Assembly (NCBI GenBank): GCA_951406725.2
Contig: OX597815.1
Coordinates: 139,438,001-139,502,000 of the forward strand
Direction of reading: 5' to 3'
Origin: Octopus vulgaris
Lineage: Eukaryota
Length of the DNA: 64,000 bases
In this document: in pieces, positions 1-64,000 of the stretch
How the letters are laid out: each line of letters starts with the position of its first letter
How positions within the stretch are numbered: position 1 is the first letter of the stretch
The notes under the pieces: model-generated
What the model was told of the DNA's origin: nothing
The model's input: the letters and a program-made list of their open reading frames with translations, nothing else
Database searches by the model: none
Position numbers and translations under genes: made by a program

Positions 1-236
1 TGGCATTAGGACGAAGCTGATGAAGTTATCATTGTTGCTGTTGGCAGTGGTGGCAGTGTTAGAGCTAGTGTTGTTACTATGGGTATTAGGGCTATTGATA
101 TTTTTTCTATTGGCACTAGGGGTCTTGTTGCTGTAAGAGTTAAAATAACCATTGATGTTGTTATTGCTTTCACTGGGGTTATTGTGGCTGGTATTCAAAC
201 TATTATTGTTGTTGTTGATATTAACATTGTTATGGG

Positions 237-451
237 GGTGGCGAGCAAGCTGAATCATTAGCATGCTGGGCAAAATGCTTAGCGGCATCTCGTCCGTTTT
301 GACGTTCTGAATTCAAATTCCACCGAAGTCGACTTTGCTTTTCATCCTCTCGGGTTCAATAAAATAAGTACCAGTTGAACACTGGGGTCGATGTAATCGA
401 TTTATCCCTCCTTTAAAATTGTTGGCCTTGTGGCAAAATTTGAAATCAATA
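237..451 (+). mobile_element. tRNA-derived SINE, family 2 (~215 bp)
   Basis: Pol III box A/B-like head (GAGCAAGCTGAATCATTAG...GAATTCAAATTCC) and GTCGACTTTGC...AAAATAAGTACCAG body repeated at 42432, 59256, 59465 and, inverted, at 10915, 44064, 47908. Confidence 0.8.
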
Positions 452-1478
452 TTGAGATTGTTGGGGGCGGTATTAGATTTGTTAGTGGTGGTAATAAGTG
501 GTAGTATCGGGGTTGTTATTGTTGGTATATGGGTTATTGCTTTTTGCATTAAAGTTATTATTGACATTGTTATCATTGGAGTAACAGTTATATTGCTACA
601 GGCCTTTATGTGATGTTGATGCTGTTGTTTTATCGAGAAAATGAAGCAACGTACTCGTTTAATGATGACCTCCATTCAATGAATGTATAGTTTGAATATA
701 TGTAAGGAAATGTCGAGGTGTAAGTATGCATGAATATATCTATATACATTGAGCTTTTTCCTGGAAGTGTGTTAAAGATGCAGGTAAATGGTGTCAGTTT
801 GGAGAAAATGTGTTAAACAGTTAACTGGTTCATAAGAGCAGAGACTCTTCTAGCCAAGTAGAATACGGATATCGATATTTCAGGAAATCGATAGTCTACT
901 AAATTTCTTTGGAATGTGAAATCTTACCTTGATGATCTTTTATGGCTGCCGTGCAAAATATGTGTTTGCACTGTTCTTCTTATGATAGCAGCTCTAGTCT
1001 AATATTACACATATTTTTTTCATAAATATGAAATTTCCGCTGTCGGTAAAGAAAATGTTGCCTATGATATTAAGCTTACTTTTGGTCTACTATTTCCTTC
1101 AAAAATTTCAGATGACCAGAGATCGTTTTTACTTTAAAATATATCTAAAGTTTTAGTTATGTATTCCAGACAGCTGCAATAAGTTACTAAATAGCACCAA
1201 ACAGCCTCAGAGTGTCTCAGATATATCGATTTTATAATAGTTTAAGGTGGTTATAGAGAGGGAATTTCTATTGATTTTCATATTGTATATGATTTCAAAT
1301 ATTTCTTAAGGTAGATTTGTGGGTGGAGTAAAGCTCTGTATACAGATATATATATGTGTATGTATGTGTGTGCATATATATATGCGTGTGTGCGTGTGTG
1401 TGTTTGTGTGTGTGTGCGTGAGTGTATCCTCTTTTATGGAAGCTTATGTTTATGCCTGCAAGTGTGTGTGTTATGTCA

Positions 1479-1513
<35 letters not shown>

Positions 1514-2591
1514 ACAATTATGTGTACACATATAGATATGTGTGTATATGTGTGTGTGTGCATAAGTGTATGTGAACTTATATGAATGTACTTGTGTATC
1601 CATATAAAGTATACCTATTATATGAACAAAAATGTGACTTTGGAAGAGTTTCTTTACTATTCAATACGTGGAATATTTATAAATATATCTGAAAAAAATT
1701 AGTTCTTTCTCTGACTATGTCGGAGAAAACAATATTTTTTTCTATGGGAATCTGTTGGTCGTCAACATTACTTCTCTGTTATTAACCTTAGATCTACAAA
1801 GGAAATAGTCAAATCTTTTTCTTGACTCTGGCGTTCTTTTGTTAAGCATAGATTTACAACAAATAGTCTTTTTTTCCTCTCAAATATTTACGTCCATTAC
1901 AAGACAACTCTGCAAAAACAACATTGTACAAAGACTAGCAGGCCTTTTACGATGTCACTATCCAATAACTACTGGCATACTGTATATTATTTCTTTCTTC
2001 TTTTTTTAATAGAATTTTTGGATATATTTTTCTTCATTGAGACAGTAACATATACAAAATTATATATTTGTGTGTGTAGGTTTATACGTATATGAGTACA
2101 TGTATTTGTATACATATGTGAGTGTATGTATGCATATATATATATATTCATACATACCTATATATACATATATATATGTGTGTGTGCGTATATATGTACA
2201 GCATTAGTATATGTCATTTAAAAAAAAGTAGTTTCTAAAATAATGATAAAATATCGAAAATATGATATAACAATATACATATAAATTAAAGTCAATATGT
2301 GTCTGCAAAAAATAAGTGTGCTCAATATTTATCATAATGGAGCTTGTGTAAATATATCTACGTATATCTACGTATCTACCACAAAATTACCTATTGTAAT
2401 TTATGTTTTGTACTTCTCTTTCAACTAACCATCTCTCTCCCATTCTCTCTCCACACAGACCCATTTACGTATGAACATATATGTGTTTATGTATATATAT
2501 ATATAAATGGCGGTGCCTCAGCATGGCCACAGCTCGTCAGCTGAAACTAGATGAAATAAAAGATGAAATAAATATATATATGTATATTCCC

Positions 2592-2629
<38 letters not shown>

Positions 2630-3094
2630 GTGTGTGTCTGTACATATTTATGTATGCATGTAAAATATAAAACTACCGGCCCACCTCTAGAGAAAAGTCG
2701 GAGGATAGAGTCTCCTAGAATCTAGAAACTTTGTACTTTAGTTTGTTTTGATTTTTCGTGTAAGACTTAACAGTCCTTGATACAAGATTGTAGTGATTAC
2801 ACGATTCTAAATTGCAGTGTTTACTGAAAGTTCAAGTAAACAGATGAAGCTGAATGGCGTTATGACGTTAATTGAAATCTAGAAGAGGATCGATTACCTT
2901 TGTCTGTATGAGAGAGGAAAAAAGCGCCCGCGTGTGTGTATGAGTGAGTGAGAGATAGAGGAGGAGGGAGAATAAAAATATAGCATTCCTTTAAGTCCCA
3001 CATTGAAAACTAGTAATCAGTCAAAATGACTGATCGTTTTGACACCACATTGCATATGACGAAGACTGAAGTTTTTAAACAATCTCCTCCGAAG

Positions 3095-3440
3095 GCCAAT
3101 CTCGCTCTACCCTAAAGTCCAACCCCTCCTCAAAACGGTAGGGTGGTGTAAACGGGCAGTGTCAGAGCTATGCCGTCGGTAACTTCGGTTCCTGGTAGGG
3201 CCACCCAAGGCGGATTGGTCTGGCACCGAGCGGTATTAGGGCCGCATCCTGGCCAACGGGGCTCTGGTGAAAATTCCAAGAGGCGTCTGATCAGCAACCG
3301 GCGGCTTTGAGGTCGTTCTGTCCCTGCGACTGTGGAGACTCCACAGCAAACAGGGCTGCTTGTGAATTCAATATTCCCACGAAACTTCTATGAGAGAAGA
3401 AGCCGGCTCAACCCGCCCTGGCTGCACGCCGCCACAAGTA
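3095..3440 (+). mobile_element. Probable RTE-clade LINE 5' UTR fragment
   Basis: GC-rich island containing GAGCTATG...CCTGGTAGGGCCACCCAAGGC, resembling recalled RTE/Expander 5' UTR motifs; no ORF. Confidence 0.4.
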
Positions 3441-3680
3441 CAAGTAAGTACAATCTCGCTGATTTTCAACGACGCTTTACCAAGCATTTATGATGCAGCT
3501 ATAGAACAAGGTGATATCTTTTACTATCTTGGAAGTTTTTTTTTCCTACAAATTTGTTTCCTAACTAATGCAAAACACAGAATTGGATGAACCCATTAAG
3601 CACTAGCAAAAGGAGTAAGGCGATTTTCAAGAGCAAAGATCTAGTCCTCCTAAAAGCTGACGATTTATCAAGCTCCGATT

Positions 3681-4077
3681 CTCTTATTCTCTTATTTCTC
3701 TCAATCATTTGACTGCGGCCATGCTGGAGCACCTCCTTTAGTCGAACAAACATACCCCAGGACTTATTCGTTGTAAGCCTAGTACTTATTCTATCGGTCT
3801 CTTATGTCGAACTGCTAAGTTACAGGGACGTAAACACACTAACATCGATTGTCAAGCGATGTTGGGGGGGGGTGCAAACACAGACACACAAACATATACA
3901 TATACATATATATATATGACAGGATTCTTTTACTTTTCGTCTACCAAATCCACTCACAAGGCTTTGGTCGGCCCGAGGCTATAAAAGAAGACACTTGTCC
4001 AAAGTGCCGCGCAACGGGATTGAACCCAGAATCAAGTGGTTGGTAAGCAAGCTACTTACCACAAACCCACTCCCGCC
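3681..4077 (-). mobile_element. tRNA-derived SINE, family 1 (~400 bp, internal TA/TG microsatellite)
   Basis: Reverse complement of the copy at 48769-49169 (GTGGTAAGTAGCTTGC, GAGTGGATTTGGTAGACG, CAGCATGGCCGCAGTCAAATGA). Confidence 0.85.
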
Positions 4078-4196
4078 ATCATTAGAATATTCTTATATGG
4101 TTGTGAAAGATGAACAGGACTTCAAAATATTGGAACGTTTCCATCAACAAAAGCTCCACGCTCATCAAATAGTAGGTCTAAGTAACCAACAATACT

Positions 4197-4302
4197 GATT
4201 AGACCGGTCCAGACCTGTCCAAACCGGATAAGACCGGTTCCCACCGGATCAGAGCGGTCGAAACTGGTTCAGACCGGTCCAAACCGGATCAGACCGTATC
4301 AG
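4197..4302. repeat. Minisatellite, ~10 copies of a 10-bp unit (AGACCGGTCC/AAACCGGATC)
   Basis: Directly visible tandem degenerate 10-mer. Confidence 0.85.
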
Positions 4303-4424
4303 ATGATGTTTGATGATGATGTTTCATGATGTTTGAAGATGATGATGATGATGATGATGGTGATTGATGACCTTGGCATACATATCAGCGAAATGTACAT
4401 CTTGTAATACTGAACCGCTTTATG

Positions 4425-4517
4425 TAGTCTGAGGAAGTTTCTTATGCACTATGGAGTGCATTCCGTTCCATTACATAGTTCCTCACCCAGAAGTAAGCCG
4501 AAACGATCGTCGTCCTA
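4425..4517 (+). ncRNA. Minimal type-I hammerhead ribozyme motif
   Basis: CTGAGGA (4429) ... GAAAC-GATC-GTC (4500-4511) with palindromic stem III ACGATCGT; stem I degenerate. Confidence 0.55.
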
Positions 4518-5027
4518 AATAAAACTTCCATTGCACTCTTTCTTCCGTATTAATCATTTAGAATGCATGCATGCATACATACATACATACATACATACAT
4601 ACATACATACATACATACATACGTACGTACGTACAGACATACATATGCAATGTGTGCGTACTGATGTGTGTGTATGTATAATTTTTTAATTATCACTATA
4701 AACTTGGAAGCTGTTCTTAATAAATCATAGGAATTTAGGCATCAACAATACTATAGTAAGGATAATTTTACAAATGTTTTGCACACAGGCGCAGGCGTGG
4801 CTGTGGGGTAAGTATAGCCTTGGGCCTTCTGAGTGGATTTGGTAGAGAGAAACTGAAAGAATCCTGTTATATGTATATATATATATATATATGTTTATAT
4901 TATATAGAGGGTACTATTATTCATAGGTACCGCACGCTAGGAGGGACTCTTGCAGTCAAAACTACTAAAATAAACAAATTGTACCGAATGCAAAACTTCA
5001 AAGCAAGTCATTTAAAAACAGAATTTA

Positions 5028-5091
5028 GTTACATATCACCTGTGATTTCGCAATCAATGCAGGATATGCATTCTATGCTCTTCAGTGCAAC
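5028..5091 (-). ncRNA. Canonical type-I hammerhead ribozyme (family A, inverted arm)
   Basis: Reverse complement of 5476-5539. Confidence 0.85.
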
Positions 5092-5475
5092 GAACTCAAG
5101 TGCTTAATGGGTTCATCCAACGAACTCTAGTGCTTAATGGGTTCATCCAATTCTGTGTTTTGCATTAGTTTTGAAGCAAATTTGTAGGAAAAAAAAAGAA
5201 AAATTAACTTCCAAGATAGTAAAAGACATCACCTTGTTCTATAGCTGCATCATTATAAAGATTTTATCCTTAATTTTAAATTTATATTTTTCACCGGAAT
5301 AGTTCAATACTGAATTTTTGTTCCGAATAGGCAGATTGTTCACCGAAATGCATTGCGAATAAGCCCGCCATTTTCATAGATATGTAAAGATAAACATTCG
5401 TACATGCTACGACGAATTCCACGGTTGGCTGTCGGGTATGCTATATTGTGTTTTTTCCTTACATGTCTTGAGTTC

Positions 5476-5539
5476 GTTGCACTGAAGAGCATAGAATGCA
5501 TATCCTGCATTGATTGCGAAATCACAGGTGATATGTAAC
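5476..5539 (+). ncRNA. Canonical type-I hammerhead ribozyme (family A)
   Basis: Stem I GTTGCA/TGTAAC; core CTGAAGA; stem II GCA...TGC with inner AATGCA/TGCATT; GAAA; stem III TCAC-AG-GTGA; cleavage triplet AUA. Confidence 0.88.
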
Positions 5540-5775
5540 TAAATTATGTTTTTAAATGACTTGCTTTGAAGTTTTGCATTCGGTACAATTTGTTTATTTT
5601 AGTAGTTTTGACTGCAAGAGTCCCTCCTAGCGTGCGGTACCTATGAATAATCGTAGCCTCTATATAATATAAATAAATATTTTCAAAGTGGAAAAATTTA
5701 CAGATTTTTTCTCTTACGAGGTTTTTCACGCTAACTATTGATAATTTCTTATAAAGATTTTATCCTTAATTTTAA

Positions 5776-5807
<32 letters not shown>

Positions 5808-6820
5808 GCGTGCCTGTATGTGTGTGTATGTGTGTGCGTGTGTATGTTTGTGTGTCTGTGTTTGTCCCCAACCTTTGCTGGTGTTTTTACGTCCCCGTAC
5901 CTTAGCGGTTCGTCAAAAGGTGCCGATAGAATACGTGCCAGGCTTACAAAGAATATGTCTTGAGGTCGATTTGTTCGACTAAATATGGTGCTCCAGCATC
6001 GCCGCAGTCAAGTGACTGAAACAAATAAAAGATTAAAAGAATACCAGTACTGTTCTGCCTGCAGACCAATTTAACACAATACTTATATTTTTCTCAACCT
6101 GAAACCCTCAAATTTATCCAACGTTTTCACGAGAACTGTATTTTGGATGTGACTATGCAGCAACAGCGCCATCTCAGACGTGGAGAGCAATATTCCATTG
6201 TGGATCTCATTTCAGTTTTGTAGAAAGGCAGAATTTGTTGAGATCGAAGTATTTACTTGGTTGTAATTTCATATGTACTTGCACGTAAATAATTACTTTT
6301 TTTGCAATGATTGTGAAAACATGTTTTCCATTGAATTCTTCATAAGAGTTCACAACTTTTTGTGTTTTTCTTCTGCCTCAAACAATAATGTTAGAATTGA
6401 TATAGTTGAATCTATCGGGAGTTTTGATTTCGGATTTTCCGCTGAAGTGCCTTATTTTAAAACGTTTGGAATGCATTCAATGTCAAAAACGCTTATTTGC
6501 GTATTCCAGATAGATTCTCTTTACTGAGGGCATTGTACATCGTTTTAGAAACAACGAAATAATAGTTTTCTTTCTACTACAAAAAAAAATGGGTAATATA
6601 GGTATGCATATACATGTAAGCAGTACTCAATAGAACAATGGACCATATAAGGATTCCAATGTTCTATCAAGCATGTTCTCTCTCAATTCCTCTAGCAAGA
6701 AGGGAAGAAAAGGACGGCATGCATCAAATAGTTACATGCGCTTGAATGAATGTGTTCAAGTCTTCGTGTGCATTTCTACGATATATATATATATACGCTA
6801 ATATCCCTCTCTCTCTCTCG

Positions 6821-6863
<43 letters not shown>

Positions 6864-7037
6864 TATACACGTCAATGTCGAACAATGAGAATCAATACTA
6901 AAGGCCGCATTGGTGGATAAATATTCTTCTTTGTGGGTTAACAACGCTACCAATAGTTTCACCAACGTCCTCATATGACAGGCTTGTATCCCTCTTTACA
7001 TCAAAACAACTGGTAGCCTTGTTAACCCACAAATAAA

Positions 7038-7083
<46 letters not shown>

Positions 7084-7297
7084 AGAGAGAGAGAGAGAGA
7101 TACATATATGTATATATAAGTTCAATTAAAGATTAAAAACCTCATTTAGGGATAATAAATTCCAATTCATATACTGGTTTATTACTTATTACAAAAAGTA
7201 TTGAGTATAACATTTAATATTGAACTGTAAGGTAATTGGATAAAGCGGAGTTTCTATATATTTTAAAAAAATAGGAAAATAGAGATAATTAAATTAA

Positions 7298-7540
7298 GTG
7301 TTGAATCTCATCGGAGGTAGAAAAAGATATACCCTTACATTTTCATATTGTGTGTTGAGTGTAGGGAGTTAGTAGATTTACTCCCTACACTCAACACACA
7401 ATAATATTTTCCCACATCCGATGAGATTCAACTTTAAAATGTTTTTAATTGTAATAATAAATTTCTAAAGTCTTGAATCGAAACAGCTGTCAGAGATTAT
7501 GTCCAATTTTGTAATTAATAAATAATTACTAATTTATCTC
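7298..7540 (+). ncRNA. Inverted-repeat module carrying a minimal hammerhead (7414-7494)
   Basis: Hairpin 7301-7432 (TTGAATCTCATCGGA...ATTGTGTGTTGAGTGTAGGGAG and its reverse complement); CCGATGA-GATTCAA...TTGAATC-GAAAC-AGCT-GTC. Confidence 0.65.
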
Positions 7541-7550
7541 TATTTTCTTT

Positions 7551-7591
<41 letters not shown>

Positions 7592-7594
<3 letters not shown>

Positions 7595-8560
7595 CTCTGG
7601 AGCCAACCTTCCTGGAAGTGATAAACTCCATTAAACAGATCTTTTCTGGTAAAGCACCTGTGAGGGATGCTGTCCCGCCGGAAATCTACAAGCATGGTGG
7701 ATAGAAGCTTTTCACGAAATTGCATGACCTCTTCATAAATATTTGAATAGTAGGTCCTGTACCACAGGACTTTAAGGGTGCTTCAAATCATCTATATAAG
7801 AACAAAGGAAACAAAAGCGTCTGTGATAATCATCGTGGGATATCACTTCTGTCTATTGCTGGAAAGATAGTTGCTCGACTCGTTCGTGACAGGATCATCA
7901 AACACGTCATAAATGACATCTACCCAGAACCACAATGCGAACTTCGCTCTAGTCGTGGCACTATCGACATGATATTTCCCTTCGTCAGGTCATCGAAAAG
8001 TTACATAAGAAAAAAGAAGAGTTTTTCATAGTCTTCATTGACATTAATAATGCCATCGACACTATTAACCAGCAAGCCCTTTGGAAAGTTCTGAAAAAGC
8101 TTGGTATACCTGACAAGATGTTGAATGTTATCATCTCCTTTCGTGAGCGAATGAAGATTGCTTTCGTATCCAGCAGGAAATTTTCGGCTTCCTTCGATAT
8201 TACAAATAGCACAAAGCAAAGTTGTGTTATGGCCCTTGTTTTGTTTGCATTCTTCTTCACTTTTCAGTGATGCTGAGAGATGTTTTTACTGACAAAGTGA
8301 TATCAAATTCCAGTTTCGAACAAGTGGCGGACTATTCAATCATCAGTGTTTCAAAGTCAAACCACTGCCATGTGCCAATATCATTTGTGATCTGCCTTTT
8401 GCAGATTCCGCTGCACTAGTAGCGACCTCCTTAGAGGAAGCTCATGAACTTCTGGACTGGTTTTCTGCTGTATGTAAGGCATTTGCTTGACCATCAGTAT
8501 AAAGAAGACAGAAGTGATCTACCAACCTTACCCTACTCATACGCAAATTTGAGGTATCAA
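7592..8560 (+). pseudogene. Decayed RTE-clade LINE reverse transcriptase fragment
   Basis: Frameshifted translation GKAP.RDAVPPEIYKHGG...LYKNKGNKSVCDNHRGISLLSIAGKIVAR...EPQCELRSSRGTIDMIF, typical of RTE RT domains 0-3. Confidence 0.85.
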
Positions 8561-9767
8561 GCTGAAACCACAGATTCACAATTTCTCTTATACAAATAGG
8601 AATTCGTTGGTTATCCTAGTACTGCATTAAAAGGGTTGATAAAATATACAAATCTCTGAATGACTACTTTTATAGAGAGCTTTCGATGATTGACCAGACA
8701 AGGTAGCAGTTTTAAAGCCGTTTCAGAACGTGAATAGTTGAGTTTTAATTTCATCAGCCTCAAATTGTGTGTGAGATAAAGTATTTGAGAAAGATATTAG
8801 TTTAACGCTAATATGAAACCCGGGTACATTATTTACAGTAATTTATGAAATAGCGAAGGAAGTTGTAGGTTTATGGCAACATAACTTTCTCGTTCTTATT
8901 TGTACTGTCATTATTACGTACAAAATATCTATTGCGTTAGAAATAATTATTACTAGCAACAAGAGACGTTTTTTTCTACAGGTTTTGTATTTCTAGTAAA
9001 CAAAGTATTATTAATATATTTCAGGGTTTCTTTAATTTCATTTAATACACAAAACAGAATTCATTGCTGCATAAAAAAAAAACTACATTTATTAGAAATA
9101 ATATAGAAGAAATATATTATCACAGAAAGAATTATTTAAGAAGAGATGGCTAGAATTAATTACATAATTACTAAACGCAAATTAATCCGATAAAATGACT
9201 AAATCCAGCTTTCTTATGTAAAAAAAGAGCAATCTCACCAAAAGTACTGGCACCAAACTCACCAAGTTCTAAGCGGCCAGAGTTATGTAATTCATAAAAA
9301 TTATTTACATAATTTCCAGGAATTTCATTGCTTTTGGAAATATTTCACTTTAAAATTGTTTAACTTTGAAAATAAATATTGCTATTTCAAAATAAATTTT
9401 AAGCAATAATTTAATTTGAATTGAAATACAAAATGAAAAAAAATATCGTTTTGATTTGTTAAGTTTTTTTTTCTTTTTTAAAGTTTTGTTATTAAATTCT
9501 GAAAATAAGAAAGTAAACAGAAAAAGAAATTGTAAATTGCACAATGTTTACTAGAAGTTCAAATAAATAGATGAAGCTGAATAAATAGAGATATGACATT
9601 AATTATAATCTTAAAGCGGTTTAACCATCGAAAAGAGTAAAAAGAAAAGAAAAGTAATGTCAATGTTTGGAGATTATCAGTCAGAAAAATGTGTTCACTT
9701 CATATATTGGAGATTAATCGAACTATCATTCTGACAATTACAGGTGAACTTTATCTTCCATATTTCC

Positions 9768-9905
9768 ATCGTCATCATCATCATCGTCGTCGTCGTCGTC
9801 ATCATCATCATCATCATCGACGGCGGCGTTGGCGTCGTCGTCGTCATCATCGTCGTTGTGGTCGTCGTTATCACCACCACCATCACCACCACCAGTATCA
9901 TCACC

Positions 9906-9937
<32 letters not shown>

Positions 9938-10570
9938 CGTCGTCATCATCATCATCATCATCATCATCAAACTCATCATCACCACAACATGATCACTCCC
10001 ATCTTCCTCCTCCACTTCTTCATCATCATCATCATCATCATTATCATCATCAACAACAACACCATTACTATCTTCACTCATTTCCTCTAAGTCGTTTCAA
10101 TCATGACCATTAATGATTTGCTTGCTATAATATTGTTATTGTTTTCGATATCGTCGTCGTAGTCGACATCATCATCATCATCATCATCATTATCATCACC
10201 ATCACCATTCCTATCACCCACCTTATCTTCATCAACACCATTAGCGTTGTCTTATCCATATCGTCTTATTCATCTTACTCATAACCATTAATGATATGTT
10301 TGTTATATTGTTGTTATTGTTGTCGTCGTCTGAGTTGTCATCATCATTATCCCCATCATCACCACCGCCTCTACCACCATTTCCATCGCCTCAGCATCAT
10401 TATCAACACCATTACTATCCTCACTCATATCGTCTTATTCATCTCAATCATAACTTATTGATGATATTGTCATGTTGTTGTTGTTGCTATTGTTTTTGTT
10501 TCGTTGTTGCTGTTATTGTTATTGTTGTTGTCGTCATCGTCGTCGGCGTCGTCTTCGCTGTTATTGTTCA
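9768..10570. repeat. (CAT/CGT/CAC/GTT)n low-complexity trinucleotide region
   Basis: Directly visible; explains the poly-His/Ser/Met ORFs. Confidence 0.9.
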
Positions 10571-10914
10571 ATCAGCAACGATGTTAGTGACCGTAAACGG
10601 TTGGATTACAAGTTTTTAAGTTCTATACTTGCCTGTCTCATCACGCACTGAGATCATTTCAGACCAGTGATCTCTGTCAAAATGTAACTTATTACACCAA
10701 CTGACAAAACTATCTTTTGTTCACTATACGAGACTAGCACCAGAAACAGAAGCAGTACAGCTATTTGTCTGAATATCAGCGAAAGTATATAGGAGAGGAT
10801 ATTAGTCGAATACACGGAGCCCGGTACTTGACTAGTACCCGAAAGGATGAAGGGCAAAAATGACTTCGAAGGGATGTCAATTCAGGACGTCAGGTGTCAA
10901 TAGGAATAATAGTA

Positions 10915-11113
10915 ATGATTTCAAATTGTGGCTCATGACCGGCAATTTCGGGTGAAGGGTTAGTCGATCGCTTCGATCCCAGTGCTCAAAGGGTCCTTAT
11001 TTTATTGATCCTGAAAAGATGAAAAGCTATGACGATCTCGGCGGAGATTGACCTCAGAACGTAAAAACAGATGAAATACTCTGTGCGGTAACGATTCTCT
11101 TAGCTCGTCGCCA
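10915..11113 (-). mobile_element. SINE family 2 copy (a further partial copy lies at ~10780-10890)
   Basis: Reverse complement similarity to 237-451 and 42432-42632. Confidence 0.7.
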
Positions 11114-11156
11114 TAATAATAATGATAATAAAAACAACAACAACAACAATAATAAT

Positions 11157-11413
11157 AACATCCTTAAACAACCCTTATTCAGGGACCTTTTGAGCGGGAT
11201 GGGTTACTCGACCAGAAGAAATTTCTAACTGGGCCCCACCGGCTAGGTCGTGTGGCTGTTTATCTTGATATGAGATCATCATGTCACGTATATATGTTTG
11301 TAATGCAAGTACCTGGTGTACCCTTATCAGACGGGTAGTCATGATAGGTATATTGGGCTTCGTATATTTCTACCCCAGTGTCACTTTGATGGCATGTACT
11401 GCTCTCTCTCACT
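11157..11413 (+). mobile_element. Non-autonomous (TAA)n-targeting element family D, 5'-truncated
   Basis: Matches 12420-12673; ends CTCTCTCACTC(AAT)n. Confidence 0.8.
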
Positions 11414-11414
11414 C

Positions 11415-11596
<182 letters not shown>

Positions 11597-11610
11597 TAAT
11601 AATAATAATC

Positions 11611-12673
<1,063 letters not shown>

Positions 12674-12697
12674 CAATAATAATAATAATAATAATAA

Positions 12698-12728
<31 letters not shown>

Positions 12729-12845
12729 AAGAAGAAGAAGAAGAAGAAGAAGAAGAAGGAGGAGGAGGAGGAGGAGGAAGAAGAAGAAGAAGAAGAAGAA
12801 GAAGAAGAAGAAGAAGAAGAAGAAGAAGAAGAAGAAGAAGAAGAA

Positions 12846-13010
12846 ATGCTCTGCTACAGTACCAAGCAGTGGCTCTCGTAGCTTTGACCTTAACTGATTG
12901 GAAGTGTTATCGTGTACATCGTTTTGTCTTGGTATATAAGATGGGTTACAGTAAATATTCAGTTCAATACCATAGATTTGCTTGTCAGTTGTTTAATCTT
13001 AACCAGTTGA
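12846..13010 (+). mobile_element. Family D 5' fragment following a (GAA)n tract
   Basis: Similar to 12122-12283. Confidence 0.7.
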
Positions 13011-16000
13011 TCATTTCTCCTTGTGGCAGTCAACCTAGGCGGAATTTGAACTCGGAACGTAAAGACAGACTAAATAACGCTAAGCCTTTTTCCCGGCGTG
13101 CTACCATCTCACTGCTTTCTCCGTCCTACAAATATTGGTTTCAAATAATAGGCACAAATTTAAGCACAAAGCCAACAAAGCCCTCGAAAGGACCAGAGCT
13201 AAAGTTAGCTGCGGCGGGGTTTGGTCTCAGAACGTATAAAGCCTGAACAAATACTGCAAAGCATTTTTATCGACGCTGTAACGATTTTGCCAATCCACCG
13301 TCTTAGTAAATGATTCTAATTTTAGTGTAAGGCCATTAATTTTGAGAAAAGACAGCTCGTCGACTAAATGAATGCCATCTACTTAAACTGGAACAAACAT
13401 CGTAGTGTATTTTTACCAATACCCTAAGGATTCTCCTAATCGTATTACCACAAAGACCCATTTATATATACATAAACTAGTTGCAAAAATATTTGAGGAT
13501 ATAGAAATTTATATAAAATCAAAGTTGTTTCAAAGATATTATACAATATATTGAGACATATAAAAAAATCCTTTTTACATTAACAAAAACCAAATTGCTA
13601 CCTTGCCTCATACAACTTAGGTGTCTCCATCTGCGTTTTCGCCAGTGCGAGATGGAGATGACCGGAAGTTATACTGTATTTTTCTTGACTAACTAGAATT
13701 TGGAAATTTGTATGAGGTCAGAAGTTTGTGCGACTGTGTGTATGATGCGTGCGCTAAATATTAGGGCAGTGTTAATCCACTGAGTGTCAAAGATAGAATG
13801 CTTGTTTATATATACAAACAAGTAATCTATCTCTCTATTTTTAGCTATTTTAGTAAGTTGCTATTCATATTATCACCTGATACATTCACTGGGTAAGACA
13901 GCCATTTTTTTTGGTGCAGTTACTATCCACACTGTCACGGGAGCTAATATGCGAATGTGGCGTGCAATTCTTAGTAATACTGCTTCATGACATATTCACG
14001 GCGCTAAGCAGTTTAACTTTTGTCGCACTCATCATTCAAACATTACCCTCTTATCTCATGCAATTTTCTAATTCCTATCAGAGTCGAGACAAATTCAGCA
14101 TAGCTATAGGTTCCTTCTTCTCACACTACTTTTGAAAATCATAGAATTGTGAAACCGGTTAAGAAAATGTGAATAAATCTTTTTGATATTCAACTTCTCT
14201 TCTTTTACACGTATATGTTAATGCATTTCAAGCTGGGCTACCAAGTGTACCAATGCTTGCTACGGATTTTAATGTTAGAGTATTCATAATTTTGTGATAC
14301 ACAACAATGATTAATAAAAAAGATAAGGTTTCTATATTTCTTACTTAAATATTTAATTTTTAAATAATCAGAATCACAAAATGCTGTGAAATTCGCTTTA
14401 ATCAAAATTCATTTCATGAGATGTCAAAAGTTTTGCCCACACATCTGTGACTTTGTCACTGACACAGTTCCTCTATAATTTTTGACACTATTAAAAACCA
14501 GTTCTATTTTTTGTGTTATTAAATGGTTAGAACAGCCTTTTACAACTAGAACACACAGTCTCAGATTAAATTACTTATTAGACCTGTACAACACCGAAAT
14601 AACTTTACAGCATTTCTTTTTATTTTGCAATGAGAATGCATCAGTAAGTTATTTAAATAATCTCCAGTGTCAAAATTGTGGTATATAAGCTTCCACAATC
14701 ACGAAATGTGATTTATTGTCTAGATCGGGCTGCATTGTCTTTAATATCAAGGAGTATTATCATATTGTTTCAGCATTGGAGCAGTATACTATACATATTG
14801 ATATTGAACATGTCTTAATATTGCCACTGCAATGTAGAGACTCTCTAATATTAAGGAGTGTAGTATGCCTTCGAATGCTTTAGGTAATCACTAGTTCTCA
14901 ATTAAGAGTAATTCATTCTCTGAACAATATGCCATGTTTAGTCTTTTCATAGTTTCAGTGTGTTCAGTTTTACCAATATTTGATTTTTCTTATTCCCTTT
15001 CTAATAACTTGTAAGTGATTTGGTTAAAATAATATAATTTTCTCCGTTTGCAGCCTGCCTAACTCTTTATAGTTATAAATGGCACAAGCTTTATATATAA
15101 CGTTGGACTACAGATGTTTTTCTTCTTTTGGTCTCTGATGTTTTCAATTCGAGGAATTAATATTCTTTTCCTCTCAAGTAACCAGTTGAGTGTTGATTCA
15201 AGTCTCTGTGGTAATTCATTGAATGCTGTTGTTGCTATGGCTTCGTGTATACCCGTTAAGATTCTTAACTAGAATTTAAAAACATCTCTTCTACTAGATG
15301 TCTTTATTGTGTTGTGAAGTTCCCACTGCTTATTTTGAATCGTGTTTATCATATTATTGCATTCGTCTTTTCTCTCTGTCTCTCTCTTTTTTTCTCTCTT
15401 TCTCTTCTTTACCTTGCATTATGTTTTTTATTTACTTTTCATTTCCCTCTCAATATGATGATTATATTTTTATTGTTATTGCTTTATCTTTCAACGTTGC
15501 TTTGTTTTAGTTGTTTTACTTCGTGTTTATTGCCAGTACACCGTTCTGATTAAAAACTACTCAATATATGCTTTTGTTTGCGCCTATTTCAGAACGTCTT
15601 TTATTTTTATTATCACTGGATAAGTATGAATATGTTTTGCATTTTGTAAGTTTTGTAGAATATATTTTCTCTTCCACTGTTTTTAGTGAGCAAGATGGGG
15701 TGGTTGCGCCTTCTGTTAATGGTGAACCCAATTTTATTCGATACTACCATGACTACTGCGCAAATTGGAATATATATTCTATTAATGGTCAGGTTTGCTT
15801 CTGGAAATTATTTACTGGAAAGCCTGTTGGGATTTGGCTATTATTTCTCGAAGATGTTTGTTTAATCGCAGCATGAGAAAATTCACCGTTTTATCCATGT
15901 TTATTGATCCTGTGCTCAGATCTCTCGTTATATTCATTGTTTCTGTTTCCCTATCGTTCGTAGTGAAAATTATGTTATAACGTTAGTTTTTATTCTTTTT

Positions 16001-17039
16001 TATTATGTGCAAGGTTGAGAGTGTAACATTGTTGTAGCTGCATATTCACATGCTTGTCTTCATTTGTTCAAGTCTGGCCATCATCTCCATTTTGGATTCC
16101 AATAGCAGACTTTTTCTTTTGTTATTTTAGTGATAGTAGTATTTTCTTTTCTGTGTGGTCGATTCTGTGGCTATTTTCTGTGTTGTGAATGTGCATGGGT
16201 TATTATTGTTGTTGTGCTACTACTGTTGTTGTTGCTTTTGTTGTTGTTGTTGTTGGAAGGGTGAAACAGTTGTTTTGTTACCACTGCTATTGGTGGTGTT
16301 GGTATTGTTGATGATGCTACTGCTGCTGTTTTTGTTGTTATGTGATCGTTGCTGACGGTTTTGGTTTTCTTTTTTTTTTTGTATATTGTTTGTCGCTACA
16401 ACACTTCTTGTTTGTGGAGTGTTAGTTATGATGCTGATACTGTTGTTGTTACCATAGTGGTTTTCGTTTAGTTCCCAGTGAACTGAACCACACAGATCTC
16501 ATGTGTTTGGGATGTGATGGTTTCTATTGTGCTTTTCCACTTGTTTATACGTCTTATAGATTTATGTTTGAATGCATCTAAAGTTCTATTCTTAGCGCAC
16601 TGTTTCTCTAGTCCTTATACTACTACATAAGTCAATATGTTTTATGTGCTCTTTTTACGAATGTTTGCGCTGTTTAGATATGTGTTTCAATGTATTTAGT
16701 AACTCTCCTAAGGAAATAATGACCTCAAATATATATAATTTTATATGTGGGGAAGAAAACACGACTTTGCTTTAATTTGATTTTTTTAATTAATAGTCTT
16801 TCTTATTTCGTTTTTAGATCAGTTTTATAAGATTCTTTATATGAGTTCGTGTGTTGAAGCATATTCTGTTGTGTCTGAGGAGAGACATTTTCTTTTTGTG
16901 CCTTATAATGTAACACACTCACCAGTAAAATTTCCACTTATTTCTTATTTTTATTTTCCTAAAATTTTCGTTGCATCTTGCAATCTTTTTAATAGTCTTG
17001 ACTCAATAGTCTTTTTTACGCATCTTTATATCTGATAGT

Positions 17040-18420
17040 TGTAATTTGTTTGGAACAATAAAGATTCAAAATTCATATTTATCAACGTTTCCAGGTTATT
17101 TCAACATCCTCTTCAGGGCATGGAGTGATGTCTTCTGTACTGTCTCTTTTTATAGTGGACGGCTTTGTTTCAGCAAACCTTAAGCCAGAATGTTGTTTAT
17201 GTAAACTTTATAGCCAGAAGATGACTGTTAGAACTTTGGAGATTCACGTCATCAGATTTATATCTTGTTCTTTATGATTCCATGTCACTAAATTATACTT
17301 TGATAATCACTGGTGCCGTTCTATCTTCCTGTGATGTGTGTGTTGTTTAGTTTGATAATTACGTCTTTTGATGAGATATAAGCATTGCTTCCATAATCAA
17401 TCATCTATGACTGTAGATATTTAAAAAGTATAGAAATATTATCTGTTAATATTTTTCTACCTGGATTTGTTTCATTGTGTGCTGTGTGTTGCAATTGCTC
17501 CTTATGCATGCATGTTCGGCCTGTAACAGAGTGTTCTACATGTCCAGTCAATGCAATGATTACAGTTGTGAAGTTTGTAAGTATCGCTTTAACAATCAAC
17601 TTCATACTAGTTGTAGTATACAAATCAGACGACGGTGAAAATATAAGACGGGTTTAGAGAGCAACTCAATACTAACATTCCAGATTGAAAACAATATTAA
17701 TATGTACATCATTTACATTATTTACAGTTGACGGATTTTTCCCTCATCTTATTTGTTGTTAACACAACGTTTCGGCTGATATACTCTCCAACCTTCATTA
17801 GGTGTCTTGGGGAAATTTCGAACCTGGGTTCTCATTCCTAAGGTATTTTTCGATAATAATGACATTAAAAAATACCTTAGGAATGAGAACCCAGGTTCGA
17901 AATTTCTCCAAGACACCTGATGAAGGCTGGAGGGTATATCAGCCGAAACGTTGTGTTAACAACAAACAAGATGAGGACAAATATCCGTCAAGTGTAAATA
18001 ATGTACATAATTCCTCATCTCTTAAATATAGAACTGAATAATATGACTCCATTGCTGGACATAAACAGATTAAAAGCAACAGCTATATTGCATCATTATA
18101 CACAAAATACACAAATAAATGCATATACCTATACGTAGACATCAAATGTCCATATGCCAACAAAATGTCAGTGGTAAAAACCACTTCTTAAGAGACTATT
18201 TAGATTCTCTTTCACAAATAAAACGCAAGGTAAATAAATTCATCCAATAAACACTAATCAACAAATGGATATTCAAATTCAAACTAGTTGACCAAGCGAC
18301 AAAAATATAATGCAACAAATACATTAGACAATTCTTCTACTAAAAATAAACACATTACGTACAAAAAGTACACTATGGATAAAATACATGTTAGGTATAG
18401 ATCACAAAAACGTATAATAA
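17040..18420 (-). mobile_element. Old Penelope-like element: endonuclease, 3' UTR and HHR on minus; inverted RT fragment on plus
   Basis: Minus: ...HKEQ...NISIL...RLIMEAMLI (GIY-YIG-like end) then CTGAAGA...GAAACGTTG at 17083-17116. Plus: ESNSILTFQIENN..PLLDI...SLYTKYTNKCIYLYVDIKCPYANKMSVVK, resembling the PLE RT thumb. Confidence 0.55.
17701..18037 (+). mobile_element. Palindromic PLE pseudo-LTR module with hammerhead
   Basis: ~145-bp inverted arms (17701-17849 / 17866-18010); HHR 17912-17957: GACAC-CTGATGA-A-GGCTG..CAGCC-GAAA-CG-TT-GTGTT; the left-arm core is mutated to CTAATGA. Confidence 0.8.
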
Positions 18421-19796
18421 TTTAATTAGGGTTTTTTTTATTAAAGATATTTTATATTTCTTTATCAATCATTTATGTCTTGTTCAATAGCGTTGTGTCT
18501 ATTGACGTTTCAAAACCATCTTGACCTCAGTTTCTGAATGAAATGATAGAAGTAACGCTTGATGCCGCGACATGTAGTAAGCAACAAAGTTTCGAGCAAA
18601 TGATTTTGAATGTGATAAAAATCAGATTTAAGATTATTCATTAGTTAACTCCCGATTACTTTCTTAGTTTATTTCCTGAACGTGTATCTGAATGTTAATG
18701 CAAAATTGTTTTTTAAATGCTTGTATTTTGATAGTAATAAATCTTCCATAAGTAATCTTATATTTTTTATGAAATTCAATATAAGATGTTTGTGTTCTCA
18801 ATTTATGATTCTCTCTCTCATTCTGTTGTGTACTCTGTATTACAAGGCACTGCATAATCTCTTGGTAAATTCACGATCAGCCGACGCGGGAATGTCGCAG
18901 GAATGTGTGCGATGTAGCAGTTTTAGTCATGAAATTTACGACTTTCACGTTGACATTAAAATTAGGGCTGTTAACAGGGTTTCTTACCCAGTTTTTGAAA
19001 TCTATTCTAATTATGCGTTTGTGATCAGTTGTGATCCATGTGTAATTCAGTTTTATAAATATGTTTCTTTGAAAATATTTTCATCTATCCGTAAAGAGGC
19101 TCTTATTTGTAATTTTTCTGGGTTTTATATGTCCTATATTTATGTGGGAGAATTTATCCTTGTTTTATTCAATGGTAGAAGTAGGCGAATCAGAGAATTG
19201 GGTCATTTGAAATATTTTATGTCTAATGGGTGTTGCCGACGTGTAAAGAAAATGAAACCGAAAGCATACAAGTGATTAGAAAAAGTACATTTTAAAAAGA
19301 ATGTAACGTCAAGTAATGAAATTAAGGAACCGTTTCACAGTTAATGACTTAAAAATTCATCATGTATTACTGGTGCTTGGGCAAGAGTTAAAATATCTTA
19401 AACTTGACTTGCACCAGTACCCATGGAGTGATTTTTGTATCAACAAGCTTACTTGCGTTCCTCAACGAACAAGTATTTTTGTCCCTCACTTCTTTCTTAA
19501 AAATCAATTATTCATGTTAACTACACAATGACAGTATATGAAACGCTGTTAGACTCTGTATAACCATTAGAAAGGCGAAGACATTTACATCTTAATATAT
19601 CGCACCTGGGAGAAACTTTCTTCTTTTTACCGTATGAAGTACTTTCATTTTTTCATATTAATGTAAATCATTGATTAATTTGAGACTGCTACACAAATAT
19701 AATTTTTGTTCCAGTTTTTGACACTAAATTTTATTGTTTGCTTATCAAAGTTAGCTAAAGAGAACAAATAATTCTTGTATGCAACGCAACATAAAG

Positions 19797-19841
19797 CCCG
19801 CGACCGGATCTGGCCCGCGGGTAGTAGTTCGCTGACCCCTA
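19797..19841. mobile_element. hAT/Charlie-type terminal sequence
   Basis: Reverse complement AGGGGTCAGCGAACTACTACCCGCGGGCCAGATCCGG resembles MER58/Charlie-like ends; partner end not located. Confidence 0.55.
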
Positions 19842-21172
19842 TTCCGTGACATGGTTAAGTAACATGGTCGAGCGTATTTGTTCTTAAGATTTCCTGCTCA
19901 CATATCTAAGATGCTGTTGCTGCTCTATACAAAAGCTTCTTAGGCGACATTAAAAAATGTCATTCGGTTTATAAGTAAAAAGCCATTCGCCAATCCGCTA
20001 CAACTATTGATTTACAAATCTGTGGTATTCATTACCTTCTTTCTCTTACAAAAATGTTATCTGCTCCTCTTTACTAACAATATATCACTTCCATTGCACT
20101 CCCCTACTAGATGTGCTCTTATCCTCCTCTCAGCTCACACACTGAAGTGTTTCACCCCTCCCCTATTTATCACTCCAAACTCTTCGCCAAATATTTTTTA
20201 TATTTACAATTACATTTCCTCCCATCGTTATATATTTCCTGCAGGCGTTCACCTAAAAAAGTTCAGATGAAATATCAACCATGTGGATATCACCATTCAG
20301 TGACGAGGTGGTGGGGTCTACAAAGGTCAAAGAGGCTGCCGCTTCTTTGAATAATGTTAAAACAAAAAAGCACATAGAAATAGAAACTATCGACCAAGAA
20401 ACACAAAACATACAATGAATGGAAGGTTGATGTAAAAGTTTGTTAGTTATTTTTTTTTCTATCGGTGACAACAAAAACAGCAGCAGTGCAGCAACAACAC
20501 CAACAAGAATGAAAGCAACAACAAGAATTGTGATATAACAAAAAGAAAAAAAAAGGCAAAACGTCAATAACTGAAATGTTGTCCTCGTCTTTACAAACCA
20601 TTTGTTGCTTGGCTTTTTACAACCTTACAGATAATCTAATTCCATTTCTTGCTCTTGCCAAACTGTCCGAATTAATCCAATTCTCTTTTCTAGTTACATT
20701 GACAGCGCAGCTTCTAGCTAATTCTCTCCCTCTTCCCACTTATATATATTTTCTCTCTCTCTCTCTCTCACTCTCTCTCCCTCACTCTCTCTCTCTCTCT
20801 CTCTCTCAATCTCTCTCTCTCTCTCCCACACATTATGCATCTCCTTCTCTATCACTTGTCTCTTGTCTCTTTTTTTTATATATTTCTGTAATTTACTTTA
20901 CCTTTCTTATCTCACTATCTTGTTCACTTCTTTTACTCTTTTATATTTGAACAATTCTTCTTCTTCTTCTTCTTCTTCTTCTTCTTCTTCTTCTTCTTCT
21001 TCTTCTTCTTCTTCTTCTTCTTCTTCTTCTTCTTCTTCTCCTCCTCCTCCTTCTCTCTCTCTCTCATTTATTTATCTCTGTTTATCTCTCAATATAACTA
21101 TCAATTTACCCACGTGTCCATTTACCTATCTCCTTGTCGATTTATTTATCTATCTATGTGTATGTATGTATG

Positions 21173-21248
<76 letters not shown>

Positions 21249-21251
<3 letters not shown>

Positions 21252-23306
21252 GTCCACACCCCTCGCACTCCTACAATTTACTTCCTCCCCAAGATCCACA
21301 AACCTAACAACCCTGGCCGCTTCATCGTCTCCGCCTGTAACTGCCCCACCGAACTCATCTCCAGTTATCTTAACCGTGTCCTTGCCCCCTAGTCGATTCC
21401 CTCTCCTCTCATATCCATGACACCAGCCATGCTCTTCGTTTGTTCGACTCTTTCTCCTTCCTTCCTGGCCCCTCTAAACTTTTCTTCATTCGTGACATCG
21501 AGAGTCTATACACGGTGATCCCTCACCACGAGGGGCTGCGTGCACTCCAACATTTCCTTGACCTTCGACCCAACCCCCAACCTGACACATCCGCACTCCT
21601 TCGTCAGGCCAAACTTGTCCTCTCATGTAACTGCTTCTCGTTCGCGGGTGATTTTTACCAGCAGTTCTCGAGGTTAGCCATGGGAACGAGAATGAGCTCC
21701 AACTATGCGAACCTATTCGTTGGTTAAGTTGAGGCCCAAATATTCTCAAGTGTCACTGGTCCCACTCCTGAACTATACGGTAATTATACTGACGACTGTT
21801 TCAGTGCGACCTCACTCTCCCGTGTACATCTAGACTCCTTCCTCTCTTTTGTCCAATCTTTCCATCCTGCCCTCCACTTCTCCTGCACTATTTCCGACAC
21901 CTCGGCTACCCTCTCGACATTTCAGTAGCATTCATCACTCCACTCTTACCACCTCTATCCACTACAAACACACAGACTCACACTCTTACCTCAACTTCTC
22001 CTCCTCACATACCAAGCTCTCTATCCCCTATTCCCAATTCCTTTGTCTACGCAGGCTCTGTAGTGACAACCATGACTTTGAGACTCAGTCTTAACTCATG
22101 GTTCTCCACTTCATCCTACGTGGATATACCCTCACCAGTATCCACACCGCCCTTGCCAGAGAACGTTCTGTAAACCATGCATCTGCTCTTTTCCCCTGTA
22201 CCCGCCCCGCCGTCACCCGTCTCCCGTTTCCCCTCACCTACCACACCAACACCCTACCTCTCCAACGCACCATTCTCCGAGCTTTCCGGCTTCGTCAGTC
22301 CGACCCCCCCCCACATCAGACATCTTCCCTAACCGACTCCTCCCCTCATTCAAACGAGCCCACAACCTACGAGAGCTCTTAGCCCAGAGTTTTCCCTAAC
22401 CCAACCTCCCAACACGGCTGGTTCCCCTGCTCCCGCCCACGCTGTCGCACTTGCCCTTACCTCTCCAATACCACCCTCCTCACAGGCACCCATCATCGAC
22501 CCTTTAATATCACTGACACCTTCATCGGCACTTCTAGCAACATCATCTCCTCCGTCGTTACCTCACCCCTACACATTCCATAGCCAAATAATCCTACACA
22601 TCCCATCCCTTCACTCCTACTCACCTTCTGCCTTCAACCCTCTCTCTTCATCGTCACCCCTCCCTCTTTACCTCAACCCTACACATTCTAACCCCACCAT
22701 CCCTATACATCCCATCCCACCCCCACCCATATCTTATACCCCCGCCCTTGCTTCCCCCACTCTCGCCTCTCCCACATCCCAACACCTCCACACCACACAC
22801 CACCACAGCACCACACCACAAACCACCATCCCGCACACCACCATACCACACCATATAACACTTCCCCGCACACACTAGCACTGACCACTTCCTACCACCC
22901 GCACCAGCGCACACACTAGCACTGATCACTTGCCAACACCTACACCATCATCCACACACCTACACATGCACACATGCACACGTCAAGGTCACCAGTCCCC
23001 TTCTACACGCACATACACGGTCTCACACACGCACGTACATCTTCGTAGTGGGATCGTCACTACTTTATTATCTTCCCTTCTTCCCAGCTCTCCCATGTGA
23101 CCACTCTGTCCGGCATTCGCCATGATAGATCACTAGCCACTAAACCTTTTCTTTTTTCCCTCCCTATTTATTTCTGTGTTTCTTTCTGTCGAAGAGCGTA
23201 GGCTTTCTAACGTAAAAGACTTTCTAACTTCCCGAGCGTTAAACTAATACATCCGTTTGTTGTTTATACAACCGTCCTACGTCTTTTGTTTTATGTAAAT
23301 TCTCAA
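21249..23306 (+). mobile_element. Decayed 5'-truncated Penelope-like retroelement (RT, Cys linker, start of GIY-YIG, C-rich 3' region)
   Basis: PRTPTIYFLPKIHKPNNPGRFIVSACNCPTE; SLYTVIPH; LAMGTRMSSNYANLFVG; YTDDCF; YKHTDSHSYL; SIPYSQFLCLRRLCS; CSRPRCRTC. Stops and frameshifts present; (TA)n on both sides. Confidence 0.92.
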
Positions 23307-23590
23307 TATGTATATATATATAGATATATATATATATATTTAGCAATTAAGGACAACTTCTTAATAAGGAAAACTTAACAAGAAATTATCGGGTAGATAG
23401 CGTGAAAAATCTCATAAGAGAAAAAATTTCGAAAATAATTCTTTCTTATTGAACATATTAAATTTATATATAGAGGGCATTATTATACATACATGCCACA
23501 CGCTAAGAGGGACAAAATTAGTCATTTCTACCAAAAATTTTACTAATCCCACCGAATGCAATTTTTCAAAGTAAGACATTTAAAAATATG

Positions 23591-23637
23591 GACTTGTATC
23601 ACCTGTGATTTCATACCTCTGTATTCATCAGCAAGTC
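23591..23637 (-). ncRNA. Canonical type-I hammerhead ribozyme (family B)
   Basis: GACTTG-CTGATGA-ATAC-AGAG-GTAT-GAAA-TCAC-AG-GTGA-TA-CAAGTC on the minus strand. Confidence 0.9.
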
Positions 23638-23934
23638 TGGACGCATCATAAATAAACGACCCTACATCGTCAAAGCCGGGCAGCCAACTGACCAACATCA
23701 ACGACGCACATGGGTTAGTTTACATATATTACATCCGGTAAATGGCAGACTTTTACGAATTGCATTTCGGGAAAGGAAAAGTTTTTTCGGAATAAAAATT
23801 TAGCAATTAAGGACAACTTCTTAATAAGGAAAACTTAACAAGAAATTATCGGGTAGATAGCGTGAAAAACCTCATAAGAGAAAAAATTTCGAAAATAATT
23901 CTTTCTTATTGAACATTTATTTATGATACGTCCA

Positions 23935-23981
23935 GACTTGCTGATGAATACAGAAGTATGAAATCACAGGTGATACAAGTC
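23935..23981 (+). ncRNA. Canonical type-I hammerhead ribozyme (family B, inverted arm)
   Basis: GACTTG-CTGATGA-ATAC-AGAA-GTAT-GAAA-TCAC-AG-GTGA-TA-CAAGTC; all three stems fully paired. Confidence 0.9.
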
Positions 23982-24104
23982 CATATTTTTAAATGTCTTA
24001 CTTTGAAAAATTGCATTCGGTGGGATTAGTAAAATTTTTGGTAGAAATGACTAATTTTGTCCCTCTTAGCGTGTGGCATGTATGTATAATAATGCCCTCT
24101 ATAT

Positions 24105-24174
<70 letters not shown>

Positions 24175-24178
24175 TATA

Positions 24179-24750
24179 TTTAATTTAAAAATAAGGATAA
24201 AATCTTTATAAGAAATTATCAGTAGTTAGCGTGAAAAACCTCGTAAGAGAAAAAATCTGTAAATTTTTCCACTTTGAAAATATTTGTTTATATTATATAG
24301 AGGGTACTATTATTCATAGGTACCGCACGCTAGGAGGGACTTTTGCAGTCAAAACTACTAAAATAAACAAATTGTAGCGAATGCAAAACTTCAAAGCAAG
24401 TCATTTAAAAACAGAATTTAGTTACATATCACCTGTGATTTCGCAATCAATGCAGAATATGCATTCTATGCTCTTCAGTGCAGCGAACTCAAGACATATA
24501 AGAAAAAACACAACATTACATACCCGACAGCCAACTGTAGAATTCGCCGCAGCATGTACGAATGTTTATCTTTACATATCTATGAAAATGGCGGGCTTAT
24601 TCGCAATGCATTTCGGTAACAACTTGCCTACTCGGAACAAAAATTCGGTATTGAACTATTCCGGTGAAAAATATAAATTTAAAAATAAGGATAAAATCTT
24701 TATAAGAAATTATCAGTAGTTAGCGTGAAAAACCTCGTAAGAGAAAAAAA
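24179..24750 (-). mobile_element. Non-coding hammerhead retroelement family A, ~1.15-mer
   Basis: ~75-bp direct repeat 24182-24256 / 24676-24750 (period ~494); HHR on minus at 24421-24484; (TA)n on both sides. Confidence 0.85.
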
Positions 24751-24819
24751 TATATATATATATAACTATCTATTCATCTTTCTATTTATCTCTCCGTGGA
24801 TCGCTAAACTAAATCTCAA

Positions 24820-24855
<36 letters not shown>

Positions 24856-24870
24856 TATATATATATATAT

Positions 24871-25031
24871 CGTGGCTGTGTGGTAAGAAAGTGGCTTCCC
24901 AAACACATGGTTTCGGGGTTCCGGGTTCAATCCCACTGCGTGGCTCCTTGGATAGGTGTCTTCTACTATAGCCTCGGGCCGACCAAAGCCTTATGAGTGG
25001 ATTTGGTAGAGGGAATCTGAAAGAAGCTGTC

Positions 25032-25100
<69 letters not shown>

Positions 25101-25322
25101 TGTATGTATGTATGTATGTTTGTGTGTGTGTGTCCCACCACTATCGCTTAACAGCCGATGTTGGTGTGTTCACGTCCCCGTAACTTAGCGGTTCGGCAAA
25201 AGAGACCGATAGAATAAGTACTAGGCTTACAAAGAATAAGTTCTGGGTCGATTTGTTTGACTAAAAGGTGGTGCTTCATCATGGCTGCAGTCAAATGATT
25301 GATATAAAAAAAAGAATAAGAG
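24871..25322 (+). mobile_element. SINE family 1
   Basis: Matches 48769-49169, with an expanded internal (TA)n(TATG)n. Confidence 0.85.
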
Positions 25323-25368
25323 AAAAAAAGAATATCTATTTATCCATCCGGATATCTATCTATGTTTC

Positions 25369-25439
<71 letters not shown>

Positions 25440-26064
25440 ATGTATGTATGTATATATCCATATATTCAACTACCAACGTAGCTTTCAACCTATTTTTTTT
25501 CTATCCAAATATATTTCTATTCACCTATTCATATATCCATGCATAGCTATACTTATCTATCTATCTATCTGTCTGTCTGTCTATCTATCTATCTAACTAT
25601 TTGCCTTTCTTTCTTTCCATCTATTTATTTATTCATTCATTTATCTATTAACTACTTGCAGCTAGCACCTTTACCTCTGAAAACAAATTTGATCAATATT
25701 CTTATAAAAATCCTTGTTTCCATCCTACCACCCGACACATCTTTCTTCTACACATTAACACTAAGCCTTTACTCATACATTCCTGTTCCACACAAAAGTT
25801 CCCCTTGACATATTTCATCACAGATATTCATATGCAAACCATTTCCTTATTACATTTTGCTCTGATATTCTTATATCTCCCTTTATATTCACATATACTC
25901 ATATACTCATCTTTCGAATACGTCGCTTTTTTTGCCTCCTTGCTTTCAATGAAATGATTTTCCAATGTAAGCATATTCTATTGCCTCATGTTATTCTGAT
26001 AGTAAGAAATGAAAAGTAAACCTTTCTACCTAACACCTTAAAAGCTTCCTCCGCATGTATAATA

Positions 26065-26741
<677 letters not shown>

Positions 26742-27501
26742 ACTTCGCACTGGAAGGTTTTTCACAATACTGCAAGATTATATGGATGATTTTCCGATGT
26801 TGTACAAGTATAAGTGAGCTAGTACAAGAGACTAGTACAAGAGAATTGGCACTAGTAAAAAGGTTCTGCAGTTACATGCAGTGATTTCATACAGTGACAA
26901 AAAATATGAAACTTGAGCAGAAGCGTATAATCAATTGGATCGAGTTCTGACAATTTGTTTTCACGATCAAAACTCAGAGCCTTTAGTTTCGAAAACAAAT
27001 CTGCGACACATTGCATTTAGTCTGGGTCTCTATCAACCATTCTAAATTAACCCGTAATATTAATGAAACACGTATTTCATGTAATCAGTTCATTACAAAG
27101 AATTTGGGACTAAGTAGCCACTGGAAAGCAGAGACGTAACATAAATTTAATCATACCTTCGTTTATATTTATATGGACAATGATCAAAGCCTAGTTATCT
27201 ACTCCAAACCTGATTTATAAAACTATAAAGCCAAGATTATAAAGTCGTCAAGAATCTGAAGTGCCTGCTCCACTACGGTGAATCTCAGGTTAAGTATGGT
27301 TTAGTAGTCTTTCTTGGCGCCAGATATTTAAAGTAAATCTATGAACGGAAATGGAACTTCAAAGAGGACAGTTGTGGTCATTTATATAATATGCAGTTAT
27401 ATGATCGTATGTGGGTCTAGAGGAGAAAATATATGGTTGTATGTGGAATAAGAGTAACTGAATCAACGCTGTTAAATATAAACTATATATCAATATCTAT
27501 A

Positions 27502-27557
<56 letters not shown>

Positions 27558-27579
27558 CATACATACATACATACATAAA

Positions 27580-27612
<33 letters not shown>

Positions 27613-27621
27613 GTGTATGTG

Positions 27622-27709
<88 letters not shown>

Positions 27710-28059
27710 ATATATATGTGTGTGTGTGTGTGTATGTGATAAATTATTTGCAGGATTAAACTGAATCATGCTATTTTAATAAGGACACCAGGGTAGGGTC
27801 GAAAATAGTACATCCCTGTATCAACAGTATATATGGACACACATGCATATATTAATGTATAAGCGGGCTTGTTCTACCACTTGCATACACATACACATGA
27901 ACAGATCAATATACTCATTGATATAATTATAGTTGTAAATGTAAAATCGCATACATACATACTTCGGCTTGCAGTTTCACGGTCCACTTTAAGTTTCAGA
28001 TCTAACCAAGGGAAGGTTTTCGCTATGGTGTAAAATAAGTAAAAACACAAATTGATTGA

Positions 28060-28142
28060 GGTTCACCACAGCTGTTTCAGGCGCGTCTTTTATTGATGAG
28101 CCTATTAACATAATGAAAAACAAAAGCCTTTCTTCGGCTGGA
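28060..28142 (-). ncRNA. Degenerate minimal hammerhead motif
   Basis: CCGAAGA-A-AGGC...GCCT-GAAAC-AGCT-GTG; the GUG triplet is non-cleavable. Confidence 0.4.
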
Positions 28143-28340
28143 TTAAAATTCGTCACACCGAGATGAGGAACTCAACATATTTTTTATGAGCTAAATCTTA
28201 ATGTTAAATTTTAGATTTAAATTCTAATTAAGGAGTTGTAGAGAACGGTTATGCAACCATTATATACTATAGAGTATATTAAACGTTTTTATAAGTCGTT
28301 ACTGTGTTCTACTGTGTTAGCAGTGTGCTTTCTACAGATA

Positions 28341-28483
28341 TCTACAGATATTCTATAGAAAATTTAGCCAGCGCTGATTTTTGTTACGCAAGATGTAAAC
28401 AAACAAACATCTGACGTTTCGGATACGAAACGTCGCAACAAAAATCAGTACTGGCTATAATTTCTATTGAATATCTGTAGAGA
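28341..28483. repeat. Inverted repeat (~45-bp arms)
   Basis: TCTACAGATATTCTATAGAAAATTTAGCCAGCGCTGATTTTTGTT vs AACAAAAATCAGTACTGGCTATAATTTCTATTGAATATCTGTAGA. Confidence 0.75.
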
Positions 28484-28638
28484 TAACAATAACAAAGTTA
28501 AATTTTAATATGTTTTTCAATAGAAAAACGCTTCCGAAACATCTGTAGAGGACCTCATCCCACTTACGTTTTGATATATATATATAATTGAAAAAGTTAG
28601 AGTCAACAAGAAGGAGTACGGTTGAACATCTATTTGCA

Positions 28639-28744
28639 ATCACAACAATTGTTTCTACGCAACGTAGTTCTCCAGGCTTGCAGGTATTTAGTTATGTAAC
28701 CGTTTCCCTGCATTATGAGATCTAGTTGTGTTTCCTCATGTAAT
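28639..28744 (-). ncRNA. Minimal hammerhead motif with core C3 altered
   Basis: ATTAC-ATGAGGA-A-ACACAAC...GTTGCGT-A-GAAAC-AATT-GTT-GTGAT; lies between (TA)n tracts. Confidence 0.5.
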
Positions 28745-29148
28745 ATATAAATATTGTCTCTGTAAATTCAAATTCTCGGCTTCAACAGCATCCTATCTAT
28801 CTGGAATTAGTACTATTGTCGCTATGTTCTTAACAGAAAATAGCATAATTATTTATATATATATATATATATATATTTCAATAATTATTAATTAATTCAA
28901 TTAATTAATTTAATAATTATTAGTTAATTAATTTTAACATTTTGTTATTATTGAAATATAAATTATTCCCTGATCGAAAGATGCAGTTTCGGCAGGGTTA
29001 CTCGTAACACATGTGGGTATTTGAGGATAAATATATATTCCCATTCGACTGTATAATTTTGGAAGTGCTGGTTAAATATCAGTTATGCGATGACGCTTGA
29101 TCGCGTACATATTTAAATTCTAACACTCTCAAATTTATATTTGAAATG

Positions 29149-29220
29149 CTGCACTGATGAGGTGAAATAAGTAAGTAAATATAACTTTACCATAAATCCC
29201 GAAACGCATATGTCATGCGG
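29149..29220 (+). ncRNA. Hammerhead motif
   Basis: CTGCA-CTGATGA-GG...CC-GAAAC-GCATAT-GTC-A-TGCGG; stem I register off by one base. Confidence 0.55.
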
Positions 29221-29385
29221 ATTCGTTATTTTTTCCTCTTTGCCTACGTAAAAAAAGTGTGTTACTGTCTAGGAGTTATTTATGGTAGCGGAATGGTATG
29301 TTAACTGCTATTTCTAAATTCGGTGCGTGGCGAAGCAATTAGCTGACCCCTGATTATAATTATGCTTATTATTATAGAATACTTG

Positions 29386-29420
<35 letters not shown>

Positions 29421-29464
29421 ATATATATATATATATATATATATACATTATACATATTTATTTC

Positions 29465-29644
29465 TTCAATTTGGGGGGGGGGGTTAATCGATATGCGGGT
29501 ATTCTATTTCAGATCATACAAAAATAACTTAATGAGTATATCTGAAAGTAAACTCATGGTTTACTTTCAGATATACTCATTAGGTTAATGTTTATATTAT
29601 CTGAAATAGAATACCCGCATATCGATTAATTCCCCCAAATTGAA
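29465..29644. repeat. Near-perfect 180-bp hairpin between (TA)n tracts
   Basis: TTCAATTTGGGG...TTAATCGATATGCGGGTATTCTATTTCAGAT...GAGTATATCTGAAAGTAAAC mirrored around ~29555. Confidence 0.85.
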
Positions 29645-29841
29645 TTAATATTGACTTTTACCAGATACTTTGCATATTTATAAATAAATACATAAATATA
29701 TGATAAATAAAATCCCAAGGTACGATATGTGGATGCATATAATGCTGAAGAATTGTACCTGATCGATTTGGAAATTTGTCTTCCCAATTCATTTAAATAT
29801 ATATATATATATATATATATATCTTAAATTGAATTAGGCAG

Positions 29842-29873
<32 letters not shown>

Positions 29874-29910
29874 CTTATATTATTATGTATATATGTATAT
29901 TTATATATGA

Positions 29911-29950
<40 letters not shown>

Positions 29951-29953
<3 letters not shown>

Positions 29954-30383
29954 AAATAGAAAGATGAATAATCTTGTTGCAGATTAATCAAAAGTTTAAC
30001 CGATACCTTGGTAGCAAAAATCACAGCAGAAGACAGCACAGTTGGAGGTACAACCATATGGTGTTGCAACCATGCGTTGGTGCGGATAATTGAATTTTAA
30101 TATTATTAGTGAATTGAAGAAATGGAGTTGAACGAAGATTGAACAGAAATCGTTTTATTGCATTCTACACGTGTTTCGAAAGCCACAATTTACCAAATTC
30201 CGATTGAATAAGGAGACCATATTGTGTCTTTCTCTTCAGGAAGAAATAGGAAATCCGTTGGAAAAAACAAAAACAGAACAGAGGCGGAGCAAAACAAATC
30301 GAACGAGGCTTTCGAAACACGTGTAGAATGCAATAAAACGATTTCTGTTCAATCTTCGTTCAACTCCATTTCTTCAATTCACT

Positions 30384-30390
<7 letters not shown>
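29951..30390 (-). mobile_element. Hammerhead module family C with inverted 5' arm
   Basis: 84-bp near-perfect inverted repeat 30101-30184 / 30307-30390; HHR minus 30163-30242: TTC-CTGAAGA-GAAAGACACAAT..ATTGTGGCTTTC-GAAAC-ACGT-GTA-GAA; homologous to 51990-52378; (TA)n flanks. Confidence 0.82.
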
Positions 30391-30453
<63 letters not shown>

Positions 30454-30790
30454 GTGTGTGTGTGTATATATATATATATGTATATATGTATGCATGGATG
30501 TATCTATATATATGTATATACATAGAGAGAGAAGGGCGGGAAGGGAGGGAGAGAGGGGGTAGAAAGAGTGTGTGTGCGTATCTGTGTGTGCGTATCTGTG
30601 TGTGCGTTTGTGTGTGTGTGCGCGTGTGTGTGTCTGTGCGCTCGTGTGTGTGTGCGTCGTCTTTGTGTCCGTGCGTTTTACTGAAGCTGAAAAACATTAC
30701 TAACTGTTACTCAAAGTTTAACGTAACTGAACATCAGGCAGATGGTCAGTTAACTGAAAATCTGAGAATGTCCATACGTCACCGTCTGTC

Positions 30791-32185
30791 CAGGGTGCGA
30801 TGGGTAAATTGTCGCCATTTAAAAAGTTTTAATTTTTGCTCATGCGTATTGTTTGCTTTTGATTTTGTCGACTACGCAGTCCAGTAAGATCAGTTGGGCA
30901 CTGTCTCTGAGAAACACAGCACTATGACGCAATTCACTCTGCCGCAAATTTGGAAACGACATGTACTGCTTGGCTTTCGCGCTGGATGCTCCAATATGAA
31001 CATTTTAGAGTGTTTGGGTGTTAATCTTAGGACAGAGCAGAGGATTCAAAAATAGTTGGTTGAGTCTAATGGTGATTACGAAGGTACTGAAGGTCGGAAA
31101 ACTCACTCTGATCGTTCTCATAAGAAAAGAACTCCTGAATTTGTTAGTGAGATCCAGCCATGTCTGAGTTTCTTATCAGGCAGGTAGTGCATGAAGACAG
31201 ATCAGAGGATTCAAAAATAGTTGGATGAGTCTAATGGTGATTACGAAGGTACTGAAGCTCGGAAAACTCACTCTGATCGTTCTCATACGAAAGGAACTTC
31301 TGAATTTGTTAGTGAGATCCAGCCCCGTCTGAGTTTCTTATCAGGCAGGTAGTGCATGAAGACATTTGGTATTCCTCATACAAGATGAGAAAGGGCCAAT
31401 TTTTATTCCAAATCATCAAGGACAAGAGGAAAAACCGCGCTACGAAGCTTTTGAACAAACTTAAGCTTCCCCACCAACCGAACATGCTTTCTCGTCTGAG
31501 AAGAGATTCTGCCAGGATAAAATGGTGAACACACAAAACAACCGTTGGCTAGCCGTGCCCCAAAACATGTACCGAGTGTAATAAAAATCAAACATCCAGT
31601 CAATATCATAGTCTTTGGAGTGATCACTAGTGATGGCAACGGTATACCTCCATTCATCTCACACGGTCTCAGACTCAACACGGAGCCCTACATCAAATGG
31701 AAGGAGGCGGTAGTGCTGCCCTGGGTCAAGTGGGTGGCTCCTGGTACACCCTATGTCTGGCAACAGGACTCTGCACCATGCCACACAAGCAGGGGTAACC
31801 AGTCATGGCTATCAAACAATTTCTGCGAACACATCGCCCCTAACATATGGCCACCTAACTCCCCAGTCTGTAACACCCTTGGTTATTATGTGTGGGCCGC
31901 AGTTGAGCGAGAGACCAACAAAACTCCTTGTAACACCACAGATGAACTGAAGGCAAGGATTATGGCAGCATTTACCAACTTAAACAAGGAGACCGTCCAG
32001 AAGAGTTGCAGGAGATTCCAAAGTTGTCTAGAGGCACTGGTTGAAGCCAATGGCGATTTTGTTGAATAAATATACTCTTTAGTATTTCAAGATATTTTTA
32101 TGTAATTTTGGTAAATATATCTGTTAAAATGATATGTTAGTTTATTTTTGCGTTATTTAGACGACAGTTTATTCACCGCACCCTT
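30791..32185 (+). mobile_element. Decayed Tc1/mariner-superfamily transposon, DD37D (maT) type
   Basis: TIRs CAGGGTGCGATGGGTAAATTGTCG / CGACAGTTTATTCACCGCACCCT; transposase remnant VFGVITSDG...WQQDSAPCHTS...WPPNSPVCNTLG with 37 residues between D2 and the mutated D3 position; internal 2x165-bp duplication 31031-31360. Confidence 0.88.
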
Positions 32186-32216
32186 TATATATATATAGAT
32201 ATATATATATATATAG

Positions 32217-32287
<71 letters not shown>

Positions 32288-32956
32288 AATACACACACAC
32301 ACACATACTCACACGAGTTGGAAAAGATTCAAAACCACGAAATTTTTAAAACCGTGTTACTTCCTTTACAATTAATCATTATATTAGTATTATTTTACGA
32401 ATATATGGGGAAATTCTAATTAATTAGTCTTAATTTTCTTATTGGTTGCATTTGGAGAAAAAGGTCATGATTATGTCCTTTGCAGTTGATCCGCAATTGT
32501 CTGCAGTATGACTTTAAATGAAAATGCTGTTGTCACTTAAATATTGCGTGGGAACATTTAAATACACTTTATGCTAACATAAAATTCAACACAAGACATT
32601 GGAGTTATACAATTGTTTTCACTCCAACCAAACACAAAACACTTAGCGTGTGGCCTCAACAAGGTAAAACAATGTATTACATCAGGTTCCGCTTCAGTGG
32701 TGGGAGAAGAAGGATGAAGATAAGAACATCAGAAATACATTTATATAATAACTGTTAGAAGTGAGTAATATGGCATATTGCAAAGATTTGGCTTATCTTT
32801 CTGGAAGAAACAGAATGTATTAACTGAGTGTTTGTGGTACTAGCAGTAATGTTAATGGTTGAACAATATGGAAGCCATTTCTGATAGAAAAATTTATAAC
32901 ATCCTGTGATGTTTTCCGATCATGTTAATAAATAAAGATGTAGTGGGACTACTTCT

Positions 32957-33700
<744 letters not shown>

Positions 33701-34137
33701 CAAAATCCTTGTTATGACTCCAGATGTTTTTAACAGTTTTATGCAAATTTCTACTGCATTACCAGTTTCAGTTAATTCTATCTTTCAAAAATGTCTATTG
33801 CGAATGTAGAACTCTGTAAGTACAACCACAACAGTTTCAGTTTCTTATAGTAGGGAACAGGGTCTGAGATTTCTGGTGCTATTTTGGCATTTTTATGAAC
33901 AATATCTGTTTTATTATTTTGTTGGGTGATGTTTGTGTTTGCGAATAAGCCGTGTGATTGGTGCTACATGTTTCACTATCGGAGTGTGATTCTGTATAGC
34001 ACATGCTATTCGGTTTGTGTAGTATCGATGAGAGGCAATGGCATTAAAAGTAAACCCTGTGAGTTGCTGACGTGATAGTGTAGGATGTATCAGTTGTGTG
34101 TGTGTGCTGAGTTATTTTGAATTCCGATCATCTAGAG

Positions 34138-34524
34138 CAGTATTTCTCGACGTCGGGCTTGGGGAAATTGTGGTGGGGCGTGAGAAAATTGTGGTAGGGT
34201 GTGGGGTCCAATTGTTTTCTTTCTTTTTTTTTTTTTAGTAGTACATGGAATTATGAAAATAAATTTTTACAGCAAACACACTATACCTATACTCAGCCTA
34301 ACCAAACCAATCCCTCCAGCCGAACATACTGTGTGAATACTGTTTGTTACAGTATAGCACTATTCTAATGCCCTAGAATAATATACTTTCCTTAAAGAAT
34401 TTCTTTAAGGAAAGTATATTATTATGAATTATTAAAGTATTTGAAACAACCACAGGTGGGGCATACATACATTTTTTTGGAAAATTATAATGAGGCCTGA
34501 TGGAAAATAGGTTGAAAAACACTG
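34138..34524. mobile_element. hAT (Charlie-like) MITE
   Basis: TIRs CAGTATTTCTCGAC / GTTGAAAAACACTG; 8-bp TSD-like flanks ATCTAGAG / ATCAAGAC. Confidence 0.6.
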
Positions 34525-34761
34525 ATCAAGACGACCAAAGTTTTATTTTTTCTCCAATGTCTGGGGTCTCCCGCCCTTAAGCCCAAGACAATCATCCTAT
34601 CACCCTTATCCGTCTTGTTGCTTAACAACAACAACAATAACAGCAGCAACAGTAGCAACAAAAGAAGTCTTTAGAAGTGAAGAACAGTATTTTTTTTACC
34701 CAAATGACCACTGTTTTCACCGATCACTATTTCTGGAGAACCACCGGTTGTAGACAGTTGT

Positions 34762-35010
34762 GGAGGTGTGTGGCTTAGTAGTTAGGGTATTGAACTCGTG
34801 ATTGCAAGATAGTGGTTTCAATTCCTGAAACGGGCGATATGTTGTGTTCTTGAGCGAAGCACTTCATCTCACGTTGCTCCAGTCCACTCAGCTGACAAAA
34901 ATGAGTAATCCTGCGACGGACCTGCATCCCGTCCAGGTGGCGAATTTATATGCCATGAATACCGGGAAACCGGCCCTTAAGAGTCGGTATCACACTTGAA
35001 GGTAACTTTA
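34762..35010 (+). mobile_element. tRNA-derived SINE, family 3
   Basis: GGAGGTGTGTGGCTTAGTAGTTAGGG box A, GTTTCAATTCC box B; CCTGCGACGGACCTGCATCCCGTCCAGG and ACCGGGAAACCGG shared with 62985-63289. Confidence 0.75.
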
Positions 35011-35525
35011 ACTTTACTACCGGACGTAGCTCCGAGAATAGTCAGATTGTAAGCATATGAAATCGTCTTATTTTCAGTACTCCTTTTCTTCCATCCATTT
35101 TTTTTTTTGTTTTTGAAATACTATCTATCAACATCCCCCTCTGGGTGAAAGGCCCGGTAGATTGTCAGCAACTTCAATTTTATCTCTGTTCTTAATATCT
35201 TTGAAGATTTGATTATTCCCGTGCTGTGCATGAAGTTGGATACGGCTTTTGAGTTTATAACATTAATGCTATTTCGAGTTTGAATTTAGGTTTTCTTTCT
35301 ACCCTTTGGAAATGTATTTTCCTCACTTTATCTTTCATTATTCTGACTTTTAAACCCTTAGATTCCAAGACACCAGCTTTTTTCTATTTTTGCTTTCGCT
35401 TTTTTTTTTTTTTTTTTTTTTTTGCTCCATGTATGACTCTAAATATTCTATTTTCTCTGCATTTCGAAATTTAGTGTTATGATTTTCTACTACATCCAGT
35501 TTTTCAGATAATCTAAACAAGAAAA

Positions 35526-35596
<71 letters not shown>

Positions 35597-35616
35597 TATT
35601 ATTATTATTATTGATA

Positions 35617-35743
<127 letters not shown>

Positions 35744-35744
35744 T

Positions 35745-36102
35745 ACTTTTGAGCTGCATGTTTGTTACAATCACTTGCTGAGACATGCCCAGCATCCTAG
35801 GGTGAGTGAAAGATAAGAGATTTCACAGTATGACTAAAATCCTAGGGAGGAGAAGTGGCAGGGGCAGTAGCGAAATATCTTCATGTAATACAACGCAAAC
35901 ATTTAAATTGATAGGGTTTTCCTGTGGGTTAGGGCAGTAGTTATCAGGACAATCATTTGGATTTCTCTGAGACATGGTTCTCCTGGGATATTATCTAGAT
36001 GTTTCTGACATCCTTTTCTTATCATACCTAGGCTACCACAATAACATGAACAGTTCTCGCTTTAAGATGCCACATTTTTTGTATTTCAATTTCCAGGACC
36101 TT

Positions 36103-36104
<2 letters not shown>
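35745..36104 (-). mobile_element. 5'-truncated R4/Dong-type copy (endonuclease C-terminus and 3' UTR)
   Basis: Minus strand KVLEIEIQKMWHLKARTVHVIVVA..GMIRK...IPGEPCLREIQMIVL...RKTLSI*; (ATT)n on both sides. Confidence 0.85.
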
Positions 36105-36174
<70 letters not shown>

Positions 36175-36175
<1 letters not shown>

Positions 36176-39100
36176 TTTTTTTTTTTCTTCTTTCAAATTT
36201 TCTTCCATTTCTTGCCGAGTGTCTTCCCGACTCCTAGGGCAAAGAAACTCATAGTGTGTATTGGTAGGCCATTAAACCAAACTCAGTAGTTCGTTCATTT
36301 TTTTTTTTTTTTTTTAAAGTTAAATTAAAATACATGAGCAGCAACAGTTCTCACATCGACAATGCTCTTCTCAATACGTGTGATGTACCAGTTAAGACAA
36401 TCTTTTGCACTTCTTGCAGGGATGGTAAGCCAGGGATCATTCTCATATAATTTTCGGTTCCCTTCTTGATCATTCCTAGTGCTCCTACGATCACTGGTAT
36501 TGTAACCGCCTTGAGATGCCACATTTTCTCAATTTCAATGAGTAGGTCTTTATATTTTCTGAGCTTGTCAAACTCTTTCGCTGAGATATTATGATCACAG
36601 GGGATGCTCATGTCGATCAATAAGCAAACTTTATTGTTTTGGTCTTTCACAACAATATCTGGTTTATTGGCCTTGATGGTTCGGTCTGTATGTACTGGAA
36701 AGTCCCACAGAATGGTTACATTTTCTCCTTCAGTTACAGCCTCAGGGTGGTGATTATACCACTTGTCGGCAGTTTTGATATTGTAATGCCGACTTATTAG
36801 CCAGTGGAGATATTGGCCAACTCTGTCATGTCTTAATTTATACTCCACTGGTGCTAAGACTTTACATCCAGAGATTAGGTGGTCCACTGTTTCAATCATG
36901 TCGTTGCAGAATCGGCATTTTGGGTCTGCTCCATTTTTCATCACATTGGCCTGGTAGTTCCGGGTTGATAGGCTTTGGTCTTGAGCAGCCAGGATGAAAC
37001 CTTCGCTCTCTGCTTTTAGCCCTGAGCTCCGCAGCCACTGATGGGTTTGCTTCTGGTCAACATCAGCTTGTTTGCTGCGGGTCACATATTTGCCGTGCAG
37101 AGGTTTCTCCTCCCACCTATCAGCCAATTGCTCGTGCGCTTTTTTCATTGCCATCATTTTCACCTTCTTTGCAACAATAGTTGCCGTACTTCCCTCGGGT
37201 TGTTCAGTTTGGCCTCGACCTCCTTGGGCTCTGGGAAGGTAAAGGCGATCTACGTCTGCCTTTGGGTGGTGCATCCTATTACAACTCAGCAGCTTGCGTA
37301 TTTTTCTATCTATATTCTTTACTTCCCTCATATTCCAGTTCAACACATTGTAGCTATAAGTAACAACTGGAACTGCTAGGGAATTTATAGCTAACACCTT
37401 GTTACGTGCATTTAGTTCAGATTTCAGGACTGCACGAACTCTCCTATAACATTCCTTCCTGATTTTCTCTTTCATGCTTGCATGCTGAATACCAGAGCCT
37501 TCATTTATCCCTAAATATTTGTATGTTTGTTCTTGCTCAAGCTCTCTTATGACTGTGTCAACATCTAACACGACTGAATTTGTGGTCTTCACTTTCCCTT
37601 TCTGGAAAGTGGCCTTGGCACTCTTCTCAAGTCCAAACTCCATCCCGATGTCATCGCTGAATGCTTTCACGGTGCGCAATAGGCCTTCAAGTTCATTATT
37701 GTCTTTACCATAAAGTTTTAAGTCATCCATATAAAATAGATGGCTTAATTTTTTATTGGCAATTTTATACCCATACCCTGTTCTGTTTAATTCACTTGTA
37801 AGGGGTATTAGGGCTATGCAGAATATTAAAGGTGAAAGTGAGTCACCTTGAAAAATTCCACAGTTGATGTTTATATTTTCTGAGGCAAGTACTCCATTAG
37901 AGTGGTATAATTGGAGATTCGTATTCCACAACGACATATTGTGCTTCAGGAAGTTTGAAATCACAGGGGAAATTTTGAAGATGTCCAGCGATCTCAAGAT
38001 CCATGGATGCGGTATACTGTCGAAGGCCTTTTTATAGTCAATCCATGCGGTGCTGAGATTTCTGCGCTTGTTGTGACAGTTCTCAAGGATCATACGATTG
38101 ATTAGCAGTTGATCTTTGCATCCGTAAGATCCTCGGCGGCACCCTTTTTGTTCAATGGGGAAAATATCGTTCTTCTCCATGAATGCATATGTTTTCTCCG
38201 CCAGGATAGATGTTAGGATTTTATACGTGGTGGATAGACAGGTTATAGGCCGATAGTTTTTTGGAAGGTTGGTTTCGTTATTCTTTGGGAGTAGGTAAGT
38301 AATGCCACTTGCTAACCATTCAGGTGTTTTCTTTGGGTCTCTCATAATTCCATTGAGCAGCTGAACTAGCTTACCGTGTGCGCACGGGAGCGATGCGAGC
38401 CAGAAATTCGGCACCCTATCTTTACCGGGGGATTTCCAATTATGGGCCTTCGTGAGTGCCTTTCTTAGGTCTGCTATTGTGATGTCTTCCCATGCTTGTT
38501 GTTGTAAATTTTGGTAGGATCCTTCAGTTTGTATAATCCAGTCTGCATTTATGTTGTACGTCTTCTTGTCACTCCAAATCCTTTCCCAAAAGTTTTGAAC
38601 TTCTTCCATGGGAGGGAGGTCTTTAACGGTTACTTTCTCCTTCCCTATTTCTCTGTAGAATTTTTTGGCATTGGATGTGAACAGCTTATTTTGCTTGTAA
38701 AACTTGTTTCTCTTCTCAAATCTTCGTATTCTTTGGGCTTTTGCTTGGACTTTTTGTTTCAGCGTTTCTTTTATTGATATCAGTTCTTCTCTTGGTGAGG
38801 ATCCAAATTTTCTCTTCATCTTTCTTCCTGTTCTGGATCTTACATCATTTCCACATATTAGTTCATTTAATATTGATATTTGCCCTCTCATAAATTCAAT
38901 CTCTTTTTCAATTTTACTTCTCCAGGTTTGATTTCTTCCCAGGTTTTGTTTTCTTTGTTTTTTCGGGGGCATACAGCTGGTTTCAATTGCCCTAGCAGAA
39001 GCGTAAATAATTTCATTTAACTCAGTAAAATCAGGTTTTAATTCTCGTATTATTTCATTTGTTACATAGTTGCCAATTTGGATTTGTTTTTTATTTTGGT

Positions 39101-39980
39101 TTGTATTTGAGAGTTTATGAAGCGGTTCTCTATCATTCATACTTGTATGTCTTACAACTTCAAGCGTATTCAGGATTTTCTGCCTCATTTCTGCCATAGA
39201 CTCTCTGTGTTCTTCAGCAAATGCGAGATCTTCAGTTACTGTTGTCTTTTCGTTTTCCTGGCTATCTTTAACAGGTACAATAGAATTTCTTGTATCTTCA
39301 GGCCTTTGCGTACTTTGGTCAGATGGCAGTCTTTCAATTAAGCCTCGTGGCGGGCTATACTGTTCATCTGATTCTTCATTTCCTTTGTGTCTTATATTTA
39401 TGTCATTTTCCGTTGCGTGCTTGATCGCGCTTATTTCACTGTCTGTGAGTCTGTTATTTCTAAAGATATCCCTCCTCACATTTGCTAATTTGTTCTCGTC
39501 CAAATAGGGCCTACTGTCTTGATTCCGTGTTCTCCATATACTGTAAGAGTTTGCGGTGTGTCTCTCTTGAGATGGCCTACCTAATGCATAGTAATAAGCG
39601 TATATTACTTCTTTATACTCTTCTCGGGTCCATTTGTTCCGCTTACATTTTTCTTTCTGTGGTGGTTGTGGTGGTGAACTTGGAGGGCTCGAGTTGGGGG
39701 ATTTCCCGTTCAAGTGACCATCCATGTCCGTATTCGGAGAAGAGTTTGTGCCAGTTGATGACTTTTCGATCCCAGGCTGGCTCTTCCCTGGGGGACGCGC
39801 TTCCAGATTAACCATAGGACAAGCGATTTGGTATGCTGATTTAGTTTTCCTTTTAGTTTCCAAAAACATTTTGGTGCTACGATAATGTTATCATTTTTTT
39901 AGCTTTGATTGGCTCGTGGGGAGACGGCCATCATTGCCGTTACAATTATAATCGTACCATTATAGCAGCCGTAGTCGGCT
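36175..39980 (-). mobile_element. Near full-length R4/Dong-clade non-LTR retrotransposon inserted in (TAA)n
   Basis: Single long ORF, ~110-bp 5' UTR, ~175-bp 3' UTR ending in an A-tract; (TAA)n at both ends. Confidence 0.93.
36351..39869 (-). CDS. Retrotransposon polyprotein: RT, CCHC zinc knuckle, restriction-like endonuclease (1172 aa)
   Basis: NWKSPGKD, NYRPITCL, WIDYKKAFDS, GIFQGDSLSPL, YMDDLK; CRFC..ETVDHLISGC; RHDRV, KPDIVV, IDMSIP, KLRKYKDL. Confidence 0.95.
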   Translation of the reverse strand: MFLETKRKTKSAYQIACPMVNLEARPPGKSQPGIEKSSTGTNSSPNTDMDGHLNGKSPNSSPPSSPPQPPQKEKCKRNKWTREEYKEVIYAYYYALGRPSQERHTANSYSIWRTRNQDSRPYLDENKLANVRRDIFRNNRLTDSEISAIKHATENDINIRHKGNEESDEQYSPPRGLIERLPSDQSTQRPEDTRNSIVPVKDSQENEKTTVTEDLAFAEEHRESMAEMRQKILNTLEVVRHTSMNDREPLHKLSNTNQNKKQIQIGNYVTNEIIRELKPDFTELNEIIYASARAIETSCMPPKKQRKQNLGRNQTWRSKIEKEIEFMRGQISILNELICGNDVRSRTGRKMKRKFGSSPREELISIKETLKQKVQAKAQRIRRFEKRNKFYKQNKLFTSNAKKFYREIGKEKVTVKDLPPMEEVQNFWERIWSDKKTYNINADWIIQTEGSYQNLQQQAWEDITIADLRKALTKAHNWKSPGKDRVPNFWLASLPCAHGKLVQLLNGIMRDPKKTPEWLASGITYLLPKNNETNLPKNYRPITCLSTTYKILTSILAEKTYAFMEKNDIFPIEQKGCRRGSYGCKDQLLINRMILENCHNKRRNLSTAWIDYKKAFDSIPHPWILRSLDIFKISPVISNFLKHNMSLWNTNLQLYHSNGVLASENININCGIFQGDSLSPLIFCIALIPLTSELNRTGYGYKIANKKLSHLFYMDDLKLYGKDNNELEGLLRTVKAFSDDIGMEFGLEKSAKATFQKGKVKTTNSVVLDVDTVIRELEQEQTYKYLGINEGSGIQHASMKEKIRKECYRRVRAVLKSELNARNKVLAINSLAVPVVTYSYNVLNWNMREVKNIDRKIRKLLSCNRMHHPKADVDRLYLPRAQGGRGQTEQPEGSTATIVAKKVKMMAMKKAHEQLADRWEEKPLHGKYVTRSKQADVDQKQTHQWLRSSGLKAESEGFILAAQDQSLSTRNYQANVMKNGADPKCRFCNDMIETVDHLISGCKVLAPVEYKLRHDRVGQYLHWLISRHYNIKTADKWYNHHPEAVTEGENVTILWDFPVHTDRTIKANKPDIVVKDQNNKVCLLIDMSIPCDHNISAKEFDKLRKYKDLLIEIEKMWHLKAVTIPVIVGALGMIKKGTENYMRMIPGLPSLQEVQKIVLTGTSHVLRRALSM

Positions 39981-39997
39981 TATTATTATTATTATTA

Positions 39998-40050
<53 letters not shown>

Positions 40051-40492
40051 GAGTAAGAGAGCAGCGCTTACCACCCAAGTGACACCGGGGTAGAAATATA
40101 CGAAGCCCCATATACCTATCATGACTACCCGTCTGATAAGGGTGCACCAGGTACTTGCATTACAAACATATGTACGCGACATGATGATCTCATATCAAGA
40201 GAAACAGCCACACGACCTTGCCGGTGGGGCCCTGTAAAGGTTTTCTTCAAGTCGAGTAGCCCATCCTGCTCAAAAGTGCCATGAATAAGGTTTGTTTAAG
40301 GATGTTGAACAAAATACCCATGTTTCCAGTGGTGAATTATTCGAACGGGATTAGTAGACAGAACATTTTCTGAGCAGAACATTTTCTGTAGCCCATCTTT
40401 TGCACCATGACAATATATGTACATGATAGCACTTCCAATCAGTTAAGATCAAAACCCACGTGAGCCACTGTCTGGTACTACACCAGGGCATT
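40051..40492 (-). mobile_element. Family D copy (internally deleted)
   Basis: Reverse complement of 12103-12673 with both termini present; (ATT)n flanks. Confidence 0.8.
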
Positions 40493-40530
40493 TATTATTA
40501 TCATCATCATCATCATCATCATTATTCTTG

Positions 40531-40568
<38 letters not shown>

Positions 40569-40569
<1 letters not shown>

Positions 40570-42390
40570 TCAAATGGTCCTTGAATAATTGTCGTTTAAT
40601 GATGATGAACCAGTGAACTAAGGTAACACACCTTATTTTTAGAGCACCTTCCGGAGTATTCGAGCGGTTCCAAGCAAGGCTGTTTTCTGCAAGTGCTCCA
40701 CCCTTATTGCATCCCCTATTTGTTCCATGTACTTCTCAAGATTTTTACTCACTGTTCCCAGGGCTCCGACAATTATTGGTAATACTATCATCTTTTTCAT
40801 CGATCACATCTGCTTAACCTCCTAAACTAACCCGGCATGTCTATCGACATTTCTTTCTTCCTTATCGCATACCTTGTTATCAGCTGGGCATGCTATATCT
40901 ATGATCCAGCATTGTTTGCTTTCGTTCTCAATTCTATACTCTATCTCATGAACACACTGAATCATAAAATACCACAGAATCTTTGCATTATCATTATCGA
41001 CCAAGTAACACCAGAATGGTTGACATTGCGTAGGACAGTGCTGTGTTTGAAAAACATTGAAAAATGCAATACGGTTGACAATTATAGGCCAATGTCCTGT
41101 TTGCCACTAAAGTAGAAATTATTGACTGGAATACTCGCAGAATCAATGTACGAACATCTGGAAAAAATGGAGTCCTGCCACATGTCATGGATCGACTATC
41201 GTAAAGCGTACGATATGATCCCACACTCATGGATAATGGAATGTATGAACCTATTTGGTATTCCATCGAATTTTGAGCGATTGCTTGGAAAAAGTATGGC
41301 GAATTGGATGACGGACCTGACAGCATACGGAAGAAGTTTAGGGACAGTAGAAATCAGGAGGGACATCTTCCAAGGGGACTGCCTGTTCCCACTGATCTTT
41401 GTACTGTGCTTGATACCACTAACACTGATTCTCAGGAATGAAAAAGCTGGGTATGTATTTGAAAGCCGCCAACAAAAAGTCAACCATTTGTCTTACATAG
41501 ATGACCACGAACTTTATGGTAAAGATGAAGTCCAAGTCAGTTCCCTCGTTGATACAGTGTATACTTTCAGCGCTGATATCAGAATGGAGTTCGGACTGAA
41601 AAAGTGTGGCAAAATCAAATGTATGGACGGGATATCGATACCGTTGAGGGAGATTATGAAGCATATAGAAGAGACGGGCTATAAGTACTTGGGGATTTTG
41701 GAAATGGAAAAATTGATGGAGAAAGAAATGACATAAAAATTTAAGGTGGAGTATTCGCGCAGACTGAGACTGATCCTTAAGTAGAAATTAAACGGACGGA
41801 ATAAGTTTGAAGCTATCAACACCAGGGCGGTTTCACTCCTTAGATATGGACACGCCACCCAATAAGTGACACAGACATACTGTAAGTACCAAGAATAAAA
41901 GAGAGGTAAGAGGACTTAATGGATGCGAACACAGCATTAGAGCAGAAGAAAACAAAATAGTATGGTATATAAAGTATGCCACAGAACCACTATTATTAAA
42001 AATAAGAAAGTCAGGCCTGTGTAGGATGAAGGATTGCAAAGATAAAGCACTGTACAAGCAACTGAAACGAATGAGAGTGAAAATACGAATGACAAGAAAA
42101 AAGATGGCTGTGAATGACTAAAAGTGATTTAAAACCGGAAACGGAGGCTCTAATATGTGCTGCTCAAGAGCAAACACTAAGAACAAACTACATAAAATAT
42201 AGAGTAGACAGCACATCAGAAAGTGATAAGCGCAGGATCTGTGAACAAAATGGTGAAACCGTATGGCATATTACCAGCCAATGTACGCCACTAGCCACGA
42301 CAATATAGCAAGGCTTGTCCATTGGACACTTTGCAACAAGTATGGACTTGACAGAGCAAAAAATTGGTACGACCACAAACGCGAAGGCAT
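40569..42390 (-). mobile_element. Decayed R4/Dong-type copy with inverted 5' portion
   Basis: Minus 41002->40640 encodes [10 protein letters not shown]...IDIACP...IIVGALG...LLGTARILRKVL; plus 41003->42388 encodes TPEW...WIDYRKAYD...IFQGD...YIDDHELYG...HDNIARLVHW...WYDHKREG. Confidence 0.88.
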
Positions 42391-42431
42391 CATCATCATC
42401 ATCATCATTATTATCATCATCATCATTATTA

Positions 42432-42632
42432 AGGCGGCGAGCTGGCAGAATCGTTAGGACGCCGGACAAAATGATTAGCGATATTTCGCCCGTCTTTGCG
42501 TTCTGAGTTCAAATTCCACCGAGGTTAACTTTGTCTTTTAACATCTTGGTTTCGTAAAAATAAGTACCAGTGGAGCACTGGGATCGATGAAATTGATTTA
42601 CCCTATTCCTAAATTTCAGACCTTGTTCCTAT
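42432..42632 (+). mobile_element. SINE family 2
   Basis: GGCGGCGAGCTGGCAGAATCGTTAG...GAGTTCAAATTCC...AAAATAAGTACCAG. Confidence 0.85.
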
Positions 42633-44063
42633 AAAAGGACGGAATATTTTGTTATTATTATTATTATTAGCAGTAGTAGTAGTAGTAGTTGTAGTTGGTA
42701 GGAGAAGGAGGAAAATAGTTGTCCTTATATTCCGAATTTTCGTGATCGTCTTTCTATTTTGTTCTATATTCTTTAAGTTTTCTATCTCTTCTGTATCTTG
42801 ATCAATGTTCAAATTGGTGTTTTTGTTCTCCTTTGTCCTCCTCTTGCTCTTCTCTCTCTCTCATTCCACTTACGTCTCTTTTTTTGTTGTTTCGTCTTCT
42901 TTGTTCTCTTCTACATCCACATAATTTTTCGTCATTTCCCTTCTGCCTTTCTCCTTCGTTTTCTTCTACGCTTCTTCTTTCTCTTCCTCCTCATCTTCCT
43001 ATCACCTTTCTCTTATACTGTTGATCGTTTTTTTCCTTTTCCCCTTCCTTCATTCTTCACCTGTTCCTGCTCCTCCTTTTCCTCAATTTTTACTATTTCG
43101 TTGTTGTGGCAGTTATCCGCTTTCTTCTCTTCGCTCTGAGTGTTTTCTCGTGTTTCTCTTTCCTTTTCCTCTTGTTCTTGGATTCCCACTTTACTGTTTT
43201 GTTATCCTTCTTTTCCTTCTCCGTTCTCATATATTTTTCATTTTCCTTTCTCAGAATACTTTAGGTTTCAATGTTGTTTATAGTATTTTCAGTACATTAC
43301 GGGAAAATATCTTAAATATAAATTATGAGTGCTTTTTATCTTTGTGAAAAATTTCATGAAAATCTGAAAATAAATTTAAGTATAATTTTCTCATCTCCAG
43401 AAATTTTATTCACTCAATTTTCGAAATGTAGCCATTTTCGTTCTTCCCAAAATGTTTGAGTACTAAACATACAAAATATGAAAAATTGTTTAAAGGTGGG
43501 AATAAAATTAGCCCCCAAATAGAAAAAGAAAATTTTGAGAGAGCTATCCTTATTACGTCCAAGACTGTAGGAAGAAGGGTCAGAAGCTAATAGAATAGAA
43601 AGTTTTACATTCCTTCTTAAATAGCTAGCTAAGAAAACAATGAAGAAATAAAAACAGAATTAAAATGAATTTGAGAAATGGTTTAGAAATTCCGTTTGGG
43701 AAAAATGTGAAAAACAAACCAAGTGATAAATTTTAGATTTAAAACACTTTTTTTGCTTTTTGTTTATTTCAATTTTAAATTGTTGGAAATAATTCTGTTT
43801 GATATATAGAAATACAGGAAAAAATACAGAAATACAGAAAAAATTCTGATTGCCATAAAGAAATTTTTAAAAAAAATCTGATTGCAAACTATAAATCAAA
43901 CTACATAAGAATATGTAAGTACAGTATATCGATTTCATTCCACTCTTAAAGCAAAAAGATATTTTCGGTTAACGCACACACTACTATTAAGCTTATTGTA
44001 ACACACTATTGCATAAACCTTTTCATTGGCAACGAGTCGGCTTATATATGTTGCAGTTTATAA

Positions 44064-44200
44064 TGGTTTCTAATTTTGGTACGAGACCAGCAATTTCGGA
44101 GGAAGGGGTTAAGTTGATTACAATGATCCAAGTACTCAACTGGTACTTATTTTATCGACACTGGAAGGATGAAAAGTAAAGTTGGCCTCGGTGGAATTTG
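44064..44200 (-). mobile_element. SINE family 2, partial
   Basis: CTGGTACTTATTTTATCGAC...GGATGAAA...CCTCGGTGGAATTTG. Confidence 0.7.
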
Positions 44201-44377
44201 CTACAGTATATGTTGCAAAGTGTCTTGCAATTCTAAGTTCCAGTCAGGATTTCGTCTAGTTCCACCCCAACCTTTCAATACCGTGAAATAAGTACAGATA
44301 ATCTAGAATCACTACTTCAGCTGACTGTATCCAGTTTCTTAAAAAGAAATTGATTTTACTATTTCAGATGTTTTTCT

Positions 44378-44715
44378 AGGTGTATGTTAAGTACTCGCTT
44401 CGAAACCAGGTGTTTTCCATTGGCTTCAGCTTACGACAATTTGGGTAACATCTTGTCATAGCTCCGAGCCGGCTAATACCTTGTGAATGAATTTGATTTA
44501 TAGAAGCTGTGTGAAACTCCGTCATATATACGTGTGATGCGCAAGTGCTTTGTGTTTGTCTCTGCTAGTACTTGGCAACCAGTGTTGGTAGCCTAGCGGC
44601 TCGGCAAAAATTAAAAAAATAACAATACGTACCAGACGTTAAAGAAATAAATACAGGGGTCGATTTGATTGAGTAACTCCTTCAAAGCAGTCTCCAGCAT
44701 GGCTGCTGTCCAATG
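44378..44715 (+). mobile_element. SINE family 1, old diverged copy
   Basis: Degenerate match (CCTTGTGAATGAATTTG...GCGGCTCGGCAAAA...GGGGTCGATTTG...CCAGCATGGCTGC). Confidence 0.65.
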
Positions 44716-45337
44716 AGTGATGCAAAGGATTTGATTGCGTCTTAAGTCAAATAAACAGAATAAAATCGAAACCAATTTTATCGATGCTGAAAACAAACTT
44801 TACGTGCAACTAAAATATTCTGAAGGGAACGGTGATAAAGTTGCTAAAGATATAATACATCTGATTCGCTTATATTCTGGTGCCAGATCAACCTTTTTTG
44901 GAACACGCCGCAGATGTCATTGTATTGTGGTAATTGCAAACAAATATCGTCTTTCTTTCAATAGAAAGAGAAATCGATCTCTATGACCACTTTCAAATCT
45001 CAGCCTGTTCTCATTAAAGATACAACACCGTTAGAAGTACCCACTGAGAGAAATATAGCTATCAGCTAAATAGCTAATACTTTTATACAAATCCACATAT
45101 TATTAACTATGATATGCTTCAGGGTTCGTCTATATCTCCTATGTCTTACCTAACGATTTTTCCATTGATTTTTCTAGCTAAACTTCCCTATGTAAGTGAC
45201 ACCTCTCGCATTCCTACTTACAAATACTACACAAGCATATATGAGTATTGGTGTATTAAGAATATATTATATATGTGTGCCTGTGTACACACACATGCAC
45301 ACACGCATGCACGCACATACACACGTACCTACACACT

Positions 45338-45368
<31 letters not shown>

Positions 45369-45383
45369 GTATATATATATATG

Positions 45384-45460
<77 letters not shown>

Positions 45461-46247
45461 ATATATATATATATGTATATATATGTATATATATATATAT
45501 ATGTTTGTATGAATGTATGTATATATTCAGGTGGATGTATATCTTATGTATATAGGGTTGTTGAGTTGGGTTTTATGTATGTGCGTTTGCGTGTATAAAA
45601 ATATGCACTTCCGTTTGCTTATGTTGAGCAGGAATATATTTATGCGTATGCGATCTTCTCTGTGTATACAGCAATGTTTATTTCTTGTTGTATTACCACT
45701 TTGATAAACAAACATTTTAGAGTGTCAATAAGAAACAACCGCTAACATATTTATGGAACGGATGGCAAGATAAATGCCCAGAATAACATGCCAAAAATTT
45801 CATTCAGAATCCTGCAAACATTAATTAATCTATCTTCAACCCTACGTAATGAAGACAGACGCAGGCCAATTTTTCTTTTATTTGGTAATCAATTTATGTC
45901 CACTTCGTCCAAACTTTTTAACTATATTGTAGGGGATACTCCATCATGGTCGTAGTCTATGAGACTTCAGCCACACAATGAAGTTTAGGCTGTGTGTGTA
46001 TCTTGTATCTTGTATCTATGAGTCTAACGCAGGAGACGCCAGCAAAATAAATTATAATAAAATACTAAATATTTATACATGTCCATATGTTTGTACAGAT
46101 TGCACATGTTTATAATGGAAATTAATATATTTTTCATTTGTACACATGCGCACACGCATACGTGTATAATAAATACAGATGCGTGTATGTAAGTATGTAT
46201 GTATAGGTGTAAATACACACACACACATTCACACACATATGTGTTTC

Positions 46248-46278
<31 letters not shown>

Positions 46279-46279
46279 G

Positions 46280-47178
46280 TAAGTGGTCAGATCAATAAGT
46301 ATCCGGACTGTTGCCAGAGTAACGAAGCCAAAGCACGCAGAGTGAAGTCGCTTGGTAAACATTCATCTTGAACCCTACTGAGCATGCGAACTAAGTTTTA
46401 ACTTTGTAGCTCACTTCCGCTGTTTATAGCAGTACTTGGAAGGAAGGTGTGTAACATATGATCGTCCCATTGAGCATGATAGAGAAAGTTGAGCAGAGAA
46501 TCTGCATAAAATTTTACCCAAAGCTTGGTGATACCTACTCAGAGGGCTACCCAAAGTTTTCAATAAGTTTTCATCGTTCTCGACACAATCAAGGAGATCT
46601 TTTGCAACTGAAACCTGAGTGTCCTTTTGGTCAGCTGAAATGTGTTTTAGCACAAACTTGGCAGACACGCGTCTCATACCCAAATCTTCAGTGATATTGG
46701 ACTGAACTGAACCGTGACTAATCTGCACATTCTCTGATAACTCATGGATGGTTATTCAATATTTCCCCTCACAGCTGCACGCACATCTGCGATGCTTTTC
46801 TCAATTCTGCTGGTTTCAGATCTCCCAGAACTTTCATCAATATCGACATTTTTTCGGCTGTCTTGGAAACGCCTGTACCATTCGTACTTTTGTGGGCGGC
46901 TGATACACTCCTCTCCGTACACTTTCTGCAACATTGCGTTGGCCTCTGAGCAAGTATCGCCATGACAATTTTCTCTGTCATGGTCAATGCGACGATCGCA
47001 CGCTACACACCTTCCTTCCAAGCACTGCTGTAAACAGCAGAAGTAAGCTATAAAGCTAAAACTTATTTCGCATGCACAACAAAGTTCAAAATCAATATTT
47101 GCCGAGTGGTTTCACCCTTAGTGCTTTAGCATCGTTACTATGGCAACAGCCCAGATACTTATTGGTCATACGTCGTAT
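46280..47178. mobile_element. Palindromic mariner derivative made of two head-to-head 5' ends
   Basis: ~210-bp inverted arms starting CAATAAGTATCCGGACTGTTGCCA; plus arm encodes MIEKVEQRICIKF; minus arm encodes MLQKVYGEECISRPQKYEWYRRFQDSRKNVDIDESSGR...EDLGMRRVSAKFV. Confidence 0.85.
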
Positions 47179-47907
47179 ATATGATGCTTGTAATAAAATA
47201 TAGCAGTAAAATATGCCATGATAATCATTGTTATCAGAAGCAGTCAATACAAAGTCTTGAGTCCTAATATTAAAACTAGAGCGCTCTCCTCCATGGATTT
47301 CTACATAAAGCTGCTAAAATCTTTTCGTTCAAACTCTTTTTATCACTTTTAACCACATCCTTCTATCTCTAATTCCTATTACCACTAACCCTGTAGTGCT
47401 TAGATTATTCCCTGATTCCTCGTACTGCAAGCAGAGCTATCTATAAATCATTTGTCTTTGTAACCAAGCTTTATCCAAATGAGGGCTCCCTACGCCAATA
47501 TCTCTTCAATAATACAAACCATTGTTTTTTTTTTCTGGGGTGGTGTAATTTCTGTCCTTGTCTTTGTAAGTGATGCAAATAATCTATCTCGAATCTCAAG
47601 TCATAAATGCTTAAAGATTTTTTCGTTCTTTCATTTACTTTTAAGCCATTTATCTATTTGCGATACATCTTCTATACTTCTGATCCATAAAATGAGATGG
47701 ATAACACTATTGCTCAGTATACTTTGCACATCGCTTAAAACTTTCTAATTTCAACATAGCCTGAAATTTCGTTTGACACCTAGTTTTACAATTACTACTT
47801 ACTGTATAGCACATATAGACACGGCGGTTTGCCTCTAGTAGCGTCTAGGCTTAGATTACGCTACCTCATTTGCGTCATCACCTGGTTGATTCTGTACTTC
47901 AGTCTTC

Positions 47908-48070
47908 TTGGCTTCAAATTTTAGCAGAAGACCAGCAATTTCCGAGGAGGGGTTAAGTAATCACATCGAACCCAGTACTCAACTGGTACTTTTTCTTTAT
48001 CGATTCCGAAAGGATGAAAGGCAATGTCGACTTTGGCGGAGTTTGAACTCTGGACGAAATGCCGCTGAGT
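47908..48070 (-). mobile_element. SINE family 2, partial
   Basis: CAACTGGTACTT...GAAAGGATGAAAGGCAATGTCGAC...GAGTTTGAACTC. Confidence 0.7.
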
Positions 48071-48192
48071 ATGTTTGCTCTGTGCGTTAATATTCAAGTC
48101 CAACTTTGTAGCTGCACCACCAAAACCATCTACCAGGACCTGCATGTCCTCTTCAATAAAATCCACAAAGAGATGCCATTAGCAACCTTCTA

Positions 48193-48575
48193 GGCATAAC
48201 TATGTGGTAAGAATCTTGCTTCCCAACTACATGGTTTGGGGTTCCGTCCTACATGTTGAAACATTGGGTAATTGTTTTCTACTATAGACCCCAGCCGACC
48301 AAGGCCTTGTGAGTCGATTTGGTGGACGAAACTGAAAGAAGTCTGCTGTTCATGTATATATGTCTGTGTGTGCCTGCGTATGTCTCATACCACCACTTGT
48401 CGATCAGTCTTGGTTTGTTTACGCCTCCGTAACATAGCGGTTCGGCAAAAAGACAATGGCAGAATAAGTACCAAGCTTTAAAATAAGTATTGAGACCGAT
48501 TTGTCGACGAAAACCCTCAAGGCAGTGCCCCAGCATGGCTGAAATTCAGTGAACGAAACAAGTAAAGGATAAAAG
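48193..48575 (+). mobile_element. SINE family 1, diverged
   Basis: Collinear with the adjacent 48769-49169 copy. Confidence 0.75.
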
Positions 48576-48768
48576 ATAATATAAGCGCATAGCACCCTCA
48601 TTCATGAAAGACCTCACTTGCAGAGAGGGAGGAGACGCATCAGATGTGAATTCATGTATACACACACACACTCACACACATACACACACACGCACTCTCA
48701 CGCATACACGCCCGCACACACCGCACACACATGTATGCGCGCGTGCATATATATGTATATATATATAT

Positions 48769-49168
48769 AGGCGCAGGTGTGGCTGTGTGGTAAGTAGCTT
48801 GCTAACCAACCACATGGTTCCGGGTTCAGTCCCACTGCGTGGCATCTTGGGCAAGTGTCTTCTGCTATAGCCCCGGGCCGACCAATGCCTTGTGAGTGGA
48901 TTTGGTAGACGGAAACTGAAAGAAGCCTGTCGTATATATGTATGTGTGTGTATGTGTTTGTGTGTCTGTGTTTGTCCCCCTACCATTGCTTGACAACCGA
49001 TGTTGGTGTGTTTACGTCCCCGTCACTTAGCGGTTCGGCAAAAGAGACCGATAGAATAAGTACTGGGCTTACAAAGAATAAGTCCCAGGGTCGATTTGCT
49101 CGACTAAAAGGCGGTGCCCCAGCATGGCTACAGTCAAATGACTGAAACAAGTAAAGGAGTAAGTAAGA

Positions 49169-49169
<1 letters not shown>
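48769..49169 (+). mobile_element. SINE family 1, young full-length copy
   Basis: tRNA-like head GGCGCAGGTGTGGCTGTGTGGTAAG...GGTTCAGTCCC, CORE-like CTTGGGCAAGT, internal TA/TG repeat, 3' GACTGAAACAAGTAAA. Confidence 0.9.
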
Positions 49170-49207
<38 letters not shown>

Positions 49208-49208
<1 letters not shown>

Positions 49209-49849
49209 CAAAGCAACAAGAATAGATCGGTAGTTTAGTACAGTTGTTTCATACTATAAACATTTTATTAAAACTGCAAAAATTACAGCAAATATACACC
49301 CCCATATATATTTTTTCTCCTGTTCTTTACTCTAGCTAGTCAGCTTTCTTGACCTATCTTTCATACTACTATAGAATTTTTGTTTGCAACAGTTAGATGC
49401 GAACTTAATCGTGGTCTGATCGGCATCTTTCCTCATGTTCCTTGAAATTTATATCCACATCTTCATGAGTATATTTACCTTCTCTGGGATGTCAATAATT
49501 AATTTAAGAACTTTGTATTGTTGGAAAACTTATATGGTCTGCTTGGAATCTTACTTCAAGTTACTGGAACTCACATCTATAACTTTATAAGTATATTTAC
49601 ACTCTCTAAGATGTTTGGAAAACCTATATAAAATTTAGCTGAAGATTACTTAACATTATATTTGCTGTAATTTTCGCAGCTTTAATAAAATGTTTATAAT
49701 ATGAAACAACTGTACTAAACTACCGATCCATTCTTGTTGCTTATTTTTGGTTTTAATCACCCCACATAATTTTATGAGTAATACCATTAAAAAATTCTAG
49801 TGCATCTAAGTTAAGTACCATATTCATTTGAATCTAAATTGTTTTGCTG

Positions 49850-49850
<1 letters not shown>
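49208..49850 (+). mobile_element. Hammerhead module with inverted 5' arm between (TA)n tracts
   Basis: ~85-bp inverted repeat 49211-49296 / 49657-49742; HHR 49634-49719: TTTAG-CTGAAGA...GAAAC-AACT-GTA-CTAAA. Confidence 0.75.
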
Positions 49851-49897
<47 letters not shown>

Positions 49898-49907
49898 ATA
49901 CATATAC

Positions 49908-51090
49908 ATTTGAATAATGTGGGAAAAGGAATTTATAAATGTATAGTAATTTCTAAAAATAATAATAATAAATATATAAATAAGGTATATATAGGATCTA
50001 TAGCTAATGAAATTAGAAAAAGAATATCTCAGCATTGCAGACTTTCAAAAACCCCAATTTTATTAAGTTCACAGTTTTAAGCAAATATATGTGGGAATTG
50101 AAATATAGAAAAAATGAGTACACCTTTAGTTGGAGTATAATAGGTAGAGCCTACTCTTATAATACTGGGAATAAAATGTGCGTATTATGTATAACAAAAT
50201 TTATGAAACTGTTACAGTCTAGAGACTAATTACTAAATACATACGAAGAAGTAGGAGACACCAAAGTAATTTTACTTTCAATAAAATGAAATAGTGATCC
50301 GTCCTGCCCCCGCTTGATTCTCATCATATCACACTTTTGGTTTCTGCAGTACTGGAATAGATTATATAAATAATTTAATTAATTAATTAATTAAATATTA
50401 TGAAATATTACATTATAACACATTATATTTATATCCCTCAAAATAAATGGATAGACTATATTAATAGAAACAGAAAATTTATTAAAACTTTGCATAATGG
50501 AATTACCCACCTTAGAACTAACCACCAATAATTTCCCATAATGCTCTGCTGTATTCACTTCCTCTAATCGCCATTTTGAATGACATCTTGACCATATCAC
50601 AACTGGATATGTATCTTTATTTTTTGACATTTAATCATAGATCTCTTCATTCTGATTTATAATTTTATAATTTTATGATTTAATATTGGACATTCTATAT
50701 TTGACATTCTAAGTGTGATATACGTATGCTAATTTATATTTATAATTTATAATATTTTAATTCTTAATTTTGTAATGTTTATTTTCTTAATTTTTGATTT
50801 AACGCTTAATTATTATGATGATGTAAAACAACTGAACATTATTATGAAAAATGAATCTGAAGATATGTTGATAGAATTATATACATGATCATTACATATA
50901 TTCTGATCTTCCAATACTGAAACGCGTGTAGTTCCTTTATAATTATAATTTTAACTTAAGTAAGCGGTAATTAAGATAGTATAGTTCATATCTTGCTACT
51001 GTACTGGTTATATCATCAAGTATTATTTCTTGATGCGCATATAAATACCACGAATTTTCCATCATAGATACTCGTTATGTTCCTTTTGCA
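49908..51090 (+). mobile_element. Penelope-like element 3' portion: GIY-YIG endonuclease remnant, 3' UTR, hammerhead
   Basis: GIYKC...VYIGS....IRKRISQH...LSKYMWELK...WSIIGRAYSY....CVLC; HHR 50853-50934 CTGAAGA...GAAAC-GCGT-GTA. Confidence 0.82.
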
Positions 51091-51187
51091 TTATCTGAAA
51101 TGGAATACCCACAAATCTACTGATTGAAATTCCAATAACTGAACTATGCATGCATACATACATACATTGAGACGCGCGCGCACGCAC

Positions 51188-51268
<81 letters not shown>

Positions 51269-51271
51269 AAT

Positions 51272-51627
51272 GGAGTTAAACGCAAGTGTTATTCAAATTC
51301 TTTTACTTCCAACACATGTTTCTAAGATATCACTGGTATTATTCCAAAGGAATAAAATGGTGTAACACAATGTAATCTTCTCTTCGGGGAAGTGAAGAAA
51401 TGAGACTCGTCAATAAGACATTTTAACAGAAATTTTATTCCTTTGGAATAATATCAGTGATATCTTCGAAACGTGTCGGAAGTAAAAGAATTTGAATAAC
51501 ACCTGAGTTTAAAATTTCACGTAAACCCGAAGTTTCTACCTTTAAAAGCAAGGAGTTACAACCTTTTTACTTGTGTGATTTTTTCCTACCCTGGTAACTA
51601 TTTATCTATTTTTCCGTGTTAATTGTT
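51272..51627. mobile_element. Hammerhead module with inverted arms
   Basis: ~85-bp inverted repeat 51272-51358 / 51432-51518; HHR minus 51306-51392: CTTCC-CCGAAGA-GAAGAT..ATCTTA-GAAAC-ATGT-GTT-GGAAG. Confidence 0.75.
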
Positions 51628-51630
51628 AAT

Positions 51631-51948
51631 AGCCGCAGGAGTGGCTGTGTGGTAAGTAGCTTGCTAACCAACCACATGGTTCCAGAGCCCCGGGCCGACC
51701 AATGTCTTGTGAGTGGATTTGGTAGACGGAAACTGAAAGAAGCCTGTCGTATATATATATATATATGTGTGTATGTGTTTGTGTGTCTGTGTTTGTCCCC
51801 CTAGCATTGCTTGACAATCGATGCTGGTGTGTTTACGTCCCCGTAACTTAGTGGTTCGGCAAAAGAGACCGATAGAATAAGTACTGGGCTTACAAAGAAT
51901 AAGTCCAGGGGTCGATTTGCTCGACTAAAGACTGAAACAAGTAAAAAA
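51631..51948 (+). mobile_element. SINE family 1 with two internal deletions
   Basis: Near-identical to 48769-49169 apart from the deletions. Confidence 0.85.
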
Positions 51949-51989
51949 AACAGGGAAAAATACACACATCTATTTATACAACGCAAATT

Positions 51990-52373
51990 GAGAGACAGTT
52001 TTGTGCTATTTCATGGGCTCCTAAGGAGCGTTTTGTTCGAATACCTTGCTGCGCATTTGTTTTGGAGTTTTAAATTCCTGGATTTTCCTGAAGAGAATGC
52101 TGCAAAATGGTCTCCTTATTCAGTCCGAATTTGGAAATTTGCGGACTTTGAAACATGTGTAGAAAATAATAAAAGGAATTCTGTAGAATCTTCGTTCAGC
52201 TCCATTTCTTCCCTTCACTAAATATATTAAACTTCAATTATCCGCGCTAAGGCACGGTTGCGACACCCCAAGGTCGTAACTCCAACCGTGTTTTTTCTGT
52301 TGTGACTTTTGCTACCCAGGTATCGGTTAAATTTTGAATAATCCTTAACAAGATAATTCATTTATCCATTTCA

Positions 52374-52378
<5 letters not shown>
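51990..52378 (+). mobile_element. Hammerhead module family C
   Basis: Homologous to the reverse complement of 29951-30306; HHR 52083-52166: TTTTC-CTGAAGA...GAAAC-ATGT-GTA-GAAAA. Confidence 0.75.
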
Positions 52379-52441
<63 letters not shown>

Positions 52442-52446
52442 GTATA

Positions 52447-52698
52447 ATAAGGAAAAATTTTTTTAAAATGCAGAATGCTCAAATGAAAGAAAATTTTAAT
52501 AGAATGAGAAATTGATAAAATATATAAATATATATTAAGTATATATATATATAAATATATATTTATATATTTTATCAATTTCTCATTCTATTAAAATTTT
52601 CTTTCATTTGAGCATTCTGCATTTTTAAAAACTTTTCCTTACTTATCATTTCTCCACGTGCGGTCAACACAACCCCACCATTTATTGATCTGTATATG

Positions 52699-52729
<31 letters not shown>

Positions 52730-52890
52730 GTATGTATATACTGCACTTCATACTCAAGGCTCCGATGAAGCTGCAAAGCGTTACTCAGGCAATCAGTTAT
52801 ACTTGTAGCAGAAACAGATGTAAGCTAACGTGGTTCATAAGATAATCGTTTATTACTTTGTCGTCGGAAATTGATGGTCACCGCTTCTTT
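52447..52890 (+). mobile_element. Inverted-repeat module followed by a minimal hammerhead
   Basis: ~88-bp inverted repeat 52449-52537 / 52555-52641; HHR 52758-52826: GGCT-CCGATGA-A-GCTGCAA..TTGTAGC-A-GAAAC-AGAT-GTA-AGCT. Confidence 0.65.
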
Positions 52891-52899
52891 CTTCGTCGT

Positions 52900-53237
52900 G
52901 AATTTCGGTACGACAGGCTGCAAACTCCCTATACCACTTGCAGACGTTTTTTGACATCCATGCACACTCGCCATACACTTCCGTTAATTAACAATGAATT
53001 TCAATCGGTTTAATGCCTTTTGCGTTCAAAAACCGAATAACTGCGTGAACCTCACGCTTGGTGGTAGCTGTATCAGATACCATTGCCACACCAAAACTGA
53101 GCGTGGTAGCAAGGCGCACGCAGGAGCAGGTGTAAGCGCATGCTCGACAAACAAAATAGTGTTGCCAATAGCCGCACGCATAGTTTCCTTGAATCTCGCC
53201 AACGTTTGGAGTCTTTACTTTTGGGATTACCCTCGTA
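52900..53237 (-). mobile_element. Mariner 5' fragment (TIR and transposase N-terminal HTH remnant)
   Basis: TACGAGGGTAATCCCAAAAGTAA terminus; KGIKPIEIHC*LTEVYGECAWMSKNVCKWYREF. Confidence 0.75.
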
Positions 53238-53406
53238 TGTGTTTGTTAATAGTGATCAAATGTTTGTGTTCATATAAGCTCACTCCCTCCATCAAATCGA
53301 TATTACCTGAACAGGTGCACCATGTGTCACATGTCAGATGACATGAGCAACGTGAAATGAAGTGTTTTGCTCTCTCATACGCACACACACATGCGCGCAC
53401 GCACAC

Positions 53407-53479
<73 letters not shown>

Positions 53480-53962
53480 CATACATATATATATTCAGTA
53501 TGTTGCTTGCAGATGTAATCGATAACAGATTTAATTATCGATTATTGACCACTGAAACGTTCGTAATTAAGTACCTGAAATATTAAGTTTTTTTCTCTTT
53601 GTTTTGTTTTTATCTATATATACATACATACCTACATTGATGCATACGTAGATACATACATAAACGAATACACACATACACACACATAGAAATGTATGTG
53701 TGTGTTTGTGTGTGTCTTTGTATTGTATACGTCCTTGTAATTACTGAAACACGTGATCTTGGGCTCCTCCTATCCTCTACGTGAGTAAGGCTTATCATTG
53801 AGTGTGTATTTGAGTATTTCACTATTCACATTATTAAGAATGAGAAATTGTTTCCGTGGTCCCTGCCTAAGCACAGCATCCATTGCTGTAAAACAGCAAT
53901 GATTATGTAAAAGGCTTCCACGAAATTGTTTCTATGCAGAAAAATAACTTCCTATATATATA

Positions 53963-54036
<74 letters not shown>

Positions 54037-55759
54037 TGTGTGTGTATATGTATGTATACACACACATTCATGTGTGCGTGTATATGTGTATGTGCGTGCA
54101 TGATCACGTGAGCGTTGTATCTCTGTGTATGAATCTAGTTGAGTGCTTTCTATTGTATGTATATTAAATGCTGAAGCTGTGTGTAATATGGCAAGGATAG
54201 AGGGCAACGTTTTCTGGTTTATTTTGAGATTAAATACATTTATAAAGTAGAAAGTTACATGCTGTGTAAGAAGATTTACTGACACACGGCAGTACAGCTA
54301 GTGTATTTACAACTGAAGCCACGTCATAAATCTCTCTAGCATTAACGCACAAATAAACACACTTTGACGTGTGCTCTCGTTTATATTGGCGCCTTATCTT
54401 GTATGTTTGTGTGGAAAGCAGATGCCTGCAGTTAAGATAAATACAAGAACATAGCAAAGTAAATATTTCCAGCTAATCATTAGAGTGTAACCCTATGCTA
54501 ATCCATATAACTGGATGCAAACAAAAAATACTAGAATATGCCAAAACCGTTTTGAAAAAGATAGATAACTTACAGGAATAAATATATGCATAACCTGGCT
54601 ATTTTTATTGGGAGGTACATTTTAATCTGCATAAGTTTTTGGCAGCATAAAACTTCAGACAGTCTTTAAGTTATATGCAGCTAAAATATGTGTGTATATG
54701 TATGTAAGTGTATGTTCCTAAACGTATTTGCCTTCTGAGCAAAACTGAGCGGAAAAGAGAGGGAGAGAGGGAGAGATAGAGAGGGAGAGAGGGAGAGGGA
54801 GTGAAAGAGTGAGAGGCATAAAAGCATACAGGCAGACATCAATCGACTTAAAAACAAAAGGAAGTAGACACTGACCAGAAAACAATCTGATTTTCTCGCC
54901 AGGTTTGTCATCCTCTGAGATTCCTTTCATTTGTTTTTACACCGTGCTTGCTTAACGGTTTACAAACTTTAACGTTGCATCGCTCCAAACGTAAGGTTTA
55001 TTGAGTTTATAGTTGATCTAAAGAATATTAGCTGTGGCTTAAGGTTTGCTTTGTATTCCTGGGAATATCATTGCACACTCTAATGCAAAAAGTTTGTTGC
55101 TAGATAAAACTATGCGTAAATTCATAGAATTATAAGTGAAGGCGGTGGCAGTGGTGGTGGTGTTGGTGTTGTTGGTGGTGGTGTTGGTGGTGTTGGTGGT
55201 GTTGGTGGTGGTGGTGGTGGTGGTGGTGGTGGTGGTGGTGGTGTGGTGGTGGTGGCGACGGTAGTGGTAGTGGCGACGGTAGTGGTGGTGAGGCATGCAA
55301 GGATTTGAGATGGGTAATGACACTGGCAATAGACATCGATTAATACGGAGAATTAACATTATTCCATAGAATTTATCAGGAACATGATTCGAGTATATTT
55401 TCTCAATGGCGTTTGAACAAAATTCAGAAATATTACTGATGGAAACAATTACGATATTTTTAATGTCTTAGAGGTATCAAAATAAATATATCGATACGCA
55501 TGTTGCTAGTTGGTATTCTAAATATGCGAAAATTTCTTTACTCTCCATATTAAGAAGATGTGTGAAAACTTCATGGGGTTGGAGGTCTAGATACAGAATG
55601 AAGGAATCATATCTTTCTTCTCTAGTCATACTGACCATATTAAATCTAATCCATTTTGTAACTCTTTCTATTTACTGTAAAACATCAGATTTAATGTGGA
55701 ATTATATTAGTGATTGTAACGTTTCATAGTTGAAATAGTTATATGTATTTTTATTTGGT

Positions 55760-57150
55760 AGTGTCCGGAGAAAAGGGTTGTGTCCAAGCCTTCGTAGGCT
55801 CCAACAACGACCAGGTTAACATGGTTAACATTCTTCTTGAATATAGCTACAGGGAAAGTATATGGACGTTTTTATGCTGAAAGGCTGGGTGAAATAGTTG
55901 ATGTGAGTCCTTGTAGGAACAGAATTTGAAAAATAGAGACAAGATGAGAGAGTCGGAAGTGCCTTATTGAAAATGGCACAAGACCAGCTAGCTTTGAAGA
56001 TCAGAAGTAAAAAAGACAAAGAGAAGAGTTAGAAATTCTGTGGACAAATGATTGGAGCGTATTGGTGAGCGATTTCATGCCTATCAGTCGAGAGGCTTTT
56101 CTTCGAATGCGGTCTAGAACGTGAGGTGTTGAGGCAACACCATCTTAGGTGTGGAAGCAATACTGTATTGTAGGTATCACAAATGCTTTATAGGGAATTA
56201 ATAGTTGCTGAGGCGCTGACCTTCCCGAAAGAAGAAAGTCAATTTTTTTAGGTAGGTTTTTGCTTTACTGATAATGTCTGTTTGCCTGGAGAGATCTTAG
56301 TGAAAGTAAAACGTAGTATTTGAAACAGCTTTTAGAATTCTAGTTGCGTGCTATTCGGGAGATCGTATGCTATAGTGTTTTCTTGATTTGTGCAGTGATT
56401 GATATGCACCAGGAGGAAAACTTTTCAGTCGGTAAGAGAATCCACTGCCAAGCGACCTAAAAGAGGTGATCAGTGAGAAGGTAGAGACATTAAAAAATGT
56501 TGGATAAGGTTGTTTCTAATGATTGTCTCCGTCACAATTTAGATATTGGAAATAAGTGTAGTTTTATGGTAGCCGATCAGAGGTGATTTCCTTGTTGAAA
56601 ATGGGAGACACTGTTATATTTCTAATGATTGGAAAAATCTCTTTTGAGTGAAAGACTAATAAAATATTTTGCAGAGCATAGTGGGGCTGACTCTCGGTGT
56701 ATTGTTTGATAGCAGTAATAATATAGTGTCATGGCCAGTGACATCGAGTGGCAGGAAGTACTTTTGCGCTTTGCGTGTATTTCTGCATGATAGTAAGCCT
56801 GTTGGAATGAAAAGGGGAATGAATACTTCTCAGTATAGTTGGTTGCAGAGCGTGCAGCAAATACAAAGGTTTTCTCCTCGAGATTACTGCATGCAGAGCC
56901 AGCATGTTTGAGAAGGGAAATACTGGAACGTTCCGACCAGAACATGATTAATATTCACTTACAATTCTTGAGGTTAATCAGATATTTTGGAGGGGAAACA
57001 TAAACCGAAGATACACGAGAGATGATGACGTATATAGAGTCTGGAGTTTTGGTAAGAGAATAGATATGTCAGGTGGGAGCTATACAATGTTAACAAGGTT
57101 AGATGGTGCACAGGGGCGTGATCAGTGAAATTTTGTATATTTTCAGTGAT
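55760..57150 (-). pseudogene. Highly decayed CR1/L2-like LINE RT remnant
   Basis: Fragmentary frameshifted minus-strand SPIFNKE..SD...YH.TTLISNI...ETIIRNNLIQHF resembles the RT domain 1-2 region; boundaries approximate. Confidence 0.4.
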
Positions 57151-59255
57151 TAAGGAACTTATTTCCTAAGAACATGGTTTAAAATGTGTATTGGGAAGTG
57201 TTCATTGGCTAATATGTCAATGTCACTCGAGGGCAAATTTGAAGTTTGCGAAAAGACAACACTTGTTTACGAAGGAACTCTCTGCAGAAAATTTTTCCCA
57301 GCTAATAAATTCTAGTTTAGTTATGTTTGTAGGAATATTGAATAGCTTCTAATTGAAACCATTTAAAAAATTTTGTAAATTCTTCTTGGGCATAACAATT
57401 ATTCCTTATTCTGTAAAAACGAAACTAACTTTTCTAATTTGCATAAGATTATTTTCCTGGATTACTTTTCACCTGATCTTATATTTCTTATAATAACACC
57501 AATCTCTATTTTTATCTTCTTTGGCTAATAACATTTCTAGTGAAAAGAATTATAATGAGTACAGCTTAAGAGTGAAAAGAATTCTATTATCTTTCTAAAT
57601 TAGCCTGACTTTCATGAGGCATCATTTTGGAAATATGAAAGTGAAGATTGCAAAATTAGTTGAGAATGTTGTCTTTCATTGTTTCTTTCATTTTATCTGC
57701 CTGGCGCTTCCAGTTAACCAGAAGCTATGAACCACAATTCTTGAGATTAATCTGTGCTCAACAATCCTCCGATTTCAATTAACAACCACAAATATATAAA
57801 ATACCAATGTACAGGCAATGTCATTTTAACCACACCTCAACCACAATTGACATATATCTATGTGTTTCTGTATATACATATTTCTGTCTAATTCATTCAA
57901 AATACTGCATTTGTCTCGTCAAGAAATACATTTAATGTTTAAGGGTGTGGGAACAATAATGATCACTTACCTAAAATATCATTATCGTTTGTAATTTAAA
58001 TCTATGTATCATATTGTGTTGCAAGATAATCTCATTCCGTCTTATCTGACATGGTGTGGTGACAACCTACTGTAGTTGGAGATTTTATCACTTAATGATT
58101 CCAGTCTATTTTCCTAATTGCTTCTTCGGCATCTACTTCAATCTACTTTTCCTGCAGCGATAATGTTTAATTTACTAATAGAATATTGCGAAGAATATCA
58201 TCCTAATGTGGCCAGTTAAGTGATGATCGCTTAACTTGAGAAAGTCAGGTCAATCCCAAATGCATGCTGAAACTAATTTCTTTCCGGTTGTTAAAAGGCT
58301 GAAATCTTCTAATAAAAAAACAAAACTATGTTTCTTGTATTAGTGATTCGAACCAGGGGTAGATGGTTTGAATACTGGGAACCTGGGATTAAAGAGAATT
58401 GATTTTCGAAGCAGCTCTTAGTTATCGACTCTAGTAAACTGTTAGCTGAGGTGATAAAGTGAAGTGCAACAGGATATGAAGAGTTAGCAGTCTTTATCAT
58501 GTAACTGCTACTGCACTATATTCCCCATCAAAACTCTTAATTTCATTATTCCACTCCACTTAACTCTAAATAGGTAACAGCAAAATGTACAGCTTTCCGT
58601 TGTAAGTAGCAGTTTCCCCATCCGTATATTATATGTTAACCCATAATGTGAGGTCAAATTGTCTTTGATAGAAACGAACACTCATACACTAAATGAAAAC
58701 GAATTCTTCCGTTCGGTGGGTTATAGAACTCTGATATATGTAGAAAGAACACAACAAAATAAGATTTCTTTTTTTAACTATGAGTATCCTAAAATGACAC
58801 TATATTAGCTGAGTATTTCTATTGATACTTCTGCGAAGAAAGAATATTTCCTATAATATGTGTGGAATGTTTTGGATCATAACAAGCAAAGCAAGTCATT
58901 TTGAAGGGTTGGAGCTTTAATGTGACATTTGGGATGAAATTAACTACTGATTCCTGCCAAAGATTACACTGATGACATGCATCCAGTAAGATCAAAATCC
59001 AGCTTCCTATTTCCTTGCTAACAGGATTTCTGTAATCTTCCATATATGCTTCTAACTATATTTTTCTAGAAGATACGTATCGTGTCAAATTTTGTACATA
59101 CACTGAAAATTCTAAAGAATTGATTTTATACGTTTTTATTTTATTTCATTGGATAACCAGAAGATGGGGAGAAGTTCCTATTCTCTTTGTAGCCCCACCA
59201 AGATTCTTGCAATTTAATGTGCCGTCTCAATATCTCTAGGTCGATGTAGACAGCA

Positions 59256-59645
59256 AGGTGGCATACTCGTCAGCACACCGGTATTTCGTCCGTCTTTATG
59301 TCCTGAGTTCAAATTCCACCACGGTCGACTTTGCCTTTTATCTTTTCGAGGTCGATAAAATAAGTATCAGTGAAACATTGGGGATGATGCAACCGACTGC
59401 TCTCTCTCTCACGATCTTATTGGCCTTGTGCCAAAATTTGAAACCAATATCTATAGGTCGATGAAGGCAGCGAGCTGGCAGAATCGTTAGTACATCCATA
59501 AGCGAAATGCATAGCTATATTCCGCCGAGGTTAACTTTGCCTTTCATCCTTTCGAGAACGATAAAATAAGTACCAGTTGAGCATTGCCGTCGGTATAATC
59601 GACAAACCTCCTCACCCGAAACTACTTGCCTGAATTTGATACCAT
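59256..59645 (+). mobile_element. Two tandem SINE family 2 copies (59256-59448, 59465-59645)
   Basis: Both carry GACTTTGCC/AACTTTGCC...GATAAAATAAGTA. Confidence 0.8.
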
Positions 59646-59649
59646 TATC

Positions 59650-60500
59650 TATAGTGATGTCAAAAGGAAGAATTCCAAAGGATTATAGTTGTGTGAGGGA
59701 GGGATTGAGCGACATGCTTAATGTGAAGTGAAACACTATGTATCCGATGGAAGAAGGAAGACAATTTAGAGTAGAGAGAGTGTACAATTAGGTAGCTAAC
59801 AGGTGTAGAAAGCAATAGGGTAGTGATAGAGTACATAGGGAAAGAACCAACGAGTGACCTAATACTCACTGTGGTTTCGAGACTGAGCTTTTTACTAATG
59901 GCCTTCTTTTGGATGTAGTCTATAAAGATAATGCCCTATGCTACCCTATAGAGGCAGTATTCCACATACACAGGCCTAGCTTGAGGTATGCAGAAAGTCA
60001 AAAACTAGTAGAATTCAATTATTTTCAGCTTTGAAAGGGAATTACTAGTCTTTGGAATAGCGTTTTAGTAATACCATATATGGTATGATGAGAAATCCTC
60101 AGTTTGAGCCTAGAATTTATTGTGAATTTTGAGGGACTTAGCTTAGTGTCGTACTCATAACTGGGGAGAATGTGAGATAAGGCAGTCCCTTTTATGTATC
60201 GGGGTTCTGTCTTGTAAATTTGTACTATTAACATAAACATGGTTACTGTCTAATGTGCTATTAAAAATAACTAGGTTACTATATTGTGTACCTTTATCGA
60301 AAGAGACGAGATGATTGTGTCTCGAACGGTAGGTACTCTAAGTGATTCAGTTTGTGAAATAAATCTATGCCAGATGTAATGTGCTCAGCTTGCGTGTGAA
60401 TGACCCTTGGGTACGGAAAGTTAGAGTGGATGAACGAAGAATATCGTCTGATGAAAATATGCGTTGTTTGAAGGAGTTAACAATACTGGTTAATGCAGAG
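59650..60500 (-). pseudogene. Highly decayed LINE RT C-terminal remnant
   Basis: Weak minus-strand motifs FDK and GTALSHIL (cf. QGSVLSPLL); boundaries approximate. Confidence 0.3.
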
Positions 60501-60629
60501 ACAGAATAGCCTGGAAGACTCTAGCAAACTTACGATTGATCAAAGTCGATATAATGTGAGTCGAGAAGAAGCCCACGTTCAGTGTGGTACTCCAAGAAAA
60601 ATTATAAAGGAAGAAATCTGTTTTGTCGT

Positions 60630-61032
60630 TTTATCTTTTTACATGTTCCCGTCATGTTACTGTGGCCATGCTGGGGAACCATCTTGAAGGGTTTTAGTCG
60701 AACAAATCGGCCCCAGGACTTATCTTTTTAAAGCCTGGCACTTATTCTATCGTTCTCTATTTCCCAACCGCTAAGTTAAAGGGACGTAAATACATCAATA
60801 TCGTTTGTCAATCGATGGTAGAGGAGGGCAAACACAAAGACATATACACATACACATTCACACACACACACACAAACATCTTTCAGTTTCCGGCTACCAA
60901 ATCCACTCATGAGGCTTTGGTCGGCCCGAGGCCAGTGTAGAAGGCGCTTACCCAAGGTGCCATGCAGTAGAACTGAACCTGGAACCATGTAGTAAGGAGG
61001 CAACTTTTTACCAAAAAGCCACGCCTGCGCCT
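60630..61032 (-). mobile_element. SINE family 1
   Basis: Reverse complement match ending GCCACGCCTGCGCC. Confidence 0.85.
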
Positions 61033-61271
61033 GGAGATAAAAAAAAAGGAGCAATTTCTCTAAGATTTTCTCATGCGGATATTAAGTACAACGATAAAAT
61101 TCTCAAGTAGTTCTTGACATAAAGGACCACTTCTGTATGTCGGAGAAGAGCAAATTTCCGGTAAATCCGGCTATATGGAAATAATAATGTACAAGAAGGA
61201 ATGAGGGATTAAAATGTAATTATTAATAGTTCAAATTAACAAAAAATGTGATTATCTGGATTTTATCTATT

Positions 61272-61438
61272 ATCTTTCATTTGCTTCAGTCACTGGACTG
61301 CGGCCATGCTGGGGCACCATCATGAATGGTTTAGTGCTTATTTTCTTTTTAAATCTGGTACTTATTCTGGCGCTCTCTTTGCTGAAACGCTAGGTTACGG
61401 GAACGCAGTCAAACCAACATAGTTGTCAAGCGGTGGTG
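61272..61438 (-). mobile_element. SINE family 1, 3' half
   Basis: TTCAGTCACTGGACTGCGGCCATGCTGG...GTTGTCAAGCG. Confidence 0.7.
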
Positions 61439-61960
61439 ATTATTGGCTTGTTTATCCCAGTGTTGTAGGGAGTTAGTTCCTTCATCTACGCAAGTTGTTT
61501 TCCACAGTTTAAAAACACTTTCTAAGCGATGACCAACAGCATGTATCTTTAATTCGTTGTACATCTCCTCATCTATGTTTTTAAATTTTTGTTCATTGCT
61601 TAGCGCCCTAAGCTTAAGGAGTTCTATTTCTGTCTTCATTTTTCCCTGTGTTAGTTTTTCCCTTAATTGTATTTGTTGGTCCTGCTCGTTTGGAATACGT
61701 TTAATTTGGAATTTATGAGGCAAAATTATTGGTGTAGAATTTAGCCAGCGTTCATAGATTTCTGCCTTGTGGTTGTTTTTAATCGTATTGTAGACAGAAA
61801 ATTTTCTGGCTTTAAGTTTTTCATTCTATATATATATATATAAAAATTTTCTTGAGAACATTCTTTTCTTAGTGGTAAGACCATAGGGGGTCGATTTCTA
61901 GCATATGGATGTCCACTTAGTGGTCATCCCTCTCATATATATTCGCCATGATAGATCGGT

Positions 61961-62132
61961 AGCCACTACATACAATGTTATCTCTCCTCGTTTTTTCTGT
62001 ATTCTGTTCTGTGGAAGAGAGTAGGCTCGAAACGTTAAAGACTTTTTCAATTCCCGAGCGTTAAACTAATACATCTGTTTGTTTTCTACACCACCTGTCT
62101 TCGTCTTTTGCTTTTTTCGTGAATTCTCACCC
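61961..62132 (+). mobile_element. 3' end of the same PLE family as 21249-23306, with an HHR-like motif
   Basis: Matches ~23116-23306 (CCCGAGCGTTAAACTAATACATC); GGAAGA-GAG-TAGG-CTC-GAAACGTT at 62012-62036; ends in (TA)n. Confidence 0.75.
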
Positions 62133-62984
62133 TATATATATATATATATATAAAAACTTGATAGCAAAAGAACAAAAGTCGGGGTGCGTCACGTTCAGTT
62201 GCTCAATAAATGAAAAATCCATTAAATGCTAAAAATCGAACACATAGGACAGTATGTTTTTTTAGTATTAATGCATTTTTCATTTATATATATAGTGTAA
62301 TAAAATCATTCTTTAAATTATATCTCCCTTCATAACAGAGACGTTAATCTGTTAGAGGAACATCTTAGTTATCTCCTCTTCCCAATTTCCCTGGGATACT
62401 CATAATATCCCTACTTTTTCCAATGCCTTCAGTTTTCTTGTGTATTGAGGAAATATCTTCTCAGATGCCTTTTGTACTTATTGTAAGATTTTATGTGACA
62501 GTCACTTAAAAGCACGAAATGGTTCATAACCGATAGACCAATAGCATTTTCTATCAAACTTAACTTTACCAACCCGATTTTGTGCGCTCTAATCTCTTTT
62601 ATGAATATAAAACTTAAACATATCTAGTTACATATATATATATATATAATAAATAATATATTATATACATGTGTGCGTATGTTTGTGTGTGCGTATGTTT
62701 GTGTGTGCGTATGTGTGCGTATGTGTGTGCGTGCATACATTTGTATATATGTACATGTATACATAATTACTGTGTACCTTTGGGTAAGATGAAGGGGCGA
62801 TGTATGCATACATGTTTCCGCTAAAAAACAATATTTTAATGACTTAAATTTTAGAACCAGATATTAATACAAGGCTCTCATGAGTCGTTAAAAAAAGTAG
62901 TTTGGAGGTAAAGAGATTTTGTAAAAACTGAATTGCATAGGGAAAATAGAAAATATATACTTATTTTACACATAACAATAAACG

Positions 62985-63289
62985 TCGCCTTTTTCAAGCC
63001 TAGCCAGTCTCATAGGCCCGGTTTCCCGGTTTCTGTGACGAATGTGTTACCCCCAAGTGGACGAGACGCCAGTGCATCGCAGCGTTACTCAAGAAACAGG
63101 AAGAGAGAGTGAGAGAAAGTCGTGACGAAAGAGTACAACAGGGATCGCCACCACCCCATGCCGGGGCCTCGTGGAGCCGTTAGGTGTTTTCGCTCAATAA
63201 ACACACACACAACGACCGGTCTGGGAATCGAAACTGCGATCCTCCGACCGCGAGTCCGCTGCCCTAACCACTGGGCCATTGCGCCTCCA
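62985..63289 (-). mobile_element. tRNA-derived SINE, family 3
   Basis: Minus: GGAGGCGCAATGGCCCAGTGGTTAGGG...GTTTCGATTCCC head; AACCGGGAAACCGGG tail. Confidence 0.8.
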
Positions 63290-63494
63290 CATTTTACACA
63301 TTAGCTTACAGAATATGGAACCTCGACTGGATTCATGGCATGGAACTGTTCTTTTTCTGAGACTGCTAAAATGCTTTCAGTTTTCTTGTGACAGCGGGTT
63401 CCAATATGAATCCATCACCTTCGAGACAAAAGACTGGTATTTCTATCTAGGAGCTTTTTTTCACTTGGGGATATACTCTTTTACTCTTTTTTTT

Positions 63495-63691
63495 TTTACT
63501 TGTGTCAATCATTTGACTGCGACCATGCTGGAGCACCGCCTTTAGTCTAACAAATCGACCCCGGGACTTATTCTTTGTAAGCCCAGTACTTATTCTATCG
63601 GTCTATTTTGCCGAACAGCTAAGTGACGGCGACGTAAACACACCAGCATCGGTTGTCAAGCAATGCTAGGGGGACAAACACAGACACACAA

Positions 63692-63782
<91 letters not shown>

Positions 63783-63937
63783 AATATACGACGGGCTTCT
63801 TTCAGTTTCCGTCTACCAAATCCATTCGCAAGGCTTTGGTCGGCCCGAGGCTATAATAGAAGACACTTGCCCAAGATGTCACGCAGTGGGACTGAACCCG
63901 GAACCATGTGGTTGGTCAGCAAGCTAATTACCACACT
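63495..63937 (-). mobile_element. SINE family 1
   Basis: Reverse complement of 48769-49169 with an expanded internal microsatellite. Confidence 0.88.
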
Positions 63938-64000
63938 AAAAAAATAAACAAATAACTGACGATGATAGACGGGAAGTTCCAGAATGCGACAGTAACAGAA

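Follow-up and report, generated by a model that had tools for sequence, protein, structure and literature searches.

Hammerhead-bearing repeats of Octopus vulgaris are non-LTR retrozymes with insertion ends of the Penelope type

Two related families in the window

The window, by which we mean the whole 64,000-nucleotide stretch of Octopus vulgaris contig OX597815.1 that was analysed, contains insertions of two repeat families, A and B, each carrying hammerhead ribozyme motifs. Their parts are listed below, with 3'-end sites given as distances past the predicted hammerhead cut.

4893..5100, minus strand: short inverted arm of the second A insertion; 3' end at site 1 (+141)
5028-5091, minus strand: hammerhead of this short inverted arm (descriptor scan)
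5101..5252, plus strand: filler of ~150 bp between the arms of the second A insertion
5253..5776, plus strand: long arm of the second A insertion, ~30 nt longer than a monomer; 3' end at site 2 (+242)
5476-5539, plus strand: hammerhead of this long arm (descriptor scan)
23340..23916, minus strand: long arm of B, 577 nt, one 460-nt monomer plus ~117 nt; 3' end at 23340, site 2 (+257)
23340..23460, minus strand: "tail" of B, between 3'-end site 1 (~+135) and site 2 (+257)
23591-23637, minus strand: hammerhead of the long arm of B, predicted cut after 23597 (descriptor scan)
23916..24112, plus strand: short inverted arm of B, ~197 nt; 3' end at site 1 (+135)
23935-23981, plus strand: hammerhead of the inverted arm of B, predicted cut after 23975 (descriptor scan)
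24113..24179, no strand: (TA)n tract, common target of B and the adjacent A copy
24180..24750, minus strand: A copy, a 494-nt monomer extended by 74 nt; 3' end at site 2 (~+247), position 24180
24421-24484, minus strand: hammerhead of this A copy, predicted cut after 24427; stem I contains one C-A mismatch

Self-BLAST shows that B (23340-24112) is a head-to-head composite whose long and inverted arms are joined 5'-to-5'; the hammerhead at 23935-23981 belongs to the inverted arm. The A copy at 24180..24750 has a single orientation, with (TA)n on both sides. An earlier note on this DNA had described periods of 494 bp for A and 460 bp for B, (TA)n flanks and a relationship between the families, and we confirm all of these (A and B are ~72% alike). 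Its view of the copies as simple monomers of slightly more than unit length is correct for the 24180 copy, whereas B and the second A insertion (4893-5776) are inverted two-arm composites. Likewise, the terminal direct repeats that it described are present in the 24180 copy (74 bp, 24182-24255 = 24676-24749) and in B (~117 bp), but reach just ~30 bp in 4893-5776. A credible ORF is indeed absent: the 112-aa antisense frame of the 24180 copy extends to at least 100 aa in just 5 of 22 copies.

The filler of the second A insertion has two matches genome-wide. Its part at 5127-5252 repeats, in inverted orientation (89%), unique flanking sequence at 3491-3606, 1.5 kb off, and the filler looks as if the template had been switched to neighbouring DNA while the element was inserting. 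We rejected it as the end of an ORF from a Penelope-like element (PLE), since its sequence is that of the local flank. A short internal duplication is also found within it. Elsewhere in the window, a decayed PLE reverse transcriptase (RT) remnant lies at 21261-22556 (plus strand), ~800 bp upstream of B and not joined to it, and a near-perfect inverted repeat with arms of ~40 bp lies at 17811-17907, matched by unrelated miRNA models only.

All five arms in the window have one hammerhead each and none has a tandem pair, so no window copy could free a unit monomer by two cuts. For the same reason, the window copies fall outside the definition of an "active" retrozyme by Li et al. 2026. They are likely dead ends.

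Hammerhead motifs and RNA folding

Five motifs in the window match the type I hammerhead descriptor completely, whereas the scan returned 0 from each of 30 random sequences matched in composition. The open helix is stem I, which makes the motifs type I rather than type III. As the earlier note had stated, the GAAA, the stem III UCAC-AG-GUGA and the AUA cleavage site are identical between A and B, the core differs solely at N7, and stem I is rewritten (GUUGCA/UGUAAC versus GACUUG/CAAGUC). Its description of a complete hammerhead in every copy holds as far as the five motifs go, but the 24180 copy carries the C-A mismatch in stem I. Rfam models gave no hammerhead match, either with the whole window or with the two elements alone. 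In folding predictions, the hammerhead fold in isolation lies 3-6 kcal/mol above the minimum-energy fold. For helix III, a 12-bp dimer duplex is predicted at -11.2 kcal/mol and the lone hairpin is not predicted, so the monomer-competent hammerheads suggested in the earlier note are no more than a possibility.

Covariation was analysed in thirteen hand-picked subfamily representatives. RNAalifold returned the hammerhead unprompted, with changes on both sides in all 4 pairs of stem II and in 5 of the 6 pairs of stem I. None of 500 shuffles reached the score of the whole structure, although relatedness of the representatives inflates this shuffle test, and in slid controls the paired fraction drops from 94% to 27-47%. 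Such strong covariation implies that cutting matters to the element. Site 1 is enclosed by an additional conserved stem, formed between +97-103 and +193-199.

The monomer as a whole is predicted to be ~67% paired. Circularised sense monomers fold with z scores of -4.9, -6.3 and -8.1, and antisense ones with 0.0, -3.1 and -3.3 (25 shuffles each); the linear strand gives z -6.9. Predicted pairs are preserved by 26 of 40 inherited variants and by 47 of 138 private ones (p 0.0009, a raw value with respect to transition bias); when unpaired sites are counted too, p is 0.05.

Genome-wide distribution and subfamilies

Searches of the 2.8-Gb genome (227 contigs) with the core and stem III UCAC-AG-GUGA returned 660 matches, against 0 for the control; exact motif matches number 114 for B and 181 for A. 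A sister subfamily, J, has stem III UCAC-U-GUGA, a unit of ~481 nt and 475 cores genome-wide (control 0). A and B are thus two among many subfamilies, with monomers of 460, 481 and 494 nt, a GC content of 0.33 and no conserved ORF. These genome-wide data support the retrozyme identity proposed in the earlier note: a type I hammerhead, a short, non-coding, self-paired monomer and head-to-tail units. The family is real, young, non-autonomous and of the non-LTR retrozyme kind, and its RNAs would probably cleave and circularise.

Room for at least two tandem hammerheads exists in 7 of the 89 sampled A/B-type elements. Subfamily J forms dimers to tetramers, with arms running 0.1-4.2 units, and also a 15.6-kb insertion with 31 tandem hammerheads (G000:C1:64639650-64655250, L237-L253). 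This array, a candidate source locus, is flanked by TA and has an inverted arm ending at site 1 as well as a site 2 end like those of A and B. Among its units, 15 of 30 are identical and some variants recur in non-adjacent, distant units, so the array may have grown after insertion.

Contigs of four sequencing runs presumed to be RNA were aligned to B. The deepest ones in run X1 carry subfamily J alleles (3 of the listed differences were checked by eye), and one of them bridges the hammerhead region, a result that bears on the existence of J and not on its expression, strand, level or circularity. Runs labelled as four other organisms (X11, X12, X14, X16-X20) contain 0.23-0.40 of the words, so related species probably harbour relatives of the family. 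Two pattern matches in viral contigs had no pairing stem I and were rejected as chance.

Some further loci are noted here. One A insertion with its flank occurs at three nearby places within G000:C1:205.69-205.88 Mb (L114, L115, L116), probably by segmental duplication. Other hammerhead mini-families have stem III UCAUUAAUGG, UUGGAACCAA or CUCGAG (L097-L102, L092:5681-5738, L112:1334-1730, L064, L100); in L112, two such motifs lie at a distance of 353 nt.

Our literature searches listed no paper on the A/B family or on two-site ends in retrozymes; repeat libraries may hold the family. In the main text of an octopus repeat annotation (PMC13282606), the words "hammerhead", "ribozyme" and "retrozyme" are absent.

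Insertion ends and inverted composites

Published PLE insertions are partial tandems in (TA)n targets; they include a copy that is inverted and 5'-truncated, and one of their ends bears a tail of 30-40 bp (PMC8557442, PMC3846280). A PLE protein studied in vitro cleaves the two target strands and extends each of them, and it starts at two positions inside the RNA, which delimit the tail (PMC11167929). We analysed the ends of 89 elements at 88 loci, picked by hammerhead pattern and mostly the first listed on contigs C1-C3; 5 duplicate loci were dropped and clusters below 150 nt ignored.

The outer 3' ends fall into two windows in 126 of 133 cases; these windows, drawn after the data had been seen, make up less than 9% of the monomer. 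Site 1 lies ~+135-140 past the cut and site 2 at ~+245 (A) or +257 (B). The 5' ends are scattered, and the cut site has 3 of the 130 no more than 4 nt away, against ~2.5 expected. The circularly permuted endpoints that the earlier note had named as a check are therefore seen at the 5' side, but not at the 3' side with its two fixed sites. Its proposal of TA targeting is supported: (TA)4 or more adjoins 122 of the 133 3' ends, against a background of 6%.

An inverted 5'-truncated copy is present at the 5' end of 44 of the 89 elements. Five of these composites have one off-site end, and 37 of the 39 others pair site 1 with site 2 (p 1.4e-9 versus 50%), as do 14 of 15 composites in a set selected for B. 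In the same 37 of 39, a tail of 105-120 nt is present at one end only. Arm junctions mostly overlap by 1-7 nt, and the sampled elements include partial tandems with variable 5' truncation, as in PLE insertions. With this PLE-type anatomy at ends across the genome, the dependence on PLEs that the earlier note had assumed is supported, the enzyme presumably being that of a PLE, and we regard PLE-type mobilisation of the family as very well founded.

The head-to-head forms might also have arisen by self-priming or fold-back of DNA, with tandem units made by satellite expansion at the DNA level. Self-priming on an antisense template has been proposed for inverted structures of PLEs (PMC3846280), and the long array could plausibly have been shaped by later unequal exchange. 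However, among 38 two-arm composites there are 13 in which each arm contains at least 30 nt absent from the other: such arms need two priming events and cannot be fold-backs of one another. The B-selected set has 0 of 15 such cases, its long arms spanning the whole unit. Fold-back also leaves unexplained the rule of one site per end and the sense-strand specificity of the structure, and we consider it very improbable.

Autonomous Penelope-like elements and the partner search

The genome contains two young PLE families with RT and GIY-YIG domains, L217 (locus G000:C1:38875500-38885400) and L091. Both appear to be Neptune-like, judging from an upstream Cys motif and using the label of PMC8557442. 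In the young PLE with a 4271-bp unit, 40 of 40 scored copies are 100% identical over 281 bp. Complete inverted composites of the two families follow the same site 1/site 2 rule (5 of 5 and 2 of 2), and their tails are 30-45 nt long. Both also have an upstream ORF of ~360-430 aa before or overlapping the 775-781-aa RT and GIY-YIG frame (L091:906-4590; L217); the one such ORF scanned gave no Pfam match of note. An optional, frameshifted ORF1 is known in some PLE types (PMC8557442, figure legend).

Our search for a partner scored 150 of 6136 GIY-YIG candidates. The autonomous PLEs sampled, both young families included, had neither a homologous pseudo-LTR nor a tail of 105-120 nt. The 4271-bp PLE is a weak candidate partner: it shares the +140 position of site 1, but its tail is 30-45 nt long and it has no homology to A/B. 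The 781-aa PLE is another, with ends in ...AAAT that resemble both sites; the resemblance is AT-rich and weak, and the tail is 38 nt. By eye, the pseudo-LTR of the latter (L091:5560-5610) contains what we take to be a minimal hammerhead, with U3/A8 for C3/G8.

Could the copies simply be 5'-truncated pseudo-LTRs of an ordinary coding PLE? Their anatomy is that of PLE insertions (PMC8557442, PMC3846280), and the fraction of candidates scored leaves space for such an element outside the sample. Nevertheless, what lies 5' of the start sites is the previous monomer, up to 2.2 units of it and without an ORF; an RT and GIY-YIG ORF is absent from A/B elements, and profiles of the sampled PLE ends gave no match. 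PLE remnants occur near 8 of 126 loci, none of them placed as ORF plus pseudo-LTR (L049 and L163 were read by eye, the others judged by strand and position). Attachment of the remnants near L049 and L163 was rejected because a microsatellite lies between remnant and element. With 0 of 126 loci having an ORF placed for a pseudo-LTR, the outcome that the earlier note had named as speaking against its reading, ordinary pseudo-LTRs attached to a coding PLE, was not seen, and the pseudo-LTR explanation is strongly disfavoured.

Template of reverse transcription

At recurrent sites, passes and arms of one insertion differ 7-20 times less than insertions do from each other: recurrent differences per site are 0.001 within versus 0.021 between insertions for B, and 0.003-0.004 versus 0.023 for A (arms below 92-93% identity were excluded). 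Private variants that occur in every tandem pass number 26 across 19 elements and extend over up to 4-5 passes in L260 (this count excludes L121, a double insertion). Such sharing favours a single-unit bottleneck, as has been proposed for the template (PMC4209133, PMC7229834). We also find support for copying through the ribozyme site, which the earlier note had implied: in 135 crossings of the cut site, no indel lies 5 nt or less away. On a linear monomer that had been cut, the enzyme would halt at +1; the template was therefore a circle or uncut RNA.

Nine private variants lie at sites covered both by the two arms and by tandem passes; 5 of them occur in every pass, whereas the other 4 do not. 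Of these 4, three are restricted to the first-copied pass of both arms (L020, L255, L257) and one is arm-specific; in L040 the two arms come from two lineages. It is therefore probable that multimers, or two molecules, served as templates in some cases, and three sites point to dimer or linear multimer templates.

These three variants, along with the recurrent variants in the 31-unit array, are what would be expected if the same PLE-mobilised element were copied mostly from linear RNA, uncleaved or multimeric, with homologous template jumps regenerating its length and the hammerhead serving another step. Published in vitro work points the same way: uncleaved RNA was the main substrate of a PLE protein and hammerhead mutants still inserted (PMC11167929), and 8 of 9 Xenopus retrozyme dimers were uncleaved (10.64898/2026.07.22.740005). 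Against this stand the 26 private variants common to all tandem passes, the scar-free crossings and the strong hammerhead covariation; stops at the cut site were not seen. We consider mostly linear templates unlikely and take the template to have been, with good probability, mainly a circular monomer.

Proposed mechanism

A and B are probably retrozyme copies that the RT/endonuclease of an autonomous PLE put into (TA)n, mostly off circular monomer RNA. In this cycle, loci with at least two tandem hammerheads, which are common in J, would be transcribed, the hammerheads would excise the 460-494-nt monomer and a host ligase would close the circle, as is known from other retrozymes (PMC7229834). 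With the two strands of a (TA)n tract nicked by the PLE protein, one cDNA per nick would be made, from the two fixed internal sites ~140 and 245-257 nt past the cut. Each cDNA could run back round the template for 0.1 to more than 2 units in A/B, and for 4 and perhaps 31 in J, before the two were joined at their growing ends via few-base microhomology or filler. Of this cycle, the end positions, the one-site-per-end rule, the identity within insertions and the absence of an attached ORF were observed; cleavage, circles and the enzyme are inferred.

A more specific version is tentative: a PLE enzyme dimer might carry out rolling-circle reverse transcription, with both (TA)n strands priming on one RNA circle and up to 31 units made per event. 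The start sites would be held together by RNA folding across the 105-120 nt between them. If true, this would bring the PLE tail, head-to-head inversion and the birth of retrozyme arrays into one mechanism.

Comparison with known systems

The earlier note had suggested an undescribed system. The kind is known, and non-LTR retrozymes have already been described in a mollusc (PMC7229834), circles having been shown in coral, mussel and axolotl (PMC7229834, Cervera and de la Pena 2020). A 2026 preprint regards non-LTR retrozymes as non-autonomous PLE derivatives (10.64898/2026.07.22.740005, Li, Clavereau and Pollet). A and B resemble metazoan non-LTR retrozymes in their type I hammerhead, their short, low-GC (33%), non-coding and self-paired monomer, the occurrence of monomers, dimers and a long array, the presence of PLEs in the genome and the circle proposed as an intermediate. 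Their monomer of 460-494 nt is longer than retrozyme RNAs of 170-400 nt (PMC7229834) and within the 51-972 bp range of Li et al. 2026 (10.64898/2026.07.22.740005). Unlike metazoan non-LTR retrozymes, A and B are nearly all dispersed insertions of less than a dimer. Homology to PLE pseudo-LTRs was reported for 24 of 57 Xenopus families (10.64898/2026.07.22.740005), versus none found for A/B among the PLEs sampled. Fixed two-site 3' ends and inverted arms, as in A/B, are not described for metazoan retrozymes in the accessible parts of these two sources (PMC7229834, 10.64898/2026.07.22.740005).

With endonuclease-bearing Neptune-like PLEs, A and B share 5' truncation, partial tandems and an inverted 5'-truncated copy (PMC8557442, PMC3846280), as well as the optional one-end tail, the (TA)n target and starts downstream of the hammerhead (PMC8557442, PMC3846280, PMC11167929). 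They differ in having no RT/endonuclease ORF, a tail of 105-120 rather than 30-40 nt, and a canonical hammerhead with a stem III of 4-5 bp, whereas the PLE form is minimal and palindromic (PMC8557442, PMC3846280, PMC11167929). MRC1 of Chlamydomonas, a non-autonomous PLE, is likewise non-coding, with head-to-tail copies and PLE-type ends; MRC1-type elements, however, have a 3' end similar to that of their autonomous partner, and most Chlamys elements have no hammerheads (PMC8557442). Plant LTR retrozymes are also hammerhead-bearing and non-autonomous, and have circular RNA, but their type III hammerhead, LTRs and Gypsy partner have no counterpart in A/B (PMC4918200), in whose elements LTR plus internal-region anatomy was not seen.

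Movement of animal retrozymes by way of circles and enzymes borrowed from PLEs has been hypothesised in print, on grounds of co-occurrence and homology. Here the insertions themselves bear the PLE signature, as a counted rule of one start site per target strand, and their sharing of mutations speaks to the template. What sets A/B apart within the known kind is the long tail, the mostly dispersed copies and the lack of a homologous partner among the sampled PLEs. With intact, very young autonomous PLEs and a young array-bearing subfamily in one genome, the questions of template, partner and tail length can be tested in an in vitro system that already exists.
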